The notes beneath the pieces were generated by a model. That model had not been told where the DNA came from, did no database searches, and saw only the letters and a program-made list of their open reading frames with translations. Shown here piece after piece: positions 1 to 64,000 of a DNA stretch of 64,000 nt. Every line of letters starts with the position of its first letter. The first letter of the stretch is position 1. This stretch comes from Candidatus Lambdaproteobacteria bacterium RIFOXYD2_FULL_56_26. GTDB taxonomy: Bacteria > SAR324 > XYD2-FULL-50-16. The stretch lies in the NCBI GenBank assembly GCA_001783715.1, contig MFNF01000061.1:6722-70721 (forward strand). The letters are read 5' to 3'. A program made the position numbers and the translations under genes.

Positions 1-414
1 AACAAAATTTAGGGGAGAACCTTCCCGGCAGGGATTAAATTCAATATACTGATATACTGTGTTTTTACGTGAAGTGGCGGTGTTAATTGCCAACGGCCTA
101 GCGGGAAAAGAGCGGCTCTGGTGGTTCGCCTGGGGGGCAGCAAGCACCCGTTGGCTCGGGGGCTTGAGGGCACAACCAGCGGGGAGGGAGCCTCAAGACT
201 GCCCCCAGCGGGAAGGAGGTTCGGCCTGGTCGATCGGGAGGGGGCCCCTATCCGTCGGGGGGATTCATTTTTTATGTTGTAAGAACAATTGAATACCTTA
301 AGAATGCCCGGTTCGGGCAAAATGGGTCAAAAAAGAGTTGCACTCAACGGCAAGGCTGAACTACAAAGGTCCATCGGTCCAGACTACTAAAAACCTTACC
401 CCCAAGTCTCTGGC

Positions 415-1389
415 ATGAACCGTTCGTTTTGGCTCCCTTGGGTTGTCTTGGCCCAGTTGTTTGGCCCCCACCCCCAGGCCCTCGCTTTCGCCCCCCTGGA
501 CCGGCCCGACCCGTCCACTTTGGGTCCTGCGGCCAGCGCCGAATTGGTGGAATTGGGCAAGGTCCTGTTTTTTGACCCCCGACTTTCGATCAATGACCGC
601 CTTTCTTGTGCCAGCTGCCACAACCCGGACCTGGGTTTTTCCGATGGTTTGGCCTTGGGGTTGGGCACCAACGATGGGAAACTGGGCCGCAATACCCCGC
701 ACCTGTACAATCTGGCCTGGGGGGTACGGTTTTTTTGGGACGGCCGGGCCAAGAGCCTCGAAGAACAGGCCCTGGGGCCGGTCCTGTCCCCGGAGGAGAT
801 GGCCATGGACCTGAAGGTACTGCTGCCCAAACTCCAGGCGGTTCCCTTGTATGCCCAGGCCTTTGCCAAACAGTTCCCCCAGGAAGGTTTGACCGCCGGT
901 ACGGTGGCCCAAGCGATTGCGGCTTTCGAGCGTACCTTGGTGGTCAACGAAACCCCCTATGACCGGTACCTCCAGGGGGACAAGTCGGCCCTTGACCCGG
1001 CGGCGGTGAGGGGGCTGACGCTGTTCAAGGAAAAGGCCCATTGTGCGGTCTGCCACGAAGGCCCCAACCTGACCGACAACGGCTTCCACAACCTGGGCCT
1101 GGAGAGTCCCGACCTGGGCCGCTACCAGATCGACAAACGAAAAATTCTCTACAAGGCTTTTAAGACTCCGGGCTTGCGCAACATCGCCTTGTCCGCACCC
1201 TACATGCATGACGGCTCCCTGGGGACCTTGGAAGCGGTGGTCCGGTTTTACAACCAAGGGGGCGGGAAGGGGAACAAGGACCTGGAGCTGAAGCCCTTGG
1301 AACTGAGCGAACGGGAAATCTACGACTTGGTCGCCTTTTTGGGCTCCTTGACCCAACCCTTAGGCATCAAAAGGCCGGAGATTCCCTGA
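415..1389 (+). CDS. di-haem cytochrome c peroxidase (CCP/MauG family), exported
   Basis: 324-aa ORF with two CxxCH haem motifs (CASCH, CAVCH), an N-terminal signal peptide and conserved CCP blocks (FFWDGR, PYMHDG). Confidence 0.85.
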   Translation: MNRSFWLPWVVLAQLFGPHPQALAFAPLDRPDPSTLGPAASAELVELGKVLFFDPRLSINDRLSCASCHNPDLGFSDGLALGLGTNDGKLGRNTPHLYNLAWGVRFFWDGRAKSLEEQALGPVLSPEEMAMDLKVLLPKLQAVPLYAQAFAKQFPQEGLTAGTVAQAIAAFERTLVVNETPYDRYLQGDKSALDPAAVRGLTLFKEKAHCAVCHEGPNLTDNGFHNLGLESPDLGRYQIDKRKILYKAFKTPGLRNIALSAPYMHDGSLGTLEAVVRFYNQGGGKGNKDLELKPLELSEREIYDLVAFLGSLTQPLGIKRPEIP

Positions 1390-1758
1390 AATGGTGGGGG
1401 CTTAAGGACGGGAGGCAGGCCGAGTTTTTTCCTCTTGAGCCAGCCCCCTGGGCCTGGGCGCCAAAAAACCGGTTTTCCTGGAGAAAAACCTGCGGCCTGG
1501 TTACTCCCCCTAAACCGGCACCGGCCCCTGCTCCTCAGGCACCCAAATACCTCTTTTTGTCCCCTCAATCCGGCACCGGCAGTCTCCGTCGGGCCTCTGC
1601 TTGCCGCTTTCCCTCTCTTGCCCCCGTCTCCGGCCAGTGAGGTTGTTTTGCCCTTTGCCTGGGTTCTTGCCCCCTTCCATACCCCATTGGATTGACCCTA
1701 GGGTTCACGTGCCCCGGAGCCTGGGGCCAAACAAAATCCGACAGAAAAAGAGACTGGA

Positions 1759-3876
1759 TTGGCTCTGGTTATGGGCGAGGTAAAGTTTTTCCCCCAACAG
1801 CACCCAATTTTTCCGGCCAAAACCAAAAAACCGTTCGGTTTTTGGCCGATTTTGACCGCATTTCTTGTGGTCCCTTTGGGGCAATCTGCTAGCCTTGAGG
1901 GCATTGATCCCTACCTTTCCAAGACCAAAAGCCAAATCGCCTGGTTTTTTTGCATGCGTGAACAAGAAACGGAACGTACTACCCGGGAATACCTGACTAG
2001 AAGGTTGCAGGAAGCCGCTTTGGCGATCCAATCCTTGTTGCAGTTGCAGTCCGCTTTGGTGGAAATCCTACCGGTTCTGCCTCGAGAGTTGGGCGAACGG
2101 CAAGAGGCCCTCCGGGCCAAGGCCAAGCGGTTTCTAAATCAGTCTCCACCTGCCTCCCCGGCCCCCAAACCCCTGGTTCCCACTCGGGTGGCAGTCCTGG
2201 CCGAGGAACTGGCGGAAACCTTTGGTCCGGTCTTGGAACGGAAGGGAATGTTCCTGTCTTTGAAGGTGGATCAGGAAATCACCCTACCTTACCCCCAAGA
2301 GTCCCTTTCTTGCCTCTTGCACCTGCTGTTGGAAAATGCGGTCCGGCTCACCTTTGGGGGAGCGATCCTCCTGGTGGCCAAGCTTCAGGACGACAAGGTG
2401 CTGGTAGAAGTGGCGGACCAAGGGGCGGGGCTGGACCCCAAACAGCTCAAGAGGCTGGAACTGGGGCTCGACCCTGTTCCTTCGGACACCTATGGCTTGG
2501 TCTTGGCCAAAGCGCTGGCCGAAGAAATGGGTGTCGGCTGGGTGATTTCCTCCGAACCGAACCAGGGCACCCGAGTGAGCCTTTGGTTTGGTACGGCCCC
2601 TTGGCCCAAACTGCCGCCCTTGCCCCCCCTTTCGGCCAAGGAAAAGCCCCCGGGCGGTCCGCAGCCCAAGGTCTTGGTGATCACCCAAGAGGAACGGACC
2701 TTAAACCTGATGAAGCTCTACCTGCAACAAAGGTTCGACAGTCTGACCGCCTCCAGCGGGCAGATGGGGCTGGAGTGGCTGGAACAAGAAAAGGTGGACT
2801 TGATCCTGGTGGACCTTTCGATGACCGGCCTGGACGGGCTGGATGTGCTCGCCGAGGTCCGGGAAAATTACGGCAAACGGGAATTGCCGGTGATTTTTTT
2901 GGTCCACGAAGAGGAAAGCCCCCAGTTTGGAAGATTGTTGCGTCTCGGTGGGAACGACTGCCTAAAAAAACCGGTAAACCCCGACGAACTGTTGGCCAAA
3001 CTGGAATTTCACTTGGCCCAGAAGACCCACTTTTTGGAATTGACCCAAAGGGGGGACAACCTGGAACAGCAACTTTCCTTGCGGGAGTGGCAGCTCAGCT
3101 TGCTGGCCAAGCAGGTCCCCCTGATGGGGCAGGTGGGCTTGCCCTTGGGGGCTCCGGTCATTGGCTTTAGTCCCAATTTTTTGATCCAATACCTCAGCCC
3201 CGAAGCTTTGTTGTTGCTCGATGGCAGTCTGCTTGAAGCGTTAAGCCAGCCTTTAAGCCAATACCTACCCTTGGATTGGCCCTGGCTGTTCGAGCAGATC
3301 GGCGAGTTGGGCCCCAAGATGGGACTGGTGCTGTTTACGGCCAAGGAAAAACGCTCCTTGTGGCTCTTTCGCAGCGAAAACGGTGGAGCCTTGGCCTTTG
3401 GGCCAGAACGGCTGGAGCTGCCCGAGCCTCCTTTTGTGAGTGCCCAAGTCTTTCGGGTCAAAAAAAGACAAAAAGGCAAGGACAGTTTTGGCCCCTTGGC
3501 TTACCAGTTGGACTTCCCCAAGGTGGGTCCCAAGGCGGTCTCCCCGGCGAGGGTGAAGATGCCCGAATTGATCGCCGAATTGATGGGAGCCTGTTTGGCC
3601 TTGTGGGAGCGGAAAACCCGGGCCGACAAGGTGGAGCTGGCCGACCAGAGTGGTCTTTGGATTGCGGCGGCGGACAAAAAAGGTACCTACCGGACCAAAA
3701 CCCTGGACCGTTACCTGGACCCCCACAAGGTCCCCAAGCACCCTCGGGTCCAGACGGTTTTGCAGACCGCCTACTTTGTTTGCCAGAGGTTTGCCAAGGA
3801 GGAACCCAAGGAAGTGGCCCGGATCGAGGCCTTGGCCCGGAGGTTGGAGGTGAGCTTGGGGCAGAAACGGCCTTAA
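1759..3876 (+). CDS. GHKL-ATPase + receiver-domain signalling protein (hybrid kinase-like; no clear HisKA)
   Basis: HATPase_c-like block (LLENAVRL...DQGAGLD...GLVLAK) followed by a REC domain (KVLVITQEE...DLILVDLSMTGLDG...KKP). C-terminal ~300 aa unassigned; true start uncertain. Confidence 0.55.
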   Translation: MALVMGEVKFFPQQHPIFPAKTKKPFGFWPILTAFLVVPLGQSASLEGIDPYLSKTKSQIAWFFCMREQETERTTREYLTRRLQEAALAIQSLLQLQSALVEILPVLPRELGERQEALRAKAKRFLNQSPPASPAPKPLVPTRVAVLAEELAETFGPVLERKGMFLSLKVDQEITLPYPQESLSCLLHLLLENAVRLTFGGAILLVAKLQDDKVLVEVADQGAGLDPKQLKRLELGLDPVPSDTYGLVLAKALAEEMGVGWVISSEPNQGTRVSLWFGTAPWPKLPPLPPLSAKEKPPGGPQPKVLVITQEERTLNLMKLYLQQRFDSLTASSGQMGLEWLEQEKVDLILVDLSMTGLDGLDVLAEVRENYGKRELPVIFLVHEEESPQFGRLLRLGGNDCLKKPVNPDELLAKLEFHLAQKTHFLELTQRGDNLEQQLSLREWQLSLLAKQVPLMGQVGLPLGAPVIGFSPNFLIQYLSPEALLLLDGSLLEALSQPLSQYLPLDWPWLFEQIGELGPKMGLVLFTAKEKRSLWLFRSENGGALAFGPERLELPEPPFVSAQVFRVKKRQKGKDSFGPLAYQLDFPKVGPKAVSPARVKMPELIAELMGACLALWERKTRADKVELADQSGLWIAAADKKGTYRTKTLDRYLDPHKVPKHPRVQTVLQTAYFVCQRFAKEEPKEVARIEALARRLEVSLGQKRP

Positions 3877-4280
3877 GAAGGGTAACGTTCCAAGATCTCG
3901 TTGATCGATTCGGCGGCCAACTCGGCAACCTGGAACTGGGGGTCGCTCAACAGGGGCCTCAAGGCGTGGACCTGTTCGGGACCGCCGATCACCCCCAAGG
4001 CGGTAGCCGCATCGGCACGGAAGACCGCTTCCTTGTGGTGCAGGATCGGTTCGATCAACTTGGCCAGACCGCCGCAGCCTTCGCAGCCCGTCTCCGCCAA
4101 TTCCTGGAGCAGCACATAGACCCCCGCCCGAACCCGAAACCGCTGGTCCGCCAAGAGCCGGGGGAAATGGGCATAATAGCCCTTCACCATTTGCAGCATC
4201 AGCCGGACATTGTCGATTTCCCCGTCGTTGAGCTGGTCCGCCAAAAAGGCGGCTTGGGTTTCCTGCTCCTTGAGGTCGAT
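3873..4280 (-). CDS. HEAT-repeat (PBS-lyase-like) protein
   Basis: Short repeated helical units resembling PBS-lyase HEAT repeats (ATALGVIGGPEQVHALRPLL); start taken at internal Met (MIDLKEQ). Confidence 0.45.
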   Translation of the reverse strand: MDLKEQETQAAFLADQLNDGEIDNVRLMLQMVKGYYAHFPRLLADQRFRVRAGVYVLLQELAETGCEGCGGLAKLIEPILHHKEAVFRADAATALGVIGGPEQVHALRPLLSDPQFQVAELAAESINEILERYPS

Positions 4281-4416
4281 CATCCTTGAGACTCCGAAAA
4301 GGTTTGGGGTATTGTACCTCATCTTGCCCGAAGTCGAAAGGAAAAAAAGGGGGCAGTGCCCTGGGACACTCCCCCTTCTTTGTGTTGCGGTGCTCCCTGG
4401 TGGTGTGCCCCGGACC

Positions 4417-4815
4417 TTAATGGACCGTCACCTTCCGGGCCTGTTCCTCTGCCCGTTTGGGCAGGGTCAGTTGCAAAACCCCGTCGTTTAAGGTCGCCTG
4501 GATGCCTTCCCGGTCAATCTCCTGGGACAGCAGGAAGGTACGGCGGTAATGGCCAATGTTGTATTCGGCGTAAACCGCCTTGAGGGACTCGTACCTTTGG
4601 GTGTCGATCCGGCCTTCGATGGTCAGCTGGTTTTTCTCCAACGAGACCTCGACCCGGTCCTTGGTGACCCCGGCCATGTCCAAGGTGACCAAGAGCGCTT
4701 GGTCGGTCTCCAGGATGTCGGCCAGAGGTTGGTAGTAGCGGAGCGACTCGGCCCGCATCTCCGGCTGGGTCTCGGCTTGTTTGTGCTGGGTGGCCGATGC
4801 AGTTTTGTTGTCCAT
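4417..4815 (-). CDS. Hsp20/alpha-crystallin small heat-shock protein
   Basis: 132 aa; alpha-crystallin domain signature (dgvLtltlPK), typical size. Confidence 0.8.
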   Translation of the reverse strand: MDNKTASATQHKQAETQPEMRAESLRYYQPLADILETDQALLVTLDMAGVTKDRVEVSLEKNQLTIEGRIDTQRYESLKAVYAEYNIGHYRRTFLLSQEIDREGIQATLNDGVLQLTLPKRAEEQARKVTVH

Positions 4816-4845
4816 GGTTCCTCCTTTGGTGGGTAAAGGTTCAAG

Positions 4846-5265
4846 TCAGCCGATCAGGATGGCCTTGGGCTTGGCGCTTTCGCAGATGGGCAAGAGGACC
4901 GCCAAGACCCCGTCCTTCAGTTCTGCCTTGATCTTCTCCGGGTCGATCTCTTCTTTAAAGTTCAAGGTCCGGTCAAACTGGTAGTCCGACCGCTCCCTTC
5001 TGTGGGTGCTGGCCTCTTGGGGGAGGGAAACCTGCCGTTTGCCGCTGATCCGCAAGGCCGAACCCTTGAATTCCAGGTTCAAGTCTTCTTTTTTTAGCCC
5101 CGGCAATTCCAGGGTGACCAAATAATTGTCTCCCTCGTTAAAGACGTTGGCCTTTGGGCTGGCGTTGGTCCAGGGAGAGGGACCAAAAAAACTGCTGCCG
5201 AAGGCTTGTTCCACAGCGCTTTGCAGATCCCAAAGCGCATCAAAACGGGGGTGAGTACCAACCAT
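4846..5265 (-). CDS. Hsp20/alpha-crystallin small heat-shock protein (second tandem copy)
   Basis: 139 aa; alpha-crystallin domain (dgvLavllP), tandem with the previous Hsp20. Confidence 0.8.
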   Translation of the reverse strand: MVGTHPRFDALWDLQSAVEQAFGSSFFGPSPWTNASPKANVFNEGDNYLVTLELPGLKKEDLNLEFKGSALRISGKRQVSLPQEASTHRRERSDYQFDRTLNFKEEIDPEKIKAELKDGVLAVLLPICESAKPKAILIG

Positions 5266-5587
5266 GATGACCTCCTCGGGTTTGGGTTGAGGTTGGGTGT
5301 GTTTACGAGTTTCTTAATTTCAAAGGCCGTACCATTCCATAAAACATAATGTTTTTAATTAAGTAAGCCTTATCATCCAACCAAGATTAGGTCAAAATGG
5401 CCTAGCTGGGACCCGGCGGTGCAGCCAGATTGGCCTCCTTCTTGGGGCAAAAAGACCGGTTCTGCTCTTGATCTTGTCCTTGTCTCTTGGTTGTACCCAT
5501 GATAGGCTCCAGAAGGTGTACGGACCCTGCTTTTGGCCTGTGGTCCAACTGCGTTGGGAATCCCCCTCTTTTTTTGAGGTCTGACTG

Positions 5588-6589
5588 ATGCGTTCCAGAC
5601 TGACGTTGGGGCTTTTGGGTGGGCTCTTTGTCCTGCTCATTACCGATCTTTTTGGGGTTGGGAACCTGCAACGGTTGATCGAAACGGTGCTGCCGCCGCC
5701 TAGTGGACGCAAGCCCAACCTGCTGGTCGGGACCAACCCTTGGCCGGGCTATGCTCCCTTTTACCTAGCCCGAAGGCTGGGGCTCTACCAAGGCAAAGGT
5801 GTTGATTTTGTGGAATACCCCAGCACCAGCATGACGCTCAAGGCGCTGCGCAACGGAGCCATCCAGGCCGCCGCCCTGACCTTGGATGAAACCCTGCAGC
5901 TCTACGAGCTGGGGACGCAGTTTAAGGTGGTGCTGGTCTTGGACTATTCGGCCGGGGCCGATGCCATCTTAGCCCGCCCTCCCTTGGCCAGTTTGGCCGA
6001 CCTGAAGAACAAAAAAATAGCTTTTGAAAATAGTACATTAGGCGGGTATTTTTTGACCCGGACCTTGGAACGGAGCCGGATGCACCCCGATGACTTCGAG
6101 TTGGTGCCCCTGGAGGTTGACGAACATCTCCAGGCCTACCTGCAAGAGAAGGTGGATGGAGTGGTCACCATGGAGCCCTACAAGACTGCCTTGGAACGGG
6201 CCGGGGCCAAAAAGATCTTCAGTTCCAAAGACCTGCCCCAGGAGATTATTGATGTACTGGTGGTCCGGGAAGACTGGCTCGCCGGGGATGTCCGGGCTTT
6301 GAAGTTTTTGGCCGAAGGTTGGTTTGAGGCGCTCCGGCAGTTGCAGGAAGCGCCGGAGCAAATGGCTCCCCTTTTGGGCGAACAGCTGAACCTCAATCCC
6401 AAAGAGGCCCTGGAGGCCGTGGCGGGAGTCCAGCTCTTGGACCAAAAAGCCAATCTGGCGCTTTTTGTGGGCAGCCCTTCCCCCTTCGACCAGTCGGCCA
6501 GAGTGACCAATGATTTTCTCCTGAGCCACCAGCTGTTGTCCCGCAAAGTAAGCCTGGAAGGTTTGGCCGACCCTATTTTGCTGCGGTAA
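5588..6589 (+). CDS. periplasmic substrate-binding protein (NMT1/SsuA-like), probable partner of the downstream sensor kinase
   Basis: 333 aa with signal/TM N-terminus and type-2 periplasmic binding fold similar to sulfonate/nitrate/bicarbonate SBPs; ends 8 nt before the kinase gene. Confidence 0.6.
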   Translation: MRSRLTLGLLGGLFVLLITDLFGVGNLQRLIETVLPPPSGRKPNLLVGTNPWPGYAPFYLARRLGLYQGKGVDFVEYPSTSMTLKALRNGAIQAAALTLDETLQLYELGTQFKVVLVLDYSAGADAILARPPLASLADLKNKKIAFENSTLGGYFLTRTLERSRMHPDDFELVPLEVDEHLQAYLQEKVDGVVTMEPYKTALERAGAKKIFSSKDLPQEIIDVLVVREDWLAGDVRALKFLAEGWFEALRQLQEAPEQMAPLLGEQLNLNPKEALEAVAGVQLLDQKANLALFVGSPSPFDQSARVTNDFLLSHQLLSRKVSLEGLADPILLR

Positions 6590-6596
6590 AAGGACC

Positions 6597-9011
6597 ATGA
6601 ACCAGCCCATTTTGTTTCCACTTCGTTTGACCATTCCGCTGATACTGTTGCTTTTTACTGCAACTTTGTCCTTGTGGAGCATCAAATACAACGGTTCCTT
6701 GTCCAACGACAAAGTGGAGGCTCAGGCCAGCGCCGCCTTGATCCGCCTGATGACCCGGCTGCAAATCACCATCGAACATGCCTACGCCAAGGACGACAAA
6801 ACCGCCGTCTCCCGGGAGATCAGCGGGCTGGCTTCGGACCTCGACTACAGCTACATCCTTTTGTTTGACGAACGGGGCAAGATCCTGGCCTCGAACCGGT
6901 CCGCCTTTGTGGGGCAAGGGTTTATCGAAAAACTTGAATCGATCCCCGAAGGGGAGCGCCAGCAGATCTTCACCCATTTGAGTGAAGTGCGGCGCAATCT
7001 TTCGGGCCAAGTGTACCTAACCGAAGACCGGGGACGGCTGGTGGGGATCTATCCCTTGATCTTGAGCCAAAACTCCAAGGCCATCCGGGACCCTTCACGG
7101 GGATACCTGATGGTTTTTGAAGATCTGCTCGGACAAAAACGGGAGGCCTTGGAGTCGGTTTACCGGCAGTTGATCCAGTTTTGCTTGATTTTGGGGATTT
7201 TGACCGTTGGGCTGGGGGTCTTTTTTGACCAGATCGTCTCTCGGCGGATCAACCGGATTGTCGGGGTAACCCGGCGGGTAGGCCGGGGGGATTATTCAGT
7301 CCGCACTGGCCTGACCGGGCTCGATGAGATCGGCAGGCTGGCCTCGGCGATTGACGAAATGGCCCGGGCCCGGGCCGCCGCCGAAGGGATGTTGCTCAAG
7401 CTGAACCGGGCGGTCGAACAGAGCCCAGTCTCGGTGGTGATCACCGATTTGGCCGGGCAGATCGAATATGCCAACCCCAAACTTTTGGAGGTCACCGGCT
7501 ACGAACTGGAAGAGGTGATCGGCCAAAACCCCAGACTGTTTAAATCCGGGTACCACGACTCCCTGTTTTACCAAAAACTTTGGACCGAGCTGACCGCCGG
7601 AAGACAGTGGAAGGCGGAGATGCGCAACAAAAAGAAAAACGGGGAACCCTTTTGGGAATGGGTGACCATCACCCCCATTCTGGACGACTCGGGCCGGATC
7701 ATCAACTACCTGGGGGTCAAGGAAGACATCACCCTCAAAAAACAGCGAGACGAAGAACTGCTCAAGGCCCGGAGGGATGCAGAGGCGGCCAACCAAGCCA
7801 AAACCAACTTTCTGGCCACCATGAGCCACGAATTGCGCACCCCGATGAACGGCATCATGGGGATGAGTCAGATTCTTCTGGCCGAAGAGGAGTCGCCGGA
7901 CAAGCGTTCCATGCTGGACGTGGTGATGAATTCCTCCATCGCCCTGGTGGGGGTGCTAGACGAGATCCTCGACATCACCAAAATCGAGGCCAGCCAGTTC
8001 CAGGCCCACCTGGAGCCGACCGACCTCAACCAGTTGCTCAAGGACTTGGGCGAGATGTTCTGGGCCGCCGCCAAGTCCAAGAGCCTCGACCTGACCTGCT
8101 CGGCCCAAGGACTGACCCAAAGTTTGTACCAAGTGGACCCCAACATGGTCACCAAGGTGCTTTCCAACCTCCTGGCCAATGCGATTAAATTTACCGCCAA
8201 AGGTGCGGTCCGGCTCCGGGTCAAGGAGATCGAACTCCAAGGGGCTCTGGCCCTACGTTTTGAGGTGGAAGACACCGGTGTCGGGATTCCGGCCTCCAAG
8301 ATCGACCAGATCTTTTTGAGCTTCACCCAAGTGGACAGCAGCTCCACCCGGCGTTACGGCGGAGTGGGCTTGGGGCTGGCGATTGCGCTCAATTTAGTCC
8401 GGCTGATGGGCGGCGAACTGGGGGTCCAGAGTAGAGAAGGCGAGGGGAGTTTGTTTTGGTTTGAGTTGCAAGCACAACCGGGGATTAGCACCCGGGAGGC
8501 GGAGTTGGTGTTTGCTCCCCAGAACTCCAAAGAACCGGAAAACCTGGATTTAATCGAAACTTCCCCTAGGGTGCTCTCCAGGCGGACACAAACCCAAGGG
8601 GAGAACGGCAAAGGGAAAAAAATCCTGGTGGTGGAAGACGACAGCATCAATGCTTCGGTGATCCACCGGATCTTGACCTTAAACGATTTTACGGTGATCG
8701 AGGCGGAAAACGGAAAAAAAGCCTTGGAAATCCTGAGCACCCAAAGGGTGGACTTGGTCTTGATGGACTGCCTGATGCCAGTTTTAGACGGCTACCGGAC
8801 CTCCAAGATGATCCGGGATAAGGAAGCCAAAGGGGAACTCAAGGGCCATGTGCCCATTGTTGCGGTGACCGCCAAGGCGATGGAAGAGGACCGGGCCAAA
8901 TGCCTGGAATCCGGCATGGACGACTATCTGTCCAAGCCGGTGGAGATGAAGCACCTCTTGGAAATCATCGCCGACCTTCTGGGCCGAGACAAAGGCCGGG
9001 TCCTGCTTTAG
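6597..9011 (+). CDS. hybrid sensor histidine kinase/response regulator (periplasmic sensor-TM-HAMP-PAS-HisKA-HATPase-REC)
   Basis: Two TM segments flank a ~170-aa periplasmic domain; PAS ([15 protein letters not shown]); H-box ([15 protein letters not shown]); HATPase (N/G boxes); C-terminal REC (ILVVEDD...[14 protein letters not shown]...SKP). Confidence 0.9.
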
Positions 9012-9018
9012 GGGGAGC

Positions 9019-9630
9019 CTAGCCCTTGCGGTGCCACTGGGTAAAAAGAAAAAGCTGCTCCTTCCCCCAAGGGGTGGTGTGCAGGGTTTGGGCTTGTTGT
9101 ACCAGCTCAAACCCCGGCCCCCAGAGGGCCTGTAGGGACTCGATACTGTGCCGCACCACCGGCAACCCGCTGCACTTCTCCGGCCCCTGTGGGGCAAAAC
9201 CTCCGATCACCAACCTCCCCCCTTTGAGCAACGCCCCCTTCATCTGTTGCGCATAGACCTGCTGGTCCTTCGGGTCGGTCAAAAAATGCAGCACCGCCCG
9301 GTCGTGCCAACAGCGGTAACGGGGCTCCAAGGGCTGGGCCAAAAGATCGGCGGCGATCAGCTTGACCTGAGCCCTTTGGGCACCAAGCCTGTGGTGGACT
9401 TGGTCCAGGGCGGTCGGGCTCAGGTCCAAGAGGGTCACGTCCTCAAACCCCTCCGCCAGCAAATGGTCCACCAGATAAGAACAGCCGGCCCCTACGTCGA
9501 TCAAAGGCTGGGCCTCCTCCTTGGGGCCGATCATCTGGATCGACCTCTGTGGCTGGGTCTGGTACCAGCCCAACTGCTCAAAACTCTTTTGCTGGTAGGT
9601 TGATTCCCAATGTTGCCGTAACTCACTCAT
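9019..9630 (-). CDS. class I SAM-dependent methyltransferase
   Basis: SAM-binding motif I (IDVGAGCSYLVDHL) and acidic motif II (LLDLS); start set at Met preceding the MTase fold rather than at the ORF-track start. Confidence 0.7.
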   Translation of the reverse strand: MSELRQHWESTYQQKSFEQLGWYQTQPQRSIQMIGPKEEAQPLIDVGAGCSYLVDHLLAEGFEDVTLLDLSPTALDQVHHRLGAQRAQVKLIAADLLAQPLEPRYRCWHDRAVLHFLTDPKDQQVYAQQMKGALLKGGRLVIGGFAPQGPEKCSGLPVVRHSIESLQALWGPGFELVQQAQTLHTTPWGKEQLFLFTQWHRKG

Positions 9631-9683
9631 TGCTGATAAACTCCTAGGACCGATTTTGGCGAGACTCCGTTTCTCCATATGTA

Positions 9684-9727
9684 TATAGAGTAATTCTAAT
9701 AGAGTGATTTGTAATAGAGCAATTTGA
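9684..9727. promoter_or_regulatory. three direct ATAGAG-NN-ATT repeats at 16-bp spacing in the AT-rich divergent control region (methyltransferase <-> dsrC)
   Basis: atagagtaattc (9684), atagagtgattt (9700), atagagcaattt (9716); region 9631-9963 is ~70% AT in a ~60% GC genome. Confidence 0.4.
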
Positions 9728-9963
9728 GTTTTTTGGACGGGAGGGCGGGAAAAACAAACGAGGTTTCGTTCCGCTGACCGTAAGTAAATTTTATTTCCTG
9801 CTGTTATACAATGCTTTTTAAAGCCAAAAACCAGGGGCTCCAAAAAAAAAATCGAGCTATGCAAAAAATTATTGTAATTTTATATCGTTATATTAGAATA
9901 TATCAAATCTTTTATTACGAAACTGTTTTTCCTTGTTTTTTCAACCTTAACCAGAGGACCGAC

Positions 9964-10299
9964 ATGAGCTTTGAAGTCAACGGCAAGACCATCGAGACCG
10001 ATGAGGACGGATATTTAAAAGATGTGACCCAGTGGTCGAAAGAAGCAGCCGAATATCTGGCCAAGACCGAAGACGTGACCATGACCGACAAGCATTGGGA
10101 AGTGATCAACTTCTTGCGGGATTATTATGGTCAGTACCAAATCGCCCCGATGGTGAAGATTTTGACCAAGGAAATCGCCAGCCTGCACGGGATCGACAAA
10201 AAGGATGCTTCCAAGATGCTGTACGACCTGTTCCCTTCGGGACCGGCCAAGCAGGCCTGCAAGATCGCCGGGCTGCCCAAGCCGACCGGCTGCGTTTAG
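9964..10299 (+). CDS. dsrC: DsrC, dissimilatory sulfite reductase gamma subunit / TusE-like sulfur carrier
   Basis: 111 aa ending in the DsrC C-terminal arm ...AGLPKPTGCV with both conserved Cys; ATG at 9964 follows the AT-rich leader. Confidence 0.9.
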   Translation: MSFEVNGKTIETDEDGYLKDVTQWSKEAAEYLAKTEDVTMTDKHWEVINFLRDYYGQYQIAPMVKILTKEIASLHGIDKKDASKMLYDLFPSGPAKQACKIAGLPKPTGCV

Positions 10300-10320
10300 G
10301 CCAAAGGGCGAACCCAAGAA

Positions 10321-10347
10321 AAACCATTTGGGGATTCCGGGACCCCC
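10321..10347 (+). other. GC-rich stem-loop in the dsrC-dsrA intergenic region
   Basis: ggggattccggg-acc-cccggaacccc: ~11-bp stem with one bulge; no U-tract follows. Confidence 0.35.
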
Positions 10348-10379
10348 GGAACCCCCACTGACAAAACCCAGGAGAGAGA

Positions 10380-11585
10380 ATGTCAAACCAAGCGCACAGC
10401 TCAAGCGAAACGCCCTTGTTGGATGAATTGCTCAAAGGTCGGTGGCCCAGTTTCGTCAAAGAGATGAAAGAAATGGCGGACACCAAACCGATGGTCAGGG
10501 ACGTGTTGCGGCAGCTGGAAAAATCATATGTCGATAAAAAGACCCACTGGAAGCATGGCGGTATCGTTGGGGTGAAGGGATACGGTGGGGGCATCATCGG
10601 TCGCTACTCGGACAGCCCCGATGAATTCCCCGGCGCAGCCCACTTTCACACGGTACGGGTCAACCAACCGGCCGGGTGGTTCTATTCCTCTCAAGCATTG
10701 AGAGACCTTTGCGACATCTTTGAGAAATACGGTTCCGGTTTGACCAACATGCATGGTTCCACCGGCGACATCATTCTCCTGGGCACCACCACCGACGAAT
10801 TGGAACCGATCTTCTCGGCGTTGACCGAAAAGGGTTGGGACTTGGGCGGCTCCGGTTCGGCGCTGCGCACCCCCAGCTGCTGCGTTGGGCCTGCTCGTTG
10901 CGAATGGGCGATGTTTGACTGTCTGGACCTGTGCCACGACATCACCCACCATTACCAGGACGAGATTCACCGCCCTGCCTTCCCCTACAAGTTTAAGATC
11001 AAGGTTTCCGGCTGCCCCAACGACTGCGTCTCGGCCATTGCTCGGGCCGACTTTTCGGTGATCGGCACCTGGAAAGACCATATCCAGGTCAACCAAGCGG
11101 CCATGCAAGAGTATGTTGCCAAGGGCCGCAACCCGATCAAGGATGCCGTCCTGCTCTGCCCCACCAAAGCGATTGATTGGGATGGGAAAGAGATCAAGAT
11201 CGACAACGAAAACTGTGTGCGCTGTATGCAGTGCATCAACGCCTACCCCAAGGCCCTCAAACCGGGCAAGGAACGTGGGGCCACGATTTTGATTGGGGCC
11301 AAGGCTCCGATCGTCCAAGGGGCACTGTTCAGCTCGGTGCTGGTTCCCTTCATGGAACTGGAAAAACCCTATGACGACCTCAAGGAACTGCTCGAAAAAC
11401 TTTGGGACGTTTGGGACGACCACGGAGAAAACAAAGAGCGGATCGGCGAATTGGTGGAGCGGATGGGCAAAGGGGAGTTCCTTGAGCGCATCGGGATCAA
11501 GCCGGACATCCAGATGGTCATCCATCCCCGGGAGAATCCTTACGTCTTTTACGACGAGTACTACGAAGAAGTGGACGAAAAATAA
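10380..11585 (+). CDS. dsrA: dissimilatory sulfite reductase alpha subunit
   Basis: 401 aa with sirohaem-[4Fe-4S] Cys clusters (CCVGPARC...C, CPNDC) and a ferredoxin-like insert (CPTKAIDW...CVRCMQC); colinear with dsrB. Confidence 0.92.
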
Positions 11586-11653
11586 ACCCTTTGGACGGAC
11601 TCGCCCAAAAGCAACTTGCATTGGACTAACCCCTTTTGCTTTAAGGAACCTAC

Positions 11654-12724
11654 ATGAACGTCAGAAAAACAGATATCGGATGTCCCGATTACAAACAGTT
11701 CCTGCCGCCGATGATTCTCAAGAATTACGGCCAATGGGATTGGCATGAAGTGATCAAGCCCGGCGTATTTGTCCATCAGGCCGAATCCGGCGACCGGCTT
11801 TACACCGTCAGGGTAGGCAGCCCCCGGCTTTTGAACGTCAAGTCGCTGCGGTTTTTTACCGATGTGGCCGACAAGTACTGCGACGGCTTTTTGCGGTTTA
11901 CCAGCCGGAGCAACGTGGAATTCATGACCCCGGTGTTCGAGAACATCGACCCGATGATCGCCATGCTGCAAAGCGAAGGCTGGCCGGTCGGCGGTACCGC
12001 CAACTCGGCCTCCAACGTGATCCATACCCAAGGCTGGGTCCATTGCCACACCAGTGCTACCGATGCTTCGGGGCTGGTCAAATGTGTGATGGACGACCTT
12101 TATGACGACTTCACCAACCACAGCCTGCCCGGTCGGATGAAGTTGGCGGTCGCCTGTTGCCTCAACATGTGCGGGGCGGTTCACGCTTCGGACATTGCGA
12201 TTTTGGGCATCCACCGCCGTCCGCCGAAAGTGGACCCCCACAATCTGGCCAACTACTGCGAGGTGCCGACTACCATCGCTGCTTGTCCGACCGGCGCTAT
12301 CCGGGCCGACATTTTGGATGGCCAAAAAACCTTGAAAATCAACGAGTCCCAGTGTATGTACTGCGGCGCTTGTTACACCGCCTGCCCCAAGCTGCCCATC
12401 GCCGACTCGGTCAACGATGGTCTTTCCATTTGGGTTGGCGGCAAGTGCGCCAACGCCCGTTCTACCCCTCGGTTTACCAAAATGGTGGTGCCCTTTATCC
12501 CCAACAACCCACCTCGGTGGCCTGAAGTGGTTGAAGCGGTGCGGACCATCGTGGATGTGTACAAGGCCCATGGGAAACCTTGGGAGCGGTTGGCCGATAT
12601 GATCGACCGGATCGGTTGGGCGAGGTTCTTCAAACTCACCGGGTTTGAGTTCACCAAGTACCACATCGACGATTACAAGTTGGCGACCAAGTCGTACAAC
12701 GCTTCCACTCACCTGCGTTTCTAA
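11654..12724 (+). CDS. dsrB: dissimilatory sulfite reductase beta subunit
   Basis: 356 aa with DsrB motifs ([25 protein letters not shown]) and a ferredoxin domain (CPTGAIR...[12 protein letters not shown]). Confidence 0.92.
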
Positions 12725-12734
12725 AGGAGACCTT

Positions 12735-12983
12735 ATGGCAGTAGATACCCAAACCATTGCCGATGCCATGTTGGCAATGGTTACCGAAGCAGCCGGCGTG
12801 AAGCGCTACAAGCCCGGCGACTTGAGCAAAGCCATGGTGGCCAAATTTGCCGATGACGGTGTCAGCAAGGACGATTGCAAAGACGCAATCCGGGTCTTGG
12901 TGGACAGCGAGAAGTTGGTTTACACCTACTTCAACGGTACCTGGCTGGAAATTCCCCACCAGGAAGGTTCCGCAAAAGGGTAA
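12735..12983 (+). CDS. dsrD: DsrD (small winged-helix protein of reductive dsr operons)
   Basis: 82-aa ORF immediately after dsrB with RBS aaggaga; size, position and K/Y/F-rich winged-helix-like pattern fit DsrD. Confidence 0.7.
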   Translation: MAVDTQTIADAMLAMVTEAAGVKRYKPGDLSKAMVAKFADDGVSKDDCKDAIRVLVDSEKLVYTYFNGTWLEIPHQEGSAKG

Positions 12984-13009
12984 GGCTCCAGGGCCTCCCG
13001 TTTGTTTTT

Positions 13010-13049
13010 CCTCCCCCGGCTCTGGGACCTGTGCCCAGAGTAGGGGAGG
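13010..13049 (+). other. strong stem-loop in the dsrD-downstream intergenic region
   Basis: cctcccccggctctggg-acctgtg-cccagag-ta-gggggagg: ~15 paired bases; no downstream U-run, so not a canonical intrinsic terminator. Confidence 0.4.
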
Positions 13050-13089
13050 CCATACCTCCATCCATGTCCACCTTTACCCAGAGGTTCAG

Positions 13090-13458
13090 ATGTTTGTGAT
13101 TTCCCAAAAGGCGGCAGAAAAGTTTCTGGAGTCCATGGAACAGATCGGCGAGACCGGCTTGTTTTTGCGGGTTGCCGCCCGCAAGCACCCCGACCAGGGG
13201 ATTGCCTACAACATGGGCTTTGACCACGCCACCCCTGAGGACAAGCAGTTTGAAATGGCGGGCCTTAAGGTCTGCTATGATGAAGAAACAGAGCCGAACA
13301 TCAAGGACATGGTGATCGACTTTGGGGAGCATGACGGCATCGAGCAGTTTATCTTTATGAATCCCCAAGACGCTCCCGCCAACGACCCCAGCAGTTGCGG
13401 AACCACCAAGGGTTCGGGCAGTTGCGGTTCGGGCAAGGGCACCTGCACCTGCGGTTAG
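13090..13458 (+). CDS. IscA/HesB-fold protein lacking the canonical IscA Cys ligands, with a Cys/Gly-rich C-terminal tail (DsrR-like?)
   Basis: N-terminal ~95 aa align to the IscA fold (GLFLRVAARKHPDQGIAYNMGFD...FIFMNP), but the CxGC/CGCG ligands are replaced by SSCGTTKGSGSCGSGKGTCTCG. Confidence 0.55.
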   Translation: MFVISQKAAEKFLESMEQIGETGLFLRVAARKHPDQGIAYNMGFDHATPEDKQFEMAGLKVCYDEETEPNIKDMVIDFGEHDGIEQFIFMNPQDAPANDPSSCGTTKGSGSCGSGKGTCTCG

Positions 13459-13461
13459 GCG

Positions 13462-13980
13462 GTGATGGATCTGGAAACATTGCTCAGGGAACAGCAGGAT
13501 TCCATCTTGGAAGCTTGGCTGAATGCGGTTTTTGAGCTGTACCCGGTTGAGGCTTGGCGGTTTTTAAAATCCTCCCGAGACTTTTACCAAAACCCCTTGG
13601 GCCACACCCTGGCCTCGGGGCTGAGGGGGCTTTATGCTGAGCTTTTGGAAGGGACCGATGCCAACAAATTGGCCCCTTTGCTCGACCAAGTGATCCGGGT
13701 GTTGGCGGTGCAGGAACTGTTGCCCAGCCAAGCGCTCAATTTTTTGTTTTACTTGAAACGGATCGTTCGGACCCAGGCGGAGAAACAAGGTCTCTCCCCC
13801 CAAGACCCCGAACTTTTGGGCTTTGACAACGTAGTGGACCAACTGTTGCGGCTTTCTTTCGACATTTACGTCAAATGTCGTGAAAGGATCTTTCAACTCA
13901 AGGTGGAAGAGCAGACCCTCCAGACCGAAAAACTGATCCAATTGGCCAACAGCGGCTTTGGGGCGCTTAGAAAACTTTAA
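13462..13980 (+). CDS. conserved hypothetical protein between the dsrR-like ORF and dsrM (possible DsrT-like)
   Basis: 172-aa soluble helical ORF, translationally adjacent to dsrM; assignment to DsrT rests on position and size, not a recognised motif. Confidence 0.35.
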   Translation: MMDLETLLREQQDSILEAWLNAVFELYPVEAWRFLKSSRDFYQNPLGHTLASGLRGLYAELLEGTDANKLAPLLDQVIRVLAVQELLPSQALNFLFYLKRIVRTQAEKQGLSPQDPELLGFDNVVDQLLRLSFDIYVKCRERIFQLKVEEQTLQTEKLIQLANSGFGALRKL

Positions 13981-14998
13981 TCAGGTAACGACCGTGAGAA
14001 TCCTTCTTCCCTTTGTCACCACCTTGGTTTTGGGTGCCGCCGCCTATTTTTTCGCCCAGGCGGGGGCCCAGTGGTTTTTGGGGGTCCTGCTGCCCTACTT
14101 GGCCTTTGTGGTGTTTGTGGTGGGCTTTTCGGCCAAGATCCTCTCCTGGGCTAAAGTGCCGGTTCCCTTCCGCATCCAGACCACCTGCGGGCAAGCGAAG
14201 TCCTTGGACTGGATCAAGGCCAACGAACTGGAATCCCCTCACACCAAATTGGGGGTAGTGGTACGGATGGCTTTGGAAGTATTGGTGTTCCGCAGCCTTT
14301 TTCGCAACACCTGGACCACCTTAAAAAGAGACGAGAAAAACGGCCCCCGGCTGGTCCACGAGTCGGACAAAAGCCTTTGGCTGTTTGGGCTTTTGTTCCA
14401 CTGGTCCTTTTTGCTGATCTTTGTGCGGCACTACCGGTTTTTCCTGGAGCCGGTGCCCTTTTTTGTCCCGATTTTGGAAAGGTTTGACGGGCTGTTCCAG
14501 ATCACCTTGCCCACCTTTTACCTGACCGATCTTTTGATCCTACTGGGGATCACCGCCCTCTTTTTGCGCCGGTTGGTGGACCCGAAGGTCAAGGCCATTT
14601 CTCTGCCTGCCGACTTCTTCCCGCTCTTTTTGATCGGGGCGATTGCCTGCACCGGCATTGCCATGCGCTATGTCCACAAAGTGGACATCACCAAGGTCAA
14701 GGCCCACATCCAGGGGCTGATGGCCTTTAACCCCGGAGCGACGGACCTTGAGATCGGGGCGATCTTTTACGCCCACCTCGCCTTGGTGAGTGTGTTGGCC
14801 ATGTACTTTCCCTTTTCCAAGTTGATGCACATGGGCGGGGTCTTTTTTAGCCCGACCCGGAACCAGACCAATGACTCCAGGGAAGTCCGGCACCTCAACC
14901 CCTGGAACCCGAAGATGAAGATTCGCACCTATGCCGAGTATGAAGACGAGTTCCGCACCAAAATGAAGTCGGCGGGTCTGCCTTTGGACCAAGAATAG
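13958..14998 (+). CDS. dsrM: DsrM, membrane haem-b subunit (NarI-like) of the DsrMKJOP complex
   Basis: 346 aa, five or more TM helices with conserved His in helices, NarI-like; 5' end overlaps the previous ORF, so an internal start near 13994 is possible. Confidence 0.85.
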   Translation: MGRLENFNQVTTVRILLPFVTTLVLGAAAYFFAQAGAQWFLGVLLPYLAFVVFVVGFSAKILSWAKVPVPFRIQTTCGQAKSLDWIKANELESPHTKLGVVVRMALEVLVFRSLFRNTWTTLKRDEKNGPRLVHESDKSLWLFGLLFHWSFLLIFVRHYRFFLEPVPFFVPILERFDGLFQITLPTFYLTDLLILLGITALFLRRLVDPKVKAISLPADFFPLFLIGAIACTGIAMRYVHKVDITKVKAHIQGLMAFNPGATDLEIGAIFYAHLALVSVLAMYFPFSKLMHMGGVFFSPTRNQTNDSREVRHLNPWNPKMKIRTYAEYEDEFRTKMKSAGLPLDQE

Positions 14999-15027
14999 GT
15001 TATCCCTAGCCCAATCAGGATAAGGTT

Positions 15028-16704
15028 ATGTCGAAATATGTACCGAAAATGGCCGAAATGGCCGCCTTGATGAACGGGCAACAAAGCCTGCTCACCGGCA
15101 AAGCTCCCGCCAGCGGCTGGCTGGAGACCCCACCGGAATTCCGGCCCGGCAACTACTGCTACAGTGCCAAGCCCGAAGCGCTCAACGGGTTGGGCCTGCC
15201 CCACCCCCGAGAGTGGGACCCCGCCGAGGCGGACTGGAAGCTGCCCGAGAACTGGATGCAGCTCATGCGAGACGGCATGAAGGCTCGGCTGGAGAAGAAC
15301 CGGGCCTTTAAATTGTTCATGGATGTTTGCGTCCGCTGCGGTGCCTGTGCCGACAAGTGCCACTTCTTTTTGGGCACCGGGGACCCCAAGAACATGCCGG
15401 TCATGCGGGCCGAACTGATGCGCTCGATCTACCGGGGGGAGTTCACCACCGCCGGGAAGATCTTGGGCAAACTGGGCGGAGCCCGGAAGTTCACCGAAGA
15501 CGCAGTCAAAGAATGGTACATGTATTATTACCAATGTACCGAATGCCGCCGCTGCTCGGTCTTCTGCCCCTACGGGATCGACACCGCCGAAATCACCATG
15601 ATGGCTAGGGAGATGTTGCACCTGATCGGGGTCAACATCAACTGGATCCTCAAACCCGCTTCGGACTGCAACCGCACCGGGAACCACCTGGGGCTGGAGC
15701 CCCACGCCTTTGTCTCTTCGGTCAACAGCATCTGTGAGGACCTCGAAGATGTCACCGGCATCGCCATTGAACCCAGCTTCAACCGCAAGGGGGCAGAGGT
15801 GTTGTTCATCACCCCTTCCGCCGATGCTTTTGCCGTGCCGGGCATGTACACCATGATGGGTTACCTGCTCTTGTTTGAACACATCGGCTTGGACTACACC
15901 ATCAGCACCTATGCCTCCGAAGGGGGCAACTTTGGGCTTTTTTCCTCCAACGAGATCATGAAAAAGCTCAACGCCAAGATGTACCACGAGGCGGAGCGGC
16001 TCAAGGTCAAGTGGATCTTGGGCGGAGAGTGCGGCCACATGTGGCGGGTGGTTCACCAGTACATGGGCACCATGAACGGCCCGGCGGACTTCCTAGAGGT
16101 CCCCAAGAGCCCGATCACCGGCACGGTCTTTCACAACGCCAAGGCCACCAAAATGGTGCACATCGCCGAGTTCACCGCCGACCTGATCCGGCACAAAAAA
16201 CTGAAGCTCGACCCCTCTCGGAACAACCACCGGAACGTCACCTTCCATGACTCCTGCAACACCAGCCGGGGCATGGGGATGATCGAAGAGCCCAGGTACA
16301 TCTTAAACGCTGTGACCAACAACTTCCATGAAATGGACGAAAACTGCATCAAGGAGAAGACCTTCTGCTGCGGTTCCGGCTCGGGGCTCAACACCGAGGA
16401 ATACATGGACATTCGGATGCGAGGCGGTTTCCCCCGTGCTTCGGCGGTCAAGGAAGTCAAAGAGAAAAAAGGGGTCAACATGTTGACCGCCATTTGTGCC
16501 ATCGACCGGGTAGCACTGACCGCCAGCATGAACTACTGGGTCCCTGGAGTCGGGGTTTCGGGTTTGCACGAGCTGGTGGGCAACGCTTTGGTGATGGAAG
16601 GCGAAAAGAGCCGAACCGAAGACTTGCGAGAGGAAGACATGGATGTTGAAGTGAAGGGAGCAGACGCACAAGCAGCCGAGAAGGAGGAGGAAAAAGATGT
16701 ATAA
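15028..16704 (+). CDS. dsrK: DsrK, HdrD-like catalytic subunit with CCG domains
   Basis: 558 aa; ferredoxin-like CxxCxxCxxxC (CVRCGACADKC, CTECRRCSVFCP) and CCG-domain Cys motifs (CCGSGSG). Confidence 0.9.
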   Translation: MSKYVPKMAEMAALMNGQQSLLTGKAPASGWLETPPEFRPGNYCYSAKPEALNGLGLPHPREWDPAEADWKLPENWMQLMRDGMKARLEKNRAFKLFMDVCVRCGACADKCHFFLGTGDPKNMPVMRAELMRSIYRGEFTTAGKILGKLGGARKFTEDAVKEWYMYYYQCTECRRCSVFCPYGIDTAEITMMAREMLHLIGVNINWILKPASDCNRTGNHLGLEPHAFVSSVNSICEDLEDVTGIAIEPSFNRKGAEVLFITPSADAFAVPGMYTMMGYLLLFEHIGLDYTISTYASEGGNFGLFSSNEIMKKLNAKMYHEAERLKVKWILGGECGHMWRVVHQYMGTMNGPADFLEVPKSPITGTVFHNAKATKMVHIAEFTADLIRHKKLKLDPSRNNHRNVTFHDSCNTSRGMGMIEEPRYILNAVTNNFHEMDENCIKEKTFCCGSGSGLNTEEYMDIRMRGGFPRASAVKEVKEKKGVNMLTAICAIDRVALTASMNYWVPGVGVSGLHELVGNALVMEGEKSRTEDLREEDMDVEVKGADAQAAEKEEEKDV

Positions 16705-17074
16705 CGCCAAGATCATTCTTCCGGTCCTGCTGGTTTTTTTAGGTTTGTTGACCTACCCGCTGTGGTCCCAAAAAGCCTCGGCCCCTCCGGTCCTGGCTAC
16801 CCCGCTCAAAGGGGAGCATTGTATTGAATCCAAGGATTGGATGCGGGCCAACCACATGCAGCTGTTGGAACAGTGGCGGCATTCGGTGGTCCGGGACCAA
16901 AACCGGGACCATGTCGCTACCGATGGCCAGCATTACAACAAAAGTCTGAGTAACACCTGCCTGGACTGCCACCAAAAAGAACAGTTTTGCGACAGTTGCC
17001 ATACCTACGCCAGCGTCCACCCCTACTGCTGGGAATGCCATTTTGACCCCAAGGAGGTGAACCATGTCCATTGA
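16697..17074 (+). CDS. dsrJ: DsrJ, periplasmic trihaem cytochrome c
   Basis: 125 aa, signal anchor, three CxxCH motifs (CLDCH, CDSCH, CWECH); start overlaps dsrK. Confidence 0.9.
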   Translation: MYNAKIILPVLLVFLGLLTYPLWSQKASAPPVLATPLKGEHCIESKDWMRANHMQLLEQWRHSVVRDQNRDHVATDGQHYNKSLSNTCLDCHQKEQFCDSCHTYASVHPYCWECHFDPKEVNHVH

Positions 17075-17843
17075 CCGGAGAGATTTTTTGAAGAAACTGG
17101 GCTTGGGCTCCATGGTGAGCCTGGGCGGTTTCGGGTTTTTGAAAAAAATGGGTGGCCCGGAAGAGGCGATTGCTTCGGGGGCGACCTTGGAAACCGCCGA
17201 CCCCAACAAAGTACGTTGGGGCATGGTGATCGAAATGGGCAAGTGCCAGGAAGGTTGCACCGACTGCATCTCGGTCTGCCACCTGACCCACAACGTACCC
17301 GACCATGGGAACAAAAAAGACGAGATCAAGTGGATCTGGAAAACCGGCTACAAGCACCTCTTTACCAATGAGGCGCACCAGTACGCCCAGGATGGTTTGC
17401 CGGACAAGCCCTTTTTGACCTTGTGCAACCACTGCGACAACCCCCCTTGCACCCGGGTGTGCCCCACCGAAGCGACCTTCGCTCGGCCCGATGGGATTGT
17501 GCAGATGGACTTCCACCGCTGCATCGGCTGTAGGTTTTGTATGGCCGGCTGCCCTTACGGTTCCAGGAGCTTCAACTGGCGGGACCCCAGACCGAACCTC
17601 AAGGAAATCAACCCCAATTTCCCGACCCGAGAGCGTGGAGTGGTGGAGAAGTGTAATTTCTGTACCGAACGGATCGACAAGGGAGAACGTCCCGCTTGTG
17701 TCGAGGCCTGCAAGGAAGGGGTACTGACCTTCGGTAACCTCAACGACCCCAATTCGGAGATCCGGCAACTGCTGGCCGAAAAACGTACCAACCAACGAAA
17801 ACCCGAGTTGGGCACCAAGCCCTCGGTGTTTTACATCGTCTGA
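17064..17843 (+). CDS. dsrO: DsrO, periplasmic ferredoxin-like Fe-S subunit (Tat-exported)
   Basis: Twin-arginine motif RRDFLKK; multiple 4Fe-4S Cys clusters ([34 protein letters not shown]...C). Confidence 0.9.
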
Positions 17844-17857
17844 GCCGGGAGAACGAA

Positions 17858-19009
17858 ATGATTGAAAAGGCATTGACCGGAAACCGGAGCTACTTTGGCT
17901 GGCTGGCTCTGTTGGCCCTGGTGGCGGCCAACGGGGTTTATTTTTACGGGCAGCAGTTGACCTACGGTCTGGGGATCACCGGGATGAGCCGGGACATCTC
18001 CTGGGGGGTTTACATCGCCCAATTCACCTTCATGGTCGGCGTGGCCGCCAGTGCGGTGATGTTGGTTCTGCCCTACTACATCCACAACTACAAAGCCTTC
18101 GGGAAGATTGTGGTGTTGGGGGAGTTTTTGGCGGTGGCGGCGGTCTCCATGTGCATGATGTTTATCATGGTGGACATGGGCAAGCCGATGCGGTTCCTCA
18201 ACGTCATGCTTTACCCCTCACCCCACTCGATCCTCTTTTGGGATGCGACGGTGCTCAACGTTTACCTGTTCCTCAACCTGCTTTGCGGTTGGGTGGCCTT
18301 GGAGTCGGAAAAAAAGGGCACTCCCCCGCCCAAGTGGCTCAAGCCCTTTATCTACCTGTCCATCCCTTGGGCCTTTTCGATCCACACGGTGACCGCCTTT
18401 TTGTACGCCGGTTTGCCCGGAAGGCACCTGTGGCTGACCGCCATCATGGCCCCTCGCTTTTTGGCCTCCGCCTTTGCCGCCGGTCCGGCTTTGTTGATCC
18501 TCCTAGCCTTGCTGCTGCGCCGGGTGGCCAAGTTTGATGCCGGGGACGAAGCGATCCAAAAGCTGGCCACCATCGTCACTTACGGGGTGATCGCCAACTT
18601 CTTTTTTATTGGCTTGGAGTTTTTTACCGCTTACTATTCGGGGATCCCCAGTCACCAACACAACCTGGACTACCTCTTTTTTGTGCTGGAAGGGCACGGC
18701 AACTTGGTACCCTTCTTGTGGACCTCGGTAGTTTTGGGTTTTGCCGGGATGGGCGGACTGTTGTGGCCGGGGTTGCGGAAAAACGAAAGGATTTTGGGCC
18801 TGATTTGCGGGGCGATCTTCATTTCCCTGTGGATCGACAAAGGGATCGGGTTGGTGATCGGTGGTTTTATCCCCAACCCCTTGGAAGAGATCACCGAATA
18901 CTACATCACCTGGCCCGAGTTTTCCATCACCTTGGGGATCTGGGCGATTGGGGCGATGATCTTGACCTTGCTGTACAAAATCGCCCTTTCGGTGAAAAAG
19001 GCCCAATAG
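17858..19009 (+). CDS. dsrP: DsrP, NrfD/PsrC-family integral membrane quinone-interacting subunit
   Basis: 383 aa with ~10 TM helices, NrfD-like, directly after dsrO. Confidence 0.88.
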
Positions 19010-19016
19010 GACAACC

Positions 19017-19409
19017 ATGGAATTTGAACGGCAAGAGATTGAACTGGCCTTGACCTATGTCGAGTTTGTGGACATCACCGCTTCCCTGGACCAAGAAGGC
19101 TCGGTGGTGTTTACCCGCAGCCCCTTGCCCGAAGGGATCGGCCCCGAAATGGCCGAGGAGATCAATTTTGTGGTGGATTATTACCAACGGATGATCTTCA
19201 ACGGCGACCTGGACCCGGAAGAGGAAGACCCCACCCTGCCCGTCTTTGAAGACCCGCTGGGTGAGATCAACTTCAAGCTCAAACGGTACCAGTCCGAACT
19301 GGCTTTGGAGCTAAAAAAATCCCTGGGTGTTGCCGACCACCGGAACATCAACCCCTATGCCAGGGTAATGTTACAGTACGCCGCCGAGGTCCAGAAAAAA
19401 AAATCCTGA
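19017..19409 (+). CDS. uncharacterised acidic protein translationally coupled to dsrP
   Basis: 130-aa ORF starting 8 nt after the dsrP stop; highly acidic (many E/D), no recognisable motif. Confidence 0.4.
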   Translation: MEFERQEIELALTYVEFVDITASLDQEGSVVFTRSPLPEGIGPEMAEEINFVVDYYQRMIFNGDLDPEEEDPTLPVFEDPLGEINFKLKRYQSELALELKKSLGVADHRNINPYARVMLQYAAEVQKKKS

Positions 19410-19666
19410 ATTTTTTCATCCCTTTGGTGGCTTATTTCTACGAAGCCTTTTCCCCTCCCCTGGAGCGGGGCCAATCTCTTAGAGTTGAAATTCATGGAAG
19501 TGGGTTGACCACAAGGCCCGGTTCCAAGTACTACTCTACCAATTGCCCCCGTCCGCCTGTTCTTTTGCCTAAAATTTGGTTCTAGATCTAGGCCGCTTGG
19601 GGGGACCCATTTTTTCTCTACCCGTCCAATAAAAACCGATTTATCACCTGTGCCAGAAAGGGAAAC

Positions 19667-21241
19667 ATGTCGATTCGTGCAAAACTGATCCTTTTAACGA
19701 TCACCTCCTTGTTTGGGGTGGTTTGTCTGCCTGCGATCGGCCTTTGGCAAATGGGCAAGGTTTATGAAGAAGCCAACTTTTGTAATGTCAACTCTATCCC
19801 GGCGATCCGGTTCTTGACCGAAGCGACCAACTCCTACATGAGCTATCGCCTGCGGGTCTGGGAGCACATCAACACCAAGGATGAGGGGGAGTTACAGCGA
19901 ACCGTTGCCGAGATGGGAGAGCTGAAAAAACATGTTTATGACTCCTTGGACGGCTACAAAAGCACCATCGTGGACAAAGAGGACCAAGAACTCTTGGAAG
20001 ACGAGATGGCAGCCTTTGGTGCCATCATCACGATGATGGACAAGGTGATGGAGTTGGACCGAGCCGGGAAAGATGAAGAAGCGATAGCCATGCTGCTCAA
20101 AAACCTAGACCAGCTCAAAGAGGTGGCGGCAAAGTTCAAGAAGCACCAGGACTACAACCAAACCCTGGCCAAGCAGCAATCGGAAGAGGCAGCGGCGGCA
20201 AAGCAGTTTGCTACCTATGAAATGTTGGTGATCTCCTTGATCATCGGCGTGATCAGTCTGGTCATTGGTCTGGTGACCTCCAAAACCATCAGTAGCTCGA
20301 TCAGCCGGTTGATGGGCCACATCCTGGCGGTTGAAAAAACCAAGCACTTGAAGGCGGAACCCAAAGTTGAAGGGAAAGACGAGATTGGCCAGATCGGTGC
20401 GGCGTTCAACAACTTTGTGTTGGAAATCAAAAAGGTGATCCAGGAGTTCGCCAAGGGAGCCTCCATCTTGGCCTCCGCCTCCACCGAACTGAGCGCCTCG
20501 ACCGTACAAATCAGCAAGACTGCCGAAGAACTGCGGGACAACGCCGAAAGCTCCGCCGCCGCCGCCCAGGAAACCAGCAGCAACCTGCAGCAGATGTCCG
20601 AAGCGGTCAACCGGATCAACATCCAGATCGGGGAGATCCAAAAGGCCGGGAACCAAGCCACCCAACTGGCCAGCACCGGCACCCAAGCGGTCCACGAAGC
20701 CAGAGACTCCATGACCGCTATCACCGAGTCCTCCAAGAAGATCGTGGGGATCACCCGGGTGATCGAGGAAATCGCCAGCCAAACCAACTTGCTTTCCCTG
20801 AACGCTGCCATTGAAGCCGCCAAGGCCGGGGAGTTCGGCAAAGGGTTTGCGGTGGTCGCCGAAGAGGTGCGTAACTTGGCCGACCGGAGTACCAAGGCAG
20901 TGGCCGAGATCAAGCAGTTGATCGAAAAAAGTGAGCATGATGTCCATGCCGGGAACCAAGTGGTGCTGCGCACCAGCGAGGCCTTGGACCAGATCATCAC
21001 CGCCGTGCAAACCATGGCCCAAGGGATCAACCAAAACGCTAGGGACATCGCCGAGCAGGATGCCAGCACCAAGGAGGCCAGCTTGGCAGTCGAGGACATC
21101 GCCAAAACCTCCGAAGGAAACGCCAGCGCCATCACCCAGTTGGCCGCCACCTCCACCCAGGTCAGCGAAACCGCCAACGACCTCAGCCGCACTGCCGAGT
21201 CGCTCAACGACGAAGTGCAGAAGTTCCGGTTGGACGCTTAA
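19667..21241 (+). CDS. methyl-accepting chemotaxis protein (4HB sensor-TM-HAMP-MCP signalling domain)
   Basis: Two TM segments flank an N-terminal periplasmic helical domain; conserved MCP signalling hairpin ([34 protein letters not shown]). Confidence 0.9.
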
Positions 21242-21495
21242 TAGAGCATTTTTTCCCTGGGACCGGTTGCCGCCGGTTCCGGGGGCTTTTGCCTCCCGCC
21301 GACCGGTCTGCTCCGCTCCTAAGGCCTACCCTCGAAGATTCCAAGCTTCTCCTGAAGACCAAACCAGAGTTTTAGCCCCAACCGCCACACCGGTTCACCT
21401 AGGTTACACAAAAACAATCTTGCCCTTCAACGGTTCCCAGTGATAGGCAGGAAGTGGCGTAAGACATTCCCGCACCTTTTCGCCGGGAATAAACG

Positions 21496-22125
21496 GTGAA
21501 TCCAAACAGGAGAGCGATGAAAAAGCTTTTGTGCCGTTACGGGGGCCTTCTGACCCTGACCTTCCTGGGGCCGACCCCAAACACCTACGCTGGTGCCGAA
21601 GGGGCAATGTTCATCGGCAGCTCGGCCTTTACGTTGGTCACAGCTACCGACACCTCCGACCGGAACCCTGAGTTCCACCAATTCAACCTGGGCCTTCGTT
21701 TGACCCCCAAGGATTCCCTGTCGTTGGAGAAAATCTCTTGGCGGTATTATGCCCCCTTGGGTATTCCCTATGGCAGCGCCAAGTCCAGCAAGGCCGAGGA
21801 ATATCCGGGCTCGGTGAGGTCCGACGGGCTTGGGCTGGCCTACCAACGTTTTTCGGACGGAGGTTTTTATTCCGCCCTGCACGCCCTACCGTTGGACCAG
21901 ACGTTTTTGGACCAAAATGGGAACAAGATCGGCACCGGCAAGCAGTTGTTTCTGACCTTAAGGTTTGGCTATCACTTTGGGAAAAGGTTCTTTTTGGAAC
22001 CTTCCATCGCCTTCACCCATTGGCCGGTCAACGAGGGCTTGCCGGCCTCCTTTCAGGCCAAGGAGGACCAATGGCCTAAGTATTTTTTGTTTGAGCCGGG
22101 GCTGCATTTTGGGGTAAACCTGTAA
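21496..22125 (+). CDS. hypothetical exported protein (possible small outer-membrane beta-barrel)
   Basis: Signal peptide, alternating hydrophobic beta-strand pattern, C-terminal aromatic residue. Confidence 0.35.
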   Translation: MNPNRRAMKKLLCRYGGLLTLTFLGPTPNTYAGAEGAMFIGSSAFTLVTATDTSDRNPEFHQFNLGLRLTPKDSLSLEKISWRYYAPLGIPYGSAKSSKAEEYPGSVRSDGLGLAYQRFSDGGFYSALHALPLDQTFLDQNGNKIGTGKQLFLTLRFGYHFGKRFFLEPSIAFTHWPVNEGLPASFQAKEDQWPKYFLFEPGLHFGVNL

Positions 22126-22188
22126 AGCTTGCCGGTCCAGAGCTTCAACCCAAAAACCCTCCCTAAAACCGGTCCTTAAAACCTTTCC

Positions 22189-23721
22189 CTAGAACTGCAA
22201 CTGCCGGTCCAGGCTCCGGTAGTTGACCGCTTCGGCCAAGTGGGCCAAGCCCAGCTGCTCCGCTTGGGCCAAGTCGGCAATGGTCCGGGCCACCTTGAGG
22301 ATCGAATCGTGGGCCCGCCCGCTGAGCCGCAACCGGTCCAGCGCCGTTTTGAGCAGTTGGTGACCGGCGGGGTCCAGGTGGCAATACCGCTCCACCTCCT
22401 TGTGGCTCATGTTGGCGTTGTACCGGCTCCAAGAACCAAACCGCCGGGCCTGCAACCCACGGGCATCGGCCACCCGTTGGGCAATGGCCAAGCTGGACTC
22501 TCCGGGGTGGGAGAAGTGGATCTCCTCGTAGCTCAAGGCGGGCATCTCAATTTGCAGGTCGATCCGGTCCATCAGGGGCCCACTGATCCGGCCCCGGTAT
22601 TTGAGCACCTGGGAGGCGGAACATTGGCATTGCTTTTTGGAGTCCCCCAAGTACCCGCAGGGGCAAGGGTTCATGGCGGCCACCAGGATAAAGTCGGTCG
22701 GGAAATTCAGGCTCGACTTGGCCCGGCTGATGGTGATGCGCCGGTCCTCCAAGGGCTGGCGGAGCAGGTCGAGGATGTGCCGGGGGTATTCGGGCAGTTC
22801 GTCCAAAAATAACACCCCATGGTGGGCAAGGCTCACTTCTCCGGGCTTTGGGACCGTCCCCCCGCCGATCAACCCTGCTCCCGAAACACTGTGGTGGGGG
22901 CTTTGGAAGGGCCGGACCAACAGTCGGTCTTGCCCTGGGCTCAGGCGACCGGCAATGCCGTGGATCTTGGTGGCCTCAATGGCCTCTTCAAAACTGAACC
23001 CAGGCAGGATGCCGGGCAGGCGCTTGGCCAACATGGATTTCCCCGACCCCGGCGGGCCGGTAAAAAGCAGGTTGTGCTTGCCCGCAGCGGCGATCTCCAA
23101 GGCCCGCTTGGCGGTTTCCTGACCCTTGACATCCGCAAAGTCCAGGTCCCCTGGGGCCAAGGTTTGGTCGAAGCTGCCCGGCAGGGGGCAAACCGGGGCC
23201 AAGGGAGCCAATCCCTTGAGGTGCAGCACCACCTCGCCCAGGTGGGCGGCGGCATAAACCTCAACCCCTTCGACCAAGGCGGCGGAAGCGGCGTTTTCCG
23301 GGGCCACGATCATTTGGGTGATCCCGGCCTTACGGGCCGCCAAGGCCATGGCCAAAACCCCGTTGATCGGCCGCAACCGTCCTTCCAAACTCAACTCGGC
23401 GGCCAACATCCGGCCTCGGCAGGCCCCCTGGGGCAGTTTGTCGGCCGCCTCCAGTACGGCACAAGCAATGGGCAGGTCAAAACCGGTGCCCACTTTGGGC
23501 AGGTCGGCCGGGGCTAGGTTGACGATCACCTTGCGGATCGGGAAGCCTCCGGCCCCGTTGTTCATCGCCGCCGTGATCCGGTCCCGGCTTTCCCGGATCC
23601 CCGAGTCGGGCAGGCCCACGATGGTAAACACCCCCAGGCCGATCGAAACGTCCGCCTCCACCTCCACCACAAAGGCATCTACCCCGAGGATACTGGCGGT
23701 TTGAACGATAGAAGTCGGCAT
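22189..23721 (-). CDS. comM: YifB/ComM family Mg-chelatase-like AAA+ ATPase
   Basis: ~510 aa; N-terminal Lon-like/ChlI domain, Walker A (GPPGSGKS), Walker B, arginine finger and C-terminal ChlI helical domain. Confidence 0.85.
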   Translation of the reverse strand: MPTSIVQTASILGVDAFVVEVEADVSIGLGVFTIVGLPDSGIRESRDRITAAMNNGAGGFPIRKVIVNLAPADLPKVGTGFDLPIACAVLEAADKLPQGACRGRMLAAELSLEGRLRPINGVLAMALAARKAGITQMIVAPENAASAALVEGVEVYAAAHLGEVVLHLKGLAPLAPVCPLPGSFDQTLAPGDLDFADVKGQETAKRALEIAAAGKHNLLFTGPPGSGKSMLAKRLPGILPGFSFEEAIEATKIHGIAGRLSPGQDRLLVRPFQSPHHSVSGAGLIGGGTVPKPGEVSLAHHGVLFLDELPEYPRHILDLLRQPLEDRRITISRAKSSLNFPTDFILVAAMNPCPCGYLGDSKKQCQCSASQVLKYRGRISGPLMDRIDLQIEMPALSYEEIHFSHPGESSLAIAQRVADARGLQARRFGSWSRYNANMSHKEVERYCHLDPAGHQLLKTALDRLRLSGRAHDSILKVARTIADLAQAEQLGLAHLAEAVNYRSLDRQLQF

Positions 23722-23955
23722 GATCTCTCCGGCAATGTTTCTTGTCAGATGCAACTGTTTGTAATCAAATAGCTACAGAAAAATATTTTCCCTTAACCTT
23801 CTTTTTTGTACCCAGATGGTAAACGTTTGTCCACGGTTGAACCGGCAGACGGCCAGAAAACTTCCCCTTGCTCCAGAGCACTCTATTCGCTACTCTGTGG
23901 CTTAAGTACGGCCAAACTGCGGCCCTGGGCAACCTCCTAAACCACCAAGGCAGAC

Positions 23956-24666
23956 ATGCACTTCGACACTCTCCCCTCCATCGACAATCGGATCAAATCT
24001 TGGCTGAACCAAGAACAAAAGAGCGAGGGGCTTGATCCCAGTTCCAAATACCGCTTTACCATCACCCTTTCCCGGCAGTTTGGCTGTGAAGGCTACCCCT
24101 TGGCGGTGGCGCTCAAGGAAGAGCTGGAACGCCGGGACAAAGGGCAGGTTTGGACGATTTTCGACCGGGCCTTGATCGACAAGATCCTGGTGGACAACCA
24201 GATCAGCCGACGGGTGTTGGAAAATTTCGGCTCCAAAAGTGTCTTTTATGACTCCTTGATGTCGAGCATCGTGCCCAACTGGACTTCCGATGCGGATGTT
24301 TATGACCTGATGGTCAAAACCATGATTTCCTTGGCCGAAGAGGGCCGGGCGATTTTTGTGGGCCGTGGGGCGGCGGTGGTCACCCAAGACATGAAACGGA
24401 CCTTTCACTTCCGTCTGGCCGGGGGCCAGGAATACCGGATCCGTTCCCTGATGGACCGGGGCCGCATGAGTCGGGACGAAGTGATCCAGTTGATGGCCGA
24501 AAAGGAACGGGAACGGGAAAAGTTCATCAACCGCTTCCTGGGTGCCGACATCTCTGCGTTGGAACATTACCACTTGGTGCTGAACAACGAAAAAAGCAGC
24601 GTGGACGAAATGGCTTCCACCCTGCTGCACCACATTGAATTGCACATGGCCAACCTGCTCAAGTGA
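23956..24666 (+). CDS. cytidylate-kinase-like (AAA_33/Cytidylate_kin2-like) family protein
   Basis: 236 aa with the nucleotide-kinase-like fold of the standalone cytidylate-kinase-like family (ITLSRQFGCEGYPLAVALKEEL). Confidence 0.5.
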   Translation: MHFDTLPSIDNRIKSWLNQEQKSEGLDPSSKYRFTITLSRQFGCEGYPLAVALKEELERRDKGQVWTIFDRALIDKILVDNQISRRVLENFGSKSVFYDSLMSSIVPNWTSDADVYDLMVKTMISLAEEGRAIFVGRGAAVVTQDMKRTFHFRLAGGQEYRIRSLMDRGRMSRDEVIQLMAEKEREREKFINRFLGADISALEHYHLVLNNEKSSVDEMASTLLHHIELHMANLLK

Positions 24667-24745
24667 TCGATTTGGGCAAACCGGGCCTGGGGGGCCGACC
24701 TTTTTGGTTTTTGGGGCAGGGAACCGGTTTTGCCCGTCAAAAACC

Positions 24746-25561
24746 ATGTCCATTGCTGCAACTATGGCCCATGAACTGACCCCATCGGACTCGTCCATTC
24801 ACTGGGCGGTCTTCAGCCACCCGGCGGTCAAAAACCGCTTGCGGTTCGACTTGACCAGCAACGGGATCGTTGGCTTGGTGGCGGTCATTTCCGATCGGAT
24901 CTTCCACCTCGGGGACCTGAGCGCCGGGGGGTTCTCTTATGTCCAGGAGGTCCCCACCAACCGCTTCGTGAACCTCCAGCAGGTCCGGGAATGGGTGGCC
25001 AAATCCAAAGACAGCATCATCGGCAAGCAGGTCCGGGCCAACTTCCTCTTTGAACACCACCCAGAGCGGGGCGGGGTCAGTCTGGTGGGGGTGATCAAAA
25101 ACTACGCTTTTGTGTTGCTGTTGACCGTGGAGGAAATCGAACGGGAGACCAACCGGTTTTTGTTCCAAAAGGGAATCAAACGCAAACATGACCCCAAAAA
25201 CAGCTTCGGCAAGCTGGACGTAGTGGTCCGCAAGACCCTCTCGGCTAGAGCCCACGGCAAGTTGGAGTTGCCCGCCCAGGTGGGGGCCAATGTCTCGATG
25301 CTCAACCTGTTGATCGAGGCCGATGCTACGGAGGAGGAGTTGTATGATCTTTACAAAGGGCTGAGTTCAAAACGATTGTTCATCAAATATGGGGCCGAAT
25401 TCGGCTCTCCGGGCGAGGCCATGGACCTCTTGGAGTTTGCCAAACCGGGGGCGCTTTACGAGAACCGGCAAAAACCGGACCCCGGCTCCCCGGAGGGTTC
25501 TTCGGACCAGAAGCCACAAGAACCGACCGGGCCGGAAGAACCAAAGGGTGAAAAACCTTGA
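24746..25561 (+). CDS. hypothetical protein
   Basis: 271-aa ORF with a Pro/Glu-rich low-complexity C-terminus; no recognisable motif. Confidence 0.35.
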   Translation: MSIAATMAHELTPSDSSIHWAVFSHPAVKNRLRFDLTSNGIVGLVAVISDRIFHLGDLSAGGFSYVQEVPTNRFVNLQQVREWVAKSKDSIIGKQVRANFLFEHHPERGGVSLVGVIKNYAFVLLLTVEEIERETNRFLFQKGIKRKHDPKNSFGKLDVVVRKTLSARAHGKLELPAQVGANVSMLNLLIEADATEEELYDLYKGLSSKRLFIKYGAEFGSPGEAMDLLEFAKPGALYENRQKPDPGSPEGSSDQKPQEPTGPEEPKGEKP

Positions 25562-25621
25562 CGACCGCACCGTTTCATAGGATGAAACAAGCCAGTCCTT
25601 CTCATTACAGGTACGCCCCCC

Positions 25622-26257
25622 ATGGCTGAAGAAGAAAAATTGGAGACCGAAGACAGCTCGGTAGATAAAAAGCTGGAAGAAGCCCTAGCAGCCAGGGAAA
25701 AGGAAGGTGAAGTCGATGAACGGGTCCAGTTGATCCGTGAGGTGATGGCCAAGGAAACCTTCATCGACCCCTTGAATCCCGAGGAAATCACCAAGGCCTA
25801 TGCGCTTTACGACAAAAACCCCCAGAAAATCATCGATGTACTAGTGGGGGCCTTCCAAAGTTATTGCCGCAAATCGATCCGGGAAGCAGCGCTTTTGAGG
25901 ATCAAAAACCAGGTGGCGGTGATGGCCTTCGAGGAAGCGGAAAAACTGAAAATGCAGGCGGTCGAGGAGCTTTCCAAGAGCATCCAGGCAGACGTGAACC
26001 TGGAGCGGCTTTTGGCGATGCTGATGTTCAAAAACCACTTCTGGACCTGGCTCCGGTACGGCCTCAAGGACATCTTTAATGACCAGCGCCGCCAACCGGG
26101 ACACCCGATCAACAACTACCTGAACATCCGGTTCCATAAGCTCAAAGAGAAAAAGAGCTTCCACACCGTTGCGGACTTGGTTGCCTACGACCTCACCGAG
26201 ATCGTAAACAACTTCAAGACCGAGATCATGCGCCGCAAAGTCCGTATCTTTGACTGA
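25622..26257 (+). CDS. hypothetical protein
   Basis: 211-aa helical, charged ORF; no recognisable motif. Confidence 0.35.
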   Translation: MAEEEKLETEDSSVDKKLEEALAAREKEGEVDERVQLIREVMAKETFIDPLNPEEITKAYALYDKNPQKIIDVLVGAFQSYCRKSIREAALLRIKNQVAVMAFEEAEKLKMQAVEELSKSIQADVNLERLLAMLMFKNHFWTWLRYGLKDIFNDQRRQPGHPINNYLNIRFHKLKEKKSFHTVADLVAYDLTEIVNNFKTEIMRRKVRIFD

Positions 26258-26284
26258 GACCCAGCTCCCCTGCGGCCCTTTTCC

Positions 26285-26701
26285 CTAAAAGGGCTTCAAA
26301 ACCACCAAAAAGACCACTACAATCAACACCACTGTCGGCATTTCGTTGAAAAACCGGTAAAACTTGTGGCTTTTGGTGTTTTTGTCTTCCGCAAACAGCA
26401 CCATGTAGCGGTAGCAGAAGAAGTGGTAAACCACCAGCACAGCCACCAAGCCTAACTTGGCGTGCAGCCAGCCCCCTTCAAAGTTAAAGGCCAACCAGAT
26501 CCAAGACCCGGTCCCCAGGACCAGCACCAAGCTGGGAGTCATGATGTAATGGAACAGTTTGTATTCCATCACCTTAAAGCGGTCCGATCCGATTTGGTCT
26601 TCGGTCATGGCGTGGTAAACAAACAACCGGGGGAGATAAAACAGACCGGCAAACCAGGTGATCACCGTGATGATGTGCAACGCTTTGATGATTTCGTACA
26701 T
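26285..26701 (-). CDS. hemJ: protoporphyrinogen IX oxidase HemJ (UPF0093/CopD-like membrane protein)
   Basis: ~139 aa, four TM helices, conserved N-terminal block (ALHIITVITWFAGLFYLPRLFVYH) typical of HemJ. Confidence 0.7.
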   Translation of the reverse strand: MYEIIKALHIITVITWFAGLFYLPRLFVYHAMTEDQIGSDRFKVMEYKLFHYIMTPSLVLVLGTGSWIWLAFNFEGGWLHAKLGLVAVLVVYHFFCYRYMVLFAEDKNTKSHKFYRFFNEMPTVVLIVVVFLVVLKPF

Positions 26702-26779
26702 GCTTCGACTCGAAAAGGGGGCAAAAAAAAAGGGGAAGAACCACCGGTCCTCCCCCTGACAAGCCATTCCCGTTTGGAA

Positions 26780-27055
26780 TTACTTGTTGACCGACTCACG
26801 CAATTTCTTGCCGGGCCGGAATTTGGCTACTCTTGCCTTGGGGATCTTGATCTTGGCCCCGGTTTTGGGGTTCCGGCCTTCCCTGGATTGGCGACTGGCG
26901 GTGGTAAAGGTCCCGAACCCAACCAGGGTTACGTTTTTGCCTTTTACCAGGGCTTCTTCAATCGATTCCAGTACGGCGTTCAAGACTTTTTCCGTGGCCG
27001 CTTTGGTGGTACCAGCAGCAGCGGCTGCGTCCGCAACCAACTCGGCTTTGGTCAT
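26780..27055 (-). CDS. hup: HU family DNA-binding protein
   Basis: ~91 aa with the HU signature (GFGTF...R.GRNP.TG..I.IPA...F.PGK). Confidence 0.9.
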   Translation of the reverse strand: MTKAELVADAAAAAGTTKAATEKVLNAVLESIEEALVKGKNVTLVGFGTFTTASRQSREGRNPKTGAKIKIPKARVAKFRPGKKLRESVNK

Positions 27056-27209
27056 GTTGTCGCTCATTGATCCGTTCTCCTTGATGTCAAATAATGAATG
27101 GGGGGGGATGCTCAAAGGTTGCAGAGCAATCTTTAACAAAACCTCCCTAAAAAGCAACAAGGTTTTTAGCGGCTCCGCAACTTTTTTGCCTCGCCAAAGC
27201 CCACCAACG

Positions 27210-28505
27210 CTAGAATAAGTCCTTCAGGTGGATGGTTTCCTCCCGTTTGGGACCGGTTGAAATCAAGGTCAGGTCCACCTGCAACAGCTCTGAAATCCTT
27301 GCCAAATAAGCTTTTGCATTGTCCGGCAGTTGGTCGAAATGGGTAACCCCCTTGGTGGAGGCCTGCCAGCCCGGCAATTCTTCATAAACCGGGATCAATT
27401 TTTCCTGCAAAGAAAGCCGGTGGGGGAAATAATCAAAGGTTCCGCCCTTGGGATCCTGGTAATGGGTGCAGATTTTTAAGATCGGCAGGCCGTCGAGCAC
27501 GTCCATCTTGGTGATTCCCAGGTCGGTGATGCCGTTGATCCTGACCGAATCCTTGAGCAAGCAGGCATCAAACCAGCCGCAACGTCTTGCCCGGCCCGTA
27601 GTGGCACCAAATTCCGCCCCCACGCTGGAGAGGTGTTTGCCCACCTCGTCGGTCAGTTCGGTGGGGAAGGGGCCGGAGCCGACCCTGGTGGTGTAAGCCT
27701 TGACCACACCCAAGACCCGGTCGATCCGGTTGGGAGCGATCCCCGAACCGGTGCAAGCCCCGCCGGAGGTGGTGTTGCTGCTGGTGACAAAAGGATAGGT
27801 GCCGTGGTCCACGTCCAGGAACGTCCCCTGGGCACCTTCAAACAGAACGTTGACCCCGGACTTGATCTCCCGGTCCACCAAACGGCCGGTGTCGGCGATG
27901 TAGGGCCGAATCTTTTCCATCTGCAACATCAATTCTTCAAAGACTTGGTCCGGGTCCAGGAAGGGACCTTCAAATTCCAAGACATGTTTGAGGTACTTGT
28001 TTTTGTCTTTGACCAACCGGTCCAGCTTGGACTTGAACCGAGAATCGTTGTCGATCTCCACAAACCGAATCCCTTCCCGGCTGGCCTTGTCCTCATAGGC
28101 GGGGCCGATGCCCCTGCTGGTGGTACCGATCTTGTCCTTCCCGGCCCGGGTCTCCCTCGCCTTGTCGATCATCAGGTGGTAAGGCATGATCAGGTTGGCT
28201 ACATCGCTGATAAAAAGGCGGTCTCCCATGGAAACACCCAGTTTTTCCAGCTCGGCGATTTCCTGCAACAACGCCTGGGGATGGATCACCATGCCGTTGC
28301 CCAAAACGCAGCGAACCTTCGGTTGCAGAATCCCCGAGGGGATCAGGTGCAAGATGAAGGTTTTGTCGGAAAACTTAACCGTATGGCCCGCATTGTTGCC
28401 TCCCTGGTACCGGACCACGACTCCGGCCCGTTCGGCCAGCAGGTCCACCAGTTTGCCCTTGCCTTCATCTCCCCACTGGGAGCCGATCACAATCACGTTG
28501 GCCAT
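27210..28505 (-). CDS. purA: adenylosuccinate synthetase
   Basis: P-loop QWGDEGKGK, GGNNAGHT and other PurA motifs; start at MANVIVIGSQ. Confidence 0.95.
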   Translation of the reverse strand: MANVIVIGSQWGDEGKGKLVDLLAERAGVVVRYQGGNNAGHTVKFSDKTFILHLIPSGILQPKVRCVLGNGMVIHPQALLQEIAELEKLGVSMGDRLFISDVANLIMPYHLMIDKARETRAGKDKIGTTSRGIGPAYEDKASREGIRFVEIDNDSRFKSKLDRLVKDKNKYLKHVLEFEGPFLDPDQVFEELMLQMEKIRPYIADTGRLVDREIKSGVNVLFEGAQGTFLDVDHGTYPFVTSSNTTSGGACTGSGIAPNRIDRVLGVVKAYTTRVGSGPFPTELTDEVGKHLSSVGAEFGATTGRARRCGWFDACLLKDSVRINGITDLGITKMDVLDGLPILKICTHYQDPKGGTFDYFPHRLSLQEKLIPVYEELPGWQASTKGVTHFDQLPDNAKAYLARISELLQVDLTLISTGPKREETIHLKDLF

Positions 28506-28562
28506 AACAAATGCCTCTTTCTTTGGGGTTTTGGGCCGCCCCATTGGCGGAATTCCAAGGTC

Positions 28563-29171
28563 TCAAATGGTTTTGCGGACCACTCGACCAGCTAGCAACG
28601 CTACTCTACCCCTAGCCACCTCGTCCAGTGCCAAGGGGAAGATTCGGTGTTCTTCAACCAAGATGCGGGCGGCCAGGGTTTGAGCGGTGTCATCGGGCAA
28701 AACCGGTACCACCGCCTGTTCGATGATCGCCCCCGAGTCCACCCCTTCGTCCACAAAGATCACCGAACAGCCCGAATAGCGGACCCCATAATCGATCGCC
28801 TTTTGGTGGGTTTGGAGCCCGGTAAAAGCGGGCAACAAGGAGGGGTGGATGTTGACCAACTTCCCTGCCCAAGTGCGGACGAACCAAGGGGACAAAAGCC
28901 GCATAAACCCGGCCAGGGCGACCAGCTCAATCCCCTGTTCTCGCAGCGTCTGGTCCAAGACCCGGTCAAAGCTTTCCTTGTCCGCAAAGTCCTTGTGAGA
29001 GAGGACCTGGGTCTTGAGTCCGGCAGCTTGGGCTTTTTGCAGACCCGCCACCCCGGCAATGTTGCTGACCACCAGTTTAAGGTCATAAGCGGCATTCCCG
29101 GACCGCCAATGGTCGATGAGGGCCTGGAGGTTGGTGCCAGTGCCGGAGATAAAAACGGCGGTCGGGGTCAT
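28563..29171 (-). CDS. purN: phosphoribosylglycinamide formyltransferase
   Basis: 202 aa with a formyl-transferase domain ([28 protein letters not shown]). Confidence 0.9.
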
Positions 29172-30919
29172 TGGTTTTCGGGACTCGAAGCGATGACCTT
29201 TTGTTCCATCGACAACCGGTACTCAAAGTGAACCGCCTTGAGGGCCGGGTATTTGATCGAAAGGATTTGCAGAGCCAAGACGGCAGCATTGTCCCCCCGG
29301 TCGATACCCACTGTGGCCACCGGGATTCCCGGCGGCATTTGGACTATGGCCAACAAAGCGTCCTGGCCGTTCAAAGCGCTGCCCGAAACGGGCACGCCGA
29401 TCACTGGCAGCCCGGTCTCCGAAGCCACCACACCGGGCAGGTGGGCGGCCATCCCGGCAATGGCGATCAACACCTCCACCCCTTGGGCGGTCCAACGTTC
29501 GATGGTCTGCCGGGTCCGTTCCGGGGTCCGGTGGGCCGAGGAAACGATCACCTCGTAACCGATGGAAAATTCGTCCAACAGGTCGGTACCCTTTTTGGCT
29601 ATCTTGAGGTCCGAGGCACTGCCCAGGATGATCCCCACCTTGGTCCCTAGGGGAACCCCCTTTTTGAGCCCCTTGAGGCCGATGTCCCGGCGTTTTTGCA
29701 TCCCCGGCCAGTGGATCTTGGCGGCCCCTTGGTAGGCCTTTTTGAGTGCCCCTTCCAGGTCCTCGCCCAGGGCGGTGACCCCCAAGACCCTGCCGCCGTT
29801 GGTACGAAAACGGTTGCCTTCCTTGAGGGTTCCGGCGTGGAAGACTTGCAGCTCCGGCCCCTCTCCTACCTCTTCAAGCCCTTGGATGTAATGTCCTTTT
29901 TTGTAGTCCCCCGGATACCCGGCGGAGGCCAACACGATACAAGCGGCCGCTTGGTCCTTCCATTTTGGTTGGTAGCCCTTGAGCCGCCCTTGGGCCACCC
30001 GCAAGCCCAGTTCCACCAAGTCCCCGTCAAAAAGCATCATCAAAGGCTGGCATTCCGGGTCCCCGAAGCGGATGTTGTACTCCACCACGCTTGGGCGACC
30101 TTGGTCGATCATCAGGCCGATGTACAAGACCCCTTTGTAGGGGTTCCCTTCGGCGGCCATGCCCTGGAGGGTCGGCTCCACCACCTGAGCCAGGACCAAG
30201 GCCTTGACGGCCTCGTCCACCACCGGAGCGGGGGCATAACAACCCATCCCGCCGGTATTGGGACCCAGGTCCAGTTCAAAAATTCGTTTGTGGTCTTGCA
30301 GGCTGGGCAGGCAGACATAATCCTGGCCGTCGGAAAAAATAAAAAAGCTGGCTTCCTCACCGGGCAAAAAGGCTTCGATCACCAGGGTCTTCCCGGCGGG
30401 GCCAAATTTCCCGCCCAACATCTCGGCCACGGCGGCTTCGGCTTCAGGCAGGGTTTGGGCGATGACCACCCCTTTGCCTGCCGCTAGCCCGCTGGCTTTG
30501 ATCACAAAAGGTGGCTTTTGGGTGGAAAGGAAAGACTGGGCTTGGGCCAAGGTGGTACATTCGAGGTAAGCGGCAGTGGGGATTTGGTTGCGGGCCATAA
30601 AGGCCTTGGCAAAGGCTTTGCTCCCTTCGAGCCTCGCCGCTTTGGCGCTGGGGCCAACCACGGCGATGCCTGCCGCCTCCAGTTGGTCGGTCAACCCTTG
30701 GACCAGATAGTCCTCCTGGCCGATAAACACCAGTCCGACCCCCATTTCCTGGGCCTTTTTGACGATCTCCTTGGGCTCGGTCAGGCCCCAGCAGGGGGCC
30801 AGGGCCTCAATCCCGCCGTTGCCGGGGGTCACGTAGAGCGCTTCCAATTGGGGACTTTTTTGTAAGGCATAGGCCAGGGCATGCTCCCGGCCCCCAGCCC
30901 CAACTACCAGAACCTTCAT
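29168..30919 (-). CDS. fused phosphoribosylamine-glycine ligase (PurD) / N5-CAIR mutase (PurE)
   Basis: 583 aa; N-terminal ~420 aa form the PurD ATP-grasp ([16 protein letters not shown]...); C-terminal ~160 aa form PurE ([11 protein letters not shown]...SSAHRTP...GIPVATV); 4-nt overlap with purN. Confidence 0.85.
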
Positions 30920-31005
30920 GGTGAAAAAACCGATAGAATCAATGGATATGCGGACCCCGGACGGGGTCCGCTACAAGGCCAACTTGGAGCAACCGGCTCA
31001 GTCGG

Positions 31006-32373
31006 TCAAGGGCTTTCGGGCCGTTTGACCTGGGGCAGGCGGGCGATGGACCGTTTGATTTCCTCCTCCGGGTAAGCGTAGTCTTGGATCTCCCCAGCGA
31101 AGTATTTGTCATAGGCGCTCATGTCAAAATGCCCGTGGCCGGAGAGGTTAAAAAAGAGGCATTTTGCCTCCCCGGTTTTTTTGCATTCCAAGGCATCGTC
31201 CATCATCGCCCGGATTCCGTGGCAGGACTCCGGTGCCGGGACAATGCCTTCCGCCCGGGCGAACATCACTCCCGCCTCAAAAGTCCCCAGGTTGGGCACC
31301 GCCCTCGCCTCAATGTGCCCTTCATGGTACAGCTGGCTGACCAGGGGGGAATCTCCGTGGTACCGCAACCCTCCGGCGTGGATCGAAGGGGGAACAAAGT
31401 CGTGGCCCAAGGTGTACATCAACATCAAGGGAGTCATCCCCGCCACGTCCCCGAAGTCATAGGCATAATGCCCCTTGGTCAAGGTGGGGCAGCTGATCGG
31501 CTCTACCGCCACCAGCCGGATGTCCCGGCCCTGCCACTTGTCGGTCAAAAAAGGAAAGGCCACCCCGCCAAAGTTGGAGCCGCCGCCGCAAGGGGCGTAG
31601 ATAATGTCGGGATAATCTCCCACCAATTGGAACTGCTTTTTTGCCTCCAGACCGATCACCGTTTGGTGCAACAACACATGGTTCAAAACCGAACCTAAGG
31701 CGTAATTGGTGTCGGCCCGAGAGGCTGCGTCCTCCACCGCTTCACTGATGGCGATGCCCAAAGAACCGGGGGAATTGGGGTCTTGGGCCAGGATGTTGCG
31801 GCCTGCTTGGGTATCTTTTGAAGGGCTGGCCACCACCTCCGCCCCCCAGGTTTGCATCAAGCTGCGCCGGTAGGGCTTTTGTTGGTAGCTGACCTTGACC
31901 ATATAAACCTTCACATCCAACCCAAAAAACTGCCCGGCCTGGGCAATCGCCGATCCCCACTGCCCTGCCCCGGTTTCGGTGGCAATCCGTTTGATCCCCG
32001 CCTTGTGGTTGTAGTAGGCTTGGGGGATGGCGGTGTTGGACTTGTGGCTCCCTGCTGCTGCGACCCCTTCATACTTGTAATAAATCCTCGCCGGGGTGCC
32101 CAGGGCCGCTTCCAGTCTCCGGGCCCGGAACATCGGGCTGGGCCGCCAGAGTTTGTAGGCCTCCCGCACCGGTTCGGGGATTTCAACCCACCTTTGTTGG
32201 GTCATTTCCTGTTCGATCAACGCCTCTGGGAAAATGGCAGCCAAGGCATCGGGGCCGATGGGGTTGCCGTCCGGGCCCAAGGGGGGGGCAGGCGGATTGG
32301 GCATATCGGCCACGATGTTGTACCAATGGGTTGGGATCTCGGATTCATCAAGCAAAATCTTGACTTTGGACAT
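31006..32373 (-). CDS. TrpB-like PLP-dependent enzyme (tryptophan synthase beta type 2, TrpB2)
   Basis: 455 aa, PLP-Lys motif (GSHKSNTAIPQAY), long N-terminal extension typical of TrpB2; no neighbouring trp genes. Confidence 0.85.
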   Translation of the reverse strand: MSKVKILLDESEIPTHWYNIVADMPNPPAPPLGPDGNPIGPDALAAIFPEALIEQEMTQQRWVEIPEPVREAYKLWRPSPMFRARRLEAALGTPARIYYKYEGVAAAGSHKSNTAIPQAYYNHKAGIKRIATETGAGQWGSAIAQAGQFFGLDVKVYMVKVSYQQKPYRRSLMQTWGAEVVASPSKDTQAGRNILAQDPNSPGSLGIAISEAVEDAASRADTNYALGSVLNHVLLHQTVIGLEAKKQFQLVGDYPDIIYAPCGGGSNFGGVAFPFLTDKWQGRDIRLVAVEPISCPTLTKGHYAYDFGDVAGMTPLMLMYTLGHDFVPPSIHAGGLRYHGDSPLVSQLYHEGHIEARAVPNLGTFEAGVMFARAEGIVPAPESCHGIRAMMDDALECKKTGEAKCLFFNLSGHGHFDMSAYDKYFAGEIQDYAYPEEEIKRSIARLPQVKRPESP

Positions 32374-32529
32374 GGGGGCTCCACAAAAAGGGTTTTGTAC
32401 CTCCTAACATGTCCAGGTGCCAAATTCCAGACGAAAAAGTGAACTCCCAAAACCGGCAAAAATCGATTTTTACTGGTCAACTTGAGGTTTATCACCTAAA
32501 AAAGAGGACCTCTTTCCCTTTGGGCCTGA

Positions 32530-33300
32530 ATGAAAATCCAATTTTTGGGGGTTGGTGCCGCCTTTACCACCGCCCAATATTACCAATCCAACCTGCTGCT
32601 CACCTCGGAGCGAGGGAAAAAACTTTTGCTGGACGCTGGGGGCGACATTCGCTTTGCCTTGTCCGAAGCCGGGGTCCCTGCGTCTTCCCTAGACGGGGTT
32701 TATCTCTCCCACCAACATGCGGACCACATCGGGGGCATGGAGTTTTTGGCCTACGCCACCTTCTTTGACCCTTCGGTTCCCAAACTGAAGCTTTATGTTG
32801 AAAGGGAATTGGCCACAGAGGTTTGGGAACACAGCTTGCGGGGCGGCTTGAGTGTGGTGGATGACCAACCCAGGGGCCTGAACGATTTTTTTGAGGTCCG
32901 GCTGCTGGACCTCAAGCAATCTTTTGTCTGGGAAGGCTGGACCTTTACCTTGTACAAAATGCCCCATGTGATCACCAAGGTTGGCTCGATCTATTCTTAC
33001 GGCCTCCTGGCGGAGCGGCAGGGTTATCCGGGGTTCTTTTTCAGCTCCGATTCCACCTTTGCCCCGGAGATTCTAAAGGCAGTGGCCCCCAAGGTCCAAT
33101 TGATCTTCCATGACTGTGAAACCCGCCTGCCCCCCACCGGGGTCCATTGCCACTACTTGGAACTCAAAACCCTGCCCCAGTCGGTCAAATCCAAGCTCTG
33201 GGCCTACCATTACCAGCCGGACCCGCCCTACCAACCACAAGCGGACGGGATGCTGGGGTTTGTCAAAAAAGGCCAAGAGTTTCACTTCAAAAAATCCTGA
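32530..33300 (+). CDS. MBL-fold metallo-hydrolase
   Basis: HxHxDH motif (SHQHADHIGG) and downstream His/Asp ligands. Confidence 0.7.
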   Translation: MKIQFLGVGAAFTTAQYYQSNLLLTSERGKKLLLDAGGDIRFALSEAGVPASSLDGVYLSHQHADHIGGMEFLAYATFFDPSVPKLKLYVERELATEVWEHSLRGGLSVVDDQPRGLNDFFEVRLLDLKQSFVWEGWTFTLYKMPHVITKVGSIYSYGLLAERQGYPGFFFSSDSTFAPEILKAVAPKVQLIFHDCETRLPPTGVHCHYLELKTLPQSVKSKLWAYHYQPDPPYQPQADGMLGFVKKGQEFHFKKS

Positions 33301-33314
33301 TCCCCCAAGGTCCC

Positions 33315-34226
33315 ATGAAACGCATGGTGATCTTAAACCCCAAAGCCCGCCAGGGCACTGCCGAGCAACTGGTGGACCGCCTTCGTTTGCGCCTTAAACC
33401 GGGCACCGAGCGCTTTGAGGTCCAATCGACCCGGTACCGGGGCCATGCCACTCAGCTCGCCCGTGAGGCCCTCAAGGCGGGGTTTGACCACCTGATTGCG
33501 GTGGGCGGGGACGGGACCTTTTCGGAAATGATCAACGGCTTTTACGAGGCCGGGCAACCGCTCAACCTAGAGGCGATGGCCTCCCCCCTGATGTTGGGCA
33601 CCGGCTGCGACTTTGGCCGCAGTTACGGCCTGCCCAAGGGCCTAACCGACCAGCTCAACCGCCTGACCCAGGGCCGGGAATACCGGATCGACCTGGGCAA
33701 GGTCACCTTGGGGGAGCAGGTCCGTTATTTTGTGAACATCGGGGGTTTTGGGCTCAGTGGGCAGGTCAACCAAATCCTAGAGCAACAAAAGGGCTCCCTG
33801 GGCTTTTTGAGCGGCAAGGCGGCCTTTTTCCTGGCCAGTTTGCGGGGGATTTTGACCGGCAAAAATGCCAAGGTCCGGTTGGTGATTGATGGAGGCCCGC
33901 CGGTGGAGATGACCAGCAAACTGGTGGCCTTGGCGAACGGGCAATTTTTTGGCGGCGGAATGTGGATCGCCCCCCAGGCGAGTAACGAGGACGGCTGGTT
34001 GGACCTAGTGGTCTTGGGCGACCTTTCCGCCTGGGAAACCTTACGGCAGTTTCCGCTGGTTTACCAAGGCCTACACCTGGGCCGTCCGGGAGTCCTTTGC
34101 CAGAAGATCACCGTCCTGGAAGCCAGCTCGGAAGAACCGGTCTGGGTGGACCTGGACGGCGAAGTAGTCGGCCAACTCCCCGCCCGGTTCGAGGTGGTAC
34201 GGCAGGGGCTGAAGATTTGGGTCTAG
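33315..34226 (+). CDS. diacylglycerol-kinase-family lipid kinase (YegS/DagK-like)
   Basis: DAGK_cat motif (AVGGDGTFSEMINGF) and C-terminal accessory domain. Confidence 0.8.
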   Translation: MKRMVILNPKARQGTAEQLVDRLRLRLKPGTERFEVQSTRYRGHATQLAREALKAGFDHLIAVGGDGTFSEMINGFYEAGQPLNLEAMASPLMLGTGCDFGRSYGLPKGLTDQLNRLTQGREYRIDLGKVTLGEQVRYFVNIGGFGLSGQVNQILEQQKGSLGFLSGKAAFFLASLRGILTGKNAKVRLVIDGGPPVEMTSKLVALANGQFFGGGMWIAPQASNEDGWLDLVVLGDLSAWETLRQFPLVYQGLHLGRPGVLCQKITVLEASSEEPVWVDLDGEVVGQLPARFEVVRQGLKIWV

Positions 34227-34311
34227 TTCCCCGAACCTAGCCCCCCCCAAAAAAATCTCCTCTATTCTCTCCAACCCCGGCCTTCTTGGCTCCCACCACT
34301 GGGCCGTGGGA

Positions 34312-36435
34312 TCAATCGTTGGCTGGGGTGTAACGCTCTACAGTGTTTAAATAAGTAGCTGCCGCCGATTGCCCGCCGACAATGTAAATGTAGGTCCCGT
34401 CGGTAGCACAGCCGTGCCCCCACCGAGCGGAGGTTAAGCTGGTTTTGGTTGTGTAGCTGTCTGAGGTTGGAGAGTATTTAAGAACACTGTCCAAGGCACT
34501 GTTGGTTGTGGTCAATCCACCAAAGAGATAAATCTCGCTGTTGTAGACAGCCGCACAAAAGCGGGATCGTCCCGTTGAGAGGGCTGCAATACTTGTTGGA
34601 GTGTACGAACTGGTGTCATAGACTTCTGAGGTCGTTAGTGCCGAGCCCGTGATGTATCCAGCTCCATTGTATCCGCCAAAAAGATAGACTTTGGTGCCGA
34701 TTACGGCGTGGGCGAAAGAGGCCCTTGCGGTGATCATATTGGTCCCTGCCGAACTCCAAGAACCGCCAGTCAAGGTATATACTCCAGAAAGGAACGAAGA
34801 CGTTGTACTGTAGTATCCCCCAAAGGTCCAGAGGGTGGTGCCGATATACTCCATTCCTGTGTCGGTTAAGGTAGCTAAGGAATGGTTGTAAAGCGTGCCT
34901 GTCCCCAGACTACCGTAGCTGGTCAAATACACGGAGGTAATCCCAGTACCGTTAGTGTCTGTTGAACCAGTGCCGTAATAATAGCTTGCCCCGTCTGTTG
35001 CGGCTAAGGCTACCGTATGAGCGGACAATATTGGGCCTGATGGGTTATTCCAACCGCCCCCGCTGATTGAGTAAACAGACAATTGGTTAAAGACTGCACC
35101 ATTATAACCTTGGCCACAGGTGATAGTGCCTGAGGTGCTGAGGTAGATACAATTGATATTCGTAATAGCGGTAGGTAAAGTGTTTAAGGTGGTCCAAACC
35201 GCCAAAGTCGTGAAGGTGGTCCCCGTATAAGCCGTAGCCAGTGCGTTTCCGGCAGTGTCTTTGGGTTTAAAACTGCTGGAACTGCCGACCACTACCACAT
35301 TGTAAGCGGTGTTTGCAGAAAGGGAACCGGTCAAGGTGAAGGTGAACACTGTGTTGCTGCTGGCGGTTACGGTGCTGCTCATCATCACACAAGTACTGCC
35401 GGTTGTCTTTTGCAGGTACACGGTACCCACACAGGCACCGGTGGCATCAGCACTGATCGAAGTGGTGTCCATCGCTTCGCTGAAGGTAACCACCACCGTG
35501 GTGATCGAAGAGGCGCTTGCCGCCGCAATCGGGGTCACGCTGACCACCGTAGGTGCGGTAGTGTCGGCGGTGCTGGCGGTGGTAAATCCGGTGGACTGGG
35601 TGTCGGCTGCCGCCAGGGCGTTGCCCGCCGCATCCTTGGCCGCCGTGGTCACTTTGATCTTGTAGGTGCTGCTTCCGGTCAGGTTGGCCGAAGGGGTCAG
35701 GGTGAAGGCGGTTTTGGCCGTATTGGCGGTGATGGTGCTGCTCATCGCCACACAAGTCGAGAATCCATCGCTGGAAAGCTGCACCGAGCCGGAGCAGGTG
35801 GTGGTGGTCCCGGTGGTGATGGTGGTGCTGTCCATCGCTTCGCTGAAGGTCACGGTGAGGGTCGAGTTGACCGCCACGGAAGTGGCCGAGTTGGCCGGGC
35901 TGGTGCTGCTGAGCGTGGGGGCCGTAGCGTCTTTGGTGGTAAAGCCGACCGACTGGGTGTAGTCGGAACTCAAGGCAGTGCCGCCGGAACTCTTGGCACT
36001 GGTGCTGACCCGGACTTTGTAGGTTGTGCTTTCCGTTAAGTTGGCCCGGGTGGTAAAGACAAAAGATTTGTTGTCCGAAGTCGAAGGGGCCCCCAACAGG
36101 GCGCAGGTAGAAAAGTTGTCCGACGAAAGCTGGATCGCCCCGGCACAAACACTGTCGCTCCGGGAGGAGTTGGTGCCAACCGAGGTGACATCCATTTCCT
36201 GGTCAAAGGTCACGGTGATCGTGGGCACCACTGCCACCGAAGTGGTGGAGTCCGAAGGGGTCACCGAAGAAACGGTGGGGGCAGTGGCCGTGGTCGTGTC
36301 TCCCGCTTCCGGAGCCCCGGCGGTGACTTCGGTGGTCTCCAGGGGGCTGTCTTCGAGGGTTTGCCCGCCGCAACCGGCGAGCAGGATCAGGCCCAAACCC
36401 AGGGCCAAAGCGTAAAAGGAACGGTTGGTTTTCAT
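34312..36435 (-). CDS. surface lipoprotein with three tandem Ig-like (SbsA/Big-type) domains and a C-terminal Kelch/beta-propeller region
   Basis: Lipobox (LLAGC); three ~100-aa Ser/Thr-rich repeats each starting ATAPT(V/L)SS...VTFSEAMD; C-terminal repeated LYxFGG/IYLFGG Kelch blades. Confidence 0.7.
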   Translation of the reverse strand: MKTNRSFYALALGLGLILLAGCGGQTLEDSPLETTEVTAGAPEAGDTTTATAPTVSSVTPSDSTTSVAVVPTITVTFDQEMDVTSVGTNSSRSDSVCAGAIQLSSDNFSTCALLGAPSTSDNKSFVFTTRANLTESTTYKVRVSTSAKSSGGTALSSDYTQSVGFTTKDATAPTLSSTSPANSATSVAVNSTLTVTFSEAMDSTTITTGTTTTCSGSVQLSSDGFSTCVAMSSTITANTAKTAFTLTPSANLTGSSTYKIKVTTAAKDAAGNALAAADTQSTGFTTASTADTTAPTVVSVTPIAAASASSITTVVVTFSEAMDTTSISADATGACVGTVYLQKTTGSTCVMMSSTVTASSNTVFTFTLTGSLSANTAYNVVVVGSSSSFKPKDTAGNALATAYTGTTFTTLAVWTTLNTLPTAITNINCIYLSTSGTITCGQGYNGAVFNQLSVYSISGGGWNNPSGPILSAHTVALAATDGASYYYGTGSTDTNGTGITSVYLTSYGSLGTGTLYNHSLATLTDTGMEYIGTTLWTFGGYYSTTSSFLSGVYTLTGGSWSSAGTNMITARASFAHAVIGTKVYLFGGYNGAGYITGSALTTSEVYDTSSYTPTSIAALSTGRSRFCAAVYNSEIYLFGGLTTTNSALDSVLKYSPTSDSYTTKTSLTSARWGHGCATDGTYIYIVGGQSAAATYLNTVERYTPAND
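35325..36285 (-). repeat. three in-frame tandem ~300-nt repeats encoding Ig-like domains inside the lipoprotein gene
   Basis: Protein-level repeat (TAPTxSSxTP...TVTFxxxMD...GNAL); lower GC and T/S codon bias in this region. Confidence 0.6.
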
Positions 36436-36445
36436 CGGGGCCCCC

Positions 36446-37732
36446 TTAAAACTGGTAGGAGAAATTCATGGTGGGATGCTCAAAGCCGGGTAACAAGGCA
36501 AACTGCCATTGCCGGGCCGGGGCCGCTAGGTTTTGGGCGCTCTCGGAAGAGCCGCCAAAAAAGATAAAGTAGCCTTCCATCAAACCAAAGACAATGGTCA
36601 TGGAATCAAAGGTTTGCACTGCCGCTTTGTCTGCCTTCATCTTGGTGACATTGGCATCATATTCCGTTTTGATGGTCGCTCTTGTGGCGGTGGAATTGGA
36701 GGCATCATACTGGGTTTTCAGGTCTGCGTTCTTGGTAGCCAAGCTGTTGTAGTCCTTGGCGGCATTGGAGGACAACAGGGCGGTCCCCCCGGCTCCGGCC
36801 AGGGCAAAAAGATGCCAGCCCCAACCATATCCGTCTCCGCCGTCACTGGTGATCCTGGGTCCCAGGTCCACCGGAGCGGCCTTGGCTCCAGAGATTTCGG
36901 CGGCAGTTTTGCCCACCAGCTCCAAGGAGAGTTTTTCCAAGGAGACATCTAAGTTGGAGAGGTCCGAGTTGTGTTGCACCGTCTTGGAAACCAGGATCGA
37001 ACCGTCCTGGATGGCCATGATCTTGGCGCTTAACATGTATTTGGTGTCGTTGATCTTAAACAGACTGGTGGAAACCACCCGGTCCACCCCCAATTGCTCG
37101 CCGATCAAGGTAGCACATTCGTCCCGGGTACACCCAGAGGTCTTTTGGATCTGCTCGGGGTTCATCTTGTCCACATCCGCAGAACTGGCCAACTTGAAGG
37201 GGGCTACCGAACTGAGGCTGGAGCGGAACAAGTCGGAAAAGGCTTTGATCTGGTCTTTGTTCAGGTCCTTGGCTTCAATGTCCAAAACCGCCACCAAGGT
37301 TTCTTTGGTGGTTTTTTCGGTCTCAAAAACCACTTCGGCTTGGCCGATCACCTCGCCGCCCAGACCGGCGATGCCCGCCAGATTTAAGGTGGTCTTCTCC
37401 CCTTTTTGGTCGTAGGTGCCCTTAAAGACCAAGGCCTTGCTGAGGTTGATCCCGCTTAAGCTGTCGGACAAAAAGACCAGCTTAAACTCAGGGAAAAACT
37501 TCTCCAAGGCCATGTAAAGACTGGTTTCAATTTTCTTGGCCGTGGCATCGGTCTGTTGGTTGTGGATGTTAACCACTTGGATCACAATCGCCTTTTCGGC
37601 GTTTTTGGCGATTTTGGGCTTTTCCTGCAGCTGTTTGGCCGCATCTTCCATCGCCTCTTTGAGGGGCTGGGCCAACAACGGTCCGGTCAGGGCCAAAAAC
37701 AAACCAAAAAAAAGAACCAGTCGCTGGATCAT
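36446..37732 (-). CDS. hypothetical exported protein
   Basis: 428 aa, signal peptide, no confidently recognised domain; a Gly-rich amphipathic C-terminus may form a membrane hairpin. Confidence 0.4.
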   Translation of the reverse strand: MIQRLVLFFGLFLALTGPLLAQPLKEAMEDAAKQLQEKPKIAKNAEKAIVIQVVNIHNQQTDATAKKIETSLYMALEKFFPEFKLVFLSDSLSGINLSKALVFKGTYDQKGEKTTLNLAGIAGLGGEVIGQAEVVFETEKTTKETLVAVLDIEAKDLNKDQIKAFSDLFRSSLSSVAPFKLASSADVDKMNPEQIQKTSGCTRDECATLIGEQLGVDRVVSTSLFKINDTKYMLSAKIMAIQDGSILVSKTVQHNSDLSNLDVSLEKLSLELVGKTAAEISGAKAAPVDLGPRITSDGGDGYGWGWHLFALAGAGGTALLSSNAAKDYNSLATKNADLKTQYDASNSTATRATIKTEYDANVTKMKADKAAVQTFDSMTIVFGLMEGYFIFFGGSSESAQNLAAPARQWQFALLPGFEHPTMNFSYQF

Positions 37733-37741
37733 GATGTCAAG

Positions 37742-38326
37742 TTAAAGCAGAGATTCAATGATGTTGGTGAGTTGTGTTTCCAAGTCTTCCTTAAACCCAC
37801 GGAACTCGTGGGAGATGATCCCTTCTTTGTTGATCACCACGATCCGAGGCAGGCTGTTGACCTGATACTTTTTGATGGCATCCCGCTGGTTGGGCAGCAT
37901 CATGGGCAGGTCGATCTTCTTTTTGGCGATAAAGCGGGTCATGTCCTCATCGCTGATTTCGGTGTCCACGTTGACGTAGATCAATTTGGCCGCCTTGCCT
38001 TGGAAGTGTTCGGCAATCCGGTTGTAGGTGGGGATCTCCCGCATACAAGGGACACAACTGGTGGAGAAGAAATTGAGCACCACCACGTTTTTGGTTACCT
38101 CAGGGACGTACTTGCCGCCCTCTTCGACCGGGTTGCCTTGGGTATCTTTCTTGAAGCCAAATTCCTTCATCAAGGTTTGCAACTTCATCAACCCTTCCCC
38201 CTGGGCCTTTTTGCCGCTCAAAAAGGGTGCCTCTTGGCCGACCATACTTTCGGAGGAGGACTCGGCCCACAAGGCGGGGGAGAGGAACAGGAGAGAGAGG
38301 GTCAAAAACAGTAACTTCGCCTTCAC
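37742..38326 (-). CDS. TlpA/redoxin-family periplasmic thiol-disulfide oxidoreductase
   Basis: Signal peptide; thioredoxin fold with active-site CVPC (FFSTSCVPCMREIP). Confidence 0.8.
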   Translation of the reverse strand: MKAKLLFLTLSLLFLSPALWAESSSESMVGQEAPFLSGKKAQGEGLMKLQTLMKEFGFKKDTQGNPVEEGGKYVPEVTKNVVVLNFFSTSCVPCMREIPTYNRIAEHFQGKAAKLIYVNVDTEISDEDMTRFIAKKKIDLPMMLPNQRDAIKKYQVNSLPRIVVINKEGIISHEFRGFKEDLETQLTNIIESLL

Positions 38327-38353
38327 TGGGTTTTGCCTGTGCTAAAGTTAAGG

Positions 38354-38989
38354 TTACGGGGCGACCTTGGAACCGGCCGCTTCTTCAATGGACAATTTTT
38401 TCCCGGCGATTTCCACACCGCTTAAGATGTCTCCGGCGATCTCGGTCAGGGGCATCACTTCTCCAGAGGGACTGATTGCCCCTTGTTTGCCCGCAGGGAC
38501 ATCCACCGACTGGCCGTTTTGGGCCGAAGCCAAAGCCACCAGACCGTTGAAGGTCGCCACTCGAGTTTGGCTGGCCGCTTCTTCGACCACAAAATCGGTG
38601 CCCTTGACCCCAACCACTGCATTAACGGTACGGACTTGGAAACTCCGGTCCGGGCGGCGGTTCACCAAAGCCCGCAGCTTCCCGGTCAGGTTGAGGTCGA
38701 TCTTCATGGCTTCTTTGCCCTGCTCGGCGCTCAAGTCCACGGCGCTGTTGGGGCCCAGATAAACCACGTCCCCGTTTTCAAAGGCCAGCTTGGCCTTGCC
38801 TTCAGGGCCGGTTTCGATCCGGTCGGAACCAAAAATTTCGGTTTCTTGTTTGTGAATGTCCAAGACCTTGCCCGAACGAATCACTTGGACCACCGGGTCC
38901 AGCAGGACCAAGGTGGCAATCTTGGGGGCCGCAAACACGGACTGGGCGGTAACCACCAGTCCAAAAAAAGCGGTCAACAGTTGGCGCAT
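38354..38989 (-). CDS. FecR-domain-containing exported protein
   Basis: Signal peptide; FecR-like beta-sandwich pattern (two near-repeats VVGVKGTDFVV / ATFNGLVAL). Confidence 0.55.
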   Translation of the reverse strand: MRQLLTAFFGLVVTAQSVFAAPKIATLVLLDPVVQVIRSGKVLDIHKQETEIFGSDRIETGPEGKAKLAFENGDVVYLGPNSAVDLSAEQGKEAMKIDLNLTGKLRALVNRRPDRSFQVRTVNAVVGVKGTDFVVEEAASQTRVATFNGLVALASAQNGQSVDVPAGKQGAISPSGEVMPLTEIAGDILSGVEIAGKKLSIEEAAGSKVAP

Positions 38990-39210
38990 GAAGAGACCTC
39001 GGTAAAATTGAACTTGTGGGATAGACTACCTTCTTTGGCCCAGAGGTTCAAGCACTTTGTCCAAGTTCCAGGGCCTACTGGTACCAAAGGGCTGGGAACA
39101 GGTGGGCTTTCGGTTGCAGTTTTTTTTGGTTATCGGTTCACTTCTCTGGGGCAATCTGGTAGTGGATAAACCAGAAAGTCTGCTGTTTTAAGCCAGCCAC
39201 TGGGGATGCC

Positions 39211-40821
39211 ATGACCATCAAAACAAAAATATTAGCCGGTTTTTCGGTGATACTCTCTTTGGCGTTGTTTCTGGGAGGTTATAACCTTCTGGGTTACCGG
39301 TCTATCGGTGATGCGGTCGAGAATATCGAGTATTCCAAGTTTTTTGCCCTTTTGGAGATCCAGCACCGCAAATGGAACGAGGGGCTGGCTTCGGTTTTTT
39401 TAAAAGAAGACCTGTCGGAAATGGCCATTGAACTGGACCACACCAAATGCCGGATGGGCCGTTTTCTGTACAGTGACGAGGCCAAACGGTTTGTGGAACA
39501 TTTGCCGACCATGGCCCCGTTGCTTGAAGAACTAAAGCCGGTCCACAAGGACCTGCATGATTCGGCCGGGGAAATTGGGGCTCTTTGGTTCACCCAGGAC
39601 CCCCAAAACCAAAGGGCAGCCAAAAAAATCTACCAGGACAAAACCCTGCCCTCTTTGTCCAAAATCGCCGACTTGCTCAACCGGATGTCCAGTGAGCTGG
39701 AAAAACTCGCCACCGGCTCGGCAGCCAACCTCTCAGAAACCGTCAAGGGCCGGACGACCCTTTCGGGGGTGCTGCTTGGTTTGATCTTGTTGTTTGGAGC
39801 AGTGGCGGCCTTTTTGATTGGCCGGAGCATCACCAAGGCCCTTTCGGCGGTGATCGGGGACCTGAACGTGGCTTCAAAGGCACTGAACACTGCCGGGAAG
39901 GAAATCGCCGGAGGATCGGTCCAGGTCGCCCAAGGGGCGAGCGAGCAGGCGGCGAGCTTGGAGCAAACCTCCAGCGCCATGGAAGAGTTGGCCTCACAGT
40001 CCAAAGACAACGCCGATGCCGCCCAACACACCTTCGAGGCGGCAGGTTCGATGAAAACCGGGCTGCAAACCGCCAGCAAGCAGGCTGAAAACGCCCTGAG
40101 CCTTTCGGGAAAGGCTTGTGGTGCCTCGGAACGAGGGGTGCTTTCGATGCAAAAAATCAGCGACAGCCTCAAAGAAGTTGACCAGGCCAGCCAAGAAGTG
40201 ATGGACATCATTGAGTTGATCAATGAGATCACTCATGAAACCAAAATGTTGGCTACCAATGCCGCCATTGAAGCCGCTCGGGCCGGAGAGCAGGGCAAGG
40301 GGTTTGCGGTGGTGGCCAACGAGGTTTCCAAGCTGGCCGAAAACTCCAAGGCTGCGGCCAAAAAGATCAACGACATCGTCAAGCTCAACGCCCAAAAGGC
40401 CCAGTCTGGCAAGGACCAAGCCGAAGAGGGCAACCGGGTGTTAAATGAGATCCACCAGCTGAGCACCCAATCCAAAGAGCTGGTCGCCCAGATCGTCCAG
40501 GCTAACCAGAGCCTCTTCTCCCAAGCCAGCGAGCTGGAAAGTCTGGCCGAGCAGATCAATCGGACCTCGCTGCAACAGTCCCAAGGGACCAGCGAGGTCT
40601 CTCGAGCGATTGTGGAGATGGACGAAATCACCCAGTCCAACGCCTCGGCGGCAGAGCAATCGGCCAGCTCCTCCGAAGGGCTCAAGGAACAGTCGGACGC
40701 ACTCCAGGCGACTATCGACCGTCTGGTGCAGCTGATCGAAGGCGGCGGTTCCGGTTCGGGGCAACCCACCGCCCACCCGACATCCGCCGGGATCCAGCGG
40801 CTTCGGTTGCCCTCCGCCTGA
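39211..40821 (+). CDS. methyl-accepting chemotaxis protein with a chemoreceptor zinc-binding (CZB) domain
   Basis: N-terminal CZB motif ([14 protein letters not shown]...H...H); TM/HAMP; MCP signalling domain ([33 protein letters not shown]). Confidence 0.85.
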
Positions 40822-40892
40822 GTCCCAGGTACTTTTAAATCTCTTTTAGAATCAGAGGATAAAGGAGTAAAAAGAGAGTCGGCGGCCTTGGT

Positions 40893-41401
40893 ATGGCACC
40901 GCTAAGGTTGACCCAGGCCTGCCGCTTGGCGGACCGGCACAAAAAAGAGGTGGCGCTGCTGTTTTTGGACCTTAACCGTTTTAAGCAGGTCAACGACAAC
41001 TTGGGCCACGAAAAAGGGGGGGGACCCACTGTTGCAAGAGGTCTCCTGGCGACTGCAAAGCTTAGTCCGTAGTTCGGATACCGTGGGCAGACGGGGGGGA
41101 TGAATTTACCTTGGTGCTCGAAGAGGTGGAAAACGAAAATGCCGTGGCCGCCATTGCCCAGGGCATCGTCACCAAGGTGTCGGAGGCAGTGCTGCTGGGG
41201 GATGAAGAGGTTTTTGTCGGGGCCAGCATCGGGATTGCCCTTTACCCCAAAGATGCCCAGGACCTCAAGAGCCTGACCAAGGCTGCCGACTCCGCCATGT
41301 ATTGGTCCAAGGAAGCGGGCCGGGGGGCCTTCCGTTTTTACGACCCCAAACTGGATCTACCGGAGGCGCAAGACCCCGACCCTGGTCCGGAGCCCGCCTG
41401 A
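40893..41401 (+). pseudogene. GGDEF (diguanylate cyclase) domain remnant, N-terminally truncated and frameshifted at two poly-G tracts
   Basis: Three frames together read LLFLDLNRFKQVNDNLGHEKG / DPLLQEVSWRLQSLVRSSDTVGR / GGDEFTLVLEEV...; frame breaks fall in the runs of 8 G (near 41021) and 7 G (near 41087); no sensor or N-terminal domain upstream. Confidence 0.7.
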
Positions 41402-41431
41402 CACGGCCAGGGGTTGGCCCAAGCAAAAGGC

Positions 41432-41462
41432 AAAAAAAAGCCCCCGGAAGGAGGCTTTTTTG
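41432..41462. terminator. putative weak bidirectional terminator between the GGDEF remnant and clpX
   Basis: aaaaaaaagcc-cccggaagga-ggcttttttg: ~8-bp stem (mostly A:U) flanked by an A-run and a T-run. Confidence 0.25.
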
Positions 41463-41490
41463 TCTGCACCTGCTGGAACGGCCTAGCACT

Positions 41491-42735
41491 CTAGCTGGCT
41501 TTGTTGGCAGCGTCTTTTTTGTACAGGATCAGAGGTTCTTTTTTCCCTTCGATCACTTCCCGATCCATGACGATCTCTTCGATGTTGGTCACCGAAGGGG
41601 CTTCATACATGGTTTCCAACATACAGTCTTCCATGATCGCCCGCAGGCCCCTGGCCCCGGTGCGCCGTTCGATCGCCCGTTTGGCAATGGCCCGGATTGC
41701 GTCGTCCTTAAACACCATCTTGACCCCATCCATGGCCAAGAGGCTGGCATACTGGCGGGTCAAGGCGTTTTTGGGTTCCTTCATGATCCTGACCAAGTCT
41801 TCTTCGGTCAGGTCTTCCAAAGTGGTGACCACCGGCAACCGGCCCACAAATTCGGGGATCAGCCCGTACTTGAGCAGGTCTTCGGTTTCCACTTCGTTCA
41901 AAACCGAGGTGACCTTGCTTTGGTCGGTTTCCACCAGTTTGGCCCCAAAGCCCATGGACTTTTTCCCGATCCTCTCGTTGATCACGCCGTCCAGGCCCAC
42001 AAAGGCCCCGCCGCAGATAAAGAGGATGTTGGAGGTGTCCACCTGCAAAAATTCCTGTTGGGGATGTTTGCGACCCCCTTGGGGCGGGATGTTGGCCACA
42101 GTGCCCTCAATGATCTTGAGCAGCGCCTGTTGTACCCCTTCCCCGGATACGTCCCTGGTGATGGAGACGTTTTCGCTTTTCCTGGTGATCTTGTCGATCT
42201 CGTCGATGTAAACGATCCCCTTTTGGGCTTGCTCGATGTCGTAGTCCGAGGCTTGCAGCAGCTTGAGGATGATGTTTTCCACGTCTTCGCCGACATAACC
42301 GGCTTCGGTCAAGGTGGTGGCATCGGCCATGGCAAACGGAACCTTGAGGATCCGGGCCAAGGTCTGGGCCAGCAGGGTCTTGCCGGTCCCGGTGGGGCCG
42401 ATCAAAAGCACGTTGGACTTGGCCAGTTCAACCTCCCCCGCCTTGGGGGGGTAGTAGATTTTTTTGTAATGGTTGTAAACCGCAACCGCCAAAACCTTTT
42501 TGGCTTCGTCCTGGCCGATCACGTACTCATCAAGGATCGATTTGATCTCTTTGGGCTTACGAAGCTCCAGGCCGGATTCGGAGGGTTTTTCCTTGGCCCT
42601 CTCCTCTTCGATAATGTCGTTGCACAAGGCGATACATTCATCGCAGATATAGACCGCAGGTCCGGCGATGATCTTCTCGACCTCTTCTTGGCTTTTGCCG
42701 CAAAATGAACATCGAAGCGTGGTTTCTTTTGCCAT
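41491..42735 (-). CDS. clpX: ATP-dependent Clp protease ATP-binding subunit ClpX
   Basis: C4 zinc-finger (CSFCGK...CDEC), Walker [12 protein letters not shown]-type loop (MGFG); 414 aa. Confidence 0.95.
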
Positions 42736-42755
42736 GAGAGGGCCTCTGTGGAATC

Positions 42756-43337
42756 TTAAGTTCGTTTTTCCATGGTCACGTCCACCAAGCCATATTTTAC
42801 CGCTTCATCGGCGGTAAGGAAATAGTCCCGTTCGGTGTCGTTTTGGATCTTTTTGAGATCCTGTCCGGTGTGCTGTACCAGAATGTCGTTGATGCGGTTC
42901 TTGACCCGAACGTTTTCCTTGGTTTGGATCTCGATGTCCGCCGCTTGACCTCCAATACCGCCGATCGGCTGGCGCAAATGGATCGTAGCATTAGGCAATG
43001 CAATTCTCTTTCCTTTTGTCCCACAAGCCATCAAAAGGGCGGCAATGTTCCTCGCTTGGCCGATGCAGATGGTTTGCACCTGGGGCCTAATGTACTGCAA
43101 GGTGTCGTAGATCGCCAACCCGGCGTTGACCGATCCGCCATAGGAGTTAATGTAAAGGCTGATGTCCGCATCCGGCTTGTCTGCCTCCAAAAACAACAAC
43201 TGGGCGATGACCACGTTGGCGCTGTAGGTGTTGATCTCCTCTCCCAAGAAGATGATCCGGTCCTTGAGCAGCCGAGAGTAAATATCATAGGTCCGCTCCC
43301 CCCGGTTGGTCTGTTCGATTACGTACGGGATGGTCAT
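42756..43337 (-). CDS. ClpP-family protein lacking the catalytic Ser and His (ClpR-like, predicted proteolytically inactive)
   Basis: Full-length ClpP fold in the canonical tig-clpP-clpX position, but the GQAASMG nucleophile motif reads GQARNIAA (codons gcg agg aac att gcc gcc) and the catalytic His position is Arg (NATIHLRQP); Asp retained. Confidence 0.8.
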
Positions 43338-44587
43338 GTGAGCAACTCTTTGGAAAGGTGATCCAAAACCGCTTCTTCGGCCATGGACTGGTAAACGTCG
43401 TTGTAAAACTGGCGGCCATAGTCGGTGCGCAGCAGTTCATTGGGGTTTTGGCCCATCATGCCTGCCTGCATGGAGAAACGTCGCCAGACTTCGTTGTCTT
43501 CGGGGGTGATCTTGTTGTCTTCGAGGTACCGGTGGATGTAGCGGTTGAGTCGCAGGTAGTCTTCCGCTTCCTTTTGCGCCAAAGGCCGCAATTCCGCTTC
43601 TTCCTTGCCCTTGTTTTGGGGGGATTGGGTCAGCTGGTGGAGCCGAAAGCCCACCTCGCTTTCAAGTAGGGAAGGGGGCACAACAAAGTTCAGGTGCCCG
43701 GCCAGTTGGGAGCGCAGCGCTTCCCGGTACTGGTTGGCCCGTTCCCGTTCCTTGATGCCCAAGAGTTCCTTTTCGATCAGCTGGTCAAAATCGGCTTCGG
43801 TCTTGATCGACTCGCCGTACCGGGCCAAAAAGGCGGCATCCAGGGCGGGCAACTGGCGGGTTTTGACTTCCTTGAGCTCAACCTTAAAATGGGCTTTTTT
43901 GTCCTTAAACCGGTCTTCGGGGTGGTCGGCAGGCAACTGGGCATCAAATTCCTTGGATTCCCCGGCCTTCATACCCACCAAGGCGGTCTCAAAGGCTTCG
44001 ATCAGTTGGCCGTTGCCCAAAACGGCGATAAAATCCTTTTGTTCAACCTCTTCTTCGTCTTCGGTCTTGCCGGTGAAATCAAGTTTCAGTTGGTCCCCGG
44101 TTGCGGCAGCGCCGTCCTTGGGGGAGAGTTCCGCCGCCCGGCCCAAATGGCCGTCCTTGCGGGCCTTTTTCTCGCTTTCGGTCAAGGAGAGTTCTTCCTT
44201 TTTGAGGGCCAAGAGGGATTTGGCGGGCATCTCAAAGTCCGGCCAGACCTCGAAGGTGGCGCTGAACACAAAGGGTTTGCCCTTTTCGACTTGGAGGTCG
44301 GAAAACTCGGGGTTCACCGCCGGAGCCAATTTTTCCTGGACCACCGCCTTTTGGTAGTACTGGGGGACCAGGGTTTCCATGGCCTCTTCCTGCATGTACT
44401 TGGAGAACCGCTTTTCCAACAGGCCCTGGGGCATCTTGCCCTTGCGGAATCCATTGATCTTGACCTTGGGCTTGAGCTGGTTGGAAACCTTCTCGTAAGC
44501 CGTTTCCACGTCCTTGGCCGGGACGGTGATGGTCAATTTGTTTTTAAGGTTGCCGAGGTCTTCCCGTTTGACGTTCAATGGTTCCAT
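43334..44587 (-). CDS. tig: trigger factor
   Basis: 417 aa with N-terminal ribosome-binding domain (GFRKGK), central FKBP-type PPIase and C-terminal arm. Confidence 0.9.
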
Positions 44588-44791
44588 CTAAGCCGAGCCT
44601 GCAAAAAAGGGGTGTTCTTCCGGTAATTGGGGTAAGGGGATAGGATCGGTTTTTTTGCCCAAAAAGTCAATTCCTTTGGGTCAAACCGGCCTTTTGAGGT
44701 AGGCCTGCCGGGGAAGAACCCCCAGGTCCGGGGGGCGGTTTTGGGTGGGGCGGGGTAGGGAAAATGGGGACGAGGGCAGAAAAAGCTTCCC

Positions 44792-45517
44792 TCAAGTAAA
44801 ATGCTGCCGCCGAAATCCCCAATAAGCCAGCCCCATCCCGGCGGTCATCAGGGAGGAAAAAAGCAGGGCATCCAGCTCAAACCAAACCCAACCCACCGCA
44901 CCCAACAACCCTCCGGTAAAAAACCCGGCCAACAGACTCAAGTGCAGCTCAATCCGGCTCCATTCAAACTCCCGGTTCTTCACCCCCCGGCCCAGTTCCA
45001 AGCCAATGTCGGTCAAGACCCCGGTCAGGTGAGTGGTGCGGATCACCACTTTGGAGTAGGCGGTAAACAGGCCGTTTTGGACCCCGCAAGCGAAGCTCAA
45101 GGGGTAGATCCCCGCCAAGGGATCCAGCAAAAAGACCCGGTGGGCCGCCAGGATCACCACCGATTCGCCGATCAGTACATACCCGTACCGCTTGTGGGGC
45201 TCGAAAAGCCCCCCGCCGACCGCCAGCCCGCTGGTAAAGGCACCCAACAGGAAAAAGGCCAAGGTCAACAGATAAAACTGGACCTCCTGCCCGCCCAAGA
45301 CTAACTGAAGGCTCAAGTGGCTGACCGTGCCGGTGACATGGCTGACCCCCATGTGCAGGGGCTGCATGATCGAAAGCAGGTTGATCATCCCGGCGTTGAA
45401 GCTCAGGGAAAAACCCAAAAGGTGGGGGACAAACTTTAAGATCGGGGGTTCCAATGACTTCTGACCCCTCCCAAGGGAATGGTTGACCGGAAGAAACCTG
45501 TCTTGCAACTCTTTCAA
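44792..45517 (-). CDS. integral membrane protein, possibly DUF1275/YoaK-like
   Basis: Six predicted TM helices with Gly-rich helix faces; family assignment tentative; start likely internal. Confidence 0.35.
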   Translation of the reverse strand: MKELQDRFLPVNHSLGRGQKSLEPPILKFVPHLLGFSLSFNAGMINLLSIMQPLHMGVSHVTGTVSHLSLQLVLGGQEVQFYLLTLAFFLLGAFTSGLAVGGGLFEPHKRYGYVLIGESVVILAAHRVFLLDPLAGIYPLSFACGVQNGLFTAYSKVVIRTTHLTGVLTDIGLELGRGVKNREFEWSRIELHLSLLAGFFTGGLLGAVGWVWFELDALLFSSLMTAGMGLAYWGFRRQHFT

Positions 45518-45751
45518 ATCTCCAGTCCAAAGTCAACCTGTGCCCGGCCCGGAGCCGCCCTCAAGGGTGGCCAAAAACCCGGTTTTGGGTCCTGGGACAC
45601 CCCTTGGGGGCCAGCGGCCCCGCCTCGGGCCTGCAAAGCCCCAAAACCATCGTCGGCCAAGGCCTACCGGAAGGCCAAAAAAGAAGGTTCCAGCCCAGAA
45701 AATTGGTTTATTTCTTGAATCACCGGTAAGGTTCGCTCTCCTTTTTTTTGG

Positions 45752-46804
45752 TTGCCGATGAAAAACAAACTGGGTCTGTGCTTGCTCTTTGCCTTGGGCT
45801 GGGTGGGTCAGAGCCTCGCCTTGGAACCAGGGCACCTGCGCTACAGCGTCCGGGCGCTGGGGATGGGCAACGCTTACCTGGGGGTAGGGACCGACTCGAC
45901 CGCCCTTTATTACAACCCCGCCGGGCTTGGTTTGGCCAAAGTTTGGAATTTCCAGGTTCTGAACCTGGAGGCCACCGGGAGCGACAAACTCTTGGAATTG
46001 GCGGGCGGAGACCTGAACAGCGCCTTGAGCAATCTGGCGGGCCACAAGGTTTACGGGGATGTGGTGGTCGAGGCCAGCGCCGGTGGACCGGGGTTTGCCG
46101 TTTCGACCTTCAACGGAGGGCTGCTGGACCTCAAGGTGGATAACCCGGTGGTGCCTTACGCCCAATTTTTGGCCTACACCCAAAGGGGTACGGTGCTGGG
46201 GTTTGCCGGGGGCACCGACTGGAACTGGGGCTTGAGTTTGGGCCAAGTGACCCGTGAGGGCACCAGCGGCTCGGCCCACATCATGAACCTGATGGACCAA
46301 GCTTACATTGATGGGGTGACCCAAAACCTGGAGACCAAAACCGCCACCTTGGCCAACTTCGGCCTTTTGCGGCCCCTCAAGCTGGGGATGTTTGACGAGG
46401 CCCATCTGGCGGCGGTTTGGCGGGGCGGGATGGACTTTGGCCTGGCAGGCCAGCTCAAGCCTCAGCTGGACCTCGGCTTTGCCGGCAAGGGGGTGTTGGT
46501 GGGGATGGACTGGATTCTGGCCGCCGACTGGGTGGACCTGAACCGGGCCAACAATCCCGAAGGCAGCTACTTGAGTCATTTGAACCTGGGCACCGAATTG
46601 GGGGCTTGGAGCCAGCCCAACGGCACCCCGGCTTTGGCTCTGCGAGCGGGGTTCAAGGGGCCGTATCCCTGTGTGGGTTGGACTTTGAATCCCCCTTATC
46701 TGCCCCTCACCTTGGTTTATGCCTCCTGGTCCGAAGAGATCGGCACCGAGGCCGGGGATGTCCAGGACTCCAGGAAAAGCCTGGACCTGTCGATCAACTT
46801 TTAG
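45752..46804 (+). CDS. hypothetical outer-membrane beta-barrel protein
   Basis: Signal peptide, alternating amphipathic strands, C-terminal F (…LSINF). Confidence 0.4.
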   Translation: MPMKNKLGLCLLFALGWVGQSLALEPGHLRYSVRALGMGNAYLGVGTDSTALYYNPAGLGLAKVWNFQVLNLEATGSDKLLELAGGDLNSALSNLAGHKVYGDVVVEASAGGPGFAVSTFNGGLLDLKVDNPVVPYAQFLAYTQRGTVLGFAGGTDWNWGLSLGQVTREGTSGSAHIMNLMDQAYIDGVTQNLETKTATLANFGLLRPLKLGMFDEAHLAAVWRGGMDFGLAGQLKPQLDLGFAGKGVLVGMDWILAADWVDLNRANNPEGSYLSHLNLGTELGAWSQPNGTPALALRAGFKGPYPCVGWTLNPPYLPLTLVYASWSEEIGTEAGDVQDSRKSLDLSINF

Positions 46805-46816
46805 CCGAAGGCACCT

Positions 46817-48156
46817 TTGGGTTTGCAGAAGGTCGGTTTCACCCTGGGTTTGGTCCTACTGCTCTTTGGTTGCAAAGGGCAGGTGCAGGACAGCTGTGCC
46901 AAACGGCTCAACCAAAGGGAGTTTGCTTCGGTCGCCGCCGACAGCAAATGCACCACCTGGGAACAAGCCTCCGGGGAATTGGGGCTGGCGGGTTTTGTGC
47001 TTTCCAATCTGGTCGCCGATGGGGCGACGGACAACCTACGCAGCGCCCTGGGCATCGGCCCCGAGGTCACCGAGTTTAAAACCTGGGCCGGTCGCACCCA
47101 CTACCAAAATGCCCAGCGGTTGACCGGCAGTACGGTCGGGGCGGCGTATGAAGGCCAAAGCCGGAGTTTGGCGGACATAGAGCTGCACTTTTTTGCCAAC
47201 CTGGGCAACATCCTGGCCCAAAGCTACATCCTCCTCGATTCCAGCGCCGACGGGGCCATCAGCAACGAAGAGATTTTGACCGCCACCAGCCTCAACTCCA
47301 GCAGCTCCAGCACCTTCGGCCAAAACGTGATGACCGATTCGGGGAAGTTGCAGTTCACCAACTCCACCGGTACCACCTACCTTTTGGACTTGGCTCACGG
47401 GTACTGTGAAACCGACCCCAACCTGGACGGGGTCTGGGGGGGCAGCACTGCCAGCATCGAGGGTTGCCTGATCACCGCCGCCGACTTGGCCCAAGCGAGC
47501 GGGGGCAGCTTGAGCCTTTCTGGGCCTTGTGCTATGGTGATCCAAATTGACTCGGTGCAAAGTCTTTTTACCAAACGGCTCAGCCAAGACGACCCGGTCC
47601 TGGACCTCAGCTCAGCCTTGGTGCAGGGCTTTGACAGGATGGACGAGGACCTGAGCGCCTTAGACATCAGCACCGATGCCCAGATCCGCCAAACCTTGGC
47701 CGATCTGACCCAAACCCTGGACAACGGGGCCACCTGCGGTTCAACCCAGGGGCCACCTGCGGTTCAACCCAACTGACCGAGGTCAACCAGATCCGCAACC
47801 TGATCGAGGCTTCAGCCCTGATCGCCCAGTCCACCTATGGCAGCTACAACAAGGTCGCCCTTTCGACCATGCAGTCCAGCTCCGACCAGACCATCACCGC
47901 CCCCAGTTTTACGGTCACCGTCAGCGGGGTCCAGGTGAGCCTGTCTTGCACCAATGCCAGCAACTTGGATGCCCGGATGATCTACAAAAATGCCGCCGGT
48001 ACCGGCTATGTCCCTTACCTGGAAGGGGCGACCACCAACATCATTGATGCCTTCGTGAACTTGATGATCCTGGAGCGGGATTCCTTGGGTGCCTTCAAGC
48101 CCACCGTCGCCGGGGACGGGATTGTGAGTTTCAAGGAATTGCTTTGTGTCCAGTAA
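46817..48156 (+). pseudogene. lipoprotein gene interrupted by a 23-bp tandem duplication (frameshift)
   Basis: ORF 46817-47776 (lipobox LLLFGC) ends just after the duplication; its continuation 47780-48156 is in the frame predicted by a +23-nt insertion; removing one copy restores one ~446-aa ORF. Confidence 0.7.
47725..47770 (+). repeat. perfect 23-bp tandem duplication (ggggccacctgcggttcaaccca x2)
   Basis: Copies at 47725-47747 and 47748-47770 are identical. Confidence 0.9.
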
Positions 48157-48169
48157 TCCTGCCCGTCCC

Positions 48170-48592
48170 TTAGCCCTCCGCCGCCTTTGTGAGCGCCGCC
48201 AGTTCCAGCTTGCCCATCTGCAACAAGGCCCGCATCACCCGGGTATTGCGCTCCGGGTCGGCAGGGTCCATCCAGGCTTCAAAGGCTTTGGGGACAATCT
48301 GCCAGGAAAGCCCATATTTGTCTTTGAGCCAGCCACAAGGCCCCGGCTCCCCTCCTTCACCAAGTTGGTCCCAGTAATAATCCATCTCCTTTTGGTCTTC
48401 ACAGTTGACCACCAAGGAGAGGGCCTCGTTGAACCGGAACAGAGGGCCGCCGTTGAGCGCCATCATCTCTTGGCCACAGAGCAAAAAGCGTAAGGTGAGA
48501 ACCGTTCCCGCCGGTCCGGGACCGGCCTCGGTGTACCGGGACACCGCCAGGACCTGGGAGTTTTCTTGGAAAACCGATAGATAAAAGTCCAC
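48170..48592 (-). CDS. VOC/glyoxalase-fold family protein (PhnB-like)
   Basis: 140 aa resembling the 3-demethylubiquinone-9 3-methyltransferase/PhnB-like VOC domain. Confidence 0.5.
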   Translation of the reverse strand: MDFYLSVFQENSQVLAVSRYTEAGPGPAGTVLTLRFLLCGQEMMALNGGPLFRFNEALSLVVNCEDQKEMDYYWDQLGEGGEPGPCGWLKDKYGLSWQIVPKAFEAWMDPADPERNTRVMRALLQMGKLELAALTKAAEG

Positions 48593-48691
48593 CGCCTCTT
48601 CCGCTTGGTGGTCAAACCAAAGGCAAGGGGTGATCTTGGGACTTTGGAAGTGGCCATGGCCGGCTCCTGGTGGAGGTTGGGGCTGCTTCTC

Positions 48692-49219
48692 TCAGGCCTG
48701 CTCGGCCAGGGTCTTGAGTCGGCTCAGACCAATCTCGAAGTCTCCGCCCACCATTTTGTCCATGTTGAGCAGAAGGCCCATCACCTTGTAAGTGTAGGTG
48801 GATTTCCCGGACAAGGCCCAGGTGACCAAAGTTCCGGCCTCTTGGGGTTTCAGGGTGAACTCCGCCAGATTGGTGGCCGCAAAAGGTTTAAAAAACTGTA
48901 GTTCAATCGAAAGTTGGGTGGGCGCTTGGGACTTAGTGAGGGTCATCCGGCCCGCCCCTACGTTTTTGTTTCCCGACCAACCGTAGGTGGCCCCCACTCC
49001 AGCGGTGGTCTCGCCATAGGTCCGCACCATTTGCGGGTCTTTGTCGTAGGGGGTCCATTGTTCCCATTGCCGGAAGTCGTTGAGTAAACCGAAAATCTGG
49101 TCTGCAGGGGCAGCCATCCAAACCCTTCGTTCCACCAAAAAAAAATTGGGCTTGGTGGCGGCGTAGGCTAGAGGGACGGCAATCAGAAGAGCGAGGGCAG
49201 GCAGGAGAAAGGGGACCAT
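48692..49219 (-). CDS. SRPBCC (START/polyketide-cyclase-like) family protein with signal peptide
   Basis: ~175 aa, N-terminal signal (MVPFLLPALALLIAVPLAYA), SRPBCC-like helix-grip pattern. Confidence 0.5.
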   Translation of the reverse strand: MVPFLLPALALLIAVPLAYAATKPNFFLVERRVWMAAPADQIFGLLNDFRQWEQWTPYDKDPQMVRTYGETTAGVGATYGWSGNKNVGAGRMTLTKSQAPTQLSIELQFFKPFAATNLAEFTLKPQEAGTLVTWALSGKSTYTYKVMGLLLNMDKMVGGDFEIGLSRLKTLAEQA

Positions 49220-49312
49220 TTCTTGACTCCGAAGGCTTGGGTTCGCCTGGAGCCGACAGCGGGAAGGCCCACTCCGCCCCAAGGGCACTGCTTCAAAGGG
49301 AAAGGGAATTTG

Positions 49313-49388
<76 letters not shown>

Positions 49389-49467
49389 AACTTTGGACCC
49401 GGTCTTGGGGACCGGGACCGAAGAGACAACTTCTACGCCAACCAAAATCGCTTCGTCAAGAGGTTGT

Positions 49468-50514
49468 TCAGCCCAAAAGCATGGCATCGCCGTAGGAAAA
49501 AAAACGGTACCCCCGGTCTAAGGCCTGTTTGTATGCCTTTAATACCCTCTCCTGCCCGGCAAAGGCGCAAACCAGCATCAACAAGGTGGACTTGGGCTGG
49601 TGGAAATTGGTGATCAACTGGTCCACCCCTTGGAACCGGTAGGGAGGATAAATAAAAATCCCGGTTTCCCTGGCTCCCTGGACCAGCTCCCCTCCTTGCA
49701 AACTGGACTCGATGGCCCGCAGGGTGGTGGTGCCCAAGGCAACCACTTTGCGGCCCTGGGCCTTGGCTTGGTTAAACGCCAAAGCGGTGGCTTCGGGAAT
49801 GGTCACCCGCTCCAGGTGCATCTGGTGCTCACTCACCTCTTCAACCCGGACCGGCTCAAAGGTCCCCAGGCCAACCTGGAGGTTCAAGGAGACCACCTCA
49901 ATCTCTCGCTTTTGTAAACCTTCGAGCACCGGCTGGGTCATGTGCAGCCCCGCCGTGGGGGCGGCGACCGCTCCTTTGGTTTTGGCGAAGATGGTTTGGT
50001 AGGATTTTTTGTCTTCCTCCGGGGCAAACTCCTCTTGCCCTCTCGCTTTGAGTAGATAGGGCGGCAAAGGGGCGTAGCCCTGGGCTTCCAGGTCGTCAAA
50101 GAGAGTTTGGGGACTGACAAAAGACAAGATGCCGTCCCCTTCTTCAAATCTCCCTTCAAATTGGGCCAGGATCCGGCCAAAGCCAAATTCCAGCAGCTCC
50201 CCCGGCTTGAGCTTGGCGGCCTTTTTGATCTTGACCACCCAACGCCCTGGGCTCAACTCCCGGACCAGCAAGGCCTCAATCGCTCCGCCCGAAGCTCTTC
50301 GCCCAATGATCCTCGCCGGGATCACCTGGGCATCGTTGACCACCAACAGGCTGCCGGGCTGGAGCAAATTGGGCAGGTCGTAAAAATAAAAATCCAGCGG
50401 CTCCCCCGAACCGGGAGGCAGACGCATCAAGCGGCTGTGGTCCCTAGGCTCCGCTGGAGCGGTGGCAATCGCCCCTTCGGGCAAGGGATAGTCAAACTCG
50501 CTGAGTAGGGGCAT
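49468..50514 (-). CDS. queA: S-adenosylmethionine:tRNA ribosyltransferase-isomerase
   Basis: QueA motifs (DYxLPExxIAxxP, TAGLHMT, PPY, VGTTTLRA). Confidence 0.9.
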   Translation of the reverse strand: MPLLSEFDYPLPEGAIATAPAEPRDHSRLMRLPPGSGEPLDFYFYDLPNLLQPGSLLVVNDAQVIPARIIGRRASGGAIEALLVRELSPGRWVVKIKKAAKLKPGELLEFGFGRILAQFEGRFEEGDGILSFVSPQTLFDDLEAQGYAPLPPYLLKARGQEEFAPEEDKKSYQTIFAKTKGAVAAPTAGLHMTQPVLEGLQKREIEVVSLNLQVGLGTFEPVRVEEVSEHQMHLERVTIPEATALAFNQAKAQGRKVVALGTTTLRAIESSLQGGELVQGARETGIFIYPPYRFQGVDQLITNFHQPKSTLLMLVCAFAGQERVLKAYKQALDRGYRFFSYGDAMLLG

Positions 50515-50521
50515 GGAAACC

Positions 50522-51874
50522 TTAAAAGTCCTCGGCGTAACCCAGGTAGGTTTCGGGCCGCAGGGCCTTGAGCTGCTGCTTGACTTCCAAGGGCAGGTCC
50601 AAGGCTTCCACAAAGGCTTCCAGTTCTTCTTGGCCCACGGTTTTCCCACGGGTCAGCGCCTTGAGCCGCTCATAAGCATCGGGAATCTGGTGGAGCCGCA
50701 TTACCGTTTGGAGCGCCTCGCCCAGCAAGAGCCAGCTGGAGGAAAGTTCCTGTTCCAACACCAAGGGGTTGACCTTGAGTTTGGAGAGACCCTTCAAGAT
50801 CGACTGGTAGGCCAAAAGCCCATACCCCAAAGCGACCCCCATGTTGCGCAACACCGTTGAATCAGTCAGGTCCCGTTGCCAGCGGCTGATGGGCAGCTTT
50901 TGGGCCAAGTGGTCCAGCAGGGCATTGCTGAGCCCCAGGTTGCCTTCGGCGTTTTCAAAGTCGATCGGGTTGATCTTGTGAGGCATGGTACTGCTGCCCA
51001 CCTCCCCGGCCACCGGGATCTGGGTGAACGCTTCGTTGCTGATGTAGCCCCAAAGATCCCGGCAAAAGTCGAGCAGGATCACCTGGGAGCGGATCACCCC
51101 GCCAAACAGTTCGGCCAAATAGTCATGCGGTTCGATCTGGGTGGTGTAGGGGTTGTAGGTCAGCCCCAGGTGACTGACGAACTGGGCGGCAAACCCCCTC
51201 CAATCCATCTGGGGGCAAGCGACTTGGTGGGCGTTGAAGTTGCCGACCGCCCCGTTGATCTTGCCCAGGTATTCCTGGGCTTCCAGCCCCTTGAGCTGCC
51301 GGGACAAACGGGCATAAACGTTGTAAAACTCCTTGCCCATGGTGGTGGGGCTGGCCGGTTGGCCGTGGGTGCGGGCCATCATCGGTACCTTGCGGTAGGC
51401 CTGGGCCATTTCTTCAATCTTGCCGGTCACCTGGATCAACTGGGGCAGGAGTTCTTCCTTGACCCCCGCCTTGACCATCAGACCATAAGCAAGGTTGTTG
51501 ATGTCCTCACTGGTGCAGGCAAAATGGACAAACGGCTTGAGCCCTTCTTGGCCCAGCTGGGTCAACTGCTCGCCGATCCAATATTCCACCGCCTTCACAT
51601 CGTGGTTGGTGGTTTTTTCCAGTTCCTTGACCCGGCTCGCCTGCTGTGGGGTCAGGTGGTGGTACAGCCCTCGCAGCTTGGCACAAAGCTCGTTGGGCAA
51701 GGGGCTCAAGGCGGTAAAATCCGTGTGGGCTCCAAGGCTGATCAGCCATTCCACTTCCACCTGGAGGCGAAACCGGATCAACCCGAATTCCGAAAAGATG
51801 GGCCGCAACGGGGCCAGCTTGGATTCATAGCGCCCGTCCAAGGGGCAAAGGGCGGTCAGAGAGTCGAAGGTCAT
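50522..51874 (-). CDS. purB: adenylosuccinate lyase
   Basis: 450 aa; N-terminal SPLDGRY, fumarate-lyase signature (GSSTMPHKINP). Confidence 0.93.
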   Translation of the reverse strand: MTFDSLTALCPLDGRYESKLAPLRPIFSEFGLIRFRLQVEVEWLISLGAHTDFTALSPLPNELCAKLRGLYHHLTPQQASRVKELEKTTNHDVKAVEYWIGEQLTQLGQEGLKPFVHFACTSEDINNLAYGLMVKAGVKEELLPQLIQVTGKIEEMAQAYRKVPMMARTHGQPASPTTMGKEFYNVYARLSRQLKGLEAQEYLGKINGAVGNFNAHQVACPQMDWRGFAAQFVSHLGLTYNPYTTQIEPHDYLAELFGGVIRSQVILLDFCRDLWGYISNEAFTQIPVAGEVGSSTMPHKINPIDFENAEGNLGLSNALLDHLAQKLPISRWQRDLTDSTVLRNMGVALGYGLLAYQSILKGLSKLKVNPLVLEQELSSSWLLLGEALQTVMRLHQIPDAYERLKALTRGKTVGQEELEAFVEALDLPLEVKQQLKALRPETYLGYAEDF

Positions 51875-52781
51875 AGGTCGGTTTGGGTGGCGAAGATCTG
51901 TGACAAAGCCCCGTTGATTTCAGGGTAGCTAAAAACAAAACCGGATTCCAACAATTTATGGGGCAATACCTTTTGGCTGCCCAAGACCATCTCGGCCCGT
52001 TCCCCCAGGATCAGCCGGACCAAAAATGCGGGGACAAACAAAAAACTTGGCTTTTTGAGGCTTCGGCCCAAGGCCTGGGCAAACCCCTTGGCCCGGATCG
52101 GGTTGGGGGCGGTTAAGTTAAAGGGGCCTGACAGACTGGGGTCTCGGCTCAGAAGCTCCAGCGCTCCCAAATGGTCAAACAGATGGATCCAACTCATCCA
52201 CTGCCTGCCGTTGCCCAAGGGGCCGCCGACATAGGCCATAAACGGGGGGACCATCTTTTGGAGGATTCCGCCCTTGGGACCCAGCACCAACCCGGTCCGA
52301 GCCAAGACCACCCGGACCCCCAAAGCTTGGGCCGCCAAAGCTTCGGCTTCCCAAGCGGCACACAATTGGGCCAAAAAACCGGTCCCGGCTGGGTGGGGTT
52401 CGGTCATTTCCTCTTCCGCATCAAAGGGATAAAACCCAATGGCCGAGCCCTGGACCAGGGTTTGGGGCTTGACCTCTTGGGCTCCCATCCAGGTCACTAA
52501 CCTTTTTGTTAGTCCCACCCGGGATTCCAAAATTAACGCCTTTTGTTCCTCGGTCCAGGGTTTGTCCACGATCGGTGCCCCGGCCAGATTAAAAACCCTG
52601 TCGATTGGCCCTGAGATTTGGCTTAGCTCGGTCACAAATTCAACGGAATCCCCAAACAGTGCTTTGGCTTGGGAAAGGCTTCTGACCAGACAAAGGGGCT
52701 TTTGGGACCGACTCAAACGTCGGGTCAATTCTTGGCCGATAAAGCCGGTTGCGCCTAGAATCAGGGTTCGTGGTTTCATGG
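51871..52781 (-). CDS. TIGR01777-family NAD-dependent epimerase/dehydratase (YfcH-like)
   Basis: Rossmann motif ILGATGFIGQEL at the N-terminus and DUF1731-like C-terminus. Confidence 0.75.
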
Positions 52782-53038
52782 ACACCTCAAGTTCCCCTAA
52801 ACTGGTAGCTTGAACCCCCTTTGTCAATAAGCCCCCCTGCAAACGGCATGATTCTCTCTTTCAATGGAACAACTTAGGGAAAACGCCCTATTTGCAAGGG
52901 GCCATTGTTTCGGTAAGCAATGGCCATGTTCTCCAAGGGTTGCAAGGCGAAGAGAGCACCCCCCGGCCTTGGGTCAAGGTCGGGGGCAAATTCACCGCCC
53001 CAAGGACTTAAACCAACCGCAAAAACAGGGAAGAAAAG

Positions 53039-53332
53039 ATGAGCAAAAATATCACGAAGGCCGACCTGATCGCCGCCGCCGCCAAGGAAGCAGGGACCAC
53101 CAAAGCGGCCACCGAGAAGGTGATCAACGCCTTGGTTGACGCAGTTGAAGTCGCACTGGTCGGTGGCCGGTCCGTCACCTTGGTCGGCTTCGGAACTTTT
53201 AGTATCGGCAAACGCCAAGCCCGCAAAGGCCGTAATCCGCAAACCAAAAAAGAGATCCGTATTCCCGCTGCAACGGTCGCCAAATTTAAGCCCGGCAAGT
53301 TGCTCAAAGAAGCAGTGAACAAGCACAAGTAA
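53039..53332 (+). CDS. hup: HU family DNA-binding protein (second paralogue)
   Basis: 97 aa with the HU signature (VTLVGFGTF...RKGRNPQT...IPA...KFKPGK). Confidence 0.9.
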   Translation: MSKNITKADLIAAAAKEAGTTKAATEKVINALVDAVEVALVGGRSVTLVGFGTFSIGKRQARKGRNPQTKKEIRIPAATVAKFKPGKLLKEAVNKHK

Positions 53333-53335
53333 CCG

Positions 53336-54028
53336 ATGGAAACCGCTTCTTTGGAGCGGTTTTACCGCCAGCTCTTGGAGACCTACGGACCCCAAGGCTG
53401 GTGGCCTCTTTACCTCAGTGCTCCTCCCCCCGCCTACCTCAAGACCCCCAACCTTCGGCCTGAAAACGACCGGCAACGGCTGGAGATTGTCTTGGGCGCA
53501 GTGTTAACCCAAAACACCGCCTGGACCAACGTGACCACCGCTTTGGCCCGCCTGGGGCAGGCCGGGCTTTTGGGTCTTGAGGAACTGCTGGCCGTCCCGG
53601 TGGAGGAACTGGCCCAGGTGATTCGGCCCGCCGGGTACTTCAACCAAAAGGCCATTTACCTCAAGGAGCTGGCCTGGTTTTTTACCCAACATCCCTTTGA
53701 CTCCCTGACCCAGCTGGACCGGTTTGAAGCCCGGTTGCGGCTCCTGTCGGTCAAGGGTGTGGGCGAGGAAACCGCCGACTGCATCCTCCTTTATGCCTTA
53801 GGCCAACCTTGTTTTGTGATTGATGCCTATACCCGGAGAATCTTGTTGGCCCTGGGGCTCGCCCAAGGCAAAGAGCCCTACCGGCTTTTGGCCCAAGGGT
53901 TTGAAGAGGCTCTCCCCTTGGATTTTCGGCTCTTCCAGGAGTACCACGGACTCTTGGTAGCCCACGGAAAGGCCTATTATTCAAAAAAACCCTACCCCAA
54001 GCTTGATCCGTTGGCCAAGGGCAGGTAG
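53336..54028 (+). CDS. HhH-GPD superfamily base-excision glycosylase (endonuclease III-like, no Fe-S cluster)
   Basis: HhH motif (LLSVKGVGEETADCILLYAL) and catalytic Asp (VIDAYTRRI); no C-terminal Cys cluster. Confidence 0.7.
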   Translation: METASLERFYRQLLETYGPQGWWPLYLSAPPPAYLKTPNLRPENDRQRLEIVLGAVLTQNTAWTNVTTALARLGQAGLLGLEELLAVPVEELAQVIRPAGYFNQKAIYLKELAWFFTQHPFDSLTQLDRFEARLRLLSVKGVGEETADCILLYALGQPCFVIDAYTRRILLALGLAQGKEPYRLLAQGFEEALPLDFRLFQEYHGLLVAHGKAYYSKKPYPKLDPLAKGR

Positions 54029-54057
54029 AGTGTCGCCAAAGACCCTAAAGGAGCCCT

Positions 54058-56667
54058 ATGAGCCTGAACCTAGAACGGTTCACCCGTCCCGCTGAAGAAG
54101 CGATTTACTTGGCCCACCGGATTGTCTCGGAAAACCGACAACAAAAGATGGAGGCGGAACACCTGCTTTTATCGCTGCTGCGGCTCGGTGAAGGGGGGCT
54201 CAACGAAATTTTGGGCCAGCTCAAACTGGACAAAAAAGCCCTGGAAGAAGAGCTGCAAAGGTACTTGGAAAAACTGGACCCGGCCACCAGTCAAGGCAAG
54301 GATGTTTACCTCTCTTATTCCTGCGAGCAATGTATCCGCAAGGCCGAGTACGAGGCCGACCGGATGCGGGACGAATTCCTGGGTCCCGAACATTTGGTCC
54401 TGGGCATCCTGGCCAACACCGGCACCGAAGCCTCGACCATCCTGCGGGGCCAAGGGCTCGACCTCAAAAGCCTGACCAAAACCATCGAAGCCTTCCGGGG
54501 CGGCAAGCGGATCACCAGCCGGGGCGGCAACCCGGCGGAGCTGGAAAATGTCAACCTCTACTGCCGGGACTTTGTGGCCCTAGCTCGGGAAAACAAGTTT
54601 GACCCGGTGATTGGCCGGGACGAGGAGGTCCGCAGGGTGATCCAGGTGTTGTCCAGACGGAGCAAAAACAACCCGGTCCTGATCGGCGAGCCAGGGGTCG
54701 GCAAGACGGCAATCATCGAAGGCCTAGCCCAGCGAATCTACCAAGGGGATGTGCCTGAAAACATGAAAAACGCCAGTCTGATGGCCCTCGACTTGGCGGC
54801 TATGGTAGCAGGGGCCAAGTACCGTGGGGAGTTTGAAGACCGGCTCAAGAGCCTGCTCCGGGAGATCGAAACCGCCGGGCGGCACATCATCCTTTTTATC
54901 GACGAACTGCACACTCTGGTGGGGGCGGGGGCCTCCGAAGGGGCTCTGGATGCCAGCAACATGCTCAAACCGGCCTTGGCCCGTGGGGTCTTGCGTTGTG
55001 TCGGGGCAACTACCATCAATGAATTCAAAAAATACATCGAAAAGGACCCGGCCCTGGAACGGCGGTTCCAGCAGGTCCTGGTCAAGGAACCAACGGTAGA
55101 GGCTTGCATCGGCATCTTGCGAGGCCTCAAAGGCAAATACGAGGTCCACCACGGGGTGCGGATCAAGGATTCGGCCATTCTCGCTTCGGCCAAACTGGCG
55201 GCCAGGTACATCCCGGACCGTTACCTGCCCGACAAGGCCATTGACCTGATTGACGAGGCGGCCAGCAAGGTGCGCATTGAGATCGACTCCATGCCCACAG
55301 TGATCGACCAAGCGGAACGCAAGGCCTTGGGCCTAGAGATCGAACGGGCGGCCCTCTCCAAGGAAGAGGACTCTGAGTCCCGGCAGCGAACCAAGGAACT
55401 GGACCAGGAGATCCTGCGGTACCGGAAACAGGCAGAGGAGCTGAAGTCCCAATGGCGGTCCGAACGGGAGTTGATCAGCAAGATCAGGGCGCTCAAAGAA
55501 GAGATCGAACGGACCTTACAAGAAGAACTGGAAGCCCAACGGGCGGGGAACCTGGAGTTGGCCGCCAAACTCAAGTACGGCACCCAGGACGCTTTGCAAC
55601 GGGAATTGGCCCAGGCCAACAAGTTCCTGACCGATTCGGACCAAGGCCGTCTGCTCAAAGAGGAAATCGACGAAGAGGACATCGCCCAGATCGTCAGCAA
55701 ATGGACCGGCATCCCGGTTTCCCGGATGATGATGGACGAACAGGTCAAACTGCTTAACATGGAGCGGGCGCTTTCCCAAGGGGTGATCGGCCAAAAGCGG
55801 GCGCTCTTGGCGGTCAGCAACGCCATCAGAAGGGCAAGGACCGGCATCCAAGACCCCAACCGCCCCTTGGGCAGCTTTATCTTCATGGGGCCAACCGGGG
55901 TGGGGAAAACCGAGTTGGCCAAAAAGCTGGCGGCCTTTTTGTTTGACGATGAAAAAGCCATGATCCGCTTGGACATGAGCGAATACATGGAAAAACACTC
56001 GGTCAGCCGTCTGGTCGGGGCCCCTCCAGGGTACACCGGCTATGACGAGGGGGGCATCCTGACCGAGGCGGTCCACCGCAAACCCTATTCGGTGCTGTTG
56101 TTTGACGAAGTGGAGAAGGGGCACCCGGAGATCTTTAACGTCCTGCTCCAGATCTTGGACGAAGGGATCTTGACCGACTCTCGAGGCATCAAGGTGGACT
56201 TCAAGAACACCATCGTGATCCTGACCACCAACCTGGGCAGCGAGGTGATCCTAAAAACCTTCCAGGAGCAAAAGAAGGTCCCGCCGTTGCTGGCCCGAAA
56301 AATCCTCTTGGGCCACTTCCGGCCCGAACTGCTCAACCGGGTGGACGAGGTGATCGTCTTTGAACCCTTGACCTTGGAGTCCATCGAAAAATTGGTGGAG
56401 TTGCAGGTAGGCAAACTGAGCGACCGCCTGGAAGCGGGGGGAGGCACCCAGCTCAAGGTCAGCCCCGAAGCCCAGAAATTCCTGGCCCAACGGGGCTTCG
56501 ACCTGGAGTTTGGAGCCCGGCCACTCAAGCGGCTCTTGCAACGGGAACTGGAAGATGTGCTGGCCTACAAGATTTTAGACGGCACCATCCACCCCGGCGA
56601 CCAAATCGAAGTCCGCCTGAACGCCGACCAACTTACCTTCCACCGAGTCAAATCGGCGGAGGGGTAG
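54058..56667 (+). CDS. clpB: ATP-dependent chaperone ClpB
   Basis: 869 aa: Clp_N repeats, NBD1 ([10 protein letters not shown]), long coiled-coil M-domain, NBD2 ([12 protein letters not shown]), sensor-2. Confidence 0.95.
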
Positions 56668-56821
56668 CGTTCCTATTCAAATTTAATGTCAATTGGATAC
56701 AATATTTATGCGGTCAAGCGCATCTTGTGGATCGAAGCCAGGAGGGGTGGGCTTGAAGTCCTTACTCTCCCTCTGCAGGCTGTACTCCTTGCTTTGAAAC
56801 TCCCGCAAAGATTTTAGATCA

Positions 56822-57682
56822 AGTTTCTGTTGGCGCTGCAAGGTCATATCCTGCATAGAGCCAATTTCATAGCTGCTAGGAGGTTTTCTATGACGAGAAC
56901 CTTCGCTGAGAACCAGTGGGAAAAATGTATGCGGTTTTGTCCCCGGACCCTCGTGCCTACGCAGGCCACGAAGCGGACTGCCGATGTTTTCTTAGAAGGG
57001 GTCTTGTGGCTGGCCCTCAGCGAGGGCAATGGCGGCTACTACCTGAAAAATATGGCAAATGGAACAGCGTTTACAAACCGGTGGCAAGCCCACGGGGTTT
57101 TTGAGCGGCTCTTCTCCCAATTCAACTCCGAGGCGGATCTGGAGAACCTGCGGATCGACAGTACGGTGCTGCGGGCTCATCCTTGCTCCGCCGGGGCTTT
57201 AAAAAAGTAGCCCACCCCAAAAAGCTCCGCTTTCCGGGGACCCCGGCGGTGGACAGTCTGCCCATGCGTTAGGCCGGCTTCACCACTAAGGTTCATATCG
57301 CCGTGGACGGACTGGGAAACCCTTTACGCTTTATCCTAACCGGTGGGCAAGTGCATGATGTAACGCAAGCTTGTTCGCTGGTTGAGGGATTCAAGGCCCA
57401 GGCTGTACTGGTGGACAAAGGGTATGCATCCTTTGAGTTTAGGCGACAAATCGAAGAGTAGGGGATGCTGCCGGTGATTCCCCCCCAAAAACCAACCAAA
57501 GGGAACCTTGGAAAACCGATTTTGTGCGTTACAAAGAGCGGCATTTTGTGGAGTGCTTCATCAATAAAATAAAACACTTCCGCAGGGTCTTTTCAAGATT
57601 CGAGAAGCTGGCAGACCGATACTTGGCCGTCCTCTACTTCGTCGGGACCCTCATCTGGCTCCGATGAATGTCAACAGAACCT
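56822..57682 (+). mobile_element. degenerate IS5-family (IS427-group) insertion sequence
   Basis: orfA (56889-57210) ends at slippery A AAA AAG (57202-57208); orfB DDE fragments (HIAVDGLGNPLRF...DKGYAS) interrupted by an in-frame TAG (~57460) and a further frameshift; C-terminal ...KHFRRVFSRFEKLADRYLAV...WLR*; IR-R atgtcaacagaacc at 57669-57682; degenerate IR-L near 56822. Confidence 0.7.
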
Positions 57683-58652
57683 AAAAGGAAAAACCCACCG
57701 AAAGCAGCGGGAGTTTTCGGGCTTCTTCCTGATCCTCGCTGATTTGAAGCAGGGTCAGGTTATACAAAATGTCAAACCAGGTATGTAGGGCCATGGCGCT
57801 AACCAGATCGGTCTTGCCGATACTGGGCTGATAAACATAGCCCTGGTAGGCACCCAGCAAAAAGGCACCAGCCGGATTAGCCGTGGGCGCACTGCTGTAG
57901 TGAAGAGCCCCGAATAGGGCCGCCGCTGACCAGATGGCCGTATGGCGCGCTGATTCGCTACCCCACCCCGAATTGGACAGAGATTCAAAAATACTTTTCT
58001 GAAGGCTCCCACGGAACATGGCTTCCTCACCAATCCCCACGGGGTAGAACATTAGAGGGGTTTGGCGGCGCTGCTTCTCGGGAGTGAAGCCGCCGTAATA
58101 TTCGTCGCGGATCACCACTTGCCGCTGTACGGCCCCGCTTTGCAAAAAGGCGTAGGTAGCGCCGATACCGAGCCAAAACATCCAATTGCCTCCGAATTGG
58201 TCGATGCGGAGTGGAGCAAGAGCGGCCTGCCAGGTTTCGGGATTTGGTTTGCAATCATGGGCGTTCAAATCCCAAAAGGAAAAGAAACCCAAATTGAGCT
58301 GCCAAGTGAAGGCCATGTATTCGTCCCAGGTCTGCCGGTTCCAGCGGCGAATCAGTTCGATCTTTCCACTGGTGCTTTCCTCTGCGGGAATGATTTCAAA
58401 GCGCTCGTTCATAGGAATCAGGTCGCCGGAATGCCGCAGATCAGCAATCTGCTTGGTCAAGGCCCAGCGGCTCCCCCCAATGACCAGCGCCTTGCCATAC
58501 TGCCCGGAACCCACATACCCCGTCCCAGGCAAGAAAAATTCGCCCCACGCAGAAGTTGTACATCCCGCACGTAAAGTGGCAGGAAGCATCAGAGCCAATA
58601 AAAGAAGTACCGTTTTCAAGTATTCCTGTAAGTTATTGGGTTCTGTTGACAC
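57681..58652 (-). CDS. CPBP-family (CAAX/Abi) intramembrane metalloprotease
   Basis: Motif 1 EExxxR (GIGEEAMFRGSL), motif 3 FxxxH (ALFGALHYS), multiple TM helices; ORF exactly fills the space between two facing IS ends; start codon non-ATG or internal. Confidence 0.6.
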   Translation of the reverse strand: MSTEPNNLQEYLKTVLLLLALMLPATLRAGCTTSAWGEFFLPGTGYVGSGQYGKALVIGGSRWALTKQIADLRHSGDLIPMNERFEIIPAEESTSGKIELIRRWNRQTWDEYMAFTWQLNLGFFSFWDLNAHDCKPNPETWQAALAPLRIDQFGGNWMFWLGIGATYAFLQSGAVQRQVVIRDEYYGGFTPEKQRRQTPLMFYPVGIGEEAMFRGSLQKSIFESLSNSGWGSESARHTAIWSAAALFGALHYSSAPTANPAGAFLLGAYQGYVYQPSIGKTDLVSAMALHTWFDILYNLTLLQISEDQEEARKLPLLSVGFSF

Positions 58653-58800
58653 TCACCGGAGCCAGAAGAGGGTTCCGATGAAGTAGAGGAAGGCCAAGTA
58701 CCGGTCCCCCAGCTTCTCGAATCTTGAAAAGACCCTGCGGAGGTGGTTTATTTTGTTAAAGTCTTTGAAATGGTTATCCAAAAACGAATCACGGTTTACG
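58637..58800 (-). mobile_element. partial, inverted second copy of the same IS (right-end ~130-160 bp only)
   Basis: 58637-58760 is ~85% identical to the reverse complement of 57560-57682 (ggttctgttgacactcaccggagccaga...cttctcgaatcttgaaaagaccctgcgga), encoding ...KHFRRVFSRFEKLGDRYLAFLYFIGTLFWLR*. Confidence 0.65.
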
Positions 58801-59061
58801 ACGAAATGGCCAAGGAATTGAATCAAACCTATTGCTTTTTCTTACAGTGAGGAGATTGAAAAGAAGTAACCCCACTGGAGATCGTGGAAAAAACATAAGC
58901 TTGATCGAGTTTTTTATACCTATCGTTTGGACTGGAGCTAAGAGTTGAAACCTAGTTTAAGTGAATCAACTCGGTAAGGGCCAAGCCCTCGCTTCGGTGG
59001 GGGCTTATTTGGCGATTTGTCACATGTTTGAAGCCTTGAGCAAACGGCTTGTACGCACTCT

Positions 59062-59739
59062 TTACTCCGAAAAAAACTCCACCGACCGGATGAAGACGGC
59101 GGTGTTGCCTTCGGTTTCACGGGTGTCGAACTCGAAGCCGAAGCCGATGACCGGGGGCATGGGTTTGCCGAAACGGGCTTGGAAGCTTACGGGCAGTTCC
59201 ATTTCGGTGGTCAGATCCTGCCCGACCGGGGCCTTGCAGGGAAGGCAGATGTAGCGGCCAGCTTGGGTGTAATAGAGCCCTTTGTACCAAAGGCCCTGGG
59301 TGTCTTGGTCGTTGAGGAAGGCCCCCAGGAAGTAGGGGACCTTGGGCAGGATCAAAGAATCGCTTTCCTGCAATTCTCGGCCAAACGCCACCAAGAACAT
59401 GGCATTTTCCCGGCGCACTTCCTTGTTCCAGCTAGCCCCTTTGGGGTAGGCAGTGACACCCCAAACCACCTTGACCCGTTTGGCTCCGGGAATGTCCCTT
59501 CCCAAGGCCATTCCACCCAAAAGGTTGGGGGTCAACTCAATGTACAGGCGGCCTTGTTTGATCTTGGGCTTGATCTTCTCCCGGGCATCCTCTTGCAGGG
59601 CAAAGTTGTTCATGTGCAGGAACCGGGCTGCGTCCCCATCGGGGGCTTCGGAGAAGTCCAACTTAAAAAGCGATTCGGCCAAGAGGGGGGAAGCAAATAG
59701 GAACAGTCCGGCCAAAAGGGGCAAAAGCTTGTGTTTCAT
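59062..59739 (-). CDS. hypothetical exported protein
   Basis: 225 aa with signal peptide (MKHKLLPLLAGLFLFASPLLA); no confidently recognised domain. Confidence 0.4.
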   Translation of the reverse strand: MKHKLLPLLAGLFLFASPLLAESLFKLDFSEAPDGDAARFLHMNNFALQEDAREKIKPKIKQGRLYIELTPNLLGGMALGRDIPGAKRVKVVWGVTAYPKGASWNKEVRRENAMFLVAFGRELQESDSLILPKVPYFLGAFLNDQDTQGLWYKGLYYTQAGRYICLPCKAPVGQDLTTEMELPVSFQARFGKPMPPVIGFGFEFDTRETEGNTAVFIRSVEFFSE

Positions 59740-59931
59740 GGTCTCTAGGGGCGCTAGGGGTCTAAAAAAGTAGGGCCGGTTTGCTTGGCCTGGACTCAGG
59801 TTAGCGGACCTGGGCGGCTTCTACAAGAGGGGAGCCGGTGGAGGGGATTACTGTTTTGCCGCTTTTCCCTTGTTTGGGTCGGCCCTACCCCTTATGATCA
59901 AAGAAAAAACGAACCCGCTCTCAGGCCCGGT

Positions 59932-60399
59932 ATGATCATCCGTAAACTTTTTAAGGCCGAGGCGGCCCACCGGGTCGCCCATTCCTACACCACAAGGTGC
60001 CAAGGGTTGCATGGCCATTCTTATCTGTTCGAGATTTTTTTGGCCGGCCAAACCCAGGACCAAGCCCAGATGTTGATGGATTTTAAATTGCTCAAAGACC
60101 AGTTCAACAACTTCATCGACAGCTTTGACCACACCTTGATGGTCTGGGACCAAGACCAGGAACTGGTGGAAATGGCTCCCAAGCTCAATGCCCGTTACAT
60201 GTTCCTGCCCTACAACCCCACGGCGGAGCAAATGGCCCGGCATATTTATGCCCACGCCCAAGAGATGGGCCTGCCCATTCACAGGGTCTTGGTCCATGAA
60301 ACCGCCACCGGCTACGCCGAGTTTGCCGGGGACGATCCAATCAAGATCGACCTCAAACGAGTGGTGTTTTCAGCCCAGATTTTGGCGGAGTACAAATAG
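59932..60399 (+). CDS. queD: 6-carboxy-5,6,7,8-tetrahydropterin synthase (PTPS family)
   Basis: ~155 aa with the Zn-binding His triad context (HRVAHSY...CQGLHGHSY) and catalytic Cys region; adjacent to queE. Confidence 0.8.
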   Translation: MIIRKLFKAEAAHRVAHSYTTRCQGLHGHSYLFEIFLAGQTQDQAQMLMDFKLLKDQFNNFIDSFDHTLMVWDQDQELVEMAPKLNARYMFLPYNPTAEQMARHIYAHAQEMGLPIHRVLVHETATGYAEFAGDDPIKIDLKRVVFSAQILAEYK

Positions 60400-60402
60400 C
60401 CC

Positions 60403-60990
60403 ATGTGGGTCAGCGAGGTCTTTTATTCCATCCAGGGCGAAGGTGCCCACATGGGCCGCCCAGCGGCGTTTGTTCGTTTTTTTGGTTGCGACTTGGATTG
60501 CGACTTTTGTGACGAACCATTGCACAAAACCCAAAAGCACCGGATGAGCCCCAAGGCAGTGGTGGAACAGCTTTTGGGCTGGCCGGTGCGGTTTGTGATC
60601 TTGACCGGCGGGGAGCCGAGCTTGGAGGACCGCAATCTTTTTATCGGCCTGCTCCATTCCCACGGGTTTGAAGTGGCGGTAGAAACCAACGGCTATGAGC
60701 CCGACAATATCGGCACCGCCGACTGGATCACCTACAGCCCCAAGGACTGGGACCACATCAAAACTGAACCCTTTTACGACGAACTCAAGCTAGTCTGCGA
60801 CATCCACAGCAACAAAGCCCAGGTGCTCCAGATTGCCGCCTTGTCCAAGAAGCCAGTGTTCCTCCAGCCCAAAGCCCAAACCGATCTTTTGGTCAGTCTC
60901 GCCAACGCCGAGTTCTGCCGCCAGCTGATCTTAGAACAGCCCAAGCTTAGACTTAGCCTAGGGTTGCAGCGGTTTTTGCGGTTCAAGTAA
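60403..60990 (+). CDS. queE: 7-carboxy-7-deazaguanine synthase (radical SAM)
   Basis: CxxxCxxC-type motif CDLDCDFC near the N-terminus; SIQGEG motif; ~195 aa. Confidence 0.85.
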   Translation: MWVSEVFYSIQGEGAHMGRPAAFVRFFGCDLDCDFCDEPLHKTQKHRMSPKAVVEQLLGWPVRFVILTGGEPSLEDRNLFIGLLHSHGFEVAVETNGYEPDNIGTADWITYSPKDWDHIKTEPFYDELKLVCDIHSNKAQVLQIAALSKKPVFLQPKAQTDLLVSLANAEFCRQLILEQPKLRLSLGLQRFLRFK

Positions 60991-61010
60991 AAGGGGTTTT
61001 GTAGGCTAGG

Positions 61011-61403
61011 TTAAACCAGCAATGCCCAACGGCCCCAGAGGGCCAAGCCCCAGAGGAAGAGGTAAAAGAGCAGGGAAAGCAGGACCAAGGCGCTGCCGAT
61101 GTCCTTGGCATCTTTGGCCAGGGGGTGAAAACCGGGGCTGGCGAGGTCCACCAGTCGCTCGATCCCGGTGTTGACCAATTCTACCAACAACAAAAAAAGC
61201 GCCCCAAAGCTCAGCCAAAGCTGCCAGAAGATCCCCAAAGGTAGGAACCAAACCAAGGCCGTAGCCGGAAGGAGCATCCAGAGTTCCTGGCGGAAGGCCG
61301 CTTCGGAGCGGTAAACCGAACCCAGGCCATCGAGGGAATAAAAAAAGGCTTTTACGATCCGGGTCAGGCCGGTGGCCTTGGGGGGAATCTGCCCTGGCTC
61401 CAT
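61011..61403 (-). CDS. dgkA: prokaryotic diacylglycerol kinase
   Basis: ~130 aa aligning along the length to E. coli DgkA (TRIVKAFFYSLDGL...EAAFRQE...VELVNTGIE...AKD.GSA). Confidence 0.8.
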   Translation of the reverse strand: MEPGQIPPKATGLTRIVKAFFYSLDGLGSVYRSEAAFRQELWMLLPATALVWFLPLGIFWQLWLSFGALFLLLVELVNTGIERLVDLASPGFHPLAKDAKDIGSALVLLSLLFYLFLWGLALWGRWALLV

Positions 61404-61546
61404 GGGTTTTACCTGAGAACAAGTCGTTGTGGCTGGAGCAAAATCCAAGCCTGGAGAACTGCGAGGAGACCCGCTTGGGGGCCTTTGGAAGAGGCCCAAA
61501 AAGGATTGCCCCCAAGACCCGCTTGGACCTGGAGTAAAGCTCCCTT

Positions 61547-62257
61547 TTACCGGACCTGGGTCCCGATCTTTTTGCCTTCCAAAAATTCCAACAGGTCGGT
61601 GTCCGAACCGATGTCCAGGACCGCCAGGGGAAGGTCGTTTTCCCGGCACAGGGCAATGGCCGAAGGGTCCATCACCTTGAGGTCCCTTTCCAAGACCTGG
61701 GAAAATGTCAGCTGGTCGTATTTGACCGCATCCTTGTGTTTTTTGGGGTCCTTGTCATACACCCCGTCCACCAAGGTGCCTTTGATCACCATGCTGGCCT
61801 CGATCTCCAAGGCCCGTAGAACAGCAGCGGTGTCGGTGGAAAAATAAGGGTTGCCGGTGCCACCGCCAAAAATCAGGATCTGCCCTTCGGCCAGCTTGCG
61901 GGTAGCAATCCGTTTTTCAAAGGCTTCGGCAACGGCGGGAATGTTGAGCCCGGTCATGACCCTGGCCACCTTGCCCCGGGCGATCAGACATTCCTTGAGG
62001 CAAAGGCTGTTCATCACCGTGGCCAACATACCGATGTGGTCGGCGGCTACTCGGTCCATCTTGACGGGTAGATCCCGAGCGCCACGGAAGAAGTTCCCGC
62101 CACCCAGCACCACCGCAACCTCAAAACCTCGGTCGTGGACCTGGCAAAGCTTGGCCGCCAACTGGTCGATCACCGCAAAGTCAAACCCTTGGCCTTTGGG
62201 GCCGCCCAGGTATTCGCCGCTCAACTTCAACAGGATTCTTCGGTGTTTTTCCAGCAT
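61547..62257 (-). CDS. pyrH: UMP kinase
   Basis: RILLKLSGE, GGGNFFRG and other PyrH motifs; start at MLEKHRR. Confidence 0.93.
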   Translation of the reverse strand: MLEKHRRILLKLSGEYLGGPKGQGFDFAVIDQLAAKLCQVHDRGFEVAVVLGGGNFFRGARDLPVKMDRVAADHIGMLATVMNSLCLKECLIARGKVARVMTGLNIPAVAEAFEKRIATRKLAEGQILIFGGGTGNPYFSTDTAAVLRALEIEASMVIKGTLVDGVYDKDPKKHKDAVKYDQLTFSQVLERDLKVMDPSAIALCRENDLPLAVLDIGSDTDLLEFLEGKKIGTQVR

Positions 62258-62325
62258 CAAGGAGCCGCCGATGGGGAGTGAAGACAAAAAAAAAGGGATG
62301 TTGCCATCCCTTTTTAAACCGGAGT

Positions 62326-63153
62326 TTAGAAACTGGATTTCAGGAAGCGGACCACCGAAAGGGTGCCGCCTGCCGTTTTGGATTGGCCTTCCAGCCATGC
62401 CGCCACGGACTTGTCCGGCTCTTTAACGAAGTTCTGGTCCATAAGACAGATCTCCTTTTTGTATTTTTTGAGCCGTCCTTCCACCATTTTTTCCAAGATT
62501 TCCATCGGTTTCCCGGAATCCTTGGCTTGGTCGATCAAAAAGGCCTTTTCTTTTTCCAAGACTTTGGGGTCCAGGTCTTTTTCGCTGACCGCTTCCACTT
62601 GACAAGCGGCAATGTGCATGGCGATTTCCTTGGCCACTTCAATCGCCTTGGCCTTGTTGGCCTCGCCCAGGCTCAGTTCGACCAACACACCGATCTTGCC
62701 TTTGCCGTGAACGTAGGTGCCAATCGCCCCAGCTTGGGTATTCCAGCCTTCTGCTTGCAGCACAACCATGTTCTCGCCCATCTTGGCAATGGCACCCACC
62801 AAATCGGTCTTGACCGTTTCGGTGAAGCCTTCCGTGCTCTTCACGCCAGCGCTGGCCTTTTGGGCCAAGCTGCCAACAAAGGCTTGGAAGCTGTCGTTGA
62901 TTGCCACAAAGTCGGTCTCGCAAGCGAGCTTCACCAACCCAGCCTTGGAACCATCACAAAAGACGGCGATAGCGCCTTCTTTGGTTTCACGGGAGGATTT
63001 TTTGTCGGCGCTGGCTTGGCCTTTTTTGCGCAAAAATTCTTTGGCTGCTTCCATGTCGCCGGAGGTTTCATCCAGCGCCTTTTTACAATCCATCATGGCT
63101 GCGCCGGTCATTTCGCGCAGATCCTTTACCATTGCGGCGGTAATCGTTGCCAT
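62326..63153 (-). CDS. tsf: translation elongation factor Ts
   Basis: N-terminal UBA-like EF-Ts motif (VKDLREMTGAAMMDCKKAL) and dimerisation domain. Confidence 0.93.
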   Translation of the reverse strand: MATITAAMVKDLREMTGAAMMDCKKALDETSGDMEAAKEFLRKKGQASADKKSSRETKEGAIAVFCDGSKAGLVKLACETDFVAINDSFQAFVGSLAQKASAGVKSTEGFTETVKTDLVGAIAKMGENMVVLQAEGWNTQAGAIGTYVHGKGKIGVLVELSLGEANKAKAIEVAKEIAMHIAACQVEAVSEKDLDPKVLEKEKAFLIDQAKDSGKPMEILEKMVEGRLKKYKKEICLMDQNFVKEPDKSVAAWLEGQSKTAGGTLSVVRFLKSSF

Positions 63154-63280
63154 GCTCTTCTCTCTCTAAGTTTGGCTGTCTTTGGCCGTAGTGTCTGGCC
63201 AATCTTTTGGGTAAAAGAGGCTCGAAGTCTCCTTCGAGCCTCTCTGGACGGGGTTGCGATGGTTTGGGCCGCCAGGGGCT

Positions 63281-64000
63281 TTACGCCTCCGGGGTGCCTT
63301 CTTCGGTCTCTTCGGTTCCGTCTTCTTCTTCCTCTGCGTCTTCGATCCGGTCAACCACACCGCCTTTGGATTCGTAGGCTTTGCGGCCTTCCAAGGAAGC
63401 GGCGGAGATCACCGAGCAGTAAAGCTCAATGGCGTGGGCCGAGTCGTCGTTGCCGGGGATGACAAAGTCAACGCCCCGAGGGTCACAGTTGGAGTCCACC
63501 ACGGCGATGACCGGGATGCCCAAGGTTTTGGCTTCCTTGAGGGCGATGGATTCCCTTTTGAGGTCAATGATAAAGACCGCAGCCGGTGGTTTTTTCAGGT
63601 CCCGAATCCCGCCCAAAACCGCTTCCAGCTTTTTGCGTTCCTTCTCGAACCGGACGGCTTCTTTTTTGATGATCCCAGGGTAGTCTCCGTCGGGTCCGCT
63701 CATCTCCTCAATCTCTTTGAGTTTGGCGATGGAGGCCTTGACGGTCTGGAAGTTGGTCATCATCCCGCCCAACCAGCGCAGGTTGACGAAGTAGTTGCCC
63801 GAGCCCAAGGCCTGTTCGGCGATGATCTCTCTGGCTTGGAACTTGGTCCCCACAAAGAGAATCTTCCCGCCGTTCGACGAGATGTTGTAAACGTAGTTGT
63901 ACACGTCTTTGAGGGCCTGCATGCTTTTGCGCAGGTCCAAGATATAGATCCCGGCTTTTTGGCCGTAGATGTAATCCTTCATCTTAGGGTGCCAGCGCTC
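63281..64000 (-). CDS. rpsB: 30S ribosomal protein S2 (5' end beyond window edge)
   Basis: S2 core plus acidic C-terminal tail; reverse complement of 63983-64000 still reads ...ERWHPKMK, so the N-terminus lies outside the window. Confidence 0.9.
   Translation of the reverse strand, partial: ERWHPKMKDYIYGQKAGIYILDLRKSMQALKDVYNYVYNISSNGGKILFVGTKFQAREIIAEQALGSGNYFVNLRWLGGMMTNFQTVKASIAKLKEIEEMSGPDGDYPGIIKKEAVRFEKERKKLEAVLGGIRDLKKPPAAVFIIDLKRESIALKEAKTLGIPVIAVVDSNCDPRGVDFVIPGNDDSAHAIELYCSVISAASLEGRKAYESKGGVVDRIEDAEEEEDGTEETEEGTPEA

Follow-up and report, generated by a model that had tools for sequence, protein, structure and literature searches.

Insertion sequences (ISs) of the IS427 group are 832 to 865 bp long, with inverted repeats of 13 to 21 bp, a 2-bp direct repeat, and two ORFs with a frameshift motif (PMC3281130, Table 2), and the group member IS1248 forms cointegrates, indicating replicative transposition (PMC3281130). 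Composite transposons such as Tn10, Tn5, and Tn6097 in Paracoccus hold a passenger between an inverted pair of ISs with the same ends inward. The Shapiro-type inversion pathway gives a product with the geometry L-IS-R, inverted segment, R-IS-L. CPBP/Rce1-like intramembrane glutamic proteases are defined by the motifs EExxxR, FxxxH, and HxxxN/D (PMC11980579). In the 64,000-nucleotide stretch of Candidatus Lambdaproteobacteria DNA analyzed here (the window), a gene of this protease family lies between facing remnants of an IS427-group element, within a ~2.39-kb block that separates clpB from a gene for a 225-aa protein. We put the probability that IS-mediated relocation of the gene left this block behind as a fossil at roughly 60%.

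Two facing remnants of an IS427-group element

IS copy 1 occupies 56823 to 57681 on the forward strand and is an 859-bp pseudogene of IS427-group type within the IS5 family, an identity that the sequence-only reading had already proposed. The conceptual orfA-plus-orfB translation of 56890 to 57667 matched the NCBIfam IS5 family transposase model NF033580 (IS5_3; E 7e-48; 163 bits, cut-off 110; positions 8 to 258 of 258) and Pfam DDE_Tnp_1 (PF01609; E 1e-14), both matches holding only for a conceptual translation across stops and frameshifts. Residues D90, D175, and E222 and the signature YKERHFVECFINKIK of this transposase fall in invariant columns of 10 intact homologues. Copy 1 scored 1076 bits with nhmmer. 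Its boundaries were set by comparison with an independent copy from a JGI metagenome (L016:1850-2757; the L016 copy), since homology between the two begins exactly at 56823 and stops exactly at 57681.

The right inverted repeat of copy 1, ATGTCAACAGAACC, is intact on the forward strand at 57668 to 57681, as judged from its sequence and the L016 alignment; it faces the end of the second copy, as had been claimed, one position upstream of the 57669 to 57682 first assigned to it. The left repeat, GTTTCTGTTGGCG (56823 to 56835, forward strand), is degenerate and shares 10 of 13 positions with the GGTTCTGTTGACA consensus. Exact matches to the 13-mer GGTTCTGTTGACA occur in the 64 kb only at the two facing IS ends. 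The better-preserved L016 copy is 908 bp long (~870 bp minus its tandem duplication), carries a perfect terminal inverted repeat pair (15/15; GGTTCTGTTGACATT), and is flanked by TA on both sides (CTTA-IS-TAAT). Around copy 1, the target-site duplication that had been suggested as a check is no longer intact, with CAA on the left and TAA on the right (i.e., AA versus TA).

Consistent with the IS427 group (IS1248, ISPaes1, ISPpa6, and the single-ORF ISPha1), the element combines a length of ~860 bp and terminal repeats of 13 to 15 bp with a 2-bp (TA) duplication, seen in the L016 copy, a DDE transposase with the Y-2-R-3-E-6-K signature, and an A-rich heptamer at conserved G-A-L-K-K codons between two reading frames. 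It differs from the group in that its transposase is no more than 51% identical to any intact one, all three recovered copies are pseudogenes, the nearest intact homologues have a single ORF, and an extra segment of 38 (or 77) nt follows the A-run. A search of 5.8 billion proteins gave no transposase with identity above 55%, and the nearest annotated matches on plasmids were IS5-family and ISLpl3-family transposases (38 to 41% identity), the best of them being two-piece (frameshifted) IS5-family enzymes such as ISLpl3. On the strength of the 51% ceiling, the element would count as new and unnamed; it documents an IS427-group lineage, extinct and without a name, in Candidatus Lambdaproteobacteria, which are poorly sampled. 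Weak tblastn matches of transposase N termini at 52487 to 52840 were rejected, being antisense to the epimerase gene and without any motif.

Copy 1 is damaged along both reading frames. The orfA remnant (56890 to 57210, forward strand; 106 aa) retains the first catalytic Asp (RIDST) and has been called as a gene in L001 at 8833 to 9153, yet losses of 1 and 8 nt place a 19-codon internal stretch outside the ancestral frame and with it the WRLLPxxYGxWNSVYKRF motif. The orfB remnants (57208 to 57667, forward strand) still carry the second Asp (VDKGY) along with the Glu of the Y-2-R-3-E-6-K signature and are disrupted by two in-frame TAG codons (57270 to 57272 and 57459 to 57461), an 11-nt deletion after 57275, and a frame change near 57500. 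An in-frame TAG and a frameshift had been noticed from the sequence, and both are present; the second TAG and the 1-, 8-, and 11-nt losses make the decay heavier than had been described. The suspicion that copy 1 is nonfunctional was well placed, and the IS copies here are no longer able to transpose. The 55-aa and 106-aa "genes" called at this locus are IS or spacer debris, which, along with a probable CPBP start at TTG 58619, corrects the gene calls.

The A AAA AAG heptamer lies at 57201 to 57207 on the forward strand, directly before the orfA stop codon (TAG, 57208 to 57210); it is real and in orfA phase, as had been reported, but begins one nucleotide before the reported 57202. Its counterpart in the L016 copy is A AAA AAA, with the -1 frame open. 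Because the nearest homologues are single-ORF transposases and removal of the lineage-specific insert after the A-run restores one ORF, programmed frameshifting at this heptamer is at most plausible. The folding of a candidate stimulatory hairpin downstream of it did not exceed that of shuffled sequence (z -0.3 and -0.9).

IS copy 2 consists only of the terminal 121 bp of the right end, at 58639 to 58759 on the reverse strand, and is inverted relative to copy 1 (nhmmer E 5e-37). A repeat search recovered the same relationship as inverted arms of 122 nt at 57563 to 57684 and 58636 to 58757, 89% complementary and 951 nt apart, and tblastn matches in copy 2 are confined to transposase residues 226 to 260. 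Past 58759, identity drops to 53 to 59%, and an extension to ~58815 reflects chance-level similarity. The inverted partial copy that had been proposed is a terminal remnant with 89% identity, and the end at 58800 given for it was somewhat generous. Everything beyond its last 121 bp is gone, the outer end having been deleted. The possibility that this stub belongs to a different repeat family is contradicted by the alignments of these copies. Copy 1, copy 2, and the L016 copy are mutually 89 to 90% identical. This equidistance fits a single burst of transposition and is equally compatible with relocation of the gene and with later, independent IS insertion.

The CPBP protease gene between the facing ends

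The right ends of copies 1 and 2 face each other across 957 bp, and this interval is filled by one complete gene, as the sequence-only reading had stated. The gene (57681 to 58619, reverse strand) is intact and encodes a 312-aa CPBP/Rce1-like intramembrane glutamic protease, identified by PF02517 (E 1e-10; 42.3 bits against a cut-off of 22.4) and by homologue alignment. Its coding part spans 57684 to 58619 (936 bp), and its TAG stop codon (57683 to 57681) overlaps the end of copy 1, so that 57681, the final base of the right repeat, is the first base of the complement of that stop codon. Homology supports TTG at 58619, 19 bp from the end of copy 2, as the likely start; a longer alternative ORF from GTG 58652 begins inside the end of copy 2. 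Searching for the exact 323-aa ORF gave no match because gene callers used other starts.

The protein keeps all family-invariant residues. Its EExxxR (E198-E199...R203), FxxxH (F236...H240), and HxxxD/N (H279...D283) motifs fall in invariant or near-invariant columns and, as in other CPBP/Rce1-like proteases (PF02517), lie in predicted helices, here of an AF2 model with a pLDDT of 89.8. What sets it apart from those proteases at large is membership of a rare subfamily (~59 representative clusters among 1.84 billion); it has an N-terminal half of ~190 residues, a signal peptide followed by an invariant Cys, a PGxGY motif, and, as its C-terminal tail, PLxxxxFxF. PF02517 is matched by 24 of the 25 members of this subfamily, whereas the protein stays under the cut-off of every named CPBP equivalog in NCBIfam, MrtJ and MrtC among them. 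Structure searches gave no match to a solved structure resembling it. A consensus scan placed a candidate terminator-like hairpin with a T-run in the last codons (57694 to 57711, reverse strand) and found no sigma-70-like promoter upstream of the gene. The intact gene is presumably a functional resident. Apart from the IS finding, its rare, uncharacterized subfamily might merit its own study.

The locus in relatives and its base composition

We compared the window with two related metagenomic genomes (L011/L014). Their alignment with it breaks off at ~56664 and, in both, clpB and the 225-aa gene are convergent with a 28-bp overlap, with neither IS nor CPBP gene between them, in otherwise complete synteny (queA-ASL-epimerase-HU-HhH-clpB, then 225aa-queD-queE-DAGK-pyrH). 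This answers the suggested check of whether clpB-queD synteny in relatives lacks the insert. Since the relatives have nothing between these two genes, the ~2.39-kb block (~56665 to 59055) is lineage specific, and the same IS-CPBP-IS structure is present in all contigs of this population. Scans of GTDB representative contigs with alignments of the CPBP and 225-aa proteins returned no matches.

The two relatives are sisters, their ClpB proteins being 88% identical to each other and 78 to 79% identical to that of the window, and a call of insertion rather than loss thus rests on IS signatures and composition, not on parsimony. With this single outgroup clade, the CPBP gene could in principle have been ancestral at the site and lost in the ancestor that the two relatives share, with the ISs being incidental. 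Its only close homologue, P0002 of a relative, is 53% identical in an end-to-end alignment, which lies inside the 51 to 79% range of syntenic orthologues and would suit such an ancestry. Loss would nevertheless demand an exact 2.4-kb deletion that regenerated an in-frame clpB tail with a 28-bp overlap, and P0002 is encoded in a different, translationally coupled operon of the relative. As the IS ends also abut both ends of the gene and the block is the compositionally most deviant stretch of the window, we regard this explanation as very improbable.

The 2,394-bp block has a GC content of 0.515, against 0.566 +/- 0.019 for equal-sized segments, and is the lowest of the whole window, in line with the AT-richness that had been remarked on. 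The gene itself is only mildly GC poor (0.546, z -0.7), with a low-normal GC3 (0.61 compared with ~0.72 in neighbor genes), so that the label "lower-GC" once given to it suits the spacers and IS remnants far better. Copy 1 has a GC content of 0.533 (z -1.1). The left spacer (56665 to 56822; GC 0.445, z -2.4) begins at the point where the window ceases to be homologous to the clpB tail of the relatives and supplies the present clpB stop codon (56665 to 56667). The right spacer (58760 to 59055; GC ~0.43) ends where homology resumes, at ~59055, with the stop of the 225-aa gene and the ancestral clpB tail. Both spacers are unexplained, leaving ~155 bp (left) and ~300 bp (right) outside the IS ends that match no Pfam, Rfam, IS-profile, or plasmid entry. 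Because no remnants of the operon partners of the relative's CPBP gene (FA_hydroxylase, a 222-aa protein, EamA, and LytTR) were found in the window, the spacers are not debris of the donor locus; the 225-aa neighbor product is not homologous to the 222-aa protein.

These spacers bear on another account, in which the CPBP gene came first by a different route, for instance as a recombination-acquired islet, and two copies of a then-active IS inserted independently later at TA-rich sites immediately flanking the CPBP cistron, one of them then being truncated by deletion and the block being the decayed rest of a larger insertion. AT-rich, unexplained DNA outside both ISs and a block larger than the IS-bracketed unit would be expected from it. 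The IS family, moreover, duplicates TA and lands in AT-rich sequence, as the flanks of the L016 copy illustrate, and the stop/terminator and ribosome-binding-site regions of the CPBP gene are such sites. It needs, however, two independent insertions 0 and 19 bp from the ends of a 936-bp gene, each with the same end inward. Later insertion is therefore possible but rather unlikely in our judgment.

A relocated gene and its decayed flanks

In the relocation model, an IS427-group element would have come to flank one CPBP cistron on both sides, inverted and with the right ends innermost. The resulting composite-transposon-like IS-CPBP-IS unit would have arrived, or been assembled, at the AT-rich 3' junction of clpB in an ancestor of this Lambdaproteobacteria population. 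Fixation would have followed, during which copy 1 may have gained its stops, frameshifts, and deletions and a degraded left repeat and copy 2 would have been reduced to its last 121 bp, the CPBP gene remaining intact. Our inference is that the gene was moved by the IS copies and that they did not simply insert next to it. A cargo gene trapped between IS remnants had been suggested before, and every testable element of that suggestion held, although "acquired" may mean relocated, as the CPBP protein and its only homologue have diverged to the same degree as the products of vertically inherited neighbors; a move inside the lineage and acquisition from a foreign source are equally likely.

The case for relocation draws on the IS boundaries, the fit of the gene between the IS ends, the empty site in the relatives, the other operon of the homologue, the lowest GC content of the window, the age suggested by the mutual divergence of the IS copies and the lack of close transposases, and the presence of the structure throughout the population. 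Counted against it are the extra ~155 and ~300 bp, which leave the block not bounded by the IS outer ends and by reason of which a clean composite-transposon insertion is not demonstrated, together with the lost duplication at copy 1, the deleted outer end of copy 2, and the want of a second unit. Neither a second copy of the CPBP gene nor another IS-CPBP-IS unit was found in protein and contig searches, and no duplication was found at the boundaries of the block or at the outer boundaries of the ISs.

Compared with composite transposons, the locus shares an inverted IS pair around a passenger with the same ends inward but differs in several respects: one copy has shrunk to 121 bp, outer ends have degenerated or been lost, a flanking duplication is lacking, the ISs have additional spacer DNA on their outer sides, the arrangement is known from no other place, and what is carried is one membrane protease of housekeeping type instead of a selectable trait. 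Two complete or end-competent IS copies with intact outer ends, as a composite transposon has, were not found, copy 2 being truncated and the outer repeat of copy 1 degenerate.

The same geometry would arise if copy 2 had been born from copy 1 by intramolecular replicative transposition that inverted the intervening segment; the Shapiro-type product is exactly what is observed, and the cointegrates of IS1248 point to replicative transposition in the group. Such an event leaves the arrival of the gene at the locus unaccounted for, and its diagnostic inverted target-duplication pair (copy 1 inner, copy 2 outer) would involve the deleted outer end of copy 2; we hold it to be improbable. Barely credible, in our view, is the broader notion that IS427-group elements capture and relocate single trimmed cistrons by a dedicated route, whether replicative intramolecular inversion or read-out from an outward-facing start codon in the right repeat, or that the 122-nt inverted arms still serve as a recombination switch flipping the CPBP gene. 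If relocation is correct, the locus would be an ordinary fossil of a transposon-mediated event, of little import beyond annotation, and a clean example of a single gene fixed at a new site after its flanking ISs decayed.

A lineage-specific block downstream of clpB

In the window, clpB (54058-56667, +) is followed by an AT-rich spacer of 155 bp, a transposase-bearing IS copy of 859 bp (copy 1; 56823-57681, +), a CPBP ORF on the minus strand (from 58652 or 58619 down to 57681), a short stretch that repeats the element's 3' end in inverted orientation (copy 2; beginning at 58639, −), a second AT-rich spacer of ~300 bp, and a 225-aa gene (59062-59739, minus strand) with queD and queE beyond it. 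All contigs with an identical ClpB belong to one population and have this same structure. We located two related metagenomic contigs, L011 and L014, via the 225-aa neighbor; their ClpB proteins are 78-79% identical to that of the window. Both keep queA-ASL-epimerase-HU-HhH-clpB on one side and 225aa-queD-queE-DAGK-pyrH-tsf on the other, with clpB and the 225-aa gene convergent and overlapping by 28 bp. Neither an IS nor a CPBP gene was found at these two junctions, so the clpB-queD synteny comparison proposed in the sequence-only reading came out in favor of an insert. Homology to the relatives in a nucleotide comparison breaks at ~56664 and resumes at ~59055, giving a block of ~2.39 kb that exceeds the IS-bracketed unit. 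L011 and L014 form a sister pair (ClpB 88% identical), and the direction of the change is therefore judged from the IS signatures, from the composition, and from how implausible it is that an exact deletion would recreate two overlapping genes. With such a deletion implausible, a CPBP gene ancestral at the site and lost in the relatives is unlikely.

ClpB is 869 aa in the window versus 877 aa in the relatives, with the last ~13 codons replaced by the insertion (56647-56667). Sequence for the ancestral tail (...S(P/E)KNSTD) persists beyond the block (59064-59087), preserved because the 225-aa gene overlaps it with its 3' end.

A defunct IS5-family element of IS427-group type

A conceptual translation of copy 1 bridging its frame changes matched NCBIfam NF033580 (IS5 family transposase) end to end (E = 7e-48) and Pfam DDE_Tnp_1 (E = 1e-14). 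Using a 24-mer common to both window copies in one metagenome scan, we found a third copy, at another locus, on a JGI contig (L016:1850-2757). Homology between L016 and the window starts exactly at 56823 and stops exactly at 57681, setting the IS boundaries independently of the earlier reading. The L016 copy has perfect 15-bp terminal inverted repeats (IRs; GGTTCTGTTGACATT) and is flanked by TA on both sides. According to Dziewit et al. (PMC3281130), IS427-group members measure 832-865 bp, have IRs of 13-21 bp, generate 2-bp duplications, and carry a pair of overlapping ORFs and a conserved frameshift motif. The window element agrees with this group in length, IRs, and transposase, as had been proposed. 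When it is aligned with ten intact homologues, its catalytic residues, D (RIDST), D (VDKGY), and E (within YKERHFVECFINKIK), occupy invariant columns. We read the element as a new, now defunct addition to a well-known IS group, set in a familiar architecture.

Damage to copy 1 is heavier than first reported, with TAG codons at 57270 and 57459, an 11-nt deletion after 57275, one more frameshift near 57500, and losses of 1 nt and 8 nt in orfA that throw the conserved motif WRLLPxxYGxWNSVYKRF into the wrong frame and create no stop. The left IR matches at 10 of 13 positions, and the flanks, CAA on the left versus TAA on the right, indicate that an intact duplication is gone. The L016 copy is likewise a pseudogene. 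Among 5.8 billion proteins, the nearest intact transposases are ~45-51% identical over their full length (55% for the top partial-length match). The three copies are 89-90% identical to each other over the last 121 nt, which points to an old, extinct transposition burst. Three independent metagenome assemblies end in the left third of the IS, at window positions 56920 (L006), 56991 (L005), and 57016 (L004), as assemblies usually do at a repeat; similar copies elsewhere in the community may have broken the assembly graph. Public gene calls on identical contigs include a 55-aa "protein" across the spacer/IS junction (56689-56856, −), without a family match, and a 106-aa "protein" that is the corrupted orfA (56890-57210, +); both are annotation debris.

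The A AAA AAG heptamer noted earlier is present and in phase with orfA, whose stop codon immediately follows it, but its position is 57201-57207. The L016 equivalent is A AAA AAA with the −1 frame open. A lineage-specific segment follows the A-run and measures 38 nt in the window (57207-57244) and 77 nt in L016 (2245-2321); this 38/39-nt segment is single in the window copy, tandemly duplicated in L016, and missing from the closest intact homologues, which are single ORFs (...AGALKKxGGQxxQALGRSRGGF...). Deleting it from either copy recreates exactly the single transposase ORF of the homologues, and a hairpin sought within it folded no better than shuffled sequence. These findings leave programmed −1 frameshifting in this IS lineage only plausible. 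In the window copy, with one A lost and 11 nt deleted, slipping by −1 would lead into 24 codons of the wrong frame, the TAG among them.

Facing IS ends around the CPBP gene

With a two-copy profile, nhmmer placed copy 2 at 58639-58759 (E = 5e-37) and gave no further IS match in the spacers or the rest of the window; IS traces were also absent from the relatives' loci. Past 58759, copy 2 identity falls to 53-59% while that of copy 1 to L016 remains at 85%, so the inverted right-end remnant recognized earlier is real but spans ~121 bp, its proposed end at 58800 being generous. A repeat search returned arms at 57563-57684 and 58636-58757 (122 nt, 89% complementary, 951 nt apart), and within the 64 kb the 13-mer GGTTCTGTTGACA occurs exactly only at the two facing IS ends.

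The best reading of this arrangement is a composite-transposon-like unit (IS, gene, inverted IS, right ends innermost) that would have brought or fixed the CPBP gene at the clpB junction, with the IS copies decaying afterwards. Cargo between IS remnants, as originally suggested, is supported with corrections. Alternatively, the IS insertions may have been independent and later, around a gene arriving by another route, or an intramolecular, replicative inversion may have made the inverted copy, a pathway whose products have the geometry observed here; IS1248 is known to form cointegrates (PMC3281130). Deletion of the outer end of copy 2 removed the evidence separating the composite unit from these two alternatives.

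A start codon reading outward lies inside the IS right repeat ATGTCAACAGAACC (58639-58652, −). In L016, a 122-aa ORF (MSTEPN...; 2742-3110, +) begins in this repeat, and in the window, GTG 58652 within it is in frame with the CPBP gene (VSTEPN...).

The CPBP gene and its origin

The CPBP ORF matched PF02517 (Rce1-like/CPBP) above the gathering threshold (E = 1e-10). Its sole close homologue among 5.8 billion proteins, P0002 from a relative (53% identity), can be aligned all the way from signal peptide to C-terminal residue, indicating that the gene is complete. Homology to P0002 favors the internal TTG at 58619, 19 bp off the copy 2 end with AGGA upstream, as the true start; the GTG-58652 version starts within the IS repeat. 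The stop TAG (57683-57681) shares the last base of the copy 1 right end. An exhaustive profile search of 1.84 billion proteins yielded 59 representative clusters of this subfamily, and 24 of 25 members matched PF02517. The window protein keeps all invariant and near-invariant residues, including EExxxR, FxxxH, and HxxxD (motifs as defined in PMC11980579), and its AlphaFold2 model from 25 sequences has a pLDDT of 89.8; searching the PDB by fold and sequence gave no match. The cargo gene is intact, and its product, from a rare CPBP subfamily, is probably functional.

The block as a whole has the lowest GC content (0.515) among 2.4-kb windows (mean, 0.566; SD, 0.019), as its described AT-richness implied, but the CPBP gene itself does not stand out (0.546; z = −0.7). 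The deficit sits mostly in the left spacer (0.445; z = −2.4), the right spacer (0.433), and the copy 2 stub (0.473). The GC3 of the CPBP gene, 0.61, is low-normal versus ~0.72 in its neighbors and nearer that of the relative's genes (0.52-0.61), and its identity to P0002 is within the 51-79% range of syntenic orthologues. An origin by foreign acquisition and one by relocation within the lineage, or by transfer from a relative at a similar distance, fit equally well.

P0002 lies on a contig with the GC content of the relatives and from the same samples, in an operon that differs from the window setting (222aa-FA_hydroxylase-CPBP-EamA; L007 8546-11907) and whose partner genes left no trace in the window spacers or the relatives' loci. 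Its CPBP gene is translationally coupled to the FA_hydroxylase-family gene by an ATGA start/stop overlap, which hints at a lipid-related role for the subfamily.

Across the subfamily, one Cys immediately following the signal peptide is invariant and another Cys is almost so; a PGxGY motif is also characteristic. The C-terminus of almost every member is PLxxxxFxF, with Phe as last residue, a tail resembling an outer-membrane beta-signal, although the protein is predicted to be polytopic and helical. In the window, a terminator-like hairpin and T-run (57694-57711, −) occupy the last CPBP codons and run into the stop codon and IS junction, whereas the corresponding P0002 codons are without such a hairpin.
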